Below, piece by piece: positions 1 to 64,000 of a DNA stretch of 64,000 nt. Location: IMG/VR virus record IMGVR_UViG_3300027963_000039; one strand, written 5' to 3'. The first letter of the stretch is position 1. The number at the start of each line of letters is the position of its first letter. A model generated the notes under the pieces. The model saw only the letters and a program-made list of their open reading frames with translations, searched no databases and was not told the origin of the DNA. Both the position numbers and the translations under genes were made by a program. The DNA comes from a virus.

Positions 1-2
1 TT

Positions 3-170
3 GAGGGTGCAATTCAATCTGCTTGTTGGTTTTGGGAAGCCAACAACCTAAATAAGTTTGCAGACTCAGGTGATATCAAAGGTATGACAAAGGTCATCAA
101 TGGCGGATATCTAGGTCTGGAAGATCGTGAGAAACACTATCATCATGCAATCGAAATACTAAGTTCTTAA
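3..170 (+). CDS. Glycoside hydrolase family 19 endolysin, C-terminal part (truncated by window)
   Basis: Manual translation EGAIQSACWFWEANNLNKFADSGDIKGMTKVINGGYLGLEDREKHY has the GH19 SAxWFW and INGG..GL..R motifs. Confidence 0.85.
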   Translation, partial: EGAIQSACWFWEANNLNKFADSGDIKGMTKVINGGYLGLEDREKHYHHAIEILSS

Positions 171-247
171 ATAAATTTTTTGCGAATTTTATAAATGGCA
201 CCTTTGGAGTATGTTATGAACTATCTTACTAAGGGAAATTATAAAAA

Positions 248-742
248 ATGCAATCAAAAAAGTACGGTAAAATATTCGCTGCCGCATTATTAGTATTCTC
301 AACATTCACATATGCTGATGCAATCGTAACAGATTCCACATCAAGAAGTTATAGTGATTCAAATTCAACAACAACGGTAAAATCTCCGCCTCCAACAGCC
401 GTTGCGCCAACAATTACATCTATCAATAACGATTTATGTATTGTTGGCGCTTCTGGTGCAGTTCAGACACAAATCTTGGGTATGTCGTTCGGTACGACCA
501 CAAGAGATATGAATTGTGAAAGAATCAAGCTATCTAAAAATCTATATGATATGGGTATGAAGGTAGCCGCAGTTGCAACTCTATGCCAAGACGAAAGAGT
601 TTTCATTGCAATGATGAACGCAGGAACACCTTGCCCAATCGATGGCAAGATTGGTACTGAAGCAAGAGAATTGTGGGAACAAAATCCTTCCCGTCAGCCA
701 AAAAATTCAGAAGAAAAATCTGTAGTAACAAATCGTAAATAA
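248..742 (+). CDS. Secreted Cys-containing protein
   Basis: N-terminal signal peptide; several Cys; stop overlaps the start of the next gene. Confidence 0.7.
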   Translation: MQSKKYGKIFAAALLVFSTFTYADAIVTDSTSRSYSDSNSTTTVKSPPPTAVAPTITSINNDLCIVGASGAVQTQILGMSFGTTTRDMNCERIKLSKNLYDMGMKVAAVATLCQDERVFIAMMNAGTPCPIDGKIGTEARELWEQNPSRQPKNSEEKSVVTNRK

Positions 743-2436
743 TGAAAAGCCTTTTGTTATGTCTGGCATTTTTTTGTGTTGGTGCTAATGCTCAGATAGT
801 TTCTATACCAATTCCTGGAAGTCCACTTTCGTTAAGTGTGCTTGCTAATCCTCAGCCTTTACAGGAACTAAAAAACAATCCATCAGCAACTGCTCACTAT
901 CTAGGAGATGATGGTTGGGCAAATGTACCGCTGCCATTTGCTTTCCCCTTCTACGGACAATCATTCAATGCATCTACCATGTATAGTAATGGTGCAGTAC
1001 AGTTTGGTGCAAATCGTTCCGCTTCTAATAACAGTTTTTGTTGTGCGGGGTTGCAACTCTCCTCATCAATGGGTCCACAATATAACTATTCCATAATGCC
1101 ATTATGGACCGACTTGATTGGTGCTGAGGGAAACAATCACTACACACTAGGAACAACCAACTCTATGACCTATGGATGGTATGGGGTTCAACAGTACGGC
1201 AGACCTGACAGTAGAAGCAGTTTTGAATTGAAGGTTGATTCCTCTGGTGGTATCGATATGCGATGGTCTGGTGCTATGGTAACTGCACATCCTGTGACCA
1301 TCGGAACGATTGGTAATTCTGCACTGGGTGAATTCACACAAAACTATTTCGGTCCATCAGGTATCAACATTACTAATCCCACTCAGCTTAGTACCGGCGG
1401 TATCGATATGTGTCTTTTGAGTCCTTTAAGTTCACCAACGTGTGCTGGTTATCAAGAAGCGTACAGAACACAACAATGTACAATTAATGTGTTATATGAC
1501 CAGTCTTGTCCTGGTTATCAAATGGCATATTTCAATCAACAATGTTCAATCAATCCTCTGTATAATATAGACTGTCTAGGTTATGCACCAGCATATCTAA
1601 ATGCACAATGCAGGTCAAATCCACTATATTCAACTACATGTGAAGGATATGAACAAGCATATTTAAATGCTGAATGTATTAAAGATTCTTTGTATAGTAA
1701 ATTATGTTCTGGTTATGCAACAGCTTATGCAATTAAGTATCTTGTTCCAAATATTGATTCAACAGCAGTAAACTCATCTTTATCCTCTACAGCTGCAACC
1801 AGAGCGAGTGATCCAACTAGCATCAATACAAACGGTAGAGTATCAACTACCATGGCATCCACAACAATAAACAATGATGGTTCGATATCAACAGGCGTAT
1901 CACCAACAGGTAATAGTAATGTTGATTCTGTCATACAGAATAGAGCGACCTCAGCAACAGGAACATCTCCTGCCGCAGCAGTTCAATTATCTCCACAACC
2001 ACCACAAAACACACCTACAGCTCAGAGACAAGAACAAAAACCTGAAGGTGGGCAACAAAATGCTCAAGGTGGTTCTCAACAAGATAAAAAAGATCAACCT
2101 AAAAGTGCGAGACAAGAATTACAAGAACGTAGAGAAGCTGCAGCTAAAAAAGAGGCTGTTGAAAAATCGAAAGACTTAGCTAATCAAATGTCTCAAGCTG
2201 AAAGTATGCAACAACAAGTTGCTGTTCAAAATATTGTAATACAAGCGATGGGATTTACTCCAGGTTTCGATGTGTACAACAGAACAATTGTTCCTGATGG
2301 AAAAATGTATCGACCATACACCGTTTACAATAATCAACAAAACGTTGACAATCGTAGAGCAAATATTGGTTTGTTCGGAACAACAAATTCAAAATATGAA
2401 GAATTGTTAAATTCACAATATGAGGTAGGAAAATAA
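742..2436 (+). CDS. Secreted protein with NIDO-like N-terminal region, five Cys repeats and a Q/E/K-rich tail
   Basis: Signal peptide; LPFAFPFYG..SNG..IMPLWTDL is NIDO-like; five approximately 22-aa CxxxPLYxxxCxGYxxAY repeats. Confidence 0.65.
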   Translation: MKSLLLCLAFFCVGANAQIVSIPIPGSPLSLSVLANPQPLQELKNNPSATAHYLGDDGWANVPLPFAFPFYGQSFNASTMYSNGAVQFGANRSASNNSFCCAGLQLSSSMGPQYNYSIMPLWTDLIGAEGNNHYTLGTTNSMTYGWYGVQQYGRPDSRSSFELKVDSSGGIDMRWSGAMVTAHPVTIGTIGNSALGEFTQNYFGPSGINITNPTQLSTGGIDMCLLSPLSSPTCAGYQEAYRTQQCTINVLYDQSCPGYQMAYFNQQCSINPLYNIDCLGYAPAYLNAQCRSNPLYSTTCEGYEQAYLNAECIKDSLYSKLCSGYATAYAIKYLVPNIDSTAVNSSLSSTAATRASDPTSINTNGRVSTTMASTTINNDGSISTGVSPTGNSNVDSVIQNRATSATGTSPAAAVQLSPQPPQNTPTAQRQEQKPEGGQQNAQGGSQQDKKDQPKSARQELQERREAAAKKEAVEKSKDLANQMSQAESMQQQVAVQNIVIQAMGFTPGFDVYNRTIVPDGKMYRPYTVYNNQQNVDNRRANIGLFGTTNSKYEELLNSQYEVGK

Positions 2437-2437
2437 A

Positions 2438-2563
2438 ATGGCAGCAACAGCTTTTGTTATTGGTTTTTTTACAGCATTAGGTTGGTGGTCTGCTGGAAAA
2501 ATAACCAAAACGATTGACACTCCACCAACAATAACACAACAAGAAAATCAAAAGGAAAAATAA
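2438..2563 (+). CDS. Small membrane protein (41 aa)
   Basis: Manual ORF MAATAFVIGFFTALGWWSAGK... with an AGGA RBS, filling the gap between two genes. Confidence 0.55.
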   Translation: MAATAFVIGFFTALGWWSAGKITKTIDTPPTITQQENQKEK

Positions 2564-2564
2564 A

Positions 2565-3164
2565 ATGTCAGAAGAAATCAAAGACGTTAATGCAAAAATT
2601 GATGAATTGGAAGCTGCAACTAAAAAGTATGCTAGCAAAGATACAGTCATCAGCATTGGTGGCTATGAATTTACCCCTGCAAAATTAATGGTTGCATTTA
2701 CTATTGTATCATCAACACTTGGTGGTCTCTATGGTGCATTTGAAGTTTATAAAGATTATCAAAGCATGAAGAAGAAGATTGCTGATTATGTTACTCCTGA
2801 TTTAACAGAAATCTATAAAAAGATGGATGTGTTGGATGCAAACACAAGCAAAATGACTGAATATACTAATAACATCAAGAACGATCTTAAACAAGATGTT
2901 CGTAGAGTTGAATCTGTAGTTGAAAACATTGAGAGATCCACAAAATCTAATCAAAGAGATACTGACCAAACAATCAAAGAAATAAAAAAAGACTCTGATG
3001 CAACTTTAAAAGAAGTTAGAAGATATAGTGATCAGAGTGTTAAAGAAGTTACACAAGAATTGGTTAAGAATCAAAAAGAAACAACGGCAGAAATTCGTGC
3101 GTTGAGAAACGAAGTTGATATGAAGATTAAAAGAGCTCTAGACAACCCACTTTCAAAAGACTGA
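2565..3164 (+). CDS. Single-TM coiled-coil protein
   Basis: One hydrophobic segment followed by a long heptad-rich region. Confidence 0.65.
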   Translation: MSEEIKDVNAKIDELEAATKKYASKDTVISIGGYEFTPAKLMVAFTIVSSTLGGLYGAFEVYKDYQSMKKKIADYVTPDLTEIYKKMDVLDANTSKMTEYTNNIKNDLKQDVRRVESVVENIERSTKSNQRDTDQTIKEIKKDSDATLKEVRRYSDQSVKEVTQELVKNQKETTAEIRALRNEVDMKIKRALDNPLSKD

Positions 3165-3272
3165 AATATTACTTCAAATAAATAATGTATAGTCCATACA
3201 TTTTTTTCGATATGTGGATACAATATTCACTAGAAGTGTATTTTTTACCATATAAAATAATTGGAATTCAAA

Positions 3273-3812
3273 ATGGCAGATAGTAAACCATTATCCCGCT
3301 CAGAGCGGGAAGCACTAATAAAAGATAAAGCTGGTTGGGTTATCACGGTACTAGCAGCATTACTTGCTATCAACACCCTAATGGGTGGAAGTAATTCAAG
3401 TAAGGTATTGAATAACACCATTGAAGCAAACAACACTTGGGCATTTTACCAGGCAAAATCTATCAAACAAACCCTCGCAGAAATGGCATATGATGATGCT
3501 ACTAGAGCTAAAGATACAAAAAAGGCAGAATTTCTAAAGGCTAAGATTGATCGTTACGATAATGAGCCGAATGAAGGCAAAAAAGATTTAATGGCAAAAG
3601 CCAGAAAATTAGAGTCCGAAAGAGCTGTTGCCAAATCACGTAGTCCGTGGTATACTTATGCGGGCAGCTTATTCCAAATCGCTATCGTGTTGCTTACCGC
3701 TAGTATTTTGGCAGTTAATAATAGATTATATCACGCCAGTATTGGTGTTGGTATTTTAGGTGCAGTATTAATGAGTCAAGCCGTTTGGCTTTGGATACCT
3801 ATCGTAATATAA
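3273..3812 (+). CDS. DUF4337-like membrane protein
   Basis: WAFYQAKSIK motif and three TM segments. Confidence 0.7.
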   Translation: MADSKPLSRSEREALIKDKAGWVITVLAALLAINTLMGGSNSSKVLNNTIEANNTWAFYQAKSIKQTLAEMAYDDATRAKDTKKAEFLKAKIDRYDNEPNEGKKDLMAKARKLESERAVAKSRSPWYTYAGSLFQIAIVLLTASILAVNNRLYHASIGVGILGAVLMSQAVWLWIPIVI

Positions 3813-3827
3813 AAAAAGGATTTTATT

Positions 3828-4520
3828 ATGGAAAGAAGATTGATTTTTTTTAGTGGTGGACTGGATAGCACAGCTCTATTAACTCTATCCACACCTGATG
3901 ATATTATAGTTACGATTATTGATACTCCAGGAAATAAAGTAAATTGGTTCCACGATGTTGATATTGCGAAAGTTAAGAAAATTGCTAAACATTTTAATAG
4001 ATTTATTTATTTTAATCCTGTTCATATACCTGTTGCCGAAATTGAAAAGGGTCAAGGCGTAGAACAAACAAACGTTATGTTTTCAATTGCAAATAATTGG
4101 GCGAGAATAAAGGGAGAAAGTTTAAAAGAGGTTTGGTGGGGAGTATATGATTCCGAGATGGAACATAATTTGGATAATAAAAAGTTGAGGCGAGATTGGT
4201 TTAAAGCATGGGAAATATTACATCCAAATATTAAATTTCATAATCCCTTTGGACATTTACATAAATCTGATTGTTGGAAAATGATTCCAGACCAAGTTAA
4301 ACCTTTAGTGCATGTTTGCCGAGCAATTCCAAAAGGAAATATTGAAACTTGTATTTGTAATAAGTGTAATAGACATAGAAGAGCTATAACTCCGGGATCA
4401 TATTCTGGCAGTTATCACCGAAAGATTATACCGGAAGGCAAATATAAAGGAGATTTTATTGCCTACGACCCGTCTGGTGAAAGTAATATAACATATCTTT
4501 TAAGAGCAGAGGAACAATAA
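3828..4520 (+). CDS. PP-loop ATPase, QueC-like
   Basis: FFSGGLDS PP-loop, NPF..K..C motif and C-terminal C..CxCxxC cluster. Confidence 0.65.
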   Translation: MERRLIFFSGGLDSTALLTLSTPDDIIVTIIDTPGNKVNWFHDVDIAKVKKIAKHFNRFIYFNPVHIPVAEIEKGQGVEQTNVMFSIANNWARIKGESLKEVWWGVYDSEMEHNLDNKKLRRDWFKAWEILHPNIKFHNPFGHLHKSDCWKMIPDQVKPLVHVCRAIPKGNIETCICNKCNRHRRAITPGSYSGSYHRKIIPEGKYKGDFIAYDPSGESNITYLLRAEEQ

Positions 4521-4892
4521 ATGGCTGAAATAAAAAAAGAGGAAGATTGGATGCAAAAGAAGTGGCGTCCAGCCATGGGTTGGATGTACATGATTATTTG
4601 TACATTGGACATGGGTGTATTTCCAATATTGTGGAGTTTGTTGCAGGTGTTTACACACCAATCCATCACACAATGGAATCCATTAACACTACAAGGCGCT
4701 GGACTGTTTCACCTTGCTATGGGTGCTGTTCTTGGTATTGCTGCTTGGGGTAGAACCCAAGAAAAATTAGGTGGTGCAACAACTGTTTCGACTGCTGTAC
4801 CTGAATCAATACCGGCACCAAAGCCAATCAGTATGCCAATGAGTTCACCTACACCACTAGGACCAACTCCATCAAATCAACCTGCTATCTGA
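4521..4892 (+). CDS. Putative holin (3TM gene-transfer-release holin-like)
   Basis: KWRPAMGW motif, hydrophobic segments and LG...GRTQEK. Confidence 0.6.
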   Translation: MAEIKKEEDWMQKKWRPAMGWMYMIICTLDMGVFPILWSLLQVFTHQSITQWNPLTLQGAGLFHLAMGAVLGIAAWGRTQEKLGGATTVSTAVPESIPAPKPISMPMSSPTPLGPTPSNQPAI

Positions 4893-4902
4893 AAGTAGAA
4901 CA

Positions 4903-5094
4903 ATGAAAAAAATCTTAATCGTTTTAAACATCTTAATCTGGTCTTTAGTTGGTTACCAAACATCCGTTTATGCTGCCGAAACAAAAAAGGTATGTAAGAC
5001 TAATGCAAAAGGTAAAGAAGTTTGCAAAAATGTAAAAATCCACAAGAAATTTGATGGTACCAAAGTACCGGATAAAAAAGACAAGAAGAAATAA
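4903..5094 (+). CDS. Small secreted basic protein
   Basis: Signal peptide, two Cys, Lys-rich. Confidence 0.55.
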   Translation: MKKILIVLNILIWSLVGYQTSVYAAETKKVCKTNAKGKEVCKNVKIHKKFDGTKVPDKKDKKK

Positions 5095-5095
5095 A

Positions 5096-5503
5096 ATGGC
5101 AGACGAAGATGTTAAAGTGGACATTGGTGTTTTAAAGACTCAAGTGTTGACATTATCAGCATTATGTAATAAAATGGATCAAGTTATCGAAAAACTTGTG
5201 GATCAACACGACAGACACATATCGAAAGTATATACCGACATGGACATCAGAAGAAGGGAAACGGACGCAGATATCAAAGAACTGCACAGCAGAATTGATA
5301 CTGTTCTCGATAAACTGTCCGAACAAAATGAAAAAATTATGGAAGAATTTAAATTTCTTAGAAAAGAAATGTCTAACCATAACTCGCAAGAAAAAGAACA
5401 ACTAGATAAACTTCTACAATGGAAGTGGATGATTGCTGGTGGTGTGCTTGTTCTGTCTTGGTTGGTTTCACATGTAAAATTAGACACAGTATTTTTTAAA
5501 TAA
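5096..5503 (+). CDS. Coiled-coil protein with C-terminal TM, upstream of primase
   Basis: Heptad-rich with a C-terminal hydrophobic segment; T4-like synteny. Confidence 0.6.
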   Translation: MADEDVKVDIGVLKTQVLTLSALCNKMDQVIEKLVDQHDRHISKVYTDMDIRRRETDADIKELHSRIDTVLDKLSEQNEKIMEEFKFLRKEMSNHNSQEKEQLDKLLQWKWMIAGGVLVLSWLVSHVKLDTVFFK

Positions 5504-5528
5504 TTTTCTCCGTTTGAATTAATATATT

Positions 5529-6545
5529 ATGAGTGTTTTCATCGACAGGAATTTCCTGTTACAACTTTCGCCCAAATTGCCGAGATTTTCCCAAAAAAAG
5601 GATGATCTCTACAATTTCAGGTGTCCGCTCTGTGGCGACTCACAGAAAAATAAAACCAAATGCCGTGGATACGTGTATCGCAAAAAGAATGATTATTTCT
5701 ATATGTGTCATAATTGCGGCGTGTCTACCACATTCTTCAATTTTCTGAAGCAAGTGGATCCTTCCCTTGTGCAAGAATATCAACTAGAGAGATACAAAAA
5801 CGGTGAATCTGGCCATAGTAACTTTGAGAAGCCTGAATTCGAAGAAGTTAAAACATCCAAACCAGTATTCAAAGAATCTTTACAGCTTCCGTCAATTGAT
5901 TCTCTACCAGAAGCACATTTTGCCAAGGTTTATGTGCAACAAAGAAAGATTCCTGAAAACCTACAAACACAGTTATACTACGCAGAAGATTTTGCAGACT
6001 TTGTGCAGGGTTTGGGAATTGAAAAAGACAATCTACATAAAAATGATAAACGTCTTGTAATACCATTCTATGATAAAGGCAAAAAACTTATAGCGATTCA
6101 AGGCAGATCATTGGGTGAATCCAAACTCAGATATATAACAATTAAATTACATGATGATAACAAAAAGATTTATGGATTAGACAGACTGAATCCAGAAATT
6201 TCTAGAATTTATGTAGTTGAAGGTCCTATCGATTCTATGTTTTTGGAAAACGCCGTTGCAACAGCAGACTCTAATTTGGAATCGATTGCGGACACACTGG
6301 ATAAGTCTAAGGTAGTTTTAATCTTTGATAACGAACCCCGCAACAAGGAAATAGTGAAACAGATGGAACATGCCATCGACAACCACTTTAATGTTGTTAT
6401 TTGGCCAGAAATGATTGTTGAAAAAGATATTAATGATATGGTATTGAATGGATTCTCACCAGACGAAATTCAAGATATTATAGATAAAAATACCTTCATT
6501 AATTTGAGAGCAAAATTTGAATTTATTAATTGGAAGAAGGTGTAA
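5529..6545 (+). CDS. gp61: DNA primase (T4 gp61-like)
   Basis: Zn finger CPLCGDS...CHNC; TOPRIM motifs EGPIDS, DNEPRN, KDIND. Confidence 0.97.
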   Translation: MSVFIDRNFLLQLSPKLPRFSQKKDDLYNFRCPLCGDSQKNKTKCRGYVYRKKNDYFYMCHNCGVSTTFFNFLKQVDPSLVQEYQLERYKNGESGHSNFEKPEFEEVKTSKPVFKESLQLPSIDSLPEAHFAKVYVQQRKIPENLQTQLYYAEDFADFVQGLGIEKDNLHKNDKRLVIPFYDKGKKLIAIQGRSLGESKLRYITIKLHDDNKKIYGLDRLNPEISRIYVVEGPIDSMFLENAVATADSNLESIADTLDKSKVVLIFDNEPRNKEIVKQMEHAIDNHFNVVIWPEMIVEKDINDMVLNGFSPDEIQDIIDKNTFINLRAKFEFINWKKV

Positions 6546-6546
6546 T

Positions 6547-7473
6547 ATGGAAACTACAGTATATGATCTACCAGAGTTGGAATACTTGGTTAGAGAATTT
6601 GATAGAAAATATGTTGAGAGTGGATTGACTTATGGTTGGAAATCCGAAACAAAAAAAGAATATGATTTTGGCCACTGGAATAAAGTTGTATTGAAATCCA
6701 ATAAACAATTTGTATTTGATAATGCAAAATTGCCTTTTATTAAAAAACATCCTGAAGTTGAAACAATTTGGAACATTGTCCAGTCAAAAATTGGTCGTAG
6801 AAAATTATTAAGAGCTTATGTCAACGGTTACACTTACGGAACTGATGCATATTTTCATAGAGATGATGGATGGATTTCGGAAATATACGGTCAAGGAATT
6901 TTGACAGAAACAGTTATAGTTTATTTGAATGATAAATGGGATGCCGATTGGGCAGGAGAGACTGTTATACTAGATGAATCTGGAGAAATCGAAAAATCTG
7001 TATTGCCTAAGAAGAATAGAGTATTGATTTTTGATTCGAATAAACTTCATGCTGCAAGACCACTCACAAGAGCTTGTGCTGAACTAAGAAAGGTTTTAGT
7101 GTTTAAAACTATCGATTATAATATTCAAACTAAAGAAGTTGATTTTATTCATAAGTTGACATTAAATGATCCTAGACTATTTTATGTTTCATTTAAAATG
7201 TCTATTGCTTTGGATGAAAGATTACAGAGTAAAGATGTATGTCTAGCTGCACTATATCATGCTGTGTACACTTATCCAAATATTGAGCGACAGACCGTTA
7301 AAGATTTAATTGGTGAATCTGCTGAACAATTAGTATATGAATATCACAACAAATTAAATATGGAAAATAAAGATTTAATGTATATTGAATTTGCAAAACT
7401 TATGCGTACAAATAAAGATGGTGTTCACAATGAGACTTTGAATACATTATGGAGAAAACTAAATGAAAGTTGA
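6547..7473 (+). CDS. 2OG-Fe(II) oxygenase fused to an HD-like helical domain
   Basis: HRD...GET...H..R facial triad pattern; C-terminal AALYHAVY. Confidence 0.75.
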   Translation: METTVYDLPELEYLVREFDRKYVESGLTYGWKSETKKEYDFGHWNKVVLKSNKQFVFDNAKLPFIKKHPEVETIWNIVQSKIGRRKLLRAYVNGYTYGTDAYFHRDDGWISEIYGQGILTETVIVYLNDKWDADWAGETVILDESGEIEKSVLPKKNRVLIFDSNKLHAARPLTRACAELRKVLVFKTIDYNIQTKEVDFIHKLTLNDPRLFYVSFKMSIALDERLQSKDVCLAALYHAVYTYPNIERQTVKDLIGESAEQLVYEYHNKLNMENKDLMYIEFAKLMRTNKDGVHNETLNTLWRKLNES

Positions 7474-8152
7474 ACTGATTAATTATTCACAAACTTCACT
7501 TAGTGATGATGCTGGTAGAATCTTACCACAAAAGAGTTTATTAGAACAAATTGCATATGCAGCTCGAGTTTCAAATCCATCGAATCAAAATAACAATGAC
7601 ACAGCTGAAAAGTTGGTTCGTTATTTGATTAAACACGAACATTGGTCGCCACTTGAAATGGTGAATGTGTGTTTAGAGATAGAAACTACCCGTGATATTG
7701 CAAGACAAATTTTAAGACACCGTTCTTTTTCTTTCCAAGAATTTTCACAACGTTATGCTGATCCGACATCCGAACTTTCTTTTGTGATGAGAGAAGCACG
7801 TTTGCAAGATACCAAAAATAGACAAAATTCTATTGAAATTCCTGGTACTACAATAAAAGAACAAACATTGTTAGAAGAATGGAAATGGCATCAACAAGAT
7901 GTACTTAGAACAATAGATCACGCTTATAATTGGGCAATTTCAAATGGCATTGCTAAGGAACAAGCAAGAGCTGTATTGCCAGAGGGTATGACTGTATCTA
8001 GAATGTATATGAACGGAACGCTTCGGTCGTGGGTTCACTATATACAACTACGGAGTGGAATTGAAACACAAAAAGAACATCGTAAAGTAGCTCTTGCCTG
8101 CGCTGATGCGATTGAGCCAATTTTTCCGATGATTAAAGAATTTTTAAAATAA
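7463..8152 (+). CDS. thyX: Flavin-dependent thymidylate synthase
   Basis: HWSPLE and RHRSFSFQEFSQRY motifs. Confidence 0.97.
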   Translation: MKVELINYSQTSLSDDAGRILPQKSLLEQIAYAARVSNPSNQNNNDTAEKLVRYLIKHEHWSPLEMVNVCLEIETTRDIARQILRHRSFSFQEFSQRYADPTSELSFVMREARLQDTKNRQNSIEIPGTTIKEQTLLEEWKWHQQDVLRTIDHAYNWAISNGIAKEQARAVLPEGMTVSRMYMNGTLRSWVHYIQLRSGIETQKEHRKVALACADAIEPIFPMIKEFLK

Positions 8153-8169
8153 CAATAAGGCAAAAAAGT

Positions 8170-9987
8170 ATGATGGAATATCTAGGTATAAAAATCGATT
8201 TGGAGAGAGACAAACTCTTTGACGATCTGGGAATTAAAAGATTAAAAGAAAGTTACATGAGGGATGATGAAGAAAGTCCACAACACAGGTTCGCATTTGT
8301 ATCAAAAACCTTTTCAACAGATGAACAACACGCACAAAGACTGTACGAATATTCTAGTAAGCATTGGTTATCTTACAGCACTCCCATTCTTTCTTTTGGT
8401 CGCTCTAAGCGTGGTATGCCTATATCATGTTTCCTTAATTATATCGAAGATACTGCTGAAGGTCTAGTTGATAACCTATCTGAAACGAATTGGCTTAGCA
8501 TGCTGGGTGGCGGTGTTGGCATTGGCTTTGGTATTCGTTCAGCTGACGATAAATCTACTGGTGTTATGCCTCACCTCAAAATTTATGACGCATCTAGTTT
8601 GGCATATCGTCAGGGTCGCACTCGCCGTGGTAGTTATGCTGCTTACTTGTCTATTGACCATCCAGATATTATCTCTTTTCTAGAAATGCGTAAGCCTACA
8701 GGCGATCCAAATGTTCGTTGCTTGAATCTCCATCATGGTATCAATATCACCGATGACTTCATGCAAATAATTGAAAAATGCATGTTGGATCCGGAAGCCA
8801 ATGATGATTGGCAATTAAAAGATCCACATTCAGGTGAACTTAGGGAAGTTGTTTCAGCTAAACGTCTGTGGCAAGAAATTTTAGAATTACGTATGCATAC
8901 AGGTGAACCGTACATACACTATATTGATACAAGCAATAAAAAACTTCCGTATTGGTTAAAAGAAAAAGGATTAAAAGTCAATCAATCAAATCTTTGTTCG
9001 GAAATAATTTTACCGACAAATGAGGAAAGAACAGCCGTTTGCTGCCTATCTTCATTAAATTTGGAGAAGTATGATGAGTGGGAATCTAACAATTTATTTC
9101 TCAAAGACGTTGCCGAAATGCTTGATAATGTCCTCAATTACTTCATTGCTAATGCTCCTGATGTTATCAGCCGTGCAAAGTATAGTGCCGAAAGAGAACG
9201 TTCTATTGGTGTCGGTGCTCTTGGGTTCCATGCTTATCTACAACGTAACAATATTCCTTTTGAAGGCGTTATGGCCAAAGTCGTCAACAATAGAATTTTT
9301 AAACACATAAGAAAAGGTCTAGATGATGCAAATAAAATATTGGGGACGGAGAGAGGTGAAGCTCCTGATGCAACCGGTACTGGTTTCCGTTTTAGTCATC
9401 TTATGGCTGTTGCTCCCAATGCTTCTTCTTCCATTATCATGGGCAATACTTCTCCTAGCGTTGAACCTTATCGTGCCAATGCTTATCGCCAAGATACTTT
9501 ATCAGGTTCTCACCTAAACAAGAATCGTTGGTTAGATAAAGTCATTATGAAATATCTGGATCCAGAAGGTGGATCCGTTTTGACACCAAAAGGTGAACAA
9601 GAATATGCTGACATCTGGTCATCTATCATTGCTAATGATGGTTCGGTACAACACTTGACTTGGATGGACGAAAACACCAAAGCTGTGTTTAAAACATCAA
9701 TGGAAATTGATCAGCGTTGGGTAATTGATTTGGCCGCAGATAGACAAGAATACATCGACCAAGCACAATCGTTGAACTTGTTTTTCAGACCAGATTCGAA
9801 TATTAAATATATACATGCAATTCATTTTATGGCATGGAAAAAAGGATTAAAAACCCTATATTATTGCCGTAGTGAGAAATTAGCTAAAGCTGATAAAGTA
9901 TCTAAGAGAGTTGAAAGAGAAATTATTAAAGAATTAGATATGACACAAATTGCTCAGGGAAATGACTGTATAGCTTGCGAAGGATAA
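8170..9987 (+). CDS. nrdA: Ribonucleotide reductase class Ia alpha subunit, no ATP-cone
   Basis: SCFL, SNLCSEI, APNASSS, KTLYY and C-terminal CIACEG. Confidence 0.97.
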   Translation: MMEYLGIKIDLERDKLFDDLGIKRLKESYMRDDEESPQHRFAFVSKTFSTDEQHAQRLYEYSSKHWLSYSTPILSFGRSKRGMPISCFLNYIEDTAEGLVDNLSETNWLSMLGGGVGIGFGIRSADDKSTGVMPHLKIYDASSLAYRQGRTRRGSYAAYLSIDHPDIISFLEMRKPTGDPNVRCLNLHHGINITDDFMQIIEKCMLDPEANDDWQLKDPHSGELREVVSAKRLWQEILELRMHTGEPYIHYIDTSNKKLPYWLKEKGLKVNQSNLCSEIILPTNEERTAVCCLSSLNLEKYDEWESNNLFLKDVAEMLDNVLNYFIANAPDVISRAKYSAERERSIGVGALGFHAYLQRNNIPFEGVMAKVVNNRIFKHIRKGLDDANKILGTERGEAPDATGTGFRFSHLMAVAPNASSSIIMGNTSPSVEPYRANAYRQDTLSGSHLNKNRWLDKVIMKYLDPEGGSVLTPKGEQEYADIWSSIIANDGSVQHLTWMDENTKAVFKTSMEIDQRWVIDLAADRQEYIDQAQSLNLFFRPDSNIKYIHAIHFMAWKKGLKTLYYCRSEKLAKADKVSKRVEREIIKELDMTQIAQGNDCIACEG

Positions 9988-9989
9988 AG

Positions 9990-10622
9990 ATGTTTAAAGA
10001 AATTACAGAAACGTTAAGACAACAAAGATGGGACGACCATCGATATTACCATCACAGTAGAATCAATCAATTTCTACATTTAATTAGTGCAACATCATTT
10101 TTGGTTGCATATGTTTATTTGTTTATTGATCCTATTATAAGTGCTTATATTGCTTGGTTAATTTCAATGACATCACGGCAAATTGGTCATTTTGTTTTTG
10201 AACCTAAAAGTTATGATGAATATAATAAAGCTACACAAGAATACAAAGAAGAAATTAAAATAGGTTATAATTTAAATCGTAAACGGGTTTTGATGAGTCT
10301 GTTTGTTTTGATACCTATTCTTGCATATTTTGATTTTGCATTTATGAATTACATGGTTCCGGATCAAAACACAGAAACATTTTTAAATCGACTTGGTATT
10401 GGTTGGTTTTGGCTGGGCATTTCTGCTATCTTATTCAGAATGATCCAACTAACGATATTTCAAAGTTTTAAAGTTGCATTTGTTTGGTGCTTGAAAATTG
10501 TTACGGATCCAATACATGATCTATGGATTTATAGAAAATCACCATACTACTTGATGCGTGGTGAGTTAATAGATAAAGATTTAAAACAAGATTACGAATT
10601 AGAAATAGGTATTAAAAAATGA
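9990..10622 (+). CDS. Integral membrane protein with His motifs (DUF962/Mpo1-like)
   Basis: DDHRYYHHSRINQFLH and RQIGHFVFE motifs; several TM segments. Confidence 0.6.
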   Translation: MFKEITETLRQQRWDDHRYYHHSRINQFLHLISATSFLVAYVYLFIDPIISAYIAWLISMTSRQIGHFVFEPKSYDEYNKATQEYKEEIKIGYNLNRKRVLMSLFVLIPILAYFDFAFMNYMVPDQNTETFLNRLGIGWFWLGISAILFRMIQLTIFQSFKVAFVWCLKIVTDPIHDLWIYRKSPYYLMRGELIDKDLKQDYELEIGIKK

Positions 10623-10864
10623 AACAGTTATTAAAATTTTCAGCAACATGGTGTGGTCCTTGTAAATCCTTGGCCAACAATTTTAAACATGTGAATCTTG
10701 GTGATGTTGAATTGGTTAACATTGATATTGAAGAAGAAAGTGCAAAGACGATTAGTTATGGTGTACGTGGAGTACCTACTATGGTTTTATTGGAAGATGG
10801 TGTCGAAATCAAACGTAAAACTGGTGTACTTATGGCCGACCAAATCGAGGAATTCATTAAATGA
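10619..10864 (+). CDS. trxA: Thioredoxin
   Basis: WCGPC active site and GVPT. Confidence 0.95.
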   Translation: MKQLLKFSATWCGPCKSLANNFKHVNLGDVELVNIDIEEESAKTISYGVRGVPTMVLLEDGVEIKRKTGVLMADQIEEFIK

Positions 10865-11847
10865 TAAGCAAAACAAAATCAATTTTAACTGATGAACGTA
10901 CATACTTTAAACCTTTCAACTATCCATGGGCCTACGATGCTTGGCTGAAACATGAACAATCACATTGGCTTCACACGGAAGTTCCAATGGCTGAAGATGT
11001 TAAAGATTGGAAAAAGAAGTTAACAAACGAAGAAAAACAATTTTTAACAAACATCTTTCGTTTCTTTACACAGGGTGATATTGACGTTGCTGGTGGTTAC
11101 GTCAATAATTACTTGCCTTATTTTCCCCAACCAGAAATACGGATGATGTTGGCTGGTTTTGCTGCTCGTGAAGCTTTACATATTGCTGCATATTCACATT
11201 TGATTGAAACACTTGGTTTACCTGAAACAACATACAACGAATTCATGGAGTATGCTGAAATGAAGGAGAAACATGATTATGTTATGGACATTGCCAGCAA
11301 AAATACAACAAAAGAAAACACCGCAACACACATTGCTGTGTTCTCAGCCTTCACCGAAGGTATGCAATTATTCTCATCATTCATTATGTTATTGAATTTT
11401 CCTCGTACAGGAAAGATGAGGGGTATGGGTCAGATTGTAACATGGTCGATTGTTGATGAGACAATGCACGCTGAGTCGATGATTAAGTTATTCAGAACCT
11501 ACATAGAAGAAAATAAAGAAATTTGGAATGATGAATTGAAAAGTAGAATATATACAATAGCTGAAAAGATGGTTCAGCTTGAAGATAAATTTATTGATCT
11601 AGCATTCGGTATGGGTGAAATGGAAGGTTTGAGTTCTGCTGATGTTAAGCAATACATTCGTTATATTGCTGACCGCCGACTCATTAGCCTTGGACTAAAA
11701 GGTATTAACAAAGTAAAACGCAATCCATTGCCATGGGTTGAAGAAATGATTAACGCACCAACACACACTAATTTCTTTGAGAATAGAGCAACCGACTATG
11801 CAAAAGGTGCTTTATCCGGAAATTGGGGAGATGTTTGGGCCAACTAA
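10861..11847 (+). CDS. nrdB: Ribonucleotide reductase class Ia beta subunit
   Basis: EALH...Y (radical Tyr), EG, DETMH and NFFE...Y motifs. Confidence 0.97.
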   Translation: MISKTKSILTDERTYFKPFNYPWAYDAWLKHEQSHWLHTEVPMAEDVKDWKKKLTNEEKQFLTNIFRFFTQGDIDVAGGYVNNYLPYFPQPEIRMMLAGFAAREALHIAAYSHLIETLGLPETTYNEFMEYAEMKEKHDYVMDIASKNTTKENTATHIAVFSAFTEGMQLFSSFIMLLNFPRTGKMRGMGQIVTWSIVDETMHAESMIKLFRTYIEENKEIWNDELKSRIYTIAEKMVQLEDKFIDLAFGMGEMEGLSSADVKQYIRYIADRRLISLGLKGINKVKRNPLPWVEEMINAPTHTNFFENRATDYAKGALSGNWGDVWAN

Positions 11848-11861
11848 AAAGAAAGAAAAAA

Positions 11862-12050
11862 ATGACAAACAAATCTATGACTGGAGACTGTTCTAGCTGT
11901 GAATCAACCTACGGCATAGAATTTACGGAAGAACTTGTATCAGAAGAATTTCCGGAATATTGTCCATTTTGTGGTGAGACCATCGATGAATTATCAGAAG
12001 AATATGCAGAAGAAGATGATGATCCAGAAGATGAAAACCGATGGGATTAA
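11862..12050 (+). CDS. Acidic zinc-ribbon protein
   Basis: CSSC...CPFC with an acidic tail. Confidence 0.7.
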   Translation: MTNKSMTGDCSSCESTYGIEFTEELVSEEFPEYCPFCGETIDELSEEYAEEDDDPEDENRWD

Positions 12051-12478
12051 ACTGGACATATAACGATAAAGAATTTACGGAAGACTTGATTGGTGATAAT
12101 TTAGGATTTGTATATGAAATAACAAATCTTGAAAATAATAGAAAATATATTGGTAAAAAATTATTTCATTCATCCAAAACCAAACAAGTAAAAGGTAAAA
12201 AGAAGCGTATTAAAGTTCCAAGTGATTGGCAAACTTATTACGGAAGTAGTGCCGATCTTGCTAAAGATGTGTTATCATTAGGACAAGAAAAGTTCCAAAG
12301 AAAAATAATACACCTTTGTAAATCTAGAGGTGAGTGTAGTTATCTCGAAGCCAAAGAACAATTTTTAAATTGTGTTATGGAAAGAGAAGATTACTACAAT
12401 ACGTGGATTATGGTTAGAGTTAGAAAATCGCATATTAAGGATTATAATGCTAGACTTCTTAGTGGAACTAAAGAATGA
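12041..12478 (+). CDS. denA: GIY-YIG endonuclease (T4 endonuclease II-like)
   Basis: GFVY...KYIGKK and YYGSS motifs; follows nrdB as in T4-like phages. Confidence 0.75.
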   Translation: MGLNWTYNDKEFTEDLIGDNLGFVYEITNLENNRKYIGKKLFHSSKTKQVKGKKKRIKVPSDWQTYYGSSADLAKDVLSLGQEKFQRKIIHLCKSRGECSYLEAKEQFLNCVMEREDYYNTWIMVRVRKSHIKDYNARLLSGTKE

Positions 12479-12803
12479 TAATCAGGATTTTGATTTCCTG
12501 AGTTTCACTTCAAACGATAATGGTGAGTCATTATCTATTACAGGTGAAAAATATAAAGATCCAGGAACACCAGTCGGAGGCAGCGCTATTGGTCCACAGT
12601 ATCATATAGTCTTGTACAAAGATCATCCAACAGATAAGAAAAAATTCTGTGATGTGGAATGTTTTAATGGTATACTTGCTGATCCTTGGGAATACATCTC
12701 CGGACTAATTCCTGTAGGTTTCTATGGCGTAATCGCAAGAACAACTACCACTTCCGAACCAATCATACAAAGGCTGGTTGACACCATCAAAAAAGTGTGT
12801 TAG
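12447..12803 (+). CDS. Hypothetical protein
   Basis: ORF with an AAGG RBS, fills the gap before rnh. Confidence 0.6.
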   Translation: MLDFLVELKNDNQDFDFLSFTSNDNGESLSITGEKYKDPGTPVGGSAIGPQYHIVLYKDHPTDKKKFCDVECFNGILADPWEYISGLIPVGFYGVIARTTTTSEPIIQRLVDTIKKVC

Positions 12804-12836
12804 AATTGAATCTTTAGAAACTATTGAAAGTTTGTT

Positions 12837-13688
12837 ATGATTCTGGTAGATTTAAATCAGGTACTATTATCTGGCCTGATGGCACAGATTTCGAATCAAA
12901 AAGGTGTGAAGCTTGAAGAAAGCTTAGTTCGCCATATGATTCTAAACATTATCCGGATGCACGTTAGGAATTTCCGCAAGGACTATGGCGATATAGTCCT
13001 CTGTTGTGACAACAGGAAATACTGGCGTAAAGAATTCTTTCCTTTCTATAAAGCAAGCCGAAAGAAGAACCGTGAAAAATCCGACCTAGACTGGCATATG
13101 ATTTTTGATATGTTGGCAAAATTCAAGTTGGAACTGAAAGAAAATTTTCCCTACAAGGTTATCGATGTTGAAGGTGCAGAAGCTGATGATATCATTGGCA
13201 CATTAGTACCAATCTATGCACCACACGAAAAGATTTTAATTCTTTCTAGTGACGGTGACTTCCTACAACTACAGATGTATGGTGAAAATGTTAAACAATA
13301 CAATCCATCACAGAAGAAATACATTAAGTCCAACGAACCTCTTTTAGAATTAAAAGAGAAGATTATTCGTGGTGATAAAGGTGACGGTATACCAAACATT
13401 TTTTCACCATCAGATTGTTTTGTGCGTGAACTTAGACAAAAACCAATCACACAAAAAATAATTGAAAAATACCTAAATGAGTCAACCGATAAATGGGGTG
13501 ACGAATCAGCAATCACAGGATTCTCACGAAACGAAACCTTAATTGATCTAAGGATGATTCCATCTGAAATTAAACAGAAAATTATAAATAACTATAATGA
13601 AGTTAAACCTGCATCTAAACAACGGATGTTAAATTACTTTATCGAAAACAAACTAAAAAACCTAATGGAAGTGATTGAGGAATTCTAA
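12837..13688 (+). CDS. rnh: T4 RNase H (5'-3' exonuclease)
   Basis: EADDIIG, SSDGDF and GDKGDGIPN motifs. Confidence 0.95.
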   Translation: MILVDLNQVLLSGLMAQISNQKGVKLEESLVRHMILNIIRMHVRNFRKDYGDIVLCCDNRKYWRKEFFPFYKASRKKNREKSDLDWHMIFDMLAKFKLELKENFPYKVIDVEGAEADDIIGTLVPIYAPHEKILILSSDGDFLQLQMYGENVKQYNPSQKKYIKSNEPLLELKEKIIRGDKGDGIPNIFSPSDCFVRELRQKPITQKIIEKYLNESTDKWGDESAITGFSRNETLIDLRMIPSEIKQKIINNYNEVKPASKQRMLNYFIENKLKNLMEVIEEF

Positions 13689-14113
13689 TGAAAAATATCT
13701 ATGAAGTGTTTGATGAATTTGAAGAAGCAAAAAATAAAAAAGAAAGATTGACGGTAATTGAAAAGAACCTGTCAAAAACTTTAGTTGAAGTACTACAATA
13801 CACATTTCATCCAGATTACAAATGGAAAATAAATGAAATGCCGGAAAACTATAAGATTCCTATGGATGTAGCTCCTGGGTTATCACGTTGCCAACTATCC
13901 ACAGAAATTAGGAAACTATATTTGTTTCAAAGTGGAAACGAAGTTGCAGAATCTTTATCTCCCAAGAAACAAAATGAGTTATTAATTCAGCTATTGGAAT
14001 CAATCGAACCTAGAGAAGCTGAAGTGATTATTGGTATCTTCAAAAAAGACCAAAGTGTTAAAGGTCTGGATTATAAATTTGTCAAAGAGGCCTTTCCAAA
14101 TCTTTTACCTTAA
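13688..14113 (+). CDS. Conserved T4-like hypothetical protein downstream of rnh
   Basis: LLESIEPREAE and VKEAFP motifs; synteny. Confidence 0.7.
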   Translation: MKNIYEVFDEFEEAKNKKERLTVIEKNLSKTLVEVLQYTFHPDYKWKINEMPENYKIPMDVAPGLSRCQLSTEIRKLYLFQSGNEVAESLSPKKQNELLIQLLESIEPREAEVIIGIFKKDQSVKGLDYKFVKEAFPNLLP

Positions 14114-14484
14114 TGGATAACAAAGATAAATTAATAGTAACAAGTGGTGAATTTGATCCTTTAACATATGATGAATTACGTTATCTACAAAGATGCCGTC
14201 AGAAAGGCAATTGGTTAATTGTGGGCATACATTCAAATTGGTGGATGACCTATGCCCGTGGTGGATTCACTCAAAACTATTTTGAACGTAGTCAAATAGT
14301 CAGTAATTTAAAATGTGTCGATGAAATATTCCAATTCAATGATTCTGATGGAACGGTCTGTCAGTTACTCAAATTAGTAAAATTCTGTTATCCGAATGCT
14401 GATATAACTTATATATCGCAAGACGATATGTTCAACATGCCCGAAACAAAAATACGTGGCATCAATTTCGAAACCATGAAGTAG
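14113..14484 (+). CDS. Cytidyltransferase-like protein with degenerate HIGH motif
   Basis: SGEFDPL, LIVGIHS and ER..IV..LKCVDE motifs. Confidence 0.7.
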   Translation: MDNKDKLIVTSGEFDPLTYDELRYLQRCRQKGNWLIVGIHSNWWMTYARGGFTQNYFERSQIVSNLKCVDEIFQFNDSDGTVCQLLKLVKFCYPNADITYISQDDMFNMPETKIRGINFETMK

Positions 14485-14495
14485 GAGAAAAGAAA

Positions 14496-14690
14496 GTGAC
14501 GAAGTTTGTCGGTAAATTCCGTAAACAAAAAGATTACAACGATGATTACGAATTTAGTAGGAATGCGTTGAATAACCGTAAACGCAAAGGTGTGAACACC
14601 GAAGTTAAAAAACTATTAAAAATGTATGAAGAAGAAGAATTCATGTATGGATCTTCATACGACACAAAATCCAAAAAAAGAAGCCATTAG
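14496..14690 (+). CDS. Small basic hypothetical protein
   Basis: GTG start with AGGAG RBS. Confidence 0.6.
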   Translation: MTKFVGKFRKQKDYNDDYEFSRNALNNRKRKGVNTEVKKLLKMYEEEEFMYGSSYDTKSKKRSH

Positions 14691-14702
14691 CGCAAAAAAA
14701 TG

Positions 14703-14734
14703 ACGCACCAGGATCAACGGTGGTGCGTTTTTTT
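14703..14734 (+). terminator. Rho-independent terminator
   Basis: ACGCACCA/TGGTGCGT stem followed by a T tract. Confidence 0.75.
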
Positions 14735-14766
14735 CAACTGGTCAATAGGCCGATATGGTACAAATT

Positions 14767-14828
14767 TGTTGTTTTTTAGCAACAAATACCAAAATCTGCT
14801 TGACAAAGCCCGAAATGTGTGTCATAAT
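14767..14828 (+). promoter_or_regulatory. Early promoter with upstream TGTTG-N8-CAACA operator
   Basis: Palindrome 14767-14784; TTGACA 14800; 17-bp spacer; CATAAT 14823. Confidence 0.8.
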
Positions 14829-14855
14829 GATATCTCTTGACTGGAGAATCAAAAT

Positions 14856-15242
14856 ATGATTGTTTATGGACACATTCAAAAATCCAAAAAACGTAAAGTT
14901 CCAAAAGCTGTTAAAAAACAGCATGATGAGTGGTTGGCTTCTGTTATGAACATGTCTACCAACTTTTCAAAAACTAAGCCTAAAGCAAATTCTAAAGTAA
15001 TTCCTTCACCTAGTACGTTTGTACGCCGTGAAACGCCTCATTATCCGTCTTTGGATACAGGATACACAGGAACACTAACGAAAGTTGGAATTATGAAGGA
15101 TTATCACAAAATGTCAAAGGAAGAAAGAGCGAAAATTGATGAAATTAACGCTTGTGTAGCGCCTTTACATAAAAGTAATTATGTTTATGTTTCTCCTGGT
15201 ATGAATCCTGCCGGTTTTGGCAGAAAAAATGAAATTCTTTGA
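14856..15242 (+). CDS. Basic hypothetical early protein
   Basis: ORF directly after the promoter; APLHKSNY motif. Confidence 0.7.
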   Translation: MIVYGHIQKSKKRKVPKAVKKQHDEWLASVMNMSTNFSKTKPKANSKVIPSPSTFVRRETPHYPSLDTGYTGTLTKVGIMKDYHKMSKEERAKIDEINACVAPLHKSNYVYVSPGMNPAGFGRKNEIL

Positions 15243-15617
15243 AAGGAATATTTAAAAATGTACGCTCCGCACGAAGAAACGCAAATTCTACGTGGTATTG
15301 ATGAAATTATGTTCAATTTACGTCATGTTCCAGTTGATGATGTTGCTCATTTCCTAGTAAAATTTAACCCCGAGCTTGCCAGTGAGTTGGCAAATTCAAT
15401 TTCTTTTCATTTTTTCGATAAAACAGAAGGTCAAACACATGAATAATCAACAAACTAACACAAAAGTAGAAAAATACAATCTTTGGTTGAATGCCAAATC
15501 TGACGATGGTGAGATTCCTGATTGGAAACGCCTAGATATCGTTATGAGACAATGGGCAGTCATGTCACAATTTGAAAGTGATCAGTCCGAATACTTAAAA
15601 ATGAAAGAACTGTACCA

Positions 15618-15812
15618 ATGACAGAACAAATTTTCTATTCAAAAATAGAAGATGCTGATGACGGAAGCGGAGACGGCATTTTAACGATACCTCCAGAAAT
15701 TTTAGAATTTTATGGATGGAAAGAAGGCACAAAACTGGATATTTCCGTTATGGAAAATGGCAGCATTTTAATTAAAGAAGTTCGGGATGTTGTAGAAAAA
15801 CAACAGCCTTAA
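15618..15812 (+). CDS. AbrB/MazE/SpoVT-like DNA-binding protein
   Basis: LTIPPEILEFYGWKEGTKL matches the swapped-hairpin pattern. Confidence 0.7.
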   Translation: MTEQIFYSKIEDADDGSGDGILTIPPEILEFYGWKEGTKLDISVMENGSILIKEVRDVVEKQQP

Positions 15813-15850
15813 AAAAAACACTTGACCTTGATCTGGAACTATGAGATAAT
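15788..15850 (+). promoter_or_regulatory. Early promoter with TGTTG-N8-CAACA operator
   Basis: Palindrome 15788-15805; TTGACC 15822; GATAAT 15845. Confidence 0.75.
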
Positions 15851-15873
15851 ACTTGTATTACCTCGGAGAAAAC

Positions 15874-17988
15874 ATGGAAATTATTCAATCTAAATCGCTT
15901 CTTGCAAAATTAATGGCAACCGAAAATCTGGTTGTAGAACAAAGAAAAGTAAATACAGCTTCATTTGATGTTGTAAAGCGTGTTTTGACTGTTCCGATCT
16001 TAGATAAAAATATTTCTGGTTATTTGTATGACCTATTCATGGGTCACGAAGTTGGCCACGCCCTAGAAACTCCTGCCGAAGGCATGAAAAGGGCTTGGGA
16101 AATGAAAATCCCAATGTCAATTATGAACGTTCTAGAAGATGTTCGTATTGAGAGGAAAATCAAAAACAAATATCCTGGACTCCGACTATCGTTTGTCAAA
16201 GGTTATCGTGAATTGATTGAAAAAGATTTCTTTGGTACAAAAGATATCGACTTAAATGATCTGAATTTCCTTGACCGCATAAACCTCTACACTAAAGGTG
16301 GTGCTGCACAAGGTATTAAATTCAACGAAGAAGAAAAAGTTCTTCTTGAAAAAATCGAGTCAACAGAAACATATGATGATGTGATCGATTTGGCTAAAGA
16401 AATCATGGAATACATGAAGAAAGAAAAAGAAGAAAAAAAGAAAAACACTTCTAATGATCCAGATGAAGATTATGATGAAATAGATGATGGTGATGATGAC
16501 TGGTCGCCACAGGATTCCGATACTGATATGTTTGATGATTTAGATGAAATGGACGAAACCGAAGATGATAGCAATCATCCAGATGAGGCTAAAGAATCTA
16601 AACAAAAAGATCAGGAAAAATCTCAAAACGATGATTATGTATCACATACTGATGAATCTTATCGTAAAAACGAAACCAAATTATTTGCTAGTGATCCTGT
16701 AAATTATTATTACGGAAATATTCCAGATATGGATCTGGATAAATTGATCATTAATCATAAAACTATTTGGAAAAAATATCGTTTGTGGGTTGAAGGACAA
16801 GAACTTGACCACAGAGGCATAGATACAAAAGAATTTTTAAAAATTCGTAATGATGCAAAAAAAGTTGTTGGTTATTTGGCCAAAGAATTTGAATTACGTA
16901 AAAATGCCGAACAACTAAAACGTGCTTCAGAATCCAAAACCGGTGAGTTGAACATGAATAAAATCTATTCATATAAATTTGCTGAAGATATCTTTAAAAA
17001 GATGACGATTGTTCCTGATGGTAAATCACACGGATTGATTATGTTCCTTGATTGGTCTGGTTCCATGCACGACCATATGGGAAACACAATTAAACAATTA
17101 ATCAATTTGGTTATGTTCTGTAAGAAAGTAAATATTCCTTTCGAAGTATATGCTTTTAGTTCAGACTATGACCGTGTGTACCGACCAAATGAAGTTGCTG
17201 GCGACTTACAAGTTTGTCCTTTTAATTTGATGAATCTTTTTTCAAGTAAAATGAGTGCTTCAGAATTCACTTATGCTGGTTCAGCATTGGTTCGGATGTT
17301 TATATCTCACCGAGGTTACAGACCATTTTGGTTAAATTTGGGTGGAACTCCATTGACCGAAGCAATCATTGCCGCTTTGAAGGTTGTTCCTGCTTTTCAG
17401 AAACAATACAAATTGCAGATTGTAAACACAGTTTTCTTAACTGATGGTGATGGCCATTCGGTGTCACAAGTTTATGTAAAACATCCAAATGATCCAAGCC
17501 GGATGATGGCGGTATGGGGTGATGAATATTCGGAAGTTACAAGTATCTATAGAAGTAGTACCAAAAAATTAGTTATTGTTGATCCTGTAACTAAGCAACA
17601 AGAATTCTGTACACATGACACGGGACGGCCTTTAACATCGCACTATATCAAAATGTTAAAAGCCAGAACAGGATGTAATGTTGTTGGATTCTATATCATG
17701 TCCGGTCGTGAATTTGGTAGAGAATCTAGACACTTTTTTCCAAACGTTTTTGATGTGTCTAGGTTAAAACAAACATTTCGAAAAGAAAAGTGTATGGTAG
17801 TTACTTCTGCTGGATATGATGAATACTATTTGCTCCGTGCAGAAGGCCTAGATACAGAAGATGAGGTTACGTTTGAAGTGAAAGAAAACGCAACGACTAG
17901 AGGTCTTGTGTCCGCTTTCAGTAAATATACGGAAGGACGTTTGGCCAATCGTACAGTTTTGAATAGATTTATAGGAATGATAGCATGA
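15874..17988 (+). CDS. CobT-like protein (HExxH domain, acidic linker, VWA domain)
   Basis: HEVGH; D/E-rich linker; MIDAS DWSGS, GGTPL and FLTDG. Confidence 0.85.
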   Translation: MEIIQSKSLLAKLMATENLVVEQRKVNTASFDVVKRVLTVPILDKNISGYLYDLFMGHEVGHALETPAEGMKRAWEMKIPMSIMNVLEDVRIERKIKNKYPGLRLSFVKGYRELIEKDFFGTKDIDLNDLNFLDRINLYTKGGAAQGIKFNEEEKVLLEKIESTETYDDVIDLAKEIMEYMKKEKEEKKKNTSNDPDEDYDEIDDGDDDWSPQDSDTDMFDDLDEMDETEDDSNHPDEAKESKQKDQEKSQNDDYVSHTDESYRKNETKLFASDPVNYYYGNIPDMDLDKLIINHKTIWKKYRLWVEGQELDHRGIDTKEFLKIRNDAKKVVGYLAKEFELRKNAEQLKRASESKTGELNMNKIYSYKFAEDIFKKMTIVPDGKSHGLIMFLDWSGSMHDHMGNTIKQLINLVMFCKKVNIPFEVYAFSSDYDRVYRPNEVAGDLQVCPFNLMNLFSSKMSASEFTYAGSALVRMFISHRGYRPFWLNLGGTPLTEAIIAALKVVPAFQKQYKLQIVNTVFLTDGDGHSVSQVYVKHPNDPSRMMAVWGDEYSEVTSIYRSSTKKLVIVDPVTKQQEFCTHDTGRPLTSHYIKMLKARTGCNVVGFYIMSGREFGRESRHFFPNVFDVSRLKQTFRKEKCMVVTSAGYDEYYLLRAEGLDTEDEVTFEVKENATTRGLVSAFSKYTEGRLANRTVLNRFIGMIA

Positions 17989-18647
17989 AAGAACTTGCAA
18001 CTTTTTTTGGTAAAGGTGGAGAAACCGTAGCTTTTCTTTTTGAAGGTGACAATATTTGGAAAGTAAATTATGGTGGGATCAGATCCACACCTCATTTACC
18101 AGGAAATATTTTATCCACTAAAACTTTTGCAACAGAACAAGAAGCAACAGAATTTATTTCTGATTTTATAAACGGAGAATAAAATGGAAATTTCGAAATT
18201 TATGAACGGCGATAAAGAAGCCGTTGTGATGCGTGATTTTAATATCATGCGAGAAAATTATACATATACTGTTCATTACTATCTAGATAAAAAATTGTTG
18301 AGTAAAGAGTCCGTATTAGTATATGAAGATGCTGCTGTCTTAGCGGAGAAATATATTTTTGAAGGCAAAGATTCTGGTCCAACTTTACTGATGGAAAATG
18401 TCTGATACATTTGACGAATTTTTAGATCCCAAAAAGATTTTCGATAACTTAATGAAAAGTTGTCGTGAACTTAAATTTTGGAATATAAGATGCATCGTTG
18501 ATGAAGCCTATTGTGTTGCTTTAGGAGAACTTCCTTTTAAAGTTATCATTATAGATGGAATTTACTACTGTACGGTTATTTCAGAAAAGAGAACCGAAGC
18601 AATGAAAAAGATTTGTGATCATTTACCCGTTATTAAATTTTTAGACA

Positions 18648-19037
18648 ATGAACAAGAAGATTAATGAAATCCTTTTGATTACTCAAGAGGAATGTGTAGA
18701 AGTTACACAAGCCATCAGTAAAGTTTTTAGGTTTGGCATGGACGATTCACACAAAGGTGAAACGAACCGTGAACGCCTAGAAGAAGAAGTTGGTGACTTA
18801 ATGTGTATGATTGACCTTTTGATAGAATCTGGCATCGTTAGTGAGTCTGCTGTAATGGCTGCCAAGGACGAAAAAATGATGAAATTGAAAACATGGTCAA
18901 ACATCTTTAAAGAAGAAGGTGAACAAGTTGTTGTTCCTAGGTGTTCAACTTATCCAGCCTGTTTACTTAAAGGTGTAGAAGGACGACTTACCATAATCAA
19001 CAGACCGGAGATTCCATATCCAAATGACGAATTCTGA
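18648..19037 (+). CDS. MazG-like NTP pyrophosphohydrolase
   Basis: EECVEV...EEEVGDL motif. Confidence 0.75.
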   Translation: MNKKINEILLITQEECVEVTQAISKVFRFGMDDSHKGETNRERLEEEVGDLMCMIDLLIESGIVSESAVMAAKDEKMMKLKTWSNIFKEEGEQVVVPRCSTYPACLLKGVEGRLTIINRPEIPYPNDEF

Positions 19038-19043
19038 AAAGCT

Positions 19044-19631
19044 ATGATTAACCATTATTTTCCTACAGCAGTATTTTCCGAAATAAACTTACCCTTGGCT
19101 GAGGCTATGTTGCCGGTTGCACGAAAATATTTGGATGATAAAGAATATGTTGGTAACCGATGGAATTACAAGAATACTTATGAGTATGGAATTAAAATGG
19201 CTGGACAACCAGACATACAACCATATAATCATTATATAACCGAGAAAAGTAAACAATTTTTACGTGTTATAGGATATGATCCAAATCATCTTGAGTTTGT
19301 TAGCCAGATTTTTGTAAGTGAGATGTTCAAAGGTGATCACCATGGAAGACACACTCATGCTAATTCTGTTATATCCGGAATTTTATATTTACAAGTACCC
19401 GAAAATTCAGCGCCTATTATATTTTTAGATCCTAGACCACATAGAGATTTTTTAAACTTACCTAAACTTTCATATAATACTCCGGAAAATAGAGACAGTA
19501 TAATGATTCATACTCGCAAAGGATTATTTCTATGTTGGGAATCTTGGTTACCCCATATTGTACCGAAATCTATGAATGAAAATGAAGGAAGAATTACGAT
19601 GGTTTTTAATTTAATTGAGAAAAGAAAATGA
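19044..19631 (+). CDS. Putative 2OG-Fe(II) oxygenase (TIGR02466-like)
   Basis: HTH..SGILY, F.DPR, SWLPH and R....FN motifs. Confidence 0.8.
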   Translation: MINHYFPTAVFSEINLPLAEAMLPVARKYLDDKEYVGNRWNYKNTYEYGIKMAGQPDIQPYNHYITEKSKQFLRVIGYDPNHLEFVSQIFVSEMFKGDHHGRHTHANSVISGILYLQVPENSAPIIFLDPRPHRDFLNLPKLSYNTPENRDSIMIHTRKGLFLCWESWLPHIVPKSMNENEGRITMVFNLIEKRK

Positions 19632-20200
19632 ACGAACACATAGATAAAATTAATGAAATGTTGCCAAAGCTTGGCAAGAGAGTGCCATCATTTGTAATGA
19701 TGTTGCAACACATCGGTCAAATTGACAATCCTTTGATTGTTGAAACTGGTTGTGCCAGAATGGAGAACAACTTTGAAGGTGATGGTATGTCATCACTCAT
19801 CTTTAATGAATTTTCAAAGATCAAAGGTGAGTTCTGGTCCGTTGACATCAATCCAGACAATATTGAATTTGCTAAGAAGTACTGTGATAACTCAAACCTG
19901 GTTTGTTCCGATTCTGTGGCCTTTCTACACCAGAAGAACAAAGAATGGACAGAAACAGGACGAAAGATTGATTTGTTGTATCTAGATTCTTATGACTTTG
20001 ATATGAACGATCCACATCCTTCTTCACTACACCATATCCTAGAATTGACTGCCATCATGCCATCGCTCCGAGAAGGCACCATGATTTGTGTTGATGACAA
20101 CTTTGGTGATATCGGTAAAGGTGGTTATGTACACCAATTTATGCTTGCTCTAGGCAAAGAACGTGTGTATAATGGATATCAATGGGTGTGGGTTCTATGA
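19628..20200 (+). CDS. Class I SAM-dependent methyltransferase
   Basis: IVETG, SVDI, DLLYLDS and VDD motifs. Confidence 0.75.
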   Translation: MNEHIDKINEMLPKLGKRVPSFVMMLQHIGQIDNPLIVETGCARMENNFEGDGMSSLIFNEFSKIKGEFWSVDINPDNIEFAKKYCDNSNLVCSDSVAFLHQKNKEWTETGRKIDLLYLDSYDFDMNDPHPSSLHHILELTAIMPSLREGTMICVDDNFGDIGKGGYVHQFMLALGKERVYNGYQWVWVL

Positions 20201-21251
20201 AGCTGATAATCGATGAAAAGAAAGGTTCATATTACTATGTGGACGAACTTGATGAATCGATTAGGTTGTCACCAAGATTTGACTATCTTGAGGACGCCGA
20301 GCAATGGAAATCCCGTATGACCTATATTATGAACAAACTACTTGATGAGGACAAATATCATGAACAACCAAAACCAAATCTCTAATATTATTGAAGTACT
20401 AGAGAACGAACGAAACGTACTACTTACCGAGTTCTACAGACCCGAAACAGAAGGCACCGGTCATTTCAACACCGCAGCCTCGGTTCTCGAAATGCGTATC
20501 AACGAATACAAAACTAAAGCTTCCTTTTCTTCTCAGTTAAGCTAAGGCGTTTTCAGCGATTTCCGGCGCTTCCTAACACACCATGGATACTTCAAACATA
20601 CTCAACGAATCCAGTATATTTCCGGTTTGGCCAGAGCAATCAAGAGCTGATCCAAAGCAAATCGAAATAGAATTCTTTTGGCCTCTAACCGAGCAATTTA
20701 AATTGGATTTAGACTTCACGCCTTGCGAGAAACCTAAGACTTATTATTATGGTGTCGGTTCCAGCGGATCGGTAACATACACACCTAATGCCTTACACAC
20801 AACCAATTTCACAAATCTCACAAATACGGTAGAGTTGAACTTAAACTTAGACCGTACAAATATTGTGATTTCAGGAAAGCCACCCCTGATTCGTAGGTGG
20901 TTATACAAACTCTTAGGGTTTAAAATTAAGAATGGGAATTAAAATAATGGATATGGACTCAGCAGCATACTTTCTATCTGGTGCAATTTTGACCATGTTA
21001 GGCTTTATCATCGTTGCAATGGGTATCGTTGCAATCAATAACATCTTTGCACACTACTGGCAACCAGTAAAGTTCTTTCTGTATAACAATTACAATCCAA
21101 CGTTTGTTACAGAAGAAGAATTGACAAAGACTATCGAACCTACTATGGAACCTGCAAAGACCACTAAAAGTAATACCACCAAGTAATTACTGTAGATAGT
21201 ACTGTATATGGAATATCAGAGCACTCGAACGATACTCTCTAAGGTTACAAC

Positions 21252-21452
21252 ATGAGCTACGTTATATTCAAACACAACACAGAATATACTGCACGTAAGG
21301 GTCTAGAAGGACCCTTTCACTATCCTAACGGACAGGTTCTCTACTACGACCCTGTTGCCGGTGAGTATTGGGATCCACGCACAGACTTCTATGTGCCTAG
21401 TGAAGATGTTCATCGCCTTCAGAATTCGATCTTTGGTACCATCAAAGACTGA
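21252..21452 (+). CDS. Conserved small phage protein
   Basis: GLEGPF...VLYYDP..GEYWDP.TDFY motif. Confidence 0.65.
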   Translation: MSYVIFKHNTEYTARKGLEGPFHYPNGQVLYYDPVAGEYWDPRTDFYVPSEDVHRLQNSIFGTIKD

Positions 21453-21658
21453 GATACGTTCCATATACAGAAAAAGTCTTTCCCACTAAAACCGGTCCAG
21501 AAAAAAAATCTAGGACCTCGAAAAGCAAAAATTCGAAATCCTCTGGTGGGGCTGGAAAAATAAATTTTGCGCTTAATCAGTTTGGGCCACCATAGCTTTT
21601 TTTAATATACACTGCTCGGCTCATAAATTTCCCCTATCCCTCAGAGCAGCTCCCCAGC

Positions 21659-21818
21659 AATACTTGACCAATCCGGTCAAGCATTATCCCCAATAAAATC
21701 AACAGCTTACCGGCGCCAAACCTAACGCTTGCCACTTTCGCCAAAAAGTGTATAATTGGCAACATGAAAACAAAAAACGGTGCAAAATTTACAAAGCTGA
21801 CCGGATTGGTCAAGTATT
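21659..21818. repeat. 21-bp perfect inverted repeat, each arm containing a TGACC-N5-GGTCA palindrome, flanking a promoter
   Basis: AATACTTGACCAATCCGGTCA at 21659-21679 and its exact reverse complement at 21798-21818. Confidence 0.9.
21729..21756 (+). promoter_or_regulatory. sigma70-like early promoter
   Basis: TTGCCA, 16-bp spacer, TATAAT. Confidence 0.75.
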
Positions 21819-21828
21819 ATTTTAATGC

Positions 21829-21856
21829 TTGCCATTTCCACCAGCTCCTGTATCCT
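21829..21856 (+). promoter_or_regulatory. sigma70-like promoter preceded by a GACC-N5-GGTC operator
   Basis: Operator 21797-21813, 15-bp gap, TTGCCA, then TATCCT. Confidence 0.6.
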
Positions 21857-21900
21857 TGCACCATTGTTTGAAATTTGAACGTCATTTTATAGGAGATTAT

Positions 21901-22281
21901 ATGACAACCAACTACACCTTCCCTTGCGGTTCCGTTAACGGACTCACCCTTAGCCAAAAGCGTGAAGCACTTGCTGCTTTACGTGCTTCCATTAAAGCTG
22001 ACCGTGAGCTACGTGCTGCTCACCGTACAGCTACTAGAATTGCTAAGGTTGCAGCTGCTAATGCTAAAGCCGATGCTCTTGCTCAGAAGCGTGCTGCTGC
22101 TATTGCTAAAGCTCAGGCTCGCTTGCAGAAGCTGCTGGATAAGCAGAGCGCTCCAGTAGGTGCTAAAGCTGTTAAAGCTGCACGTAAACCTGGTCCCGTC
22201 ACCGTGACCAAATTCCAGTCCGAAGCTCGTGCTGCTAACGATATCGCTGCAGCACTGGTTGCAAAGCGTAAAAGCGCTTAA
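21901..22281 (+). CDS. Ala/Lys/Arg-rich histone-like basic protein
   Basis: AGGAG RBS before ATG 21901; strong GCT/CGT/AAA codon bias. Confidence 0.75.
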   Translation: MTTNYTFPCGSVNGLTLSQKREALAALRASIKADRELRAAHRTATRIAKVAAANAKADALAQKRAAAIAKAQARLQKLLDKQSAPVGAKAVKAARKPGPVTVTKFQSEARAANDIAAALVAKRKSA

Positions 22282-22292
22282 GCTCCCAAAGG

Positions 22293-22354
22293 TTGACCAA
22301 AACGGTCAACCATTTTATATGATGCTTGCCACTTTGTCAGGTTTCATATAAAAT
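22293..22354 (+). promoter_or_regulatory. Promoter with TTGACC-N5-GGTCAA operator
   Basis: Palindrome 22293-22309; TTGCCA 22326; TAAAAT 22349. Confidence 0.7.
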
Positions 22355-22667
22355 GGTTGTTTTGAAAGGTTGAAAATGGTAGTTTATAAATTGATTAAAA
22401 TTGAAGCAGGTCTTCCTGAGCGTTCCGTTGAATTGACGGATGGTGAATTGGATGCCATTTATGAGGCGATGGATGATTATCGCCATTATGAAGGTGAGCA
22501 GGAAGATACTGCTTTGGCAATTCAGGATAAAATCTCCGAATTGTTTGCTCTGTAATTGTGAAAGGATATAGAATGTTAAGTAAATTTGAGAGTATTGTTT
22601 TTCCTATAGTGTATGTTATAGCTCTGGTTGTGATTGTGCTTGATTTGATGGTCTGGAGGCCTTACTA

Positions 22668-23417
22668 ATGAAATTGCTATCTACAGGTAACCCGAAAGTG
22701 CTCAAAGGCCTTTCACAAGGTTATAACACTTATATTCTACACTTGGCACCTGCTAATATTTCAGGTTACGAGGTTTGCCCAAAACGCACCAAAGGTTGCA
22801 CCGATGCTTGCTTGAATTTAGCTGGTCGAGGTGGAATGTTTAAGCGTGGCGAGGTTACCAATGTAATTCAAGAAGCACGTAAGCGTAAAACCAAAATGTT
22901 TTTCGAAAATCGTGCCGAATTCATGAGGTTGCTAGTTGCTGATATTGAGTTAGGTATTAAGCAAAGCAAGAGGTTAGGTCTTACGCCAGTTTTTCGCCTG
23001 AACGGTACTAGCGATTTGTCATGGGAAAAATATTCTGTGGTTCGCAAAGGTCAGGTTTTCTCCAATATTTTCGAAGCTTTCTCTGAGGTACAATTTTATG
23101 ACTATACTAAAATTCTTGGTCGCCGTGTTACTAGTATTGATAATTATTCACTTACTTTTTCCGCTGCTGATGGTAATGAGCTTGATGTTTATCGTGCTAT
23201 TAGCCAAGGTTATAATGTTGCCGTTGTTTTTGGTATAAAGAAAACTGAACCGATGCCAGAATCCTATATCGGTCGCCCCGTGTTTAACGGTGATGAATCA
23301 GATTTGAGGTTCTTGGATCCAAAAGGTGTAGTTGTCGGGTTGTATGCTAAAGGTAAAGCTAAAAAAGATACCACTGGCTTTGTGAAATATCCTAATATTA
23401 TGTTAAAGGTTGCTTAA
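22668..23417 (+). CDS. GP88-like phage protein (Cys-cluster, radical-SAM-like)
   Basis: CPKRTKGCTDACL, RLNGTSD, FYDYTK and GDESDLRFLD motifs. Confidence 0.7.
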   Translation: MKLLSTGNPKVLKGLSQGYNTYILHLAPANISGYEVCPKRTKGCTDACLNLAGRGGMFKRGEVTNVIQEARKRKTKMFFENRAEFMRLLVADIELGIKQSKRLGLTPVFRLNGTSDLSWEKYSVVRKGQVFSNIFEAFSEVQFYDYTKILGRRVTSIDNYSLTFSAADGNELDVYRAISQGYNVAVVFGIKKTEPMPESYIGRPVFNGDESDLRFLDPKGVVVGLYAKGKAKKDTTGFVKYPNIMLKVA

Positions 23418-23492
23418 GATGGATATACTATCTAAAATGTTGCTTTGTATTGTTGTGATTGCTTTTTTGATGGTCACATAATATTAAGTTGA

Positions 23493-23555
23493 TGTTGCGT
23501 AAAAACAACATCATTCTAAAGGTTGCTTGCCATTTTGTCGAGTCTCCTTTAGAAT
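23493..23555 (+). promoter_or_regulatory. Early promoter with TGTTG-N8-CAACA operator
   Basis: Palindrome 23493-23510; TTGCCA 23527; TAGAAT 23550. Confidence 0.75.
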
Positions 23556-24160
23556 GGTAGTTTAAATTGTGAAAGGTAATTATGACAGAATTTGAAAAGC
23601 GTTGTTATGGTATGACCGAACAGGAAATACGTGAAGAATATATGCAAAGTATCACCGCAAAATTCTCAGGTCTCGAAATGGTCGTGATGGGTATTTTGTC
23701 AGATTGTCAACACCTGATGGAATTAGGTGATAATCGTGAAATGATCCGTAAAAATCTGAATGTCGCCAAGTTTATTCTAGGTGAGATGATGGAAGAAAAA
23801 CGTGAGGTAGAAATTTGATAGTATTCAATGATAGTTTCAGTAAGTATTCTAAAAGAGGTGCAACAGCTATCTTTACTAGAATACCAATAAGCGAGTTAGA
23901 ATGCTTTAAGAAATGGATAGGAGTGAGAGGTGTCGTTAAGATAAGGTACAGAGGTCCAAGATTCAATGTGCCGTCCGCTAGAAGTCGCTCAGGTCTCTCA
24001 AAGCAATCAACGTGCTTAAAACAGGATGCGACACACTTCTCAGTTTATCGGATATAGCTTTGAGGTTGCTCTGGAATGACTAGGAGAAGGTAGGAAAACG
24101 TTTTTGGATCGCATCCACAAACTAAGAGCCGCTAAGCAGCACCAGATTGCGACAGGTTTG

Positions 24161-24198
24161 CGACACTTTTTTGCACTTTTTGACACTTTTTGACACTT
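24161..24198. repeat. Tandem 10-bp repeats (consensus TGACACTTTT, four units)
   Basis: cgacactttt ttgcactttt tgacactttt tgacactt. Confidence 0.85.
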
Positions 24199-24538
24199 GA
24201 TGAGGTAACTGATTATATACTGAAGCACATTTAACTAAATTCGGGTTTCATCCGTGAGATTACTTTAGGTAATACTATATTAAGTGTGTTTCAGTATATT
24301 TGTGGAGATAGTATATTCAGTATATTTGTGGAGGTATTATATTATGACTGTAATTGCTAAGGTTAATAATAGGGTGGTTGAGATTGTAAAGACTGCTGGT
24401 AATGTACCTTTTTCGAATCGTTTTGGTTGGGTTATGATCTGTATGGACTTTCATCAGCCTGAACGGATGAAAAGTCAATTCAAGTGGGTACCTGCGGATA
24501 CTCGGTTTGAATGGGTAAGAGAGTTTTGTTTTGAGTAG

Positions 24539-24591
24539 TTGACCAATCCGGTCAGGTATTGGTTGACTATTCCTAGGATTTGTTGTATAAT
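24539..24591 (+). promoter_or_regulatory. Promoter with TTGACC-AATCC-GGTCAG operator
   Basis: Operator 24539-24555; TTGACT 24563; 17-bp spacer; TATAAT 24586. Confidence 0.75.
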
Positions 24592-26096
24592 TTAGTCTTT
24601 ATTGTTTGGAGTACATGATGTTTGGTGGTAAAATTTTGGTGAATACACGTAAAACCGTTGAAGGTTCTTATAGGCAGGAATCATATTCTGATTCATGGCA
24701 GGATTCTATCGATATTGCCTATGACGGTGAATTGACACATGAAGTTTGTGAGGCAATTAAGAATGCTTTTTTCAAGTCAAAGGCACGGCAGAAGCCAGAA
24801 TCTGGTTATGGCCAATTGCGTTGGTCGGCTGGTGATTATGTTTCCCATATCGATGTTGCCAAAAAGCAGTTGATTTTGTCTTGTTCCGTGAATATTTGTG
24901 ATTGATATATGATGAATGAATTTTTGAAAAAACTATACGATGCGTCTGTGGAATATGTTGCAGACCAAGATGACGGTACGATAAGTCAATTGGAATTGAA
25001 TCATATTTGTGCTGAAACATTTGCCAATTCAATTACATATATGTGCTTGGATATATGTGAGAAAATTGGTGACCAAGGTCTGGATGCACATTATGCTGCC
25101 GATGAAATTTGCAGAGTCTTTGGAATGAGAAAATGATAGTAAACAATCACAAACCTAATCGATCTGGCGTTTATCTGGTCGACCGTACTTCCGAGAAACT
25201 AGGCACACCTTTTCGTTTCTATAATGCAGAAACGGACACCTGGGGCCTTTGTTCTTATGATTACGACACGGCACTACAAAACAAAACCAATACCACGCTC
25301 GGTGTGTTGCCTTGGGTCGGTCCTGCAAAACCGTCCAAACCAGCGGTTGAACAACCAGAAGCCGTGACAACAAAAACCAAATTGGCTCGGTTGGCTCGGT
25401 CACCAAAAACTGTAGAACCAACCAAAAACCTATTGGTCGATGGTTCTGTATTCTTCCGTGAAGATCGTAAAAAATGGGTTGTAGTCATTGACGGCAAACA
25501 ACCTTGTGCCCGTGATACCAAAGACGGCATACTTAAATGGTTATCGAAAAAGTTCCCTAGTGTTCGACCTATTCTTTAAAGAAAGTTTAAATTAAAAATG
25601 GATATTAAAAAATCATATATTCTGTCCTGTACTATTGCGTTTTTATCAGGATTAATCACGGCCTACATTTTTGCAAATTTGCTCAATGATTGGAAAACAA
25701 CCAATAACATCAAAACTTGCCTAAAAGTCGAAGGCACGGATTTGGATTATTGCAAAAAGTTAATAGAAAGAATGTACAAATGAATTTCGAAATCTTAAAA
25801 AACACCGAAAAATTAAATCTTAGTTCCTACCAAGGCTACGTTATTACCAATTATAACGATTTAGTCGAAAAGTTTGGTTTACCGCTTTACGGCCCCCATG
25901 CCGATATCGATGGGAAAGTGACCTGTGAATGGTGTATCGAATTTGGAGACGGTTCCGTAGCGTCCATCTATGACTGGAAGACTGGAGGAACGCCCCTAGG
26001 CGAGTACGAATGGCACATAGGCGGTTTCACGGATGAAGTCGTGGAGCACGTCCAATCCTTGCTTCACAAATCTGTCACAATGAAGAAGTCTAGGAC

Positions 26097-26174
26097 TGTT
26101 GTATAAAAACAACGTTGTTCCTGTACAACAAACCACCATCTTTTGCTTGACGGACCGTCCTGGAAGTGTATAAT
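26097..26174 (+). promoter_or_regulatory. Early promoter with tandem GTTG-N8-CAAC operators
   Basis: Sites 26097-26114 and 26113-26130; TTGACG 26147; TATAAT 26169. Confidence 0.75.
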
Positions 26175-26199
26175 AACCATTTTAATCAAGAGAAAATCT

Positions 26200-27093
26200 A
26201 TGTCTAATTTGAACCCTAACATTAAACTGGTCAACGGAAAATATACGGCCGTTATCAACGGAAAAGTTGTAAAACGTACAAAACTGGAACACATGGAATA
26301 CGTATTGCGTAAAGCTGGCATGGCACCAGAATCTAAGTCTGCACCTGTCAAAGAATCCAAATTCACCATCAACCAACGCTTTGGTTTCCTGTCAGATATG
26401 ATCACCATGCTTGCCAAAGGCGACCAACCATCCGTTGTTGTGACTGGTCCAGGCGGTCTTGGCAAGTCCCACACCGTGACCGCATCATTGACTAAAGCCG
26501 GTTTGCGTGATATGTCCGTGCTTGATGAGTTTGATGTTGGTGCTGGTGTACCAAAAAGTGCGTTTGTTGTGATCAAAGGTTATTCTACACCTAAAGGTCT
26601 CTATCGCACCTTGTATGAGAATCGTAATTCTACCATTGTTTTCGATGATTGTGATTCCGTTTTGCGTGATCCTGTCAGCTTAAACTTGTTGAAAGGTGCT
26701 CTCGATTCTTATTCTAAGCGTGTGATCAGCTGGCGTGCAGATATCAAAGATGAAGATTTGCCTACATCTTTTGAGTTCAAAGGTCGTGTTGTGTTTATCT
26801 CTAACATGAGTTCTTCCAGTTTAGATCAAGCAATCATTACTCGCTCTTTGGCTGTTGACTTGTCAATGACAGCAGAACAGAAAATCGAGCGCATGAGTTT
26901 CTTGTTGTCTGAAGGTTCATTTATGCCTGAGTATGATATGCAACACAAACGTGATGCTCTTAATTTGATTTCCGATCTCAAAGATGATGTAAAAGAATTG
27001 TCCTTGCGTACCTTGATTCAAGTTACCAAGATTCGTAAGTCCAATCCTAACGGTGCTTGGAAAAACTTGGCAGAATATGCCATCTGCGGTTAA
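26200..27093 (+). CDS. AAA+ ATPase
   Basis: Walker A GPGGLGKS, Walker B VFDDCD, FISN sensor. Confidence 0.85.
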   Translation: MSNLNPNIKLVNGKYTAVINGKVVKRTKLEHMEYVLRKAGMAPESKSAPVKESKFTINQRFGFLSDMITMLAKGDQPSVVVTGPGGLGKSHTVTASLTKAGLRDMSVLDEFDVGAGVPKSAFVVIKGYSTPKGLYRTLYENRNSTIVFDDCDSVLRDPVSLNLLKGALDSYSKRVISWRADIKDEDLPTSFEFKGRVVFISNMSSSSLDQAIITRSLAVDLSMTAEQKIERMSFLLSEGSFMPEYDMQHKRDALNLISDLKDDVKELSLRTLIQVTKIRKSNPNGAWKNLAEYAICG

Positions 27094-27377
27094 TAGGAGA
27101 AATTATGACTAATGCAGAGTTGATTAGTAAATTGGAACAGGCCCAACGCCTATTGTCGGACGTATATCATTGGGCGGATACACCAATGACCTTGGTACGC
27201 ACAAAAACGTCTAATGGTTTTGAAGGTAAGACAATTAGAACAAATTCCGAAGTTGCCAGCCAAATGAGTATAGCAGACTCTTGTATTATTGATGCGCTTG
27301 AAGCATTGGATTGGAATAGGGGAATTGATTAATGTCTAGAATGTCTGATTTGGTTGTTGATGTTAATGGTATACACA

Positions 27378-27818
27378 ATGAAAGTTATTAAACATGACTT
27401 TGGCGTTCGTCCAATTTGTATCACACCAAGATGCAAAAACGAATGCCAATTTATGGGAACATACCGTGTTGACGGTAGTCCAATATACCGGAGATTTTGT
27501 GGGAGTTGCCATATTGAAAGACAAGCGACTAAAAAAGGACAAACAAAAGCGGAATGGGTAAATGCAATGCACCCATACAGAAAATACCGCAAAGATTATT
27601 GTGAGAATAAAGACGGCAGATTCGGATTCAAGTGCAATTACAAAATAAGATTCTCTGGCCAATTGCAGGTTGACCATAAAAATGGAAATCCAACCGATGA
27701 TAGGTCAAAGAACTTGCAAACATTGTGTGCCAATTGTCATATTTTCAAAACCTTCAGTAAAGGTGATAATAAGACACATGGCAGGAAGTATTTTACAGAA
27801 TTGTTAAAGGCGGCTTAA
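27378..27818 (+). CDS. HNH endonuclease with Zn-binding Cys pairs
   Basis: QVDHKNGN...NLQTLCANCH motif. Confidence 0.85.
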   Translation: MKVIKHDFGVRPICITPRCKNECQFMGTYRVDGSPIYRRFCGSCHIERQATKKGQTKAEWVNAMHPYRKYRKDYCENKDGRFGFKCNYKIRFSGQLQVDHKNGNPTDDRSKNLQTLCANCHIFKTFSKGDNKTHGRKYFTELLKAA

Positions 27819-27830
27819 GGAGAAAAAAAT

Positions 27831-28223
27831 ATGGGTTTAGATATGTATGCTTTTTCAGTTGCAAAAGAAAATGCAATTGATGATTTTAAAATTGCTTTAG
27901 GCACAGATGGTTTCATGATTCAAAAAGAAGAATTGTTCTATTGGCGAAAGCACCACGATCTTCATGGTTGGATGGAACGTTTGTATCGTTCAAAAGGCGG
28001 CAGTAAAGAATCTTTTAATTGTGAGGCACTAAAACTTACCAGTAGAGATTTGGATGCTCTAGAGTTAGATGTGACGACCAATTCTTTACCTGAAACAAAA
28101 GGTTTCTTTTTTGGTGTTAATGTACCAGATGAAGAATCTATCGAATCAGATTTGGAATTTATTTCAAAAGCAAGAGAAGCTATTGAAATGGGCGATTGTG
28201 TTTATTATTATTCTTGGTGGTAA
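27831..28223 (+). CDS. Conserved phage protein
   Basis: MGLDMY, YWRKHHDLHGW and YYSWW motifs. Confidence 0.7.
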   Translation: MGLDMYAFSVAKENAIDDFKIALGTDGFMIQKEELFYWRKHHDLHGWMERLYRSKGGSKESFNCEALKLTSRDLDALELDVTTNSLPETKGFFFGVNVPDEESIESDLEFISKAREAIEMGDCVYYYSWW

Positions 28224-29000
28224 TTATGAGTAGAATGTCTGAATTGTATATGGAAATTTGTGAATTGTCTAATCAGGGATACAAACCTACCAGTATTGCT
28301 ACTATGCTGGGTTTGCCATTAGATACCGTTAATAACGTTCTGTTTGATGATGTAGAAGAGCCGTATGAACCGGAAGATTACCGATACTATGATGGTGAGT
28401 AAATCAGTCAGTCTTTACATTTTAAGTAAATGATTGTTTTTTGGATAATTGTTGGAATTTTTGTTTTTGAATTTGTTTTAGGATTCATTGTTACCCTATG
28501 TATTAGAAAATGGGGAATTTATGGTCGTCATTAATTTGTTAAGGAATTGGATATGATTACAATAGATGGTTTGACCAAAGCACAAACTAAATTGCTCGAT
28601 ACAATGTGGAGTATCGATGGTTATGATGATTATTTGAAATGGAAATCGGAACTTTCCGAATCCAAACAATTAGAAGTAGAATTGTTGGAAGAAATGTTGA
28701 TGTTGGCCGATATAGATGATATTGAAGATGTTTCTCAAGCTCGAAACATACTTGCAAATTTTTAAGGAATGAAAATGAAAGTATCAGAATTAATTGAATT
28801 ACTACAGGACATGAATGAAGAAGCAGAAGTGCATTTTTCATACAATTACGGTGATCATTGGCGGACAAAAGTATCACCTTCAGTAGATGAAGTCTATGAT
28901 GGTTATATTGAGTATTCTGATTACCATCGAATGTATAAACTGATTGATGAATATAGTGATGATGTAGGCGATGCACGTAAAGTGGTCGTTTTAAGTTAAT

Positions 29001-29210
29001 ATGAACGAACGAATTAAACAACTTGCTGAACAGGCTGGTTTGAATGATGCTTATATGAATTTTGACCATAAATACTTCGCCCAGTTGATTGTGCGAGAAT
29101 GTTTAGGCATTGTACACGATGCTGAACGAGGTGGTAGTAATGAAATATGGGACAATGCCGTGAAGTTTATTAGACGAGATTTACAAGAACATTTTGGAGT
29201 TGAAGAATGA
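29001..29210 (+). CDS. MNERI...FGVEE mini-gene, copy 1
   Basis: Shares three conserved blocks with copies 2-4. Confidence 0.8.
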   Translation: MNERIKQLAEQAGLNDAYMNFDHKYFAQLIVRECLGIVHDAERGGSNEIWDNAVKFIRRDLQEHFGVEE

Positions 29211-29425
29211 ACGAACGAATTCGAGAACTTGCTGAACTGTCTGGTCTTGCGTTTGAGAAGTTCGCCCAGTTGATTGTTCAGGAATGCATGAATCAAGTAA
29301 GAGAACAATATCTGCCCGTGCTAAAAGATGAACTTATGATGAAGGACACGCATTGGAAGGGTTATGTCCAGTGCGGGGTTGATAGTTATGTAGCGATTAA
29401 AGAACATTTCGGAGTTGAAGAATGA
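29207..29425 (+). CDS. MNERI...FGVEE mini-gene, copy 2
   Basis: Same three blocks; ATGA overlap with copy 1. Confidence 0.8.
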   Translation: MNERIRELAELSGLAFEKFAQLIVQECMNQVREQYLPVLKDELMMKDTHWKGYVQCGVDSYVAIKEHFGVEE

Positions 29426-29574
29426 CTATTAATAGTGATGTCAAACAAAAACAAAAAGAAGCCAATCGTTTGTATGAAAAAAAATGGCAACGTCAACAGA
29501 CCATCGAAGTAATCAAAGGACTAGTATTTTTAGTAATTTTTATGGGTGCTATTGTGGTGCTGTCTTTGTTATAA
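29422..29574 (+). CDS. Small protein with C-terminal TM (50 aa)
   Basis: Manual ORF started by the ATG in the 3' block of copy 2. Confidence 0.55.
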   Translation: MTINSDVKQKQKEANRLYEKKWQRQQTIEVIKGLVFLVIFMGAIVVLSLL

Positions 29575-30739
29575 GGATTGAAGAATGATTGACTATACAC
29601 CGGACAAATGGATCATGATTAAATTAACCAATCAAGAAAACGAATCACACTATAGGATTTTTGCTTGTTGGTATGGTGGTTATCTTGGTAGTGATAGTTG
29701 GCGGATGAATTCTGGTGTTACCGAAGTATCCGAAGATGAACAAGGATATCATTTTAAAGGGTCATCTGGTTCGGTGTATTATTGTAATAAACGTATGTAT
29801 GGAACTAGTGGATATGGCCAATCAGTATTAATTGATATGATTGAAAAAAGCAAAGAAAAAGTTATAATGAAAATTATGCCAGAAGATGTTAATTTTATGG
29901 AGTTAGATTATGGGAACTAATTATTACGTTGCAAAGAACAAGTGTGATTGCTGTAAGCGAGTTGATCATGAGTATCATATCGGCAAATCATCATATGGCT
30001 GGGCATTTTCATTTCAGGGTTATAAATGGAATAAACTCACTTCATGGAAACAATGGAAAGAGTTTCTGAAAAGTCAGCAGATTATCGATGAATATGGTGA
30101 TGATATCTCATATGAAGAATTTGTTAATATGGTTGAGACATATAAAGCTCCAGGTTTTGTCCGTGAAGATGGTCATGTCAATCTTCAGCACAACAACTAT
30201 GTGCGTGAGAACAGCAGATTTCCTTCTGACTACAATCCTGAATATAACTGGAACGATGATGACGGGTATTCTTTTACTACTCATGAATTTTCATAATATT
30301 AATGGAATACATAGAAGGTGTGGACACTTGTAATAATTACATTAATAAACGGTGGTAAATCTCCACCAAAAATACAGGAACTACCATATAAAACAAAACA
30401 AGAATGCCTTGTTTCGAAAAGAAAAATGGAAGTTTCTGGAACTATCTTTGGTTACTGTGAACAAAGAAATGGAGAAAAAAAATGAGCAACGAACAAGATA
30501 AATTTAAACACTCTAAAAGATTATATCGTGACGAAACAGCAATCGCAAAACAAACTAGGATTGCCAAAGAATATGGAATCGATGTAAGAGAGCCAAATCG
30601 TTTTAATAAACATCATCCAACAAACTGCGGCAATCCAAAATGTGTAATGTGTGCAAATCCCCGAAAAGTATTTAAAGAAAAAACAGTCAAAGAAAAGTCG
30701 TTTGAGCAAAAAGGTTTAATTCCACCTTGGGAATGTTGA

Positions 30740-30800
30740 TGTTGTTTTAAAACAACAAACTTAAAATACTGCTTGACTATCTCCATTGGTATGATACAAT
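30740..30800 (+). promoter_or_regulatory. Early promoter with TGTTG-N8-CAACA operator
   Basis: Palindrome 30740-30757; TTGACT 30773; TGA-TACAAT 30795. Confidence 0.8.
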
Positions 30801-30829
30801 GGTATCTTTAAATCGATGGAGAAGTCATC

Positions 30830-31219
30830 ATGGAAATTCTTAAAGAAGTTACTGTTTGGGATTCTGAATTTCAACCCAACCACACATATTTGCTTTCTGG
30901 CAAAGGCAATATTATTGCGTATGCAAAAAATCACGGAGATGAAGTGTTTGTATCACCGTCAGGTAAAATCACACTTAATAAAAGTCGCCGTAAATTCATA
31001 ACATCTAAACATACTGGTTTGTTGAAAGTTATGAAATCTGTCTCCAAACCAATACATACCAATCCACAATGGAGTATTCTCTCCGATTCTGGTAAGACTT
31101 ATACCGTAGAACTGGATAACGGTAAATACACCTGTAGCTGTCCTGGTCATACCTATCGTGGAAAATGCAAGCATACCGAACTTGTTGCGAAAAAACAACA
31201 AGAAGGAAATAATGCTTGA
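30830..31219 (+). CDS. SWIM zinc-finger protein
   Basis: YTCSCPG...KCKH motif. Confidence 0.75.
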   Translation: MEILKEVTVWDSEFQPNHTYLLSGKGNIIAYAKNHGDEVFVSPSGKITLNKSRRKFITSKHTGLLKVMKSVSKPIHTNPQWSILSDSGKTYTVELDNGKYTCSCPGHTYRGKCKHTELVAKKQQEGNNA

Positions 31220-31243
31220 CTTTTGCCGTGGTACCTGTACAAT
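31183..31243 (+). promoter_or_regulatory. Early promoter with TGTTG-N8-CAACA operator
   Basis: Palindrome 31183-31200; TTGACT 31216; TACAAT 31238. Confidence 0.8.
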
Positions 31244-31628
31244 TACATACATCTTAACTTAAAGAGTAAACTATGAAATTGCCTTTTGATTGCACCGTTA
31301 TTGACAAAGAACCTCAATACATTACCAACCCATTTTCTGGTGAAGGTTGTATGTTGTCTCCTGAAGCAGTTGCTGTGTATGATACAATGCGTGGTTGTGA
31401 AATGTTTGGTGATTACAAAACTTTGCGTAAAGGCCTCGATTGGTTTCGTAAATACTTTCCTCAAGAATATATGATTTTATTGGATTAACATGGAAAAATC
31501 TACTAGAAAAAAAACTAGAGCGCATTATGTTCTTTTTTGTATGAATACACCCTACAAACCAAAACAAGTGCAATCTAAAATTGCTTACAATCGAAAAGAT
31601 AAACACAAATTGAAAGAAAGTTTAAATC

Positions 31629-32789
31629 ATGAATAAAAATGCAAAATCATTTATTGTTGCAGCTGAAACGATTTTTGGTAAAAATTCACTTTTGACCCGT
31701 GACGGCATTGATGAAGTTTGCAAAGAATCAGGCGCACCTTATCCATATTGGCTTGTAACAAAAACAGAATACCGAGCAGGCCGTGGCATGTATCGTGTTC
31801 CAGATTCCGGTGAAAATATTAAACAAGTGAAACAAAGTGAAACTCAACATGAAAGCGAAGAAATGCAAACAGAAGTAGCCTATGCTCAAGTCGTACAACT
31901 ACGACAACCAAAACTCATTGACGAATCTGATTCTGCTATTCCAGAAAAATATCCAGATTATGTTCCTTTTGGTTTCTTTAAAGAACTAAAAACTATCATT
32001 AGTTCAAATCGTTTTTATCCAGTCTTTGTTACTGGACTTTCGGGTAACGGCAAAACCTTGATGGTCGAACAAGTGTGTGCCGAGTTGCAACGTGAATGTA
32101 TCCGTGTGAATATTTCCATCGAAACTGATGAAACTGACCTGCTTGGTGGTCCTACACTAGTTAACGGTAACGTAGTTAATCGTGATGGTCCTGTTCTCCA
32201 AGCAATGAAGCGTGGTGCTGTACTGTTGATTGACGAAGTTGATCGTGGATCAAACAAACTTATGTGTTTGCAAGGTATCATGGAAGGCAAACCGCACTAC
32301 AACAAAAAATCTGGTGAAATGGTTTTTCCTAAGAAAGGATTTACCGTAATTGCAACAGCAAACACCAAAGGTCGTGGTTCAGATGAAGGTAAGTACCTTT
32401 CACAAATTCTTGATGATGCTTTTCTAGAACGTTTCCCAATTACTGTCGAACAGGAATATCCTGATGCTAAGACAGAAAAGAAAATTCTGAAACCCCTGAT
32501 CAAAGATGAAGATTTTGTGGAAAACTTAATCCAATGGGCTGATGTTGTTCGTAAATCATATCAAGAAGGTGCTACTGATGAAATTATTTCAACACGCCGT
32601 CTTGTACACATTGCTACTGCCTTTGAAATTTTCAAAGATCGCATGAAAGCAATTACATTATGTGTCAATCGTTTTGATGAAGAAACGAAAATGGCATTTC
32701 TAGATTTGTATTCCAAAGTAGATGCTTCCGTTGCATCGCCAGCGAATACAAGTACCACTACCGTTAGCACGGAAGAAACACCGTTCTAA
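31629..32789 (+). CDS. CobS/MoxR-like AAA+ ATPase
   Basis: GLSGNGKT, LLIDEVD, ATANTKG, FLERF and STRRL motifs. Confidence 0.9.
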   Translation: MNKNAKSFIVAAETIFGKNSLLTRDGIDEVCKESGAPYPYWLVTKTEYRAGRGMYRVPDSGENIKQVKQSETQHESEEMQTEVAYAQVVQLRQPKLIDESDSAIPEKYPDYVPFGFFKELKTIISSNRFYPVFVTGLSGNGKTLMVEQVCAELQRECIRVNISIETDETDLLGGPTLVNGNVVNRDGPVLQAMKRGAVLLIDEVDRGSNKLMCLQGIMEGKPHYNKKSGEMVFPKKGFTVIATANTKGRGSDEGKYLSQILDDAFLERFPITVEQEYPDAKTEKKILKPLIKDEDFVENLIQWADVVRKSYQEGATDEIISTRRLVHIATAFEIFKDRMKAITLCVNRFDEETKMAFLDLYSKVDASVASPANTSTTTVSTEETPF

Positions 32790-32900
32790 TACTAGTGGTA
32801 AACAACCGAATGGGGCTTGCCAACCTAGTTTCATTCGTGTATAATGGTACTGTAGCCGTATTATGCTATATTATGTTTAATTTGAATAGGAAATATTAAA

Positions 32901-33230
32901 ATGAGTTTGACAATTCGCAAAGGTAAAGTTAATCGTCACGAAAAAATCACACAGGTAATGCTTACAGGCAAACCAGTGTCTCCAGAAGAAATCAAAACCG
33001 TATTTGAGGGCACCGACCAAGAAGCAGTTTTGTATCGCCTCTCCACAAATATCTATAACATCCGTAAAGATGGTGGTATTGTAAAAGTTATCAAGAATGG
33101 TCGCAAAGTTCAGGCTTACCAATTGGTTAACTTTGATCAGTTTGATGCTAATGGTCGTTTCAAAGGCACAGTTAAAACTGCACCAGTTGTTGTTGCAACT
33201 GAAAAAGTTGAAGCTGCTGCAGAAGTTTAA
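32901..33230 (+). CDS. Putative winged-helix DNA-binding protein
   Basis: VSPEEI...RLSTNIYNIRKDG...YQL resembles a wHTH; own promoter (TTGCCA at 32817, downstream TATAAT). Confidence 0.55.
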   Translation: MSLTIRKGKVNRHEKITQVMLTGKPVSPEEIKTVFEGTDQEAVLYRLSTNIYNIRKDGGIVKVIKNGRKVQAYQLVNFDQFDANGRFKGTVKTAPVVVATEKVEAAAEV

Positions 33231-34076
33231 TTAATTCAAAATGAAAAAGATTGTAATTAATGCCTGCCATGGTGGTTTTGGTTTATCTGAATTGGCTATT
33301 GAAAAGTACAAGAAGTTAACCAATAACACCAATCCATATTTTCATGACCTTACGATTCCCCGTGATTGTTTTCTATTAATCAAATTAGTAGAAGAACTCG
33401 GTGAAGATGTTAACAACAGATTTTCCAATTTAAAAATTGTGGAAATTCCCGATGATGTTGATTGGGAAATTGCTGAGTATGATGGTTTCGAATGGGTCGC
33501 TGAGATGCATAGAACTTGGAGTTGGCATGAACCAGAAGCTAATTGATTTGGTCCGAAAACTGAAAGATCATGAAACAAGGATGAACCAATATTTGGATTC
33601 TATTCCTTCAGATTTGAATTCAGTATTTTTTGATAATGTTTACGTAAACAATCTAGCAATGCAGCGTGATGCGTTAATCGAGGAATTATTCGGTGATATG
33701 GCCGAAGATGTCTATTGGTTTCTGTATGAGTTTGAAGCAGGAAAATCTACTGGTCCACATTTGATACTCGCTGACGGTACTAAGTACACATTTGTTACCG
33801 ATGAATCTTATTATGAATATTTAAAAAGTCTATGGATCTAATGAACGAACAAAAAACTCAACGAGGTTTATCTATAGATAATATTGCAACAGATCCAGTT
33901 AGAATGAGAAAACGATGCGAATCATTAGTTGTTGCCATGGTGGGTAAAGAGTTAGAACAACAATGGTGGAACGGTCCAAACAAGGCATTCTGTGGTGATA
34001 CACCAGAACAGATGTATAGTGTTGCACCTTCAGTAGTGTATGCTTATCTGATGAAATCAGCAGAAGGAGAATGGTA

Positions 34077-34286
34077 ATGAACGAACGAATTGTTGAATTG
34101 ATTAAACAATCCGGTACCGATGTTTCTGGTAAGTGGATGAGTATGTATCAGGTAGAAAAGTTCGCCGAGTTGATTGTGCGGGAATGTGCCGACTTTGTTC
34201 GTGAATATCCTGAAAAGTATTTGACTCACAATCAAGCCAATGAGATTGGTTTTGGAATGGAAGAACATTTCGGAGTTGAAGAATGA
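34077..34286 (+). CDS. MNERI...FGVEE mini-gene, copy 3
   Basis: Three conserved blocks. Confidence 0.8.
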   Translation: MNERIVELIKQSGTDVSGKWMSMYQVEKFAELIVRECADFVREYPEKYLTHNQANEIGFGMEEHFGVEE

Positions 34287-34477
34287 ACGAACAACAATAC
34301 CCAGGTCTAAAAAGGCTTGAAAACGGTGATATTGAATATCAAGACCATATTTGGTGGAGTGAAGAATACTTCAAAGCGGGTAAGAATCCAATTGGTGTAA
34401 ACTTTGATGATCCTGTGAATTGTCGGTTTACTTTTGACATCGATGGTAATCTAAAGAATGTGGAATTTATAAAATAA
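34283..34477 (+). CDS. Hypothetical protein flanked by two copies of the GGAGTTGAA block
   Basis: Starts in the 3' block of copy 3; an orphan block follows at 34483-34501. Confidence 0.65.
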   Translation: MNEQQYPGLKRLENGDIEYQDHIWWSEEYFKAGKNPIGVNFDDPVNCRFTFDIDGNLKNVEFIK

Positions 34478-34502
34478 TCAATAAACATTTTGGAGTTGAA
34501 CT

Positions 34503-34706
34503 ATGAACGAACGAATTCGACAACTGGTTAGACAGGCTGGACTAGATGATGCTGACTTTCCTATTGAGAATTGGGATAATGTTCCCTTAGCAAATTTTGC
34601 CCAGTTGATTGTGAGGGAATGTGCTCTTACTGCTGGGTTAATGGAGCAAGAAGGTCGCAAAGGCATTGGCGCACAAATATTAGATAATTTCGGAGTTGAA
34701 GAATGA
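34503..34706 (+). CDS. MNERI...FGVEE mini-gene, copy 4
   Basis: Three conserved blocks. Confidence 0.8.
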   Translation: MNERIRQLVRQAGLDDADFPIENWDNVPLANFAQLIVRECALTAGLMEQEGRKGIGAQILDNFGVEE

Positions 34707-35222
34707 ATAAATGGGCTGAAATGAAAGATAGATTTGATTTTGAACAGGCTTTGCTTGAGTGTTGGAAAATTACCGATGAAATTGGTTTACTCAACAAAAA
34801 TGTTTTAGAAGGAAAAATTGGCGGAGACGAAATGTCTCAAGATGAAATTTCCAACTTTCTGTTGGGGCTGGAAACCATCTATGAACACAAATTTGATGTT
34901 TTGTGGAATGGATTCGAAACAGTAATTATGAATATTGTTAGAGAAAATTCAATTCTTAAAGAAGAAGTTTCAGCTCTCCGTACACAATTGGTAGAAATTC
35001 AAAAAGGCGAAAAATGAAATATATTGCAAAACCTCGGATGTCCAATAGTCTAGGAATGAAAGAATTCGACAACCAACTTGACGCGGTGATGTACTTAAAC
35101 AGCGTATTGAGTGCGAAGGATGGCGATGGGGAGCGATTTGATTACACCTACGTAGTACCGTCAGCATCTCCTAAGAACCTGCGTAGGACAGTCGAGGAAT
35201 ACGTCTGGATAGGCAAATTAAT

Positions 35223-35284
35223 TGTTGTTTAATTACAACAAAATGGCAGAAAATGCTTGACTTATTTTGTGGTTGTGATACAGT
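35223..35284 (+). promoter_or_regulatory. Early promoter with TGTTG-N8-CAACA operator
   Basis: Palindrome 35223-35240; TTGACT 35257; TACAGT 35279. Confidence 0.75.
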
Positions 35285-35445
35285 ACTACTTCTTAACTTT
35301 TAAAAAGACTTTACACTATGATTAATTTTATGGCCGGATGTGTTCTTGGTTTTTTTGTTGCAACGATAGGTTTTACTGGAATTGCAACATCCTTGGATAA
35401 AGGAATCGAAACAATTAAAAGCACCTCAATTACTGTGGATAAAAA

Positions 35446-35673
35446 ATGAAAAAACTTTTACTGATTTCTTTATTGTTTGTAACTGCTTGTAGTAGCACTC
35501 CTACAATTAAAGGTTACGAAGGGCCAAAAGCAATGCAACGTAATGATGTAATTGAAGGTGCTAGATCATGTGTCAACACTCGCATGAAACCGCAAATCAT
35601 TTATTTACCACAAAAAACAGAATTTGGTTCAATTTTAGTTCCCGTTGATGTACATTGCGAAGTCTATAGATAA
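35446..35673 (+). CDS. Small lipoprotein
   Basis: Signal peptide with VTAC lipobox. Confidence 0.7.
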   Translation: MKKLLLISLLFVTACSSTPTIKGYEGPKAMQRNDVIEGARSCVNTRMKPQIIYLPQKTEFGSILVPVDVHCEVYR

Positions 35674-35976
35674 CAGGTAAACTTATGGAAATGTTTTATC
35701 AGTTTGGCTTGACACAAAGAGCATTAGAGGGTATTATTATATTTGGTGGCGCAGCAGCTTTGTTGGCCATCTTTTGGCGTTTGATTGTGATTGGTGGCGG
35801 CATTATTTTGGTTGCCTATATCTTTATGCATCATCAACTTGAACCTGTTGATCCTGTTGTACAAGCACAATCACAAAAACAAGAATTTATGCAAGATTGT
35901 ATGGGTATTGCTATGAACGATAAAGATCATTGCGAACTCATTTGGAATGAAAGAATGATCGAAGAAAGGAAACTAA

Positions 35977-36369
35977 ATGGCTCTGTGGAAAATCGAACCT
36001 CAATTTAAAAAATCTATTATTGACCGTAACTATTGGTCAAACGACCTTGGCCAAAACATTGTACACGAAACAGGTTGGCGCTGGGGCGAATTCTTTATTG
36101 TAACTGAAGATGATAATCCTCCAGATTTACCGGCAGATGGTAACTTTGATATTCTGGATTGTGGATACGAACTTCAAGACTTTTCAACTGATGATGGATG
36201 TTGGGAAGATTATGAATATGATGGATTTATCGAAGAAGAACAGCAAATCATAGAATCTTGGATTGAAGAAAATTCAATTTTTGATTTAGAGAATGAAGAA
36301 GGCGGATGGACTTGTAATGAATCCGAAATGTTTATTAATTGTCCGATTACAATCGAAAAAGTAGAATGA
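35977..36369 (+). CDS. Highly acidic hypothetical protein
   Basis: About 34 D/E versus 6 K/R in 130 aa (manual count). Confidence 0.7.
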   Translation: MALWKIEPQFKKSIIDRNYWSNDLGQNIVHETGWRWGEFFIVTEDDNPPDLPADGNFDILDCGYELQDFSTDDGCWEDYEYDGFIEEEQQIIESWIEENSIFDLENEEGGWTCNESEMFINCPITIEKVE

Positions 36370-36605
36370 TCGATGATGAAAAGCTGCTGAGCTTGGTTAC
36401 AGAAATTGATGAATTTATTATGCACGCTTGCGTTAAAGAGAATTTACCTCCACTAAACGTAACGGCAATTATATTGGCACGTTTAATTTCTTTAAACAAA
36501 AGATTTGGCCATGCCGAAGAAATGGTTAAATTGCTAGAAGAAGTTTGTAGTAAAATAGAAACCCGTGAAATTGACATGGATGAATGTAAGGTGATACATT
36601 AGTAT

Positions 36606-36666
36606 TGTTGTTAATTTACAACACTTTAAATTATTTGCTTGACATTATTGTTGGTTGTGATATAAT
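36606..36666 (+). promoter_or_regulatory. Early promoter with TGTTG-N8-CAACA operator
   Basis: Palindrome 36606-36623; TTGACA 36639; TGA-TATAAT 36661. Confidence 0.85.
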
Positions 36667-36692
36667 ATTGTTTTAAGTTGGTAAGGATAAAA

Positions 36693-37571
36693 ATGAAAAT
36701 AGCTCTTGCATCCGACATTCATTTAGAATTTGGAGATATTAATTTACAAAACACCGAAAATGCTGATGTATTGATTCTTGGTGGGGATATCTGTGTAGCT
36801 AAAGACATTGGTCGACCAGATCCTCATAGTCTCATGGAAGGCAGCCGTAGTAGCCGAATTGTTGACTTTTTCAAGCGTTGTTCATTCCAGTTTCCTCATG
36901 TGATCTATATCATGGGTAACCATGAGCATTATCACGGCGACTTTGCTACAAGTGCAAACATAATCAAATCAATGTTAGAATCTAATATGTTAAGCAATGT
37001 GTATTTGCTTGATAAAGAGATTAAAAAAATCGATGATGTGACATTTATTGGTGGCACTCTTTGGACTGATATGAACAAAGAAGATGAAATGACACTACGT
37101 TCTATGTCTCGAATGATGAATGACTTCCGTTGTGTTGAAAATAGTAATCGTGTCGTTAATTATAGGGCTTTTGAAGATAAAGAGAATCCCGATAAACCTA
37201 CATTCAAGACTAAACCAGCAACATTTTCTCCAGAAGATGCTGTTGAAGATCACAAAAAAATGCTTGATTACATTCAAAACATAATTGAAGGTAAACATGA
37301 TGAAAAATTTGTTGTTGTAGGTCATCATGCTCCTAGTAGAGCGTCAACACATCCACGTTACAAAAATGAAACTTTGATGAATGGTGGTTATAGTTCATCA
37401 TTGGATGATTACATCATAGACCATCCGCAAATTAAATTGTGGACTCATGGTCACACACATGAAGATTTTGATTACATGATTGGTTCAACTAGAGTTGTTT
37501 GCAATCCTAGAGGGTACATTCATTACGAAGAACGTGCTGACAGATTTGAATTGAAATATATGGAAGTATGA
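36693..37571 (+). CDS. Calcineurin-like metallophosphoesterase
   Basis: SDIH, GD, GNHE, HHAP and HGHTH motifs. Confidence 0.92.
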   Translation: MKIALASDIHLEFGDINLQNTENADVLILGGDICVAKDIGRPDPHSLMEGSRSSRIVDFFKRCSFQFPHVIYIMGNHEHYHGDFATSANIIKSMLESNMLSNVYLLDKEIKKIDDVTFIGGTLWTDMNKEDEMTLRSMSRMMNDFRCVENSNRVVNYRAFEDKENPDKPTFKTKPATFSPEDAVEDHKKMLDYIQNIIEGKHDEKFVVVGHHAPSRASTHPRYKNETLMNGGYSSSLDDYIIDHPQIKLWTHGHTHEDFDYMIGSTRVVCNPRGYIHYEERADRFELKYMEV

Positions 37572-37772
37572 TGGTTTCTCTAAATCGCAAACAAATGGAA
37601 AAGTTGGTCAAAATTGCCGAACACTTCAAAGAGGTCGAATGGTTTACTATTGAAGAAGTCGAAAAAAACGGAATCGGACCTGAAGTACAGGTTCGGTTCA
37701 ATCTTTTTGGTGATATTGATAAAGATGATGATGTGAAGGTAGATATTACCGATCTATCGACTTGGTGATAAT

Positions 37773-38375
37773 ATGGATACAAATCAAAAATTTCTGTCGT
37801 TAGACCTTGAGCTAAACAACGCTCAAGACAATTCAACACCCAACCCAAAAATTATTCAGGTGGGTGTTGCTGTTGGAAATTATGAAATGTATTGCAATGA
37901 TGAAATTATCACAGAGAAATGGTATTTGGATCCACACGAACCAATCTATCCTTTCATTACAGAATTAACCGGCATCACCGATGAAGATATACAAACCAAA
38001 TCGGTGACGCATGGTGTGCTTGCTGAAGAACTTGGTAAATTTATTAAACAACACAATGTGTTTGTAAATCCGGTAACTTGGGGTGGCGGAGATAGTACAG
38101 AATTAAAACAGGAATTTGTTGATAGGAATATTCCTTTTCAATTTTTTGGTCGCCGTTGGATTGATGTTAAAACCTGGCACATATTACACCTTTTAACGAA
38201 TGGTAAAAGACCTTCTGGAGGCTTGCGTTCTTCTTTGAATATACATAGAATGAAATTCTTAGGAACTCCGCATCGTGCTGATGATGATGCATTTAACACG
38301 TTAAGATTATTTTTTAAGTTGTTAGAAAACCAAAGAAAATTGTATAACATAAAAGAAATCACGGATTCATTATGA
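37773..38375 (+). CDS. DEDDh 3'-5' exonuclease
   Basis: DLE, LTGI and HRADDDA motifs. Confidence 0.88.
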   Translation: MDTNQKFLSLDLELNNAQDNSTPNPKIIQVGVAVGNYEMYCNDEIITEKWYLDPHEPIYPFITELTGITDEDIQTKSVTHGVLAEELGKFIKQHNVFVNPVTWGGGDSTELKQEFVDRNIPFQFFGRRWIDVKTWHILHLLTNGKRPSGGLRSSLNIHRMKFLGTPHRADDDAFNTLRLFFKLLENQRKLYNIKEITDSL

Positions 38376-39220
38376 AAAAAATCTTAGTAACTGGTTCTAG
38401 TGGATACATTGGCCAACATCTTTGTAAATTATTGAAACAAAAAGGCACATATAAAGTATATGGACTGGACACCATAGTTAATAAAAAAAACGTTGACTCA
38501 TTTTTGCACCATTCTATTTCAGAAATAGATTACTATGGTCACGAAGGAATTTATGAAATCGATACACATTTCGACACCGTTATTCACTTAGCAGCACTAG
38601 TAAGAGTAAATGAAAGTGTGAAGTTTCCTGCAAACTATTATAAGACCAATTTGTTTGGTACTATAAATGTGTTGGAACAAATTTATTTTGATAATTTCAT
38701 ATTTGCTTCTACTGGTGCTGCATCCAATCCTTCAAGCCCTTACGGTTTATCTAAACTTTGTGCTGAAGATGTAGTTAAGAGTTATTGTGAAAAAACGAAT
38801 AAACCCTTTACAATATTCAGGTTCTATAATGTGATAGGTTCTGATGGAATTGCTCCAACCAATCCTGACGGGTTGTTTTATAACCTGATTAACGCAGAGA
38901 AAACAGGTGAATTTAATCTGTTTGGTGACGATTACAACACACCTGATGGTTCGCCTATTCGTGATTATGTGCATGTTATGGAAATTTGTAATGCACTCGA
39001 AACTGCAATTAAAAAGCCTGCACATGGATTGGAAAATTTAGGTCATGGCCATGGATTTTCTGTAAAAGAAATTGTTGATATTTACAAAAAAGTAAATGAT
39101 TGTGATTTTAAAGTTAATATGTTACCTCGGCGTGAAGGTGACTTGGAAAGAACTGTACTAGATAAGCCTTCTAGTTATTTGAAGTCTATGTATACCATTG
39201 AGGAGTTATTGAAAAAATGA
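38372..39220 (+). CDS. galE: NAD-dependent epimerase (UDP-glucose 4-epimerase-like)
   Basis: TGSSGYIG, YGLSK, RFYNV and RDYVHV motifs. Confidence 0.85.
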   Translation: MKKILVTGSSGYIGQHLCKLLKQKGTYKVYGLDTIVNKKNVDSFLHHSISEIDYYGHEGIYEIDTHFDTVIHLAALVRVNESVKFPANYYKTNLFGTINVLEQIYFDNFIFASTGAASNPSSPYGLSKLCAEDVVKSYCEKTNKPFTIFRFYNVIGSDGIAPTNPDGLFYNLINAEKTGEFNLFGDDYNTPDGSPIRDYVHVMEICNALETAIKKPAHGLENLGHGHGFSVKEIVDIYKKVNDCDFKVNMLPRREGDLERTVLDKPSSYLKSMYTIEELLKK

Positions 39221-39405
39221 AAGAAGGATATTCTGACATAGAACTTGAGCTCGAAAAAGAGTTGTTGTTTGATTTGATGTTTTTGGCTCATGAACGTGAC
39301 ATAACATTGAATCAATTAGTTGAAAATATTTTACGTGAATACCTTGAAAAAAATAAAGGTATTTCAACATGGGAAAATTGGAAAATGAATAAGGATATAA
39401 CATGA
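39217..39405 (+). CDS. Ribbon-helix-helix-like small protein
   Basis: AHERDITLNQLVENIL pattern. Confidence 0.55.
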   Translation: MKEGYSDIELELEKELLFDLMFLAHERDITLNQLVENILREYLEKNKGISTWENWKMNKDIT

Positions 39406-40352
39406 AAATTAAATTGTTAGTTATTTCGTTGATGATTGGTTTAACATCGGCTCATGCTCAAGAATGGCCCCAAAAACAGGTAAAAGTTATAGTTGGCGGC
39501 ACACCTGGAAGTACAGCTGATCTTTGGACTCGAACTATTTTTGATCAAGTTTCGAAACAAACAGGTAAAAATATAGTTGTGGAAAATCGAGGTGGTGCAG
39601 CTGGAACTATTGCTGGAAATGCGATTGTAAAATCTGAACCAGATGGACACACTCTTTTTGTCAATACCATCACACATACAGTTGCTCCTCTAATACAAAA
39701 ATCAGTACGGTATAATGTTGAAACAGATTTTACCAATATTTGCGGACTAGTCACGCAACCTTTTGTTCTGACTGCAAGTGTACGTTGGAAAAATATTGAT
39801 GAATTTGTCAAATATGGTAAAGAAAATCCTGGCAAATTAAACTGGGCTTCTCCTGGTTTAGGAAGTTCTGGTCACTTGTTGATGGAAAAATTTTCTTATG
39901 CTACAAATATTAAAATGGTACACATTCCTTATCGTGGTTCACCCGAAGCTTTGACAGATATTTTATCTGGCCAAGTAGACATTTTTCCATCAACTATCGG
40001 ACACTCCTTATCTGTGGTAAAAGAGGGCCATGCAAACAATCTTGTTGTCACATCACCAAAACGATCCCCAATCACACCAGATGTACCTACTTTAAATGAA
40101 TCAGGAATTAAAAATTCAAATTACATTTATTGGCTTGGTTTGTTTGGTCCAGCAAAAATTAATCCTATTATAGTTGAAAATATCAACTTAGAGGTTCAGC
40201 GAGCTATGTCGTCATCCGAAGTTAAATCAAAATTAAATGAATTGGGATATGAACCAATTAAAATGTCTCCATCAGAATTTGATACTTTTGTTAGGAATGA
40301 AATTAAACAACATAAAGAAATTATATCTCGTTCTAAAATGACAATGGAGTAA
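39402..40352 (+). CDS. Tripartite tricarboxylate transporter substrate-binding protein (Bug/TctC)
   Basis: Signal peptide; VENRGGAAGTI, PDGHTL, HIPYRG and PDVPT motifs. Confidence 0.9.
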   Translation: MKIKLLVISLMIGLTSAHAQEWPQKQVKVIVGGTPGSTADLWTRTIFDQVSKQTGKNIVVENRGGAAGTIAGNAIVKSEPDGHTLFVNTITHTVAPLIQKSVRYNVETDFTNICGLVTQPFVLTASVRWKNIDEFVKYGKENPGKLNWASPGLGSSGHLLMEKFSYATNIKMVHIPYRGSPEALTDILSGQVDIFPSTIGHSLSVVKEGHANNLVVTSPKRSPITPDVPTLNESGIKNSNYIYWLGLFGPAKINPIIVENINLEVQRAMSSSEVKSKLNELGYEPIKMSPSEFDTFVRNEIKQHKEIISRSKMTME

Positions 40353-40354
40353 TT

Positions 40355-40987
40355 ATGAAAGTTTATTTTAATGGTTATCAGAACACTTGGGTTTCACCTT
40401 ATACCATTCTAGAAAAGGTATTGTTCTGGAAGGATTGGGAAAATATTGACTATGACACACCTTGGGTTGAAAAATGGTCGAATCGTTTACAACCTTTCTG
40501 CAAGGCCTTACAAAAAGTACTTCAAGTTTTTAGGCCACATATTCGTTATGTGAAGATTGATGCTTATGATACTTGGTCAATGGACCATACATTGGCGTAT
40601 ATTATTGTTCCTATGTTGAAGCAACTTCATGCAACTAAACATGGCGCCCCATTAGTTGATGATGAAGATGTGCCTGATGAATTAAAATCAATCAATGCAC
40701 CACCAAAAGAAAATGAATATGATACTGATGGTAACCATTTCAAGCGTTGGGATTGGGTTATGGAAGAAATGATTTGGTCTTTTGAACAAGAACTCAAAGA
40801 CGATGATGAGTCTCAATTTTTTGATCATTCAGCATATGATAGTGACGATACCAAAGCATGGTTTAAAGATATGTCCAACGGTGTAAGTAAAATCAAAATT
40901 GACCGTGAAGGATTGGAAGCACACCAAAAGAGAAAACAAAACGGATTCAATCTTTTTGGTAAATACTATCAGGCACTTTGGGACTGA
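40355..40987 (+). CDS. Conserved phage hypothetical protein
   Basis: DTWSMDHTL...HGAP and LFGKYY..LWD motifs. Confidence 0.7.
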   Translation: MKVYFNGYQNTWVSPYTILEKVLFWKDWENIDYDTPWVEKWSNRLQPFCKALQKVLQVFRPHIRYVKIDAYDTWSMDHTLAYIIVPMLKQLHATKHGAPLVDDEDVPDELKSINAPPKENEYDTDGNHFKRWDWVMEEMIWSFEQELKDDDESQFFDHSAYDSDDTKAWFKDMSNGVSKIKIDREGLEAHQKRKQNGFNLFGKYYQALWD

Positions 40988-42119
40988 TTTTGAGATCATA
41001 TTACTATCTCCGTGAAGCCAAATTGCGTTTGGAGAACGCCAAGCAGGCCATTGACATGATGGGCGGTGAGGATGAATGCCAACCAATGTTGCTTGGCCAA
41101 AGAGACATGTTGGAACTAGAGGTTGATTATTACCGAAAAGAATCTCGGAAGTTTACCATATTTTTATTGACTTTCGTTTTATTTTCGTGTACAATTGGTT
41201 ATCTTTACTTGAAAGGGTTGATTGATGTTTGATAAAATCTGTGCGTGGGTTAACAACCACACAATCGGTTTGTTTGTAATTGCTTTGGTGGGTACCTGTC
41301 TCGCAACTATTATTTCTTTAGTTGAAGTGGTACGTAAACCTCCTCAACTTGTTTCATTTAACGAAAGCAGCATACAAAACAAATTAGTTTGGTCTGTAAA
41401 AAATGAATGTTATTTTGTTCGACCATATAGTGCCGATGTTGTATATTTAATTCGTGTACAAGATTGTGATAAAAGCGAGAAAATTACCAAATGAAACCAG
41501 GCAAAGATTTTAGACTAAGCAAAACAACCAAACGTATGTTGGCTTTGATGAAAGTATCGGAAGAAAAACGCAATTTGTGGAAATCTCTGATGATATCCGG
41601 TGAGTTGGCCGAAAAATTGGCCAAAAATTCAAAATTTAATGTTAAATCTAACCAAGGAGATGAGTGATGAGTTTATTTGTAGAAGTTGAAAGTGTTGATA
41701 AGAATTGTAAAGTGATTATCAATTTAGATGAAGTAGTTGAAATTGCTCCTCTTGTTGAAGGTGGTTGTGCTCTATTCTTTGCTGATAATGCGGGTACCAA
41801 TTCAAAAAGTGCCATCAAAGTAAAAGACAGTTATGATCAATTCAAACAATTCGTAATGCAAACCGTGACAGCTGAAGATATCAGCAAAAAAGTCAAATCA
41901 ATTAAATCACAAACAAGTCAGCCAATGGAAATTCCTAAACTATGACAAAATTTACATTCATTTGCGAAGATGATCCTTTTCCATTTTGCGATCAGGTTAC
42001 GTCTAAAAAGACAGTTGAGTTTTCAGCTGAATCTTTACACAATGTAATTCAAGAATTCGAATTGTTTTTAAAAGCTGCCGGTTTTCACTTCAACGGAAAC
42101 CTGGATTTTGTAAATGATG

Positions 42120-42401
42120 AATGATGTATTTCTTTCTACACTTCAATGGATAAAAAATGATTGGAACTCTAATCGTGTTCGCTTTATTGCCGAGCTTGCT
42201 GCTTGGGCTATTAGTATTGGGTGTAGCATTACAATGGCACTTACCGTACCAAATCCTCCCCTCTTGGTTCTTTATCCTGTGTGGATTGCTGGCTGCGCTA
42301 TCTATGCTTGGGCTGCTCATACTCGGAAATCTTTTGGCATGTTGGCTAACTACCTGCTTCTCGTAACAATTGATACTGTTGGTTTAATTAGGATGTTATA
42401 A
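42120..42401 (+). CDS. Small multi-TM membrane protein
   Basis: Three hydrophobic segments. Confidence 0.6.
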   Translation, partial: NDVFLSTLQWIKNDWNSNRVRFIAELAAWAISIGCSITMALTVPNPPLLVLYPVWIAGCAIYAWAAHTRKSFGMLANYLLLVTIDTVGLIRML

Positions 42402-42451
42402 TATGACGACTATGAGCAAAAAACACTTGGAGAAAAATATGGTAGTAAACC

Positions 42452-43024
42452 ATGACATTTGAAACTATTGTTATTGATGATGTATTGCCAAAAGAATATG
42501 CCGATAAGATAGAAAAAATACACACTAGTGGATACTTTCCTTGGATTTTCAACGTTGATATGACTTTGCCAAAAGAGTTAAGAACAAAACTGCCTAATTA
42601 TATTAACACTCCAGGATTTACTCATGTATCGTTACATCTTAAAAAACCAGTTAGTCAATACATTAACCAATTTGCCAAAATAGTTTATTATACTTTACAT
42701 AAAATAAAGTATACAAAAGGTTATAAAATAAATGTTTGTCGTTCCTTTATGTTGTTGCCAACTCCTAAAGTTCAGGAATTTACAACTAAACATATAGATA
42801 CGGAAACACCTCATTTGGTTATTTTATATTATGTGAATGATGCCGATGGAGATACCTATTTCTTTGGTAAAGAAAAAGATAGTGAACTGGTACAAAAAGT
42901 TTCGCCTCGAAAAAATCGAGCTGTAATTTTTGACGGATCAAATTACCATGCAAGTAGTTTGCCAACCAACAAACATAGAATTGTAATAAACTTTAATCTT
43001 GAAATTAAAAATGATGATCTATGA
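42452..43024 (+). CDS. 2OG-Fe(II) oxygenase
   Basis: HID, YYVNDADGDT, HAS..P and R..INFN motifs. Confidence 0.8.
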   Translation: MTFETIVIDDVLPKEYADKIEKIHTSGYFPWIFNVDMTLPKELRTKLPNYINTPGFTHVSLHLKKPVSQYINQFAKIVYYTLHKIKYTKGYKINVCRSFMLLPTPKVQEFTTKHIDTETPHLVILYYVNDADGDTYFFGKEKDSELVQKVSPRKNRAVIFDGSNYHASSLPTNKHRIVINFNLEIKNDDL

Positions 43025-43629
43025 ATATTTTTTATCTTGACAATCATCCACAAACGTGTGCAGAAATGCACATTGATAAACATTGTGTAAAAATGATACT
43101 TGAATATGCACAATTACTCTCAACTGCTCACCGTGTTCTTGACGGCACTCTTATCAACCGCCTCAGTGCTTCTGGCCGTAAACAAAAAGCATATGTACTT
43201 GCCGATAACCGTGAGTCCACTCTTTACTCTGCTACTCATATCAATCACCCATCGGCAGTTTGGGTAAGGCAATCCCGTGACAATTATGTGTGGTTATGGA
43301 AATTGTTAGAATCATTATGTAAAGAATATACATATCGTTATGGTAAAGTACATAAAGTTGAACGGGATGGACTACTTGAAGAATTAAGATTCGTTCCTTC
43401 AGGAATCAAAGAACATCCTAAATTTACAGAACCAACACCAGCAATGCCTGATGAGTGCAAGGTTGAGAATGATTCTATTTCTTCTTATCGTAACTACTAC
43501 TTCTTAAAAAAGAAGCACATCATATCTTGGAAAGGTAAGATAAATAGTAGGATGCAACCTAAATGGTACAGTGAATTGGCCTTAGATGCCTTACATGAAG
43601 AAAGTATAAAACTTGGACTGGAGTATTAA
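43021..43629 (+). CDS. Pyrimidine dimer DNA glycosylase-like protein
   Basis: MNIFYLD, DKHCVKM, HINHPS and EYTYRYGKVH motifs. Confidence 0.75.
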   Translation: MNIFYLDNHPQTCAEMHIDKHCVKMILEYAQLLSTAHRVLDGTLINRLSASGRKQKAYVLADNRESTLYSATHINHPSAVWVRQSRDNYVWLWKLLESLCKEYTYRYGKVHKVERDGLLEELRFVPSGIKEHPKFTEPTPAMPDECKVENDSISSYRNYYFLKKKHIISWKGKINSRMQPKWYSELALDALHEESIKLGLEY

Positions 43630-43910
43630 TGCCAACATATGATTTCTTGAATAGTGAAACAAACGAAGTTGAAGAACATCGTATGTCATATACAGAATAT
43701 GACGATTTCATAAAAAATAATACACATCTAACAAGGTATTTCTCAGCAGAAAATCTACCTATTCTTGGTGATGGTATGCGAATGAATACTCCTGGTGTAG
43801 GAAAACCAGATTCCACGTTTGAAAAATACGTCATTAATCGTATGAAGGAAACTATTCCCGGAAATACAATTAAAGGTGGCCACAAAACGAAAGCACCGAG
43901 AGAATGGTAA
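43629..43910 (+). CDS. FmdB-like protein lacking Cys ligands
   Basis: MPTYDF N-terminus; T4-like synteny. Confidence 0.55.
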   Translation: MPTYDFLNSETNEVEEHRMSYTEYDDFIKNNTHLTRYFSAENLPILGDGMRMNTPGVGKPDSTFEKYVINRMKETIPGNTIKGGHKTKAPREW

Positions 43911-44024
43911 TGAGTCAAATTCCAGCACTATTCAGACCTTTCAAAGGAGAACAATTTGAGAATAAAGTTCCCCCCGTAGAAAAAATCCCCCGCCTGTTGA
44001 ACGATAACAAAAAGAGGGAGTCCT

Positions 44025-44192
44025 ATGAGCAAAAAAAGAATGATGTCAAAAGCACAGCGGCTTTACTACGAATCTCAGAAGAAGGAAAAAATAAGGCAAG
44101 CACTAGATGAGTGGGCCAAACAGGAAAAAGAATCCAATAGGATAGAAAAATACAAATCATATAACCCACACGACATATCATACTTTACATAA
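44025..44192 (+). CDS. Small basic hypothetical protein (55 aa)
   Basis: Manual ORF MSKKRMMSKAQRLYY... with GGAG RBS; stop overlaps the next start. Confidence 0.5.
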   Translation: MSKKRMMSKAQRLYYESQKKEKIRQALDEWAKQEKESNRIEKYKSYNPHDISYFT

Positions 44193-44848
44193 TGTTTAAT
44201 TATTGCCCACCCAAAGATTTACCTGACTTATTCTCTGAAACATTTCCTGATGGAAAAAGATATTACAAATTGGCTGATGGTACGAAATTGCCATCAGTCA
44301 CTACTGTACTAGGCGCCATGAAAAAGGAAGCAATCAGTTTATGGCGTAAACGGGTGGGTGAAGTTGAAGCGAATAAGATAACCAAAAAGGCCACAGGTCG
44401 TGGCACGAATGTTCACACTCTTTGTGAACGATATCTCAACAACGAAGATATGGGCACAATGATGCCTGATGCTTTGGAGATGTTCTATTCATTGAAACCA
44501 CTACTCAATAGAATAAATAACATACATTACCAAGAACAGGCATTATGGTCAACACAACTAGGTCTTGCTGGTCGTGTAGATTGTATTGGTGAGTTTGATG
44601 GTTCTTTATCTGTTATTGATTTTAAAACCTCTAGAAAAATAAAAACAAAAGTACAGATTGAAGATTATTTTTGGCAAACCGCAGCATATGCTTTGATGTA
44701 TGAAGAACTTATTGGCAAACCAATTAATAATCTAGTTGTTATTATGGCTGTAGAAGATGAACAACCTATATTATTCCAAGAAAAAACAGAAGATCATATT
44801 GATGGCCTTGTGAAGGCTATTAAATACTATAAGGACCAATATAAATGA
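44192..44848 (+). CDS. PD-(D/E)XK exonuclease
   Basis: PSVTTV, RGT.VH, AGRVD, IDFKTS and Q..AY motifs. Confidence 0.88.
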   Translation: MFNYCPPKDLPDLFSETFPDGKRYYKLADGTKLPSVTTVLGAMKKEAISLWRKRVGEVEANKITKKATGRGTNVHTLCERYLNNEDMGTMMPDALEMFYSLKPLLNRINNIHYQEQALWSTQLGLAGRVDCIGEFDGSLSVIDFKTSRKIKTKVQIEDYFWQTAAYALMYEELIGKPINNLVVIMAVEDEQPILFQEKTEDHIDGLVKAIKYYKDQYK

Positions 44849-45282
44849 AAAAATTCTTAATTGCCTTGAGCATTTGTTGTGCATTGCCAGTATTTGCTCA
44901 ACAACAAAAAGCAGGTGTAACATACAATGCAACTTTAACCAGAGTTATCGATGGTGATACAGTAGCGTTTCAAGCATTATGGTTGCCTGAACCTTTGAAG
45001 AAAGAATTATCTATTCGTGTCTATGGTGTCGATACACCAGAAAAAGGATTTCGTGCTAAGTGTCCGCAAGAAGATGCTAAAGGTCAAGCTGCATCACAGT
45101 TCACCAAAAAGATGGTAGAACAATCAACTACTCGCCAAGTGGTACTAATGGATTGGGACAAATATGGTGGTCGTGTACTGGGTGATGTATTACTCAACGG
45201 TCAATCCTTACGTTCCATGTTGATCCAACAAGGTTACGCAAGAGAATATTATGGTGAGGCAAAACAATCTTGGTGTGACTGA
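44845..45282 (+). CDS. Staphylococcal nuclease-like protein with signal peptide
   Basis: VIDGDT, R.YGVDTPE and DKYGGR motifs. Confidence 0.88.
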   Translation: MKKFLIALSICCALPVFAQQQKAGVTYNATLTRVIDGDTVAFQALWLPEPLKKELSIRVYGVDTPEKGFRAKCPQEDAKGQAASQFTKKMVEQSTTRQVVLMDWDKYGGRVLGDVLLNGQSLRSMLIQQGYAREYYGEAKQSWCD

Positions 45283-45289
45283 TTGGCTG

Positions 45290-45318
45290 TTGACAAAATA
45301 TAAATAATCCTGTATACT
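45290..45318 (+). promoter_or_regulatory. sigma70 promoter with an embedded T4 late box, upstream of tmRNA
   Basis: TTGACA, 17-bp spacer, TATACT; TATAAATA at 45299-45306. Confidence 0.85.
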
Positions 45319-45324
45319 TAATAG

Positions 45325-45630
45325 GTATACAAGTTATTGCTGTATGAAGCAAAGAGAAAAGTGTTCTGGACGGGGGTGCGAATCCCCCCAGGTCCACCAA
45401 TTATCTATTTTTATCCTAAACGGATAATTATCTGGATTAAATAAAATTGGATAATTGATGGGCCTGCATAGTTTCGACAGGGCAAAGAGTAACAGAGTGG
45501 ACAGCACGACAGCGATAGTCGTAAAAACTAAACAAAAGTAAACGCAAACGACTCACAGTTCGCATTAGCAGCCTAAACGCCGCTTAGGGTTTTTGGTAGT
45601 TTATCCTCGTAACAGAATTAAACTGCCTAA
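45325..45630 (+). ncRNA. ssrA: Circularly permuted (two-piece) tmRNA; outer boundaries approximate
   Basis: Acceptor piece with T-arm and CAGGTCCACCA ending 45399; intervening segment; 5' piece GGGCCTG from 45460 (G3:U70 pair); tag ANDSQFALAA* at 45544-45576. Confidence 0.93.
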
Positions 45631-45696
45631 ATAAAATTACTATCAACACACACAAGATGATAGTAAAACACATAAACACACACAAAGGAGATTAAA

Positions 45697-45972
45697 ATGA
45701 GTATGACACCCTATGAAATTCGCCTCGAACTTTTAAAAATGGCGAAAGAAATGCTGTCTGACGATTACTACGGTAAACGTGAAGTCATCAGCAACGAATG
45801 GTCAACCAAGGTCGAAGAAGCCAAAATTAACGGCACACCTTCACCATCACATCCAGGTTTTCCATCATTCCCCTCAGAAGAAGAAATCATCAGAAAAGCA
45901 GAAATGCTCAATGGTTTCGTTTCTCAGCTCACACAACAACCAGAAGTGAAAACGAAAAAATCTAGTTCGTAA
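45697..45972 (+). CDS. Conserved T4-like hypothetical protein
   Basis: TPYEIRLELLKMA...P..EEII..A..L..FV motif; AAGGAG RBS. Confidence 0.75.
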   Translation: MSMTPYEIRLELLKMAKEMLSDDYYGKREVISNEWSTKVEEAKINGTPSPSHPGFPSFPSEEEIIRKAEMLNGFVSQLTQQPEVKTKKSSS

Positions 45973-46026
45973 TTGGGAAAAAACCGGCTTCGCATATGCG
46001 GAGTCGGCCATCTACAAGGAGAAAAG

Positions 46027-46548
46027 ATGTCAAAAAAAAGAAACGGCCTATTAATGGCGTTCTTAACACTAACTTTAATTGGTGTTAATTTTATCAACCC
46101 AACTTCAATGAGTTTTGCACAAGAAATTATTCGCCAAGAAGTCGTTGAAAATTTCAGTAAAGAATCAAATTGCTTGGCAGAAAATATTTACTATGAAGCT
46201 GCCAGCGAATCATTTGAAGGTAAATTAGCAGTAGCACAAGTAACAATCAATCGTGTTAAATCAGGTAAATTTGCAGATGATATATGTGGTGTGGTAAAAC
46301 AAAAAAGCAATATTAATGGTTCTATTGTCTGTCAGTTTTCTTGGGTATGTGATTCAGTTAAACACATTGTTAGAAACAAATACAAGTGGGAAGAATCTTT
46401 AATCGTAGCTAAAAAGGCACTAACAGAAGCAGTTGTTCACGATTTAATTGCAGAACAAAATGCAATGTATTACCATGCAAATTATGTTAATCCTGGATGG
46501 AAATTGAAAAGGGTTACTCAGATTGGTGCCCACATATTTTATAAGTGA
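46027..46548 (+). CDS. SleB-like cell wall hydrolase
   Basis: CLAENIYYEA, VAQVTINRV, CQFSW and IGAHIFY motifs. Confidence 0.9.
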   Translation: MSKKRNGLLMAFLTLTLIGVNFINPTSMSFAQEIIRQEVVENFSKESNCLAENIYYEAASESFEGKLAVAQVTINRVKSGKFADDICGVVKQKSNINGSIVCQFSWVCDSVKHIVRNKYKWEESLIVAKKALTEAVVHDLIAEQNAMYYHANYVNPGWKLKRVTQIGAHIFYK

Positions 46549-46607
46549 TGCTTGCTTTTGCAACTCACATGATGTATAATGATAATTTTGAATGAAATGG
46601 AATTGTA

Positions 46608-46829
46608 ATGCCAACTAAAGATGAGATTAAAGAATTCAGTTCTATGATTGAAGAATTGGCGACCAAACTAAGATGTACACGTATGGACGCCATTCTATAC
46701 CATTGTAAAGAAACTGAATTGGAAGTTGAAGTTGCTTCAACATTGATATCTTCCGCACTAAAGAGTGTTATTAAAGAGGAAGCTCAAGAAGCAAATATGT
46801 TGAGAAAGAGTTCACGTTTGCCTATATGA
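46608..46829 (+). CDS. gp33: Late transcription co-activator gp33
   Basis: MDAILYHC...LK..I..EA...N.L pattern; directly upstream of gp59. Confidence 0.8.
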   Translation: MPTKDEIKEFSSMIEELATKLRCTRMDAILYHCKETELEVEVASTLISSALKSVIKEEAQEANMLRKSSRLPI

Positions 46830-47431
46830 CAGAAAACACAGGCTTCGCAGCCTATGCTTTGTGGAATGCATTGAAGCTGCACTTTACATCGGACTCTTAC
46901 GACTATTTCAAATACAATGGAAAAACAAACGTTTCCAAGCAAACATTTTCCATAAGAAAAGATAAGTACCAGTTCTATAAACTTAGTCGTAAGTATAGTC
47001 TAGAAGAATTGCGGAACTTTTATGTTGCCAATTTTGTATATGGTAAGTCTGATTGGGTCGGCGAACTTTTACAAGATGGTAACGAAAACTATTTAAAGTG
47101 GCAAAAGATTATACAGAGCTTGACTTATACCTTTGAAAATGATATAGTACATCTGTTAGACGAAGTGGAAAAACCAAATGATTTACTTTTAGTGAAATCA
47201 AATGAGTTTCCAAAATTGTTACAATCTGTGATGAACTACAGTATCTCAATTGAAACTGTTATAATTTTAAATGATATTATGAATTTTTTTCCTATGTGGA
47301 AAAAACAAATTGATGATGATATTGTTTGGCCTGATTGGCAAAGAAGAATCGAAAAATATTCACCGTTTATACACTACGATAAATCCAAACTGAAAAACAT
47401 TTTGAAAGAAAAGATTAAAGAATATGCCTAG
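46826..47431 (+). CDS. gp59: Helicase loader gp59
   Basis: LKLHF...YDYFKYNGK motif; synteny. Confidence 0.88.
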   Translation: MTENTGFAAYALWNALKLHFTSDSYDYFKYNGKTNVSKQTFSIRKDKYQFYKLSRKYSLEELRNFYVANFVYGKSDWVGELLQDGNENYLKWQKIIQSLTYTFENDIVHLLDEVEKPNDLLLVKSNEFPKLLQSVMNYSISIETVIILNDIMNFFPMWKKQIDDDIVWPDWQRRIEKYSPFIHYDKSKLKNILKEKIKEYA

Positions 47432-47915
47432 ATGTGAAATTTTTAACATTTATTTGGACATGGATGGCGTCATTGCTGACTTCAATAAAAGATATAAAGA
47501 ATTGTACGGGCTTTATCCACATGAAGCAGACACATACAAAATTTTTGATGGATTCTTTTTAGAATTCATTGCTGAAGGACATTTTGCAACGCTTGATTTG
47601 ATGCCTGATGCAATGTTGTTGATTGATTATTTGAAATCTTTACCAGTAAAAACAAAGATTTTGTCCTCAACATCTTCTGAATCTAAACACGAAGCCATTA
47701 AGGCACAAAAATTGATTTGGTTGCAAAAACACAATATTGATTTTGATCCGATCTTAGTGCCAGGAAAAAGACTAAAATGTAAATATTCCGACCCAAATTG
47801 CATACTGATTGATGATACCAAATCAAATATCGATCAATGGCAAGCTTATGGTGGAATTGCGATACACCATAGTGATATACATACTACTCTGGATATGTTG
47901 AAAAGATATGTTTGA
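47424..47915 (+). CDS. HAD-family 5'(3')-deoxyribonucleotidase
   Basis: DMDGVIADF and LIDD motifs. Confidence 0.8.
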   Translation: MPRCEIFNIYLDMDGVIADFNKRYKELYGLYPHEADTYKIFDGFFLEFIAEGHFATLDLMPDAMLLIDYLKSLPVKTKILSSTSSESKHEAIKAQKLIWLQKHNIDFDPILVPGKRLKCKYSDPNCILIDDTKSNIDQWQAYGGIAIHHSDIHTTLDMLKRYV

Positions 47916-47926
47916 TTGGAGAAAAA

Positions 47927-48520
47927 ATGATTAAAGATTTTATTGGTGTTTTTGAAAATACTTTGAGACCCGAAACTTGCGATTATTATATAAAACACTT
48001 TGAAAAATTAAAAGCCTTAGGATTTTCATATAAGAGATCAGCAAAAGAAAAAGGAAAATTACACAAAAGTGATGAATCTATAAATTTACTTGGTGGTGAT
48101 AGTCTTTCTATGTTGTTATTAGGTATCGGTGGCAAAAACGACCATACAAATCATTTTCATGAAATATTTTGGGAAAAGTATAACGAATATGCTGACACAT
48201 ATAGCATTTTGAGAACTTATCCACAACATGAAATGTTATCCATAAAAGTGCAAAAAACTCTACCCACAGAAGGTTATCATATTTGGCATTCGGAAAATTC
48301 GGCAGTAAACTCTCCTAGAGTTCTAGCTTGGATGATCTACTTGAATGATGTAAAAGAAGGTGGAGAAACAGAATTTTTATATCAAAGTGTTAGGGTCTCT
48401 CCAAAAAAAGGTACCTTAGTTATTTGGCCAGCAGCATTCACTCATGTACATAGAGGTAATCCTCCATTGAGTGGTACAAAATATATTATGACCAGTTGGT
48501 TGGAATATTGTCAACCATAA
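47927..48520 (+). CDS. Prolyl-4-hydroxylase-like 2OG-Fe(II) oxygenase
   Basis: WHSE, YLNDV.EGGETEF, HRG.PP and KY motifs. Confidence 0.85.
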   Translation: MIKDFIGVFENTLRPETCDYYIKHFEKLKALGFSYKRSAKEKGKLHKSDESINLLGGDSLSMLLLGIGGKNDHTNHFHEIFWEKYNEYADTYSILRTYPQHEMLSIKVQKTLPTEGYHIWHSENSAVNSPRVLAWMIYLNDVKEGGETEFLYQSVRVSPKKGTLVIWPAAFTHVHRGNPPLSGTKYIMTSWLEYCQP

Positions 48521-48632
48521 TGGTAGACTTCTATGTTCTTGATTGACAATCGCCTAAATAATATTATATAATGTATAAAGTGAAAACAATCCGTTCACAC
48601 ACCGTTAATACTCCGTTTATAAAGGAAATACT

Positions 48633-49520
48633 ATGAGTTCATTTGCAAACCTCAAACGCCAATCTGGCAATCTCGACAAACTCTCCAAAGCAATCGAAGC
48701 ACTCAACACCTCCGATGGTGGTGCAGAAAAGCAGGATAATTTCTGGCGACCAGAAGTAGATAAAGCTGGCAACGGCATGGCTACTATCCGTTTTCTTCCC
48801 GCACCAGCAGTTGATGGTGATGATGCATTGCCTTGGGTTAAAGTCTTTTCTCACGGGTTCCAAGGTCCTGGTGGTTGGTTAATCGATAACTGTTTGACCA
48901 CTAAGAATCAACAATGTCCCGTATGCGAACACAACACTTCCTTGTGGAATTCCGGCATCGAAGCTAACAAAGATGTTGTTCGTAAACAAAAACGTAAACT
49001 CAATTACATTGCAAACGTTTACATCGTTTCTGATCCTAAGCATCCAGAAAACGAAGGTAAAGTCAAACTGTTCAAGTTCGGTAAAAAAATCTTTGATAAG
49101 ATTACTGAAGCTATGAACCCACAATTTGAAGATGAAACTGCAATCAATCCATTTGATTTGTGGAAAGGTGCTAACTTCAAATTAAAGATTCGTAAAGTTG
49201 AAGGCTATCAAAACTATGATAAGTCTGAATTCGAATCTCCATCCGTTCTATTGGGCGATGATGATGAGATGGAAAAAATCTGGAAATCAGAATTCTCTTT
49301 ATCAGAGATGGTTTCGGAGAAAGAATTCAAAGCTTATGATGTACTCAAACAACGCCTAGACAAAGTTCTTGGCCTAAACGGCGAAGCACCCAAAACAACA
49401 GTCGAACAAGTAAAAGCTAAAAGCTTTGATGCACCAAAGAAAGCCGTTCAAGAACCGGCATTTGCTGAAGGTGACGATGATGACTTGTCGTACTTCTCAA
49501 AACTTGCTGAAGAAGAATAA
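48633..49520 (+). CDS. gp32: Single-stranded DNA-binding protein gp32
   Basis: IRFLPA, Zn ligands, GKKIFDKI, NYDKSEF and acidic tail. Confidence 0.95.
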   Translation: MSSFANLKRQSGNLDKLSKAIEALNTSDGGAEKQDNFWRPEVDKAGNGMATIRFLPAPAVDGDDALPWVKVFSHGFQGPGGWLIDNCLTTKNQQCPVCEHNTSLWNSGIEANKDVVRKQKRKLNYIANVYIVSDPKHPENEGKVKLFKFGKKIFDKITEAMNPQFEDETAINPFDLWKGANFKLKIRKVEGYQNYDKSEFESPSVLLGDDDEMEKIWKSEFSLSEMVSEKEFKAYDVLKQRLDKVLGLNGEAPKTTVEQVKAKSFDAPKKAVQEPAFAEGDDDDLSYFSKLAEEE

Positions 49521-49531
49521 ATTGAATTGCG

Positions 49532-49581
49532 ATAGGATTCTCTGAATCCTATGGTCACCACTCCAGTAAAATGGAGTGGTT
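49532..49581 (+). promoter_or_regulatory. Two tandem hairpins (terminator or attenuator)
   Basis: ATAGGATTC/GAATCCTAT and ACCACTCCA/TGGAGTGGT stems. Confidence 0.6.
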
Positions 49582-49607
49582 TCTATGTTTGAAAACGGAG
49601 TTAAAAT

Positions 49608-50648
49608 ATGGAAATATTGAAACTTGTGGATGGCCTTGGCTATCTCTGGATGGTTTTCTTCATAATGATTTCTGCTGGACTAGCAAAAGAATATAACCTT
49701 TTCGCCCCAGCGTACTCTTATGTTAAGAACACTTTTCGTTCAAACAAATTTGTTGTAGTTCTTTTATCTGCTATTGGTGGTGTACTGCCAATTGAAGGTA
49801 GAGTAACAGTATCAGCTGGTTTGTTAGACACCGTTGCACCTAAGTCTGGCCATGGCCGTGAAAAGATGGGTATTGTTGATTATCTTTCAACGCATCACTA
49901 TTATATGTGGTCGCCGTTAGAAAAGACAGTAGTTATTCCTATTGCCGCCTTTGGTCTAACCTATGCAACTTTTATGGGCATGATTGCACCATTATTGTTA
50001 GTTAGTTTTATTTTTATTTCGTGGTACATTTGGCACGAAGTTAAAGATGAAGATATCGTTATCACACCAGATAACTTCAAACTAAGTACAGTAATTCGTA
50101 ATGTGTTTCCAATGTTTATTGCAATTGGTGCTTATATTTACGGTGGTGGAAAAGACAATGTTTTTGTAATCTTTGGGTTGTTGGCATTTTACTATGTCTT
50201 TATTACTCAACAATGGGGTTACAAGAAATTAATGTCTTATGTGAATTGGGAAGTCTTAGTTACTGTTGGTGTAGTTATTATACTAGGTAACTTAGCTAAG
50301 TCATACAATAACGAATACATATCATACATCAAAGGTGCAGGTTTCGACCCACACACATTTGTCGGTATGTTATTGATTAGTTTTGTCGGATTTGTGGTTA
50401 GTTTCTTGATGGGCAGCAGTGGTAAGTTTATTGCATTTGCCGTTTTGATGGCGCAAATATTTGGCCAAGAATATTTTATGTGGTTCTTTGCAGTAGATTA
50501 CGCTGGTTACTTGTTGAGTCCTACCCACAAATGTGTTATGGTCGGTAACCGATACTTTGGTACACCGCTCGTAACGTATTATAAAGCGCTTGGTAGTTGG
50601 TCGGCATTATTGATTCTGACTGCTGGGGTGTTTACTTTTTTAATTTAA
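49608..50648 (+). CDS. Multi-pass inner-membrane transporter (DUF401/IT superfamily-like)
   Basis: About 10 TM segments; HHYYMWSP and SPTHKC motifs. Confidence 0.7.
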   Translation: MEILKLVDGLGYLWMVFFIMISAGLAKEYNLFAPAYSYVKNTFRSNKFVVVLLSAIGGVLPIEGRVTVSAGLLDTVAPKSGHGREKMGIVDYLSTHHYYMWSPLEKTVVIPIAAFGLTYATFMGMIAPLLLVSFIFISWYIWHEVKDEDIVITPDNFKLSTVIRNVFPMFIAIGAYIYGGGKDNVFVIFGLLAFYYVFITQQWGYKKLMSYVNWEVLVTVGVVIILGNLAKSYNNEYISYIKGAGFDPHTFVGMLLISFVGFVVSFLMGSSGKFIAFAVLMAQIFGQEYFMWFFAVDYAGYLLSPTHKCVMVGNRYFGTPLVTYYKALGSWSALLILTAGVFTFLI

Positions 50649-50657
50649 GGAAAAATA

Positions 50658-51212
50658 ATGAAAAAAATTATTACGATTTTTAGTTTAGTTGTTTCAAGTT
50701 CAGTTTTTGCGGTTGATAGTTTTACGATTTCATCAGCTAATGTTGACAATATTGGTAAAGCTGCACAAACGCAATATTCGCTTGTTGTAAGAAAAGACCT
50801 TACCGATAATCTTACGGCTGATGCGGGTATGTGGAATACGCAAACTGAAGGTACAAAGGCCTTGGGTACAAGGTTGGAGACAGGTTTAACCGTATCAGAA
50901 AAATACGGAAGTTTTACTCCTTATCTCCGCACATCTGTGGGTCAAAGATATACACCCAAATCAGATTATAGTTATTATGCAATTGAACCGGGTATACAAG
51001 CAAAGCTAGGAGAGTCTGGATTCACAGCTTCAGTTGGTTATCGCTATCGTAATGCGTTTGATAGTGATGTTAACGCCGACCAAACAAACACGATGCGTTA
51101 TGGTTTAAGCTATGCATTAACGAAAAAAGATAGTGTTGGTGTTCGTTATGATCGTGTAAGTGGTGATAGTGATCAGAAAACAGTTAATCTAAATTATACT
51201 CGAGCATTTTAA
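50658..51212 (+). CDS. Outer-membrane beta-barrel protein
   Basis: Signal peptide, alternating amphipathic strands, C-terminal Y..F. Confidence 0.75.
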   Translation: MKKIITIFSLVVSSSVFAVDSFTISSANVDNIGKAAQTQYSLVVRKDLTDNLTADAGMWNTQTEGTKALGTRLETGLTVSEKYGSFTPYLRTSVGQRYTPKSDYSYYAIEPGIQAKLGESGFTASVGYRYRNAFDSDVNADQTNTMRYGLSYALTKKDSVGVRYDRVSGDSDQKTVNLNYTRAF

Positions 51213-51235
51213 TTGAGTAAATTAGTATAGATGAG

Positions 51236-51259
51236 AACCCCGCTTCGGCGGGGTTTTTT
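51236..51259 (+). terminator. Rho-independent terminator with UUCG loop between convergent genes
   Basis: AACCCCGC-TTCG-GCGGGGTT followed by T tract. Confidence 0.9.
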
Positions 51260-51264
51260 ATTGG

Positions 51265-52740
51265 TTAAACGATTCTCGTACTTGCAAGTAACATCTTTTG
51301 AAAAGATGGTTCCATATTTCTTACAGCAGGTAAATATTTTTTCGGTGGTACTGGACCACCATCACTATTGACTGTTGTATTTTTAACACTAGTAACAGGA
51401 TCGGATCTAGATTGGGGTAAATTTAAATCTACATTTTGTGAATTGACCGCATTTAGTTTTGATCCTAGATTAGGAGTTTCCATTGGTTCTGCTTTTGCAG
51501 CAGGACTGCCATTGAGTTGATTTGAAGATTCTGTGCCACCTGAAGCCATCGGTGCAGCAGGTGTTGCTGGTGCAGGTGTTGCTGGTGCAGGTGTTGCTGG
51601 TGATTCGGTTGTTCCTTGTGGTATAGGTGTAGCTGTTTTTCTAGTACCATCTTCATTATAATTTTCGCCGTATCTCTGGTCCCAAGCAGATGCTCGCACA
51701 CCATGGGCAAGTTTGCTTCCACCTGTTCCTGGCTTTCCTGCAATAAAATCGGCCTTTGATGGAACATTTTCTTTTAGTCCTAAATCGGCATCACTTCTTT
51801 GTGGTGGAATTTCATATACCTTTTCATCATCAGCAATCTTTTGAACCTTTTCTCTACCACCCATTTCCAACAAAAGCTTTTCCTTGGCATCACCTTCTTC
51901 CATGGCTAAAGCTTCTTTAGCTAGTTGGCGACCATTCTTAATAATATCTTCTAGTTTTTCACGGCCGCCCAATTTTTCAATATCTCGGGCACTTCCATTT
52001 TGTAAAATTGCCTGTGCTTCATCAGGACTTAAAGCTTTCATATTAGCCGTGTTTTCAGCTAACTTTTTTAGTCCAAAAGACATTAAAGCAATAAGAGCAA
52101 CCATAGAAGTTGCACCTAATAACGCAAGACCTACCGGACTTGCAAACCAACGTAACACACTCATCAAAGTTTTTGCTACATTAACACCACCAAGTAAATC
52201 CGCCAAAGAAAAACCATCTTCACTTTTTAATTTTACTGCTGTTGCTTTACCTGAATATGGTTTACCGGTAATCGCTTCAATTAATTCTTTGTGTCTTTTT
52301 AATTTCTCAATATCATTTTCTTCTTTATAATTATTTTGTTTTTCTCTACGCTTCCTTTCATCATCAAGTGATTTTTTCATTAACACATAGATTTTTTCTA
52401 GTGTCTTAGAGAAACCGCCAGTTGATTGTAATTGAGGAATTCTAGTTGATCTTTCTCCCATTGCCGAAGCTCGACCACCTCTTTTAACACCTGAAAAGAA
52501 ATCAATTGATTCACGGCTTCTTCCTGTAGCTTTACCCAGCATAGCAGGAGCCCAATTACTACCAAATGTAAGAAACTTGGCAATATTCATTGGATCAAAT
52601 GTTTGCTTGATGCGTGTTGCTCTGGCTTTTGATTTTAAAGAAATAGTCTTTCTAAGTGACGAAAAGGCACCACCCTCTTGTTCAGCAAGAAGTGTGCCAA
52701 AAGATTTGTTTCTTATGTTTTGTGCTTGTCTGTAGTCCAT
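51265..52740 (-). CDS. Tape-measure/baseplate-hub-like protein, paralog B
   Basis: N-terminus shared with the upstream gene; hydrophobic segment; Pro/Ala-rich tail; tail-module position. Confidence 0.55.
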   Translation of the reverse strand: MDYRQAQNIRNKSFGTLLAEQEGGAFSSLRKTISLKSKARATRIKQTFDPMNIAKFLTFGSNWAPAMLGKATGRSRESIDFFSGVKRGGRASAMGERSTRIPQLQSTGGFSKTLEKIYVLMKKSLDDERKRREKQNNYKEENDIEKLKRHKELIEAITGKPYSGKATAVKLKSEDGFSLADLLGGVNVAKTLMSVLRWFASPVGLALLGATSMVALIALMSFGLKKLAENTANMKALSPDEAQAILQNGSARDIEKLGGREKLEDIIKNGRQLAKEALAMEEGDAKEKLLLEMGGREKVQKIADDEKVYEIPPQRSDADLGLKENVPSKADFIAGKPGTGGSKLAHGVRASAWDQRYGENYNEDGTRKTATPIPQGTTESPATPAPATPAPATPAAPMASGGTESSNQLNGSPAAKAEPMETPNLGSKLNAVNSQNVDLNLPQSRSDPVTSVKNTTVNSDGGPVPPKKYLPAVRNMEPSFQKMLLASTRIV

Positions 52741-54620
52741 TATTTCTTATCAGCCTTTTTAACTGGAGCAGGTCTATCATCTGGCCTTGTTGATCCTGAT
52801 GGTGGCATTTGATTAGACTGATTAACCGTTGTGTTGTTTACATTTGTTGGTGTTGGAGTATCTTTATTTAACTCATTTCGCATTTGAGTATTTTGTTGAG
52901 AGGATTTATCAATTTGTGAACCTGTACTAGAATCAGCTGGAACCATTTGAGCACTCAAATCTTCTTTTTGATATTTTTCCGCCAATACCGCACGATCCTT
53001 TGCCTTTTTACCTGTAGGATCAGAAAAACCAACGGCTGTATTTACTAATGAAATATCTTCAAGTCTTCCTGGATCACCTTTAGTTAGTTTTGATTTATAA
53101 TTTAAAAAGAACCAAGGTATAGATTTTGCAGCGATTTCAGGAGAATTAAGTAAATCTGGATTCGAAACTAAATCTATTTTAAGATAATCACCTAAAGCTT
53201 TGTAAGCATTTTTTCCTGTGATTTGTAAAAAACCTCGACCTCTATATTTCCATCCGTCACCTGGTTCAGAATTTCCGTCAGTCTTTGCATATACATGATT
53301 GGCTAATTTTTCACTTCTGTCGTCTCCTTCTTTTGAAACAAATTGTTGAGCAAATTCTAGTGTAGGTATTCTATTTTTATTGAAAGTATTTTGTATTCCC
53401 TCTGGAGTTCTATAAAACAAACTTTCATTTTTAGGAACAAAATTTGATTCCGATTCTACTTGAGCTAACACATTTGCTTGTGCTTTAGCAGATAACCCTG
53501 CGGCCACCAAAGCTGCAATAACCGCACCTTTGCCTCCAGAAACGGGAGGAATTTTTAGTGCTTTTTGTGCTGGTGGTTTTGTTGTGACTGATTTTGGTGC
53601 AGCGGGTGCAGGTTGTGCTGGGGCTTGTTGAGCGGGTGGTTGTGTTTGTTGTTTAGGTGCAGGTTGCGCTGTAGGTTGTTGCTGTTGAGCACTTTCAGCT
53701 TCTTTTTTCTGTCTAGTTGCTGTTTCTTTAGCTTCTCTATCAGCCTTATCTCTAGCATCTTTAGCTTCTCTATCAGCTTTGTCTTTGGCTTGTTTACTCT
53801 CTCTGTCAGCTTTATCTTTTGCGTCTTTAGCTTCTTTGTCAGCTTTGTCTTTGGCTTCTTTTTGTGATTTATCTTTGGCTTCTCTATCAGCCTTATCTTT
53901 GGCTTCTCTATCAGCCTTATCTTTAGCAGCTTTATCTTTAGCTTCTCTATCAGCCTTATCTTTAGCAGCTTTATCTGTTTGTTGCTTTTGTGCTGGTTTT
54001 TCAGCAGGTTTTTCAGCAGGTTTTTGTGTTGCTGGTTTTTCAGCAGGTTTTTGTGCTGCTGGTTTTTCAGCAGGTTTTGACGGCTCGCCAGGTTTTTTAG
54101 GTTCTTCTATTTTCTTAGGACGACCAACTTTTTTTGGCACACGTTTAAGAGTGAGTGCCTTTAATATTTGTTCGTGTCTTTTTTGTTCAACTTTATTTTC
54201 ACGTTTATTTTCTTTATCGTCCTCTTTGTTCCATTTGGCTATCTGTTTTTCACGTTCTTTAATAATTCTCTCAATGCCTTTAACAGACTCAATTATGGGA
54301 TTAACAGGTTTATTTTCAGAATCACCGTCTTGAACAGCAGCAGAACGACCAACACCGGAAGGTCTTGCACCAGTAAAATGTGCAATATCAGATTGTTTTC
54401 TTCCGGTCATTTTACCCATCATAGCAGGAGCCCAATTACTACCAAAAGTCATCTTTTTGGCAATATTCATTGGATCGAACGTTTCTTTTATACCCGTTAC
54501 GTTTGCTCGGGTTTTGGATGAAATTGCAGAACCTATAGACGAAAGTAAGCCACCCTCTTGTTCAGCCAAAAGAGAGCTAAATGATTTTTTTCTTATCTTA
54601 GCTGCTGAACGATAATCCAT
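52740..54620 (-). CDS. Tape-measure-like protein with GH19 lysozyme domain, paralog A
   Basis: ES.F, GDGWKYRGRGFLQITGK.Y and NPDLL motifs; charged low-complexity repeats. Confidence 0.75.
   Translation of the reverse strand: MDYRSAAKIRKKSFSSLLAEQEGGLLSSIGSAISSKTRANVTGIKETFDPMNIAKKMTFGSNWAPAMMGKMTGRKQSDIAHFTGARPSGVGRSAAVQDGDSENKPVNPIIESVKGIERIIKEREKQIAKWNKEDDKENKRENKVEQKRHEQILKALTLKRVPKKVGRPKKIEEPKKPGEPSKPAEKPAAQKPAEKPATQKPAEKPAEKPAQKQQTDKAAKDKADREAKDKAAKDKADREAKDKADREAKDKSQKEAKDKADKEAKDAKDKADRESKQAKDKADREAKDARDKADREAKETATRQKKEAESAQQQQPTAQPAPKQQTQPPAQQAPAQPAPAAPKSVTTKPPAQKALKIPPVSGGKGAVIAALVAAGLSAKAQANVLAQVESESNFVPKNESLFYRTPEGIQNTFNKNRIPTLEFAQQFVSKEGDDRSEKLANHVYAKTDGNSEPGDGWKYRGRGFLQITGKNAYKALGDYLKIDLVSNPDLLNSPEIAAKSIPWFFLNYKSKLTKGDPGRLEDISLVNTAVGFSDPTGKKAKDRAVLAEKYQKEDLSAQMVPADSSTGSQIDKSSQQNTQMRNELNKDTPTPTNVNNTTVNQSNQMPPSGSTRPDDRPAPVKKADKK
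53700..54080 (-). repeat. Coding tandem repeats (KAD.EAKD and KPAEKPA)
   Basis: Repeated gcttctctatcagccttatct and ggtttttcagca units on the + strand. Confidence 0.85.
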
Positions 54621-54623
54621 TTA

Positions 54624-54818
54624 CTATTTTCTTTGTCTCTCTTTTAGTTTCTGGTTTTCTTCTTCAATATATTGTATCAGCATGGTGACGTAAATATCCC
54701 GTTCCCAAGGCAGCATCGCTTCGAGTTCGGTAAGACTATACTTATGGTGTTGCATCAATGAAAAGTTAGTCTTGTAATAATTCTTCAGATTGTCATGACG
54801 AAAGGTTAGCCGAAAAAA
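54624..54818 (-). CDS. gp51: gp51-like baseplate hub assembly protein, probably reached by -1 frameshift from gp26
   Basis: Manual translation FFRLTFRHDNLKNYYKTNFSLMQHHKYSLTELEAMLPWERDIY...; first in-frame ATG is at 54755. Confidence 0.75.
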   Translation of the reverse strand, partial: FFRLTFRHDNLKNYYKTNFSLMQHHKYSLTELEAMLPWERDIYVTMLIQYIEEENQKLKERQRK

Positions 54819-55537
54819 TCTTCGAGGCCTTCTACAGAAAGATGGTGCTCAAAACCGCATTTGCTGCAGGTAACATCAATATTGTGTTTCATTCTAGGCA
54901 GATTGTTAAAGAAATTTTCAACCTTTTCAAATTGTTCCTGGTTCATACTCTCAACAAATTCCATCATCTCACCAGGTTCAGCTTCTCTTGCATAATAAAA
55001 TTCTTCAGTCGGCACCTCATAAATGTACTCGATACTGTTTGCAATCATGTTGAATGTAACTTCATTAATGTCATCCAACTCCATGGAATCTTTAATGAGA
55101 CCAAATTCTGGATATTTCATTTTTACGATGATTTTATCCGATATCTTAATTTCTGGATTATTATTTTCTGGTTGTTGAACCTTCACTTGCATCAAATCAA
55201 CATCTTTTTCCATAATGTTACCACACTCTTTATCTTCAACAGCATTGTTGCAACGGTATCTGGTTTGGATAATTTCTCCAACAGATTTTGCACGTAGTTG
55301 AATAAAGTAATATTCAACATCAACAATAGGCAATTTATCGATTTCGATATTTTCTGTTACTGTACAGTTGTGAAGAATATCGTGTACGTTTTGTTGAATA
55401 GTTGCACTTTCTCCTGATTCTACTGCCATCAGAAGATTCTTTTGTTCTTTCACTAAGAACGGTCTGAATTTAATTTTTTTCTTTGAAACCGGCAATTCCA
55501 TTTCATATGTCGGCACATCAAGTTTAGGCAAAGCCAT
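54806..55537 (-). CDS. gp26: Baseplate hub assembly protein gp26
   Basis: MALPK, RPFLVKE, LRAKSVGE and GLEDFF motifs. Confidence 0.88.
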   Translation of the reverse strand: MALPKLDVPTYEMELPVSKKKIKFRPFLVKEQKNLLMAVESGESATIQQNVHDILHNCTVTENIEIDKLPIVDVEYYFIQLRAKSVGEIIQTRYRCNNAVEDKECGNIMEKDVDLMQVKVQQPENNNPEIKISDKIIVKMKYPEFGLIKDSMELDDINEVTFNMIANSIEYIYEVPTEEFYYAREAEPGEMMEFVESMNQEQFEKVENFFNNLPRMKHNIDVTCSKCGFEHHLSVEGLEDFFG

Positions 55538-55566
55538 AATATCTCCTTAATATATTAATAAAATAA

Positions 55567-56256
55567 TTATCTACCACCAAAAGTAGATTTGATAGATTCT
55601 AAAGAACCGCTGGCTACCGATTCTGGTATAGAATTGATACCAGTGCCAATACCACCAAACGCATTTAGTCCTCCAAGAGCATCGGCAACCAGACCAATAC
55701 CCGCATCGACAACTTCCATGCCAAGAGCTTGTAGAGAGTTGTTTTTCCAATAAGTGTAAGCAAAAGTAACACTTAATTTATGATACCCGTCATTCGACCA
55801 ATCTAAATCTAATTGATTCATTGAAACAGGAAAAGCATCAAACATATTAACAGAATACGATGGTTGATTAGTTACATCATATTGCGTTACTGTAAGAATG
55901 GTTGCATAATCACTTTTATATCTGTGATTGTAATTATACGTTGGATTCATGTAGTTCATCCACGCATCGAAAAACACCTTTTGGTTCATGTCGTCATCAA
56001 CAATAAAAGTTAGGTCAATATCGTTGTAAGTAGTTTCATAAGGAAATTTTTCAATCGGATTTGAACCGATTCTTTGTTCTAGTGTTGCAAAAGTTCTACC
56101 TGGAAGTTGTGCCGCTTCGCAACGGAACGAAAGATTTCTAGAACTTTGAATATATGGCAATAACGTTAAAGGAATAGGTATATCTACCTGAAACTTATTA
56201 GGTCTGGCAATGTCTTTCTTAAAACTAGATTGGAATTCTGATATTGAACCCGGCAT
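55567..56256 (-). CDS. gp54: Tail tube initiator gp54 (gp19-like fold)
   Basis: ARPNKF, LPGR, AFP and VTFAY motifs. Confidence 0.7.
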   Translation of the reverse strand: MPGSISEFQSSFKKDIARPNKFQVDIPIPLTLLPYIQSSRNLSFRCEAAQLPGRTFATLEQRIGSNPIEKFPYETTYNDIDLTFIVDDDMNQKVFFDAWMNYMNPTYNYNHRYKSDYATILTVTQYDVTNQPSYSVNMFDAFPVSMNQLDLDWSNDGYHKLSVTFAYTYWKNNSLQALGMEVVDAGIGLVADALGGLNAFGGIGTGINSIPESVASGSLESIKSTFGGR

Positions 56257-56859
56257 TTAGTGTTTCCTTATTTCGTTTATCGATTCTTGCCAAACTTTTT
56301 GTGGTTTGGCTTTCTTAAATTGTTGCATAGGTAAGAATACTGCCACTTCCCATTCATTTGGTTGGATGGCAAGTATTTTGGACTTAACATGACCATACAA
56401 ATAACGTTTAAAGCATGGCCTGAACTCTTTAAACCGCTTGGAAGACGATAGGATTTCATACGTGACTCTCAGTCGCTTAATCTCGTCCTCATCGTTATAC
56501 ATTGCATAGGACATTAATTTGTTTAAAAATGCCACTCTGTATCTGATAGGTAGGTAATGTAGATTTAGTCCTGTAAATCCTTCTTTATCTCTATCTAGTA
56601 TTAATACCAAAGGAAATCTGTCATAATATGGTAAATCTTCTTTGGTTTTTGGATCATAATAAAAACAATACAATCTGCCTAAAATAAATCTACTTACTTT
56701 TCTGAAACCTTCTCTATTAACTTCAGCTGCAATTCGAGATGGGTTTCGAATGTCTGCAATTTTTTGAAGAAGCCATTTATATGACTCTTTCGATAAAAAA
56801 TCGAGTTGAGCCGCACTTCTTTCAGCGGAGATAAGCGTTAGTTTTGATTGGTTGGCCAT
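56257..56859 (-). CDS. gp2: DNA end protector gp2
   Basis: YDPKTK..LPYYDRFPL and GLNLHYL motifs. Confidence 0.9.
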   Translation of the reverse strand: MANQSKLTLISAERSAAQLDFLSKESYKWLLQKIADIRNPSRIAAEVNREGFRKVSRFILGRLYCFYYDPKTKEDLPYYDRFPLVLILDRDKEGFTGLNLHYLPIRYRVAFLNKLMSYAMYNDEDEIKRLRVTYEILSSSKRFKEFRPCFKRYLYGHVKSKILAIQPNEWEVAVFLPMQQFKKAKPQKVWQESINEIRKH

Positions 56860-56872
56860 AATTAATATTTAG

Positions 56873-57313
56873 TTACAATCCTAGGTGTTCTTCTGTTAAA
56901 ATTTTGAATTCCCAACCACGATCCAAACAATACTCACTAGCTGCTTTCCATTTTGCTTTATTTACTGCAAACGTGTAAACTTCATTTATGTACTGTTTTG
57001 TAACTCTTGATTTTTTGGCAGGTTCTTCTGTTTGATACTTTGGTTTAACTTCTATCAAATAACTTTTTACTATTCCTTGTTTGTTCTTTATTTGTGCAAA
57101 AAAATCAACAAAATATCTTCTGTAATTGCCTTTAAGTGGGTCTTTGTAAGGAATTATGATTTCCTCACTGGACCAAGATACAACATCTGGTGATGTGTCT
57201 AACCAGACGCAAACTTTTGTTTCCCAAGATGATCTCACCCAAATGTTGGTGTGATCACCTCGATACTTTTGCGGATTTCTAGGTTTCCATTTATGTGGTT
57301 CAGGTCTTGCCAT
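56873..57313 (-). CDS. gp4: Head completion nuclease gp4
   Basis: RSSWE, WSSEE, RYFVDF, EVKP and N.AKW motifs. Confidence 0.92.
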   Translation of the reverse strand: MARPEPHKWKPRNPQKYRGDHTNIWVRSSWETKVCVWLDTSPDVVSWSSEEIIIPYKDPLKGNYRRYFVDFFAQIKNKQGIVKSYLIEVKPKYQTEEPAKKSRVTKQYINEVYTFAVNKAKWKAASEYCLDRGWEFKILTEEHLGL

Positions 57314-57336
57314 ATTATATTTCTTTGGGAATGCTC

Positions 57337-57344
57337 TATAAATA
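57337..57344 (+). promoter_or_regulatory. T4-type late promoter
   Basis: TATAAATA upstream of gp48. Confidence 0.75.
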
Positions 57345-57374
57345 CTATGTATATCTTTATTTTAAGAGGACTCA

Positions 57375-58340
57375 ATGGCAATCATATCAATTCCATCATC
57401 AATTGGTGGTGTAACAATACCAGGAAGTGTCACAAACGGACCTTTGGGTATGTTGTTTGGTAAACGTGGCAGCAATGACAGTTTGCAATATCCTAGGGAC
57501 TTGGGTTCTGCTACCAGAGGACACTCAGTAAGATTTGAGATTTTTGAGATAGAACCCATCGGATATCAAGAAGGAAAAGAAACAAGCTTTAGTTCTATTG
57601 GTTCAGGTATTGTTGAGTCTGGCAAAAAAGTTTACAATACTGCGATAGAGTTGGCCAAAAACGGCAATACTAATGGGATGAAACCTCAAGATAAAGTTAA
57701 CATTTCATTAAACCCAAATATGTCAAAAAAAGCTGTTGCGACAATTGATTTATATATGCCCGAAACGATGGCTTTTCAATATCAATCATCTTACAACGAT
57801 ATCAGTTTGAAGGAAGCTGTGCAAAGCGCAGCTCAGGGAGTCGCTGGCATGGATCGTAGCGGTATAGCAGGTTCCATTGTTCAGGGTGTTAATGGTGTGA
57901 TTGACTCCGATATTGCAAAACTTACACTAAAATCTCAAGGCCTTGCAATTAATCCTATGCAGCAAATGGTTTTCCAAGGTATTGATTTCAGAGAATATCA
58001 ATTGGCATTTACATTTACACCATATTCAAAACAAGAAGCTCAAACAGTCGAAAAAATTATTAAAAAGTTTAAAGCACATGCTGCGCCAAGAATTACAACA
58101 GGTGCTGCCGGAATGTTTTTTATTCCACCATCCACATTCAAAATCAAATTTCTTTTTAAAGGTAAAGAAAATCCAAACGTTAATAAAGTTGAAGATTCAG
58201 TTATCACAAGTATTGATGTTAATTATGCACCCAATGGTTGGTCAACACATTCTGATGGTGCACCTGTACAAACAACACTCACGATGAACCTGAAAGAAAC
58301 AGTTCTTATCGATAGAGCCAAGATTGAAGCAGGATATTAA
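57375..58340 (+). CDS. gp48: Baseplate tail tube cap gp48
   Basis: YP.DL, LYMP, NP....FQG..FR and VNYAP motifs. Confidence 0.82.
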   Translation: MAIISIPSSIGGVTIPGSVTNGPLGMLFGKRGSNDSLQYPRDLGSATRGHSVRFEIFEIEPIGYQEGKETSFSSIGSGIVESGKKVYNTAIELAKNGNTNGMKPQDKVNISLNPNMSKKAVATIDLYMPETMAFQYQSSYNDISLKEAVQSAAQGVAGMDRSGIAGSIVQGVNGVIDSDIAKLTLKSQGLAINPMQQMVFQGIDFREYQLAFTFTPYSKQEAQTVEKIIKKFKAHAAPRITTGAAGMFFIPPSTFKIKFLFKGKENPNVNKVEDSVITSIDVNYAPNGWSTHSDGAPVQTTLTMNLKETVLIDRAKIEAGY

Positions 58341-58342
58341 AA

Positions 58343-58945
58343 ATGCAATATTTCAACACTCTACCAAAAATATTATACACCGATAAAACAGGTGTGTCTA
58401 AAATATTCACGAACCTTATGGCTCGTGTTAGTATGATTCCCGACACTTTGCAGAATCCTTTGGTATTTTATGATTATGACGTTCAAGAAGGTGATACTCC
58501 AGAAATAATTGCATACAAATACTATGGAGATTCATATAGATATTGGATGGTTTTATTTGCAAATCAAATATTGGATCCACAATGGCAATGGCCTATGAAT
58601 TCGCAAACGTTTGAATCTTATGTTCAAAATAAGTATCCCGACATTAATCCAAACGAAGAAATACATCATTATTTAAAAACAATTACGACAACAGACAATT
58701 CGACAGGTACAGTTACAACAGATAATATCATAATTGACGAAACGGCATATAATGCCCTCGCACGAACAACTACAACTTACACATTACCTAGCGGATATAC
58801 TACAACAGTTGTAACAGACAAATCATTTATTACTGTGATTGAATATGAGCAAGATGAAAACGAAAAGAATAGAAATATCAAATTAGTAAACGCAAGATAT
58901 GCTGATCAATTAGAAAAAGAATTTAAATCATTAATGGCGACTTAA
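58343..58945 (+). CDS. gp53: Baseplate wedge gp53
   Basis: YF..LP, GDTPEIIAYKYYG, WP and NEKNRNI motifs. Confidence 0.88.
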   Translation: MQYFNTLPKILYTDKTGVSKIFTNLMARVSMIPDTLQNPLVFYDYDVQEGDTPEIIAYKYYGDSYRYWMVLFANQILDPQWQWPMNSQTFESYVQNKYPDINPNEEIHHYLKTITTTDNSTGTVTTDNIIIDETAYNALARTTTTYTLPSGYTTTVVTDKSFITVIEYEQDENEKNRNIKLVNARYADQLEKEFKSLMAT

Positions 58946-58947
58946 TT

Positions 58948-60324
58948 ATGGCAACCGTTTTACCGAATACAGCATCTCCAGTAGAGACTAAAGGTATTTT
59001 AGGACCTCAAGATTATGCTATAAAAACACTAAATCTTTTGTTTGCCAATGGTCAAAGGATGGAATTGAAGAAACTGGTTTTTTCTTTAGATTACTACGAA
59101 GATATCTATAGCTTTGTTACATCAGGATCAATTACTTTAAATGATGCACAAGGTTTTCCTGAGTTGTTACAATTAACGGGAAACGAATTCATCGAAATTA
59201 ATTTTGGTAAATATAAAGATTCTGTTAATTCAACAGACCAAATCTTTCGTGTATACAAGATGGGTGAAAGAAACCCAGGTAAAAATTTAAATTCTCAAAG
59301 ATTCACACTTTATTTTTGTTCGGAAGAATTGTTATTGTCTGAACAAACAAAAATAAGCAAATCATATTCTGGCCAAAAAATCTCAGAAATCGTTTGGGAT
59401 GTTTTGTTGGAACAAATGCAAGTCGATGCTAAAAAAATATATAATATCGAAGAAACGACTGGTGTCTATGATTTCTTGGTACCAAGATTAAAACCTTTTG
59501 AAGCTATTAGTTGGGTGTCAACATATGCACGACCAGAAGGCACAGATTTGGTTGGTGCAGATATGTTATTTTTTGAAACAAAAGATGGATACAATTTTAG
59601 ATCCATACAGTCGATGATATCTGGTGTGCCTTATGCAACGTACAAATATCAGTTACAGAACGTAGATAATCTTGGTGGATTACAAAACAAGTTATCTAGT
59701 ATTTTGGAATATGAATTTACAAAAGTTTATGATGCACTTTCAGAAATTTCAAATGGAACTTTTGCTAATAAGTTATTAACGATAGACCCTCTGACCAGAT
59801 CGTTTAAAAGTACAAATTTTGATTATAGTGACTTTCAGAAACATGTAAAAACTTTAAACGAAGGAACGATAACAAATAATGTGACTAATAGATTGGGAAA
59901 AACAATTAGTGAAGCTTCTGATAGTGTTTTGAAATTTATGACATCAAATGCGGATCAATTGTCTGTGCCTTTTATTAAAAATAAACAAGCCGGTGTGGCC
60001 AAAGATATATATGCGGAGACTTATGTTCCTCAAAGAACAGCACAACTTGCACTAGCAAATTACAACGTGATTAAATTAACTATTCCTGGTGATCCTGGTA
60101 TTACAGCTGGCAGAACTATTCAACTTGATCTACCATCAATCAAACCATCAACCAGTACTAGACAATCTGATAAATTCTATTCAGGTAAATATTTGGTGAC
60201 AGCAGTAAGGCAAATGATTGGTGTGAATACATTTCAGACCGTTTTGGAAATTGCAAAAGATAGTTTCCCAAATAGTCCGGCTTCTGCTGATAATACGGCA
60301 TTTAAATCGAGTGTGAAAGCATAA
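58948..60324 (+). CDS. Baseplate hub protein (gp27-like)
   Basis: YEDI, FFET..GYNF, PGD and SGKYLVT motifs; between gp53 and gp5. Confidence 0.7.
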   Translation: MATVLPNTASPVETKGILGPQDYAIKTLNLLFANGQRMELKKLVFSLDYYEDIYSFVTSGSITLNDAQGFPELLQLTGNEFIEINFGKYKDSVNSTDQIFRVYKMGERNPGKNLNSQRFTLYFCSEELLLSEQTKISKSYSGQKISEIVWDVLLEQMQVDAKKIYNIEETTGVYDFLVPRLKPFEAISWVSTYARPEGTDLVGADMLFFETKDGYNFRSIQSMISGVPYATYKYQLQNVDNLGGLQNKLSSILEYEFTKVYDALSEISNGTFANKLLTIDPLTRSFKSTNFDYSDFQKHVKTLNEGTITNNVTNRLGKTISEASDSVLKFMTSNADQLSVPFIKNKQAGVAKDIYAETYVPQRTAQLALANYNVIKLTIPGDPGITAGRTIQLDLPSIKPSTSTRQSDKFYSGKYLVTAVRQMIGVNTFQTVLEIAKDSFPNSPASADNTAFKSSVKA

Positions 60325-62129
60325 TGGAAAATTTTTTAGGAAAAGACGGATTTATTTGGTGGACTGGTGTTATCGAAGATAGACAGGATCCATTAAATCT
60401 TGGTCGTTGTAAAGTTCGTATTTTTGGTTGGCACAGCGAAGATAAAATGTTGGTGCCTACCGAATCTTTACCTTGGGCTTTGCCAAAATTACCTGTAAAC
60501 AACTCTAGAACATTTACAACACCAACTGAAGGTGAATGGGTTACAGGTTATTTTTTTGATGGTTCATCGGCGCAATTTCCTGTTTATGATGGTGTTCTTC
60601 CGGGAATTGCAAGATCAGGTTCAAGTCCACAAGTTGGATTTTCTGATCCTAGAACACCAGAACAACTAATGAATAGTCCTGCACCACCAGCAAAAAATAT
60701 AATTGCACAAGATGGTTCAGGCACAACAACTGAAAGCAAACCTGCGGTTAGAAATCCTGCTGATATTGGATTTCCAAGTACAAATAAACTTTCTATCAAT
60801 GACTTGATGAATGCTGCGCCGCAGATGTTGGAAAGAGCTTTCAATGTTGTAAAAGATATCAAGGGACCAGAAGCAAAAACTTTAGGCACAGAGATTGCAG
60901 GTGCTGCTCAGGGTGCAGCTGCAGCACTTCAAGGTATTCAACCTAATCTAGAAGCACTGGTACCAAAAGCAAGTGAATTGGCTGCAAGTATTCAACCAAA
61001 TTTGGGAAGTTTAGCTGCAAAGTTTGGACCAGAATTTAAAGCTGCACTAGATGAAGCCGCACCAAAAATTCAAGCGGGAGTAACAGCTTTACCTGGACAA
61101 GTATCTGGACTAGCTTCTTCCGTTACAGAAGGAATAACTAGGGCACAATCAGAAATTAGTACTGGATTATCTGCTGGTTTAGCAGACGTACAATCTAAAA
61201 TTAACGATGGAAGTTTAAAAGCACAATTTCAAAAAGACTTGGCAGAAGCACAGAAGAACATAGCTGCTTCGGAACAATCTGTAGCCGAACAAATAGCAAA
61301 AGCACAAAACGCTGCAAGTGAAACTTTAGCCAAAGTTAACCAAGCATCTTCAAAAGATTTAACGACATTACAAGCAGAATCAAAAAATATTGCTGGCGCT
61401 ATTTCAGAAAAACTAAAAGAACTATCAGCAGCAAACATTAGTACAAAAACTCCAGTCATTTTAAGTCCAGCTACGATTGGATCAACAAACGCATCAACAA
61501 CTTCTGCAACTCCTGCCATTTTTGGTGCAGGAACTATTGCTGGCATAACATCATTTACAACATCATTTGAATCTAATTTATATAAAAATACTCCTGATGA
61601 TCAATTGACATATACAGGTTTAGACGAAATAGCTTGGGATAGAGTTAACGCAGAAAGATTGAGAAGAAAACTACCAAGTTTAACAGATATAGGTTCACCT
61701 AGACCACCAACAGATCAACCACCACCAGAACCAAAAGCAAATTTAGGTGCTGTGGCGCCAGCACCTTTGGTCGCAACTATGGCACCAAATCCAATTCCAA
61801 ATGAAGTTCCTTTGGAGAAAGTTTCTAGTACACAAAAAAAATCATTTGAAAATTCTTTAGATTTATTTGATAGGATGGTTGCAGAAGATGTTTCTAGTTT
61901 ATTAGGACAATTACCTTCTGTAACAAATCGAGATGGATTTATTGTATTTTTTGAAAAACAAAATGCGCTTACTGCAAAATGGGACGGCAAAGCCAGTGAA
62001 ATACAAAGTGCTCTCACAGGTGATGATAAACAAACAGCTTTCACTTCAACATACTCTACCACTAATAAAGCATCAAGGAATATTAAGAAAGCAGTAGATG
62101 CACGAATTCAAGTATTAAACGCACAATAG
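60324..62129 (+). CDS. gp5: gp5 N-terminal OB-fold with long Ala-rich extension
   Basis: WWTGVIEDRQDPL.LGRCKVRIFG.H, LPWA and GYFFDG motifs. Confidence 0.85.
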   Translation: MENFLGKDGFIWWTGVIEDRQDPLNLGRCKVRIFGWHSEDKMLVPTESLPWALPKLPVNNSRTFTTPTEGEWVTGYFFDGSSAQFPVYDGVLPGIARSGSSPQVGFSDPRTPEQLMNSPAPPAKNIIAQDGSGTTTESKPAVRNPADIGFPSTNKLSINDLMNAAPQMLERAFNVVKDIKGPEAKTLGTEIAGAAQGAAAALQGIQPNLEALVPKASELAASIQPNLGSLAAKFGPEFKAALDEAAPKIQAGVTALPGQVSGLASSVTEGITRAQSEISTGLSAGLADVQSKINDGSLKAQFQKDLAEAQKNIAASEQSVAEQIAKAQNAASETLAKVNQASSKDLTTLQAESKNIAGAISEKLKELSAANISTKTPVILSPATIGSTNASTTSATPAIFGAGTIAGITSFTTSFESNLYKNTPDDQLTYTGLDEIAWDRVNAERLRRKLPSLTDIGSPRPPTDQPPPEPKANLGAVAPAPLVATMAPNPIPNEVPLEKVSSTQKKSFENSLDLFDRMVAEDVSSLLGQLPSVTNRDGFIVFFEKQNALTAKWDGKASEIQSALTGDDKQTAFTSTYSTTNKASRNIKKAVDARIQVLNAQ

Positions 62130-62138
62130 GGATAAAAA

Positions 62139-62945
62139 ATGGCAGGAGAATTAGAACTAGCACTTGAACAATCCAATAGTCAGTTGGCAGCTTTAACAGA
62201 GATTCAAGATAATAAAAAAAACTATGATCAAAAGAGTGATCAGCTTGAAGGAGTTCTTTACCCAAATAACGAATCAAATGAACCTGTAACATCATACGAT
62301 TCGAAATATCCTTATAATAACGCTACGATAACCGAATCTGGTCACACTTTCGAACTAGATGATACTCCTGGTGCTGAAAGAGTATCTTTATCACACAGAA
62401 CAGGAACATTTTTCGAAATTCATCCTAGTGGTTCTAAAGTGGAGAAGATTGTAAATGATAATATGCAAATTATTGTAAAGAACAATGAAGTGTATATTAT
62501 GGGTAATGAGAAAAAGTCAACTCAAGGCAACTTAAAAGTTTACATCAAAGGAAGTGCCAAGTTACAAGTTGGTGGTGACGTTGAACTTGAAGTTAATGGT
62601 AATATGACCATGAAAGTTGATGGAATGTTTACTGCAATGGCAGAATCCTTTAATTTTGTTGGTGATATCAATCATGTAGGCGACTTAAAATCGACGGGAA
62701 ACATATTAAACCAAGGAAATATATCATCGGCTAAGAACATTCAGGCAGAACTTGATATTGTTGGCCATCAAGATTTGATTATTGCCAGAAACTCAAGTAT
62801 TGGTGGAAACGAAACTGTTACTGGAAATGAGACAATTGTAGGTAATTTGGCTGTAGAAGGATCGACTATTGGTAACGGCATCAACTTAAATTCTCATACT
62901 CATCCTGATGCACAGGGTGGAAATACAGGACCACCAAATGCTTAA
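62139..62945 (+). CDS. gp5 C-terminal spike (beta-helix with HxH apex)
   Basis: YPYN, ESGH.FE.DDTPG.ER, HRTGT, beta repeats and SHTH. Confidence 0.85.
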   Translation: MAGELELALEQSNSQLAALTEIQDNKKNYDQKSDQLEGVLYPNNESNEPVTSYDSKYPYNNATITESGHTFELDDTPGAERVSLSHRTGTFFEIHPSGSKVEKIVNDNMQIIVKNNEVYIMGNEKKSTQGNLKVYIKGSAKLQVGGDVELEVNGNMTMKVDGMFTAMAESFNFVGDINHVGDLKSTGNILNQGNISSAKNIQAELDIVGHQDLIIARNSSIGGNETVTGNETIVGNLAVEGSTIGNGINLNSHTHPDAQGGNTGPPNA

Positions 62946-63762
62946 TTTGGAAAATTCGAATTTTTGCGTTCCGGCCCAAGAATTTTTTCCGACAGCTTCA
63001 AGACTTGAAAAAGTCAATTTAGTTTATTCAAAAGAAGAAAGTGACGAAAGAATTATTCAAGAGGTTTCTATTTTTGATGCACGAAATATTGTAGATGCAT
63101 CATTGGATACAAATGGTTTCATATTACGAAATCTTAATACAAAAATTAAAAATTTTTTAAATTTAGATGAAGTAGAAAATGTATATTATGATGAAATTTC
63201 AGAGTTAATAAAAAAAGAAACTGGTGCAAAAGATATTGTTATATTTAACCATACGCTTCGTACTGGAAATGAATTGGAACAACGTGAAGTGAAACAAAAA
63301 TTTACTCAATGTTGCATCTTAACTCCTACTAAAAGAATACATAATGACTACACAGATTGGTCTGGACCACAAGAAGTGTGTATTAGATTGCCAGAACAGT
63401 CTGAAAATTTATTAAAAAGAAAATTTTCTATAATACATACTTGGCAACCAATTAAACCCATATTTTCTGACCCTTTAGCTATTGTTGATGCTCAAAGTGT
63501 TGCAGAAGAAGATTTAATTACTAAAACTTATGTGAGTACAGACAGAACAAATCAGACCTATCAGATGAAATTTAATCAAAATCATAAATGGTATTATTAT
63601 CCGAACATGCAGCCATCCGAGATATTATTATTTAAGGGTTATGACTCAGAAAAAGATGGAAGAACAAGGTTTACACCACATGGTTCGTTTATTGATCCAA
63701 ATTATACAATCGATGTACCACCAAGAAAGAGTATTGAGGTCAGAACGTTCGCTTTTTTCTAA
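62938..63762 (+). CDS. CmcJ/NvfI (AsaB)-like oxidoreductase; start uncertain
   Basis: H.DYT, W.PI, PLA..D, KWYY and PH.SF...R.SIEVR motifs. Confidence 0.75.
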   Translation: MLNLENSNFCVPAQEFFPTASRLEKVNLVYSKEESDERIIQEVSIFDARNIVDASLDTNGFILRNLNTKIKNFLNLDEVENVYYDEISELIKKETGAKDIVIFNHTLRTGNELEQREVKQKFTQCCILTPTKRIHNDYTDWSGPQEVCIRLPEQSENLLKRKFSIIHTWQPIKPIFSDPLAIVDAQSVAEEDLITKTYVSTDRTNQTYQMKFNQNHKWYYYPNMQPSEILLFKGYDSEKDGRTRFTPHGSFIDPNYTIDVPPRKSIEVRTFAFF

Positions 63763-63783
63763 TATAAGCTTAATAAATAAACA

Positions 63784-64000
63784 ATGGCAACTAAACTAAA
63801 TTTATATTCGGACATAGATTTCACCTTCACCAAGAAACCGGTGACGGGTGATGTTGCTTTGAGTTATAACGAATCGGCCGTAATTAGATCCATTAGAAAT
63901 CTTTTACTGACGGATCAGTTTGAAAGACCTTTTAATCCAACTTTGGGTTCTAACATCAACGCTTTATTGTTTGAACCAGACACACCATTTACAGCAAGTT
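63784..64000 (+). CDS. gp25: Baseplate wedge gp25 (partial)
   Basis: Manual translation YSDIDF...AVIRSIRNLLLT..FERPFNP.LGS....LLFE. Confidence 0.88.
   Translation, partial: MATKLNLYSDIDFTFTKKPVTGDVALSYNESAVIRSIRNLLLTDQFERPFNPTLGSNINALLFEPDTPFTAS

Follow-up and report, generated by a model that had tools for sequence, protein, structure and literature searches.

Four very small genes of an uncultured lake phage are each built from two interchangeable protein modules joined by short conserved DNA linkers, and nearly identical sister phages have swapped these modules. We analysed a window of 64,000 nucleotides from this phage (IMG/VR record IMGVR_UViG_3300027963_000039); the whole genome was not covered. 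The four ORFs belong to a very large, unnamed family of acidic proteins of about 74 amino acids, predicted to fold into three helices, from uncultured freshwater phages (6,035 clusters at 50% identity by one profile search). Each gene consists of framework block A, module a, block B, module b, and block C. The relevant features, all on the + strand, are as follows.

29001–29210 (+), family gene 1 (69 aa): A, module a1, B, module b1, C.
29207–29425 (+), family gene 2 (72 aa): A, a very short a2, B, b2, C; its start overlaps the stop of gene 1.
34077–34286 (+), family gene 3 (69 aa; an ATG at 34071 is also in frame): A, a3, B, b3, C.
34503–34706 (+), family gene 4 (67 aa): A, a4, B, b4, C.
29076–29102 (+), block B crossover zone of gene 1 (FAQLIVREC), with equivalents at 29261–29287, 34161–34187 and 34596–34622.
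29191–29221 (+), C/A junction: HFGVEE and the stop codon, carrying GGAG and the overlapping ATG of the next gene; other C copies at 29406–29425, 34267–34286 and 34687–34706.
34283–34477 (+), unrelated 64-aa cargo gene, which begins with the first 10 nt of block A and is bracketed by two C blocks.
34487–34506 (+), orphan non-coding block C, a remnant of an HFGVEL gene end, which supplies the ribosome site of gene 4.
34192–34678 (+), segment (b3, C, cargo, orphan C, A, a4, B, b4) replaced by a single different b module in the sister phage.
29422–29574 (+), resident 50-aa gene started by block C.
29575–29588 (+), degenerate C-like plug (GGATTGAAGAATGA) before the ORF at 29585.
34703–35017 (+), resident 104-aa gene common in related T4-like phages.

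An earlier note, made from the sequence alone, had described the three blocks in these four ORFs, and its observation is confirmed. Block A is exact at 29001, 29207, 34077 and 34503, block B lies at 29076, 29261, 34161 and 34596, and block C starts at 29191, 29406, 34267 and 34687. No further copy of A or of the C 20-mer with up to 2 mismatches, or of B with up to 3, was found on either strand of the 64 kb, except for the fifth C at 34487. The last 10 nt of this orphan C are found inserted before gene 1 in run X8. The conserved zones are longer than the note had described, about 12 codons for A and about 10 for B (through the Cys codon). The note also stated that the segments between the blocks are unrelated. 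This is true only among these four genes, because each segment is a conserved module that recurs in other phages.

We compared the window with a sister phage (locus L222) that is 96–99% identical over most of 20 kb. All four genes have a different partner module in the sister, and every switch lies in a block. Module a1 has another b module in L222. Module b2 has a different a module in L222 and in two other loci (L094 and L148). Gene 3 is identical to L222 up to the Cys codon of block B and is then unrelated. Module a4 sits in cluster 1 of L222 and of a third strain (L341), a move of 5 kb, and occurs at 90–94% identity in other phages, while b4 occurs with five other a modules. L341 keeps a1-b1 but follows it with a4. 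Across the collected genes, b1 pairs with about 100 different a modules. Window modules occur at 92–97% identity in loci that share no stretch of 250 nt or more with the window.

Independent assortment of the A-B and B-C segments, as opposed to co-inheritance, had been named in advance as the criterion for shuffling, and the segments were found to assort. Across about 500 genes from 250 contigs, partner modules are lost once a module diverges by about 5–10%. The partner was kept in 69/93 pairs with an identical a module, in 3/25 at 95–99%, in 4/32 at 90–95%, and in 0/125 at 75–90%; the corresponding values for b were 68/81, 5/36, 3/53 and 0/131. Linkage to module a was 0.95 to the left of B, and 0.40 and then 0.14 inside B, whereas linkage to module b was 0.17 and then 0.30 inside B and 0.88 to its right. 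Linkage fades across the whole of block B from both sides, which argues for repeated homologous crossover between phages and against a fixed integrase cut. Block identity within contigs (0.871) equals that between contigs (0.864), and modules are almost never duplicated in a contig (1 and 4 of 466 pairs). Tandem duplication within one genome was therefore rejected as the source of the arrays. Collapsed A-to-C products and A blocks fused to unrelated genes also exist.

Freely varying synonymous sites in the blocks would have counted against a constraint on the DNA; instead, block codons stay near-fixed at these sites. In 118 genes from protein-selected loci, rare codons dominate (CGA 86% versus 12% background, GCC 85 versus 21, GAG 89 versus 26, TTG 90 versus 27, and GGA 92 versus 21). 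Synonymous differences in the blocks are 0.19–0.21, compared with 0.46–0.52 expected at saturation and 0.42 in AAA ATPase orthologs of 85% amino-acid identity. However, the constraint is not only on DNA. Second codon positions are the most conserved in all blocks, 565/566 A-B and 526/533 B-C distances are in frame, and the modules are under purifying selection (dN/dS 0.11 and 0.12, calculated from distinct sequences).

Structure prediction, which the note had proposed, gave an all-helical AlphaFold2 model of three helices for gene 1 (pLDDT 85.5), in which the blocks encode the helical core. A homodimer model scored 0.52 against 0.00 for the best control. This mark was reached by 20 of 30 solved pairs and 1 of 23 single chains, the runs agreed in at least 90% of contacts with pLDDT of at least 78, and the modelled interface uses block residues. 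Sequence searches of Pfam, PHROGs, PADLOC and PDB gave no hits, and no significant match was found in GenBank phage records. The best fold match (Z 6.0, rmsd 2.8 over 63 residues) is generic helical, and viral and atlas matches are uncharacterised proteins of uncultured phages, which leaves membership in a named family undecided. Literature searches, in an incomplete library, found no description of the family.

Block C supplies the ribosome site and start of the following gene, and 225 unrelated gene families follow it. Of 400 non-A starts after C, 378 lie at the same offset. The gene at 34283 is a movable cargo bracketed by C/A junctions. It is absent from L222, and its homologs occur both without blocks (loci L380–382) and between C and A (L384). 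One contig spans it with no difference. Fixed gene content next to block C had been given as grounds for abandoning the capture of genes, and here the outcome differed between genes. Those at 29422 and 34703 are fixed neighbours in the sister, so the array changes in front of them and they were not captured recently. The gene at 29422 is behind C in two other phages too. The gene at 34703 is started by block C only in this lineage; a 77% identical homolog in locus L223 has no C upstream. One homolog of the ORF at 29585 (L325) follows a full C, but the others do not.

The interpretation in the note, that the blocks are recombination anchors which shuffle segments and capture genes in an integrase-free cassette system, is partly supported. 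The blocks are crossover zones, C is a portable ribosome-site and start plug, and 34283 is movable. However, two of the three downstream genes are resident, the blocks are also protein-constrained, and no fixed cut site is seen, so this is linker-guided homologous recombination rather than a dedicated cassette machine. The absence of an integrase was checked only for the long ORFs of this window, and the proposed anti-defence or host-interaction role was not tested.

We consider the following explanation likely. The frameworks would encode the core of a small three-helix protein and also serve as 15–35 nt patches of DNA identity shared by many freshwater phages. During co-infection, ordinary T4-type homologous recombination would cross over inside these patches. 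A crossover in B would swap half-genes in frame, and a crossover in the C/A junction would add, remove or move whole genes and cargo and keep them translated because C carries the ribosome site and start. Repeated crossover, with selection for staying exchangeable, would keep the patches uniform even at synonymous sites across the community. The comparisons themselves show the swaps, their position in the blocks, the conservation of frame, the purifying selection on the modules and the absence of a single cut site. In contrast, the enzyme (phage recombination machinery), the route through co-infection and the function are inferred. Genes similar to gp32 and gp59 are present in the window. However, exact identity in the B window between random genes is short (median 14 nt, 95th percentile 24), below the under-50-bp patch size cited for T4, so a helper protein cannot be excluded. 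All of the evidence is from short-read assemblies without raw reads; independent contigs break at the blocks, so phase across block B is not shown by reads, and joints with short sides, which may come from other phages, were not used. Nothing here tests function or expression, and no RNA holder was listed. For function we tentatively favour early, acidic, dimer-forming scaffolds whose two variable loops bind changing host or rival-phage targets in betaproteobacterial hosts. The host assignment rests on a beta-type tmRNA and a TctC gene; hits in bacterial genome bins are scattered contigs in unrelated taxa, probably mis-binned phage DNA, and were not used for it.

Other explanations appear unlikely. 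A dedicated, integron-like site-specific recombinase, encoded elsewhere in the genome or by the host, could recognise the blocks, as near-fixed synonymous sites occur in phages of both low and high GC, the shared runs are short, B and C share the core GAGTTGA, and only 64 kb of the genome was covered. However, a fixed cut would leave each polymorphic site linked to one side, and both linkages are low inside B. A hairpin in block C, in RNA or DNA, and pairing between A (GAACTT) and B (AAGTTC) were rejected, because folding was no better than shuffles (z about 0) and A-B covariation was not significant (p 0.08). No integrase or reverse transcriptase was found among the long ORFs scanned. An ordinary paralog family, with blocks conserved for protein and translation reasons only and mosaicism as a passive by-product, is somewhat less improbable, since the blocks form the helices and the modelled dimer interface and the GGAG site explains part of block C. 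This view does not explain the fixed rare codons in A and B, block synonymous divergence half that of a core gene, or the loss of partners in 99% identical sisters. It differs from our explanation mainly in whether the linker role is selected, and homogenisation by frequent crossover alone could give the same pattern.

Metagenome mis-joins at short shared repeats are the least likely source of the mosaics. Contigs assembled at k=31 do break at the blocks, many phages in one sample share them (about tenfold summed depth at the blocks), and 24/93 pairs with an identical a module differ in b. However, identical modules on different contigs mostly keep their partner, partner loss grades with module divergence, and a1-b1 recurs in another sample. 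Independent contigs span B-b3-C and C-cargo-C-A-a4 without differences at the depth of the flanks, and the sister carries modules absent from the window between unchanged flanks. A selfish, self-spreading mini-gene array with little benefit to the phage, whose modules persist because they fold and hitch-hike, is also doubtful. Its presence is patchy (11 of 80 related AAA loci carry a full gene nearby, and positions differ in L223), and arrays insert in front of resident genes. Against this, dN/dS is 0.11–0.12 in both modules, including the loop module a, no mobility enzyme was found among the long window ORFs scanned, and frame is almost always kept.

The closest known systems are the PeSL (promoter-early stem-loop) cassettes of T4-type phages (PMC2839356, PMC4122927), in which short conserved repeats in the variable early region act as homologous-recombination linkers that add, delete or replace small ORFs between close relatives, with no integrase identified. 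Gene gain, loss and replacement also map to the repeats here, among the early small ORFs of a phage with T4-like core genes. However, PeSLs are intergenic promoter-plus-terminator elements that move whole genes, whereas the present linkers are protein-coding (only the orphan C is intergenic), one lies mid-gene and swaps half-genes, and the regulatory cargo is a ribosome site and start. No strong promoter or terminator match and no stem-loop signal was found at the blocks. Excised circles, which the note had suggested seeking, were looked for in contigs only; no circles or intermediates were observed, and the back-joints seen can come from other phages sharing the blocks, so the contigs do not settle the matter.

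The T-even gp38 adhesin, with hypervariable segments between glycine-rich motifs (PMC3157838), shares the intragenic design of conserved motifs alternating with variable segments, with exchanges in or near the motifs. However, gp38 is a single-copy virion adhesin, whereas this is a multi-copy family with no gp38 similarity and no glycine-rich motifs, located away from tail genes, with over 300 module types per slot in a small sample and terminal linkers that also chain genes. Integron gene cassettes likewise form arrays of short ORFs that gain, lose and reorder units at repeated boundaries, but the present blocks show no hairpin attC sites and no fixed crossover point, and sub-gene modules are exchanged; as to a cognate tyrosine integrase, the scan of the long window ORFs alone does not decide the question. 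Diversity-generating retroelements also combine a constant scaffold with variable segments in phage proteins. Here, no template/variable repeat pair with adenine-specific changes was found, and the modules are old, length-variable alleles under purifying selection that are exchanged whole.

Linker-guided modular exchange is an old hypothesis for phage evolution with few clear cases. In this case the linkers are protein-coding, the exchange is visible between 99% identical strains and between otherwise unrelated phages, and the crossover distribution can be measured. A more far-reaching possibility, which we regard as unlikely, is a community-wide combinatorial protein library, in which freshwater phages of different species share one pool of over a thousand a modules and over a thousand b modules, kept exchangeable by selected coding linkers, and the products form homo- and heterodimers that act as an antibody-like panel of binders against host defence or regulatory proteins. 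The product is one of the larger unnamed protein families of lake phages, with two independently assorting modules under purifying selection. If the loops are binders, it is a diversification route that needs neither hypermutation nor an integrase, and each module is a candidate host-takeover or counter-defence determinant. The exchange also shows why these genes appear as endless singleton ORFans in databases.

The window is part of a T4-like phage and encodes a primase, a ribonucleotide reductase, a thymidylate synthase, a gp59-like helicase loader, a gp32-like single-strand binding protein, a DNA end protector, and baseplate and tail genes. The runs that contain this stretch are mostly labeled as freshwater or lake metagenomes. 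A two-piece tmRNA and a TctC gene point to a betaproteobacterial host, although this assignment is an inference. The family genes lie in a run of small plus-strand ORFs with sigma70-like promoter matches, which is the usual layout of an early variable region. The features of the window mentioned in this part, apart from the family genes, are as follows.

14767, 15788, 23487, 30734, 31183, 35223 and 36606: palindrome TGTTG-N8-CAACA, located at a fixed distance upstream of seven CTTG(A/C)C -35 boxes; a PeSL-like or activator-site repeat in the same early region
19628 and 33841: two unrelated ORFs that begin with the first 10 nt of block A
28769, 29422, 33841 and 34703: the four genes flanking the two clusters of family genes
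28795-28943: patch in the 76-aa gene upstream of cluster 1
34283: cargo ORF
34487-34506: fifth, non-coding block C, between the cargo ORF and gene 4
39402-40352: TctC/Bug solute-binding protein
45287-45630: two-piece (permuted) tmRNA, matching the betaproteobacterial Rfam family RF01850
52740-54620, minus strand: 626-aa protein with Lys/Ala/Asp-rich tandem repeats (33-nt and shorter units) and a partial duplication shared with the neighboring 491-aa ORF

The earlier note described four small ORFs built from three conserved DNA blocks (A, B and C), and this observation held: every block is where it was said to be, and no chance copies exist in the window. The fifth block C was found in addition. 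The four proteins share MNERI, FA(E/Q)LIVxEC and FGVEE and are otherwise unalike. Homologs of the ORF at 33841 are followed by a family gene in three other loci.

No match was found in Pfam, PHROG, PADLOC or PDB, and there was no significant match among GenBank phage records. One profile search found 6,035 clusters at 50% identity, and DNA patterns of the C/A junction and of block B each matched at least 120 rows in viral contigs. Family genes also occur on contigs filed under unrelated bacterial taxa, such as L397 (NZ_JBBAKG010000001.1) and other genome-bin hits, which are probably phage contigs binned into MAGs. From the fetched loci, 456 distinct complete genes were extracted. The proteins are 62-98 aa long, with a median net charge of -6. 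Structure prediction, which the earlier note had suggested for these peptides, was performed with AlphaFold2 and gave three helices (residues 3-11, 23-40 and 48-65; pLDDT 85.5). In this model, A forms helix 1, B starts helix 2, and C ends helix 3, whereas module a (the segment between A and B) is a loop and module b (the segment between B and C) is the rest of a helical hairpin. The structural neighbors are only uncharacterized proteins of uncultured phages, and the PDB matches are generic (best Z 6.0). A homodimer model of gene 1 scored 0.52 against a best control of 0.00, a mark reached by 20 of 30 solved pairs and 1 of 23 single chains. The runs agreed in at least 90% of contacts with a pLDDT of at least 78, and block residues and part of module b are in the interface. 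This supports binding but does not show it.

The sister phage, locus L222, matches the window at 96-99% identity over most of 20 kb and provides a natural experiment. Cluster 1 of the window reads a1-b1, a2-b2 (modules numbered by gene), while that of L222 reads a4-new b, a1-new b, new a-b2. Cluster 2 of the window reads a3-b3, cargo, a4-b4, while L222 reads a3-new b only. Identity ends at or within two codons of the Cys codon of B, or begins at the Glu-Lys before it, or ends at the end of A or resumes at C. The four flanking genes are unchanged in position. A third strain (L341/L023) keeps a1-b1 and follows it with a4, and run X8 shows the last 10 nt of the orphan, non-coding C inserted before gene 1. 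In L223, a related species whose AAA ATPase is 83% identical, family genes sit at another place, and the homolog of the gene at 34703 has no block C. Other differences from the sister phage were observed outside the blocks. The patch at 28795-28943 has about 30 substitutions while its flanks are near-identical, and it represents a recombined tract next to the array. The TctC gene is far more divergent than its flanks (about 75-90 mismatches per 250 nt at 39500-40250), suggesting allele replacement. The sister also carries about 650 extra nt (L222 14553-15206, against 36602-36606 of the window) at the palindrome-promoter repeat at 36606, hinting that this repeat is also an insertion point.

Independent assortment of the two segments had been put forward in the earlier note as a test of shuffling, and it was examined at the population level. 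Among the 120 best homologs of gene 1, module b1 is joined to about a hundred different a modules, including a3 and a4 of this window. In 455 genes, there are 346 a types, 337 b types and 445 combinations at 75% identity; 65 of 69 repeated a types and 68 of 71 repeated b types have more than one partner, and Chao1 puts each pool above 1,000. After the removal of contigs fetched twice (leaving 507 genes from 250 contigs), the partner is kept in 74-84% of pairs with identical modules, in about 6-14% at 90-99% identity, and in 0% below 90%. The modules of the window occur at 92-97% identity in loci sharing no long stretch with it; therefore, exchange crosses species. Modules are hardly ever repeated within a contig, and block identity is the same within and between contigs, indicating that the uniformity is community-wide and not intragenomic.

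The freedom of synonymous sites in the blocks was likewise a point on which the reading had been expected to stand or fall. When only protein-selected loci were used, rare codons dominated the blocks, in low- and high-GC carriers alike. The synonymous difference per shared residue is 0.19-0.21 between genes with unrelated modules, against 0.46-0.52 expected at saturation and 0.42 for AAA ATPase orthologs. Protein constraint is also real. Second codon positions are the most conserved, blocks found by DNA alone are in frame and stop-free in 565/566 and 525/533 cases, and dN/dS inside the modules is 0.11 and 0.12. Modules b keep a helical hydrophobic pattern next to both blocks.

The positions of the crossovers were investigated with pairs sharing only one module (40 and 50 independent pairs). 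Linkage to a is 0.95 to the left of B, 0.76 at its edge, and 0.40 and 0.14 in its two halves, while linkage to b is 0.17 and 0.30 inside B and 0.88 to the right. A single fixed cut would keep each site linked to one side whatever the number of events. The intervals are wide for the first half (0.14-0.62), so this is good but not final evidence. Low linkage to both sides fits many crossovers spread over the block, which would also homogenize it.

The earlier note also proposed that block C starts whatever gene follows and that the blocks capture genes, and fixed gene content behind C in relatives had been named as evidence to the contrary. Of 605 copies of C, 182 are followed by A and 400 by another start, 378 of them at the same offset. 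The non-family genes behind C fall into 225 families. The cargo at 34283 has homologs without any block (loci L380-382) and between C and A (locus L384); it is missing in L222, and one independent contig spans C-cargo-C-A with no difference. About 36 of 648 ORFs that begin with A lack both B and C, and they include unrelated bodies and collapsed A-to-C peptides of 7-13 residues; collapsed family genes of 7-13 codons, in which A is joined directly to C, were found in loci L359, L328 and L389. Thus, capture happens, but the genes at 29422 and 34703 are better read as residents in front of which the array changes. The interpretation in the earlier note is partly supported.

The swaps, their location, the keeping of the frame, selection on the modules and the absence of a single cut are all shown by comparison of sequences. 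In contrast, the mechanism is inferred: we consider it likely that T4-type recombination during co-infection, helped by short patches, is responsible. Arbiol et al. note that T4 recombination needs under 50 bp of homology (PMC2839356). However, the shared exact runs here are shorter (median 14 nt in B), so a helper is possible, though we regard it as unlikely. The function is also an inference, and a tentative one: the proteins may be early acidic dimers presenting two variable surfaces to host or rival-phage proteins. Heterodimers between paralogs, which were not modeled, would multiply the repertoire.

The system works like PeSL shuffling (PMC2839356, PMC4122927) and has the design of gp38 adhesins, in which exchanges fall in or near conserved motifs between variable segments (PMC3157838), but it is a member of neither. 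We found no paper on the family. The phenomenon is real, and it is a variant of linker-guided modular shuffling that acts on a large unnamed protein family.
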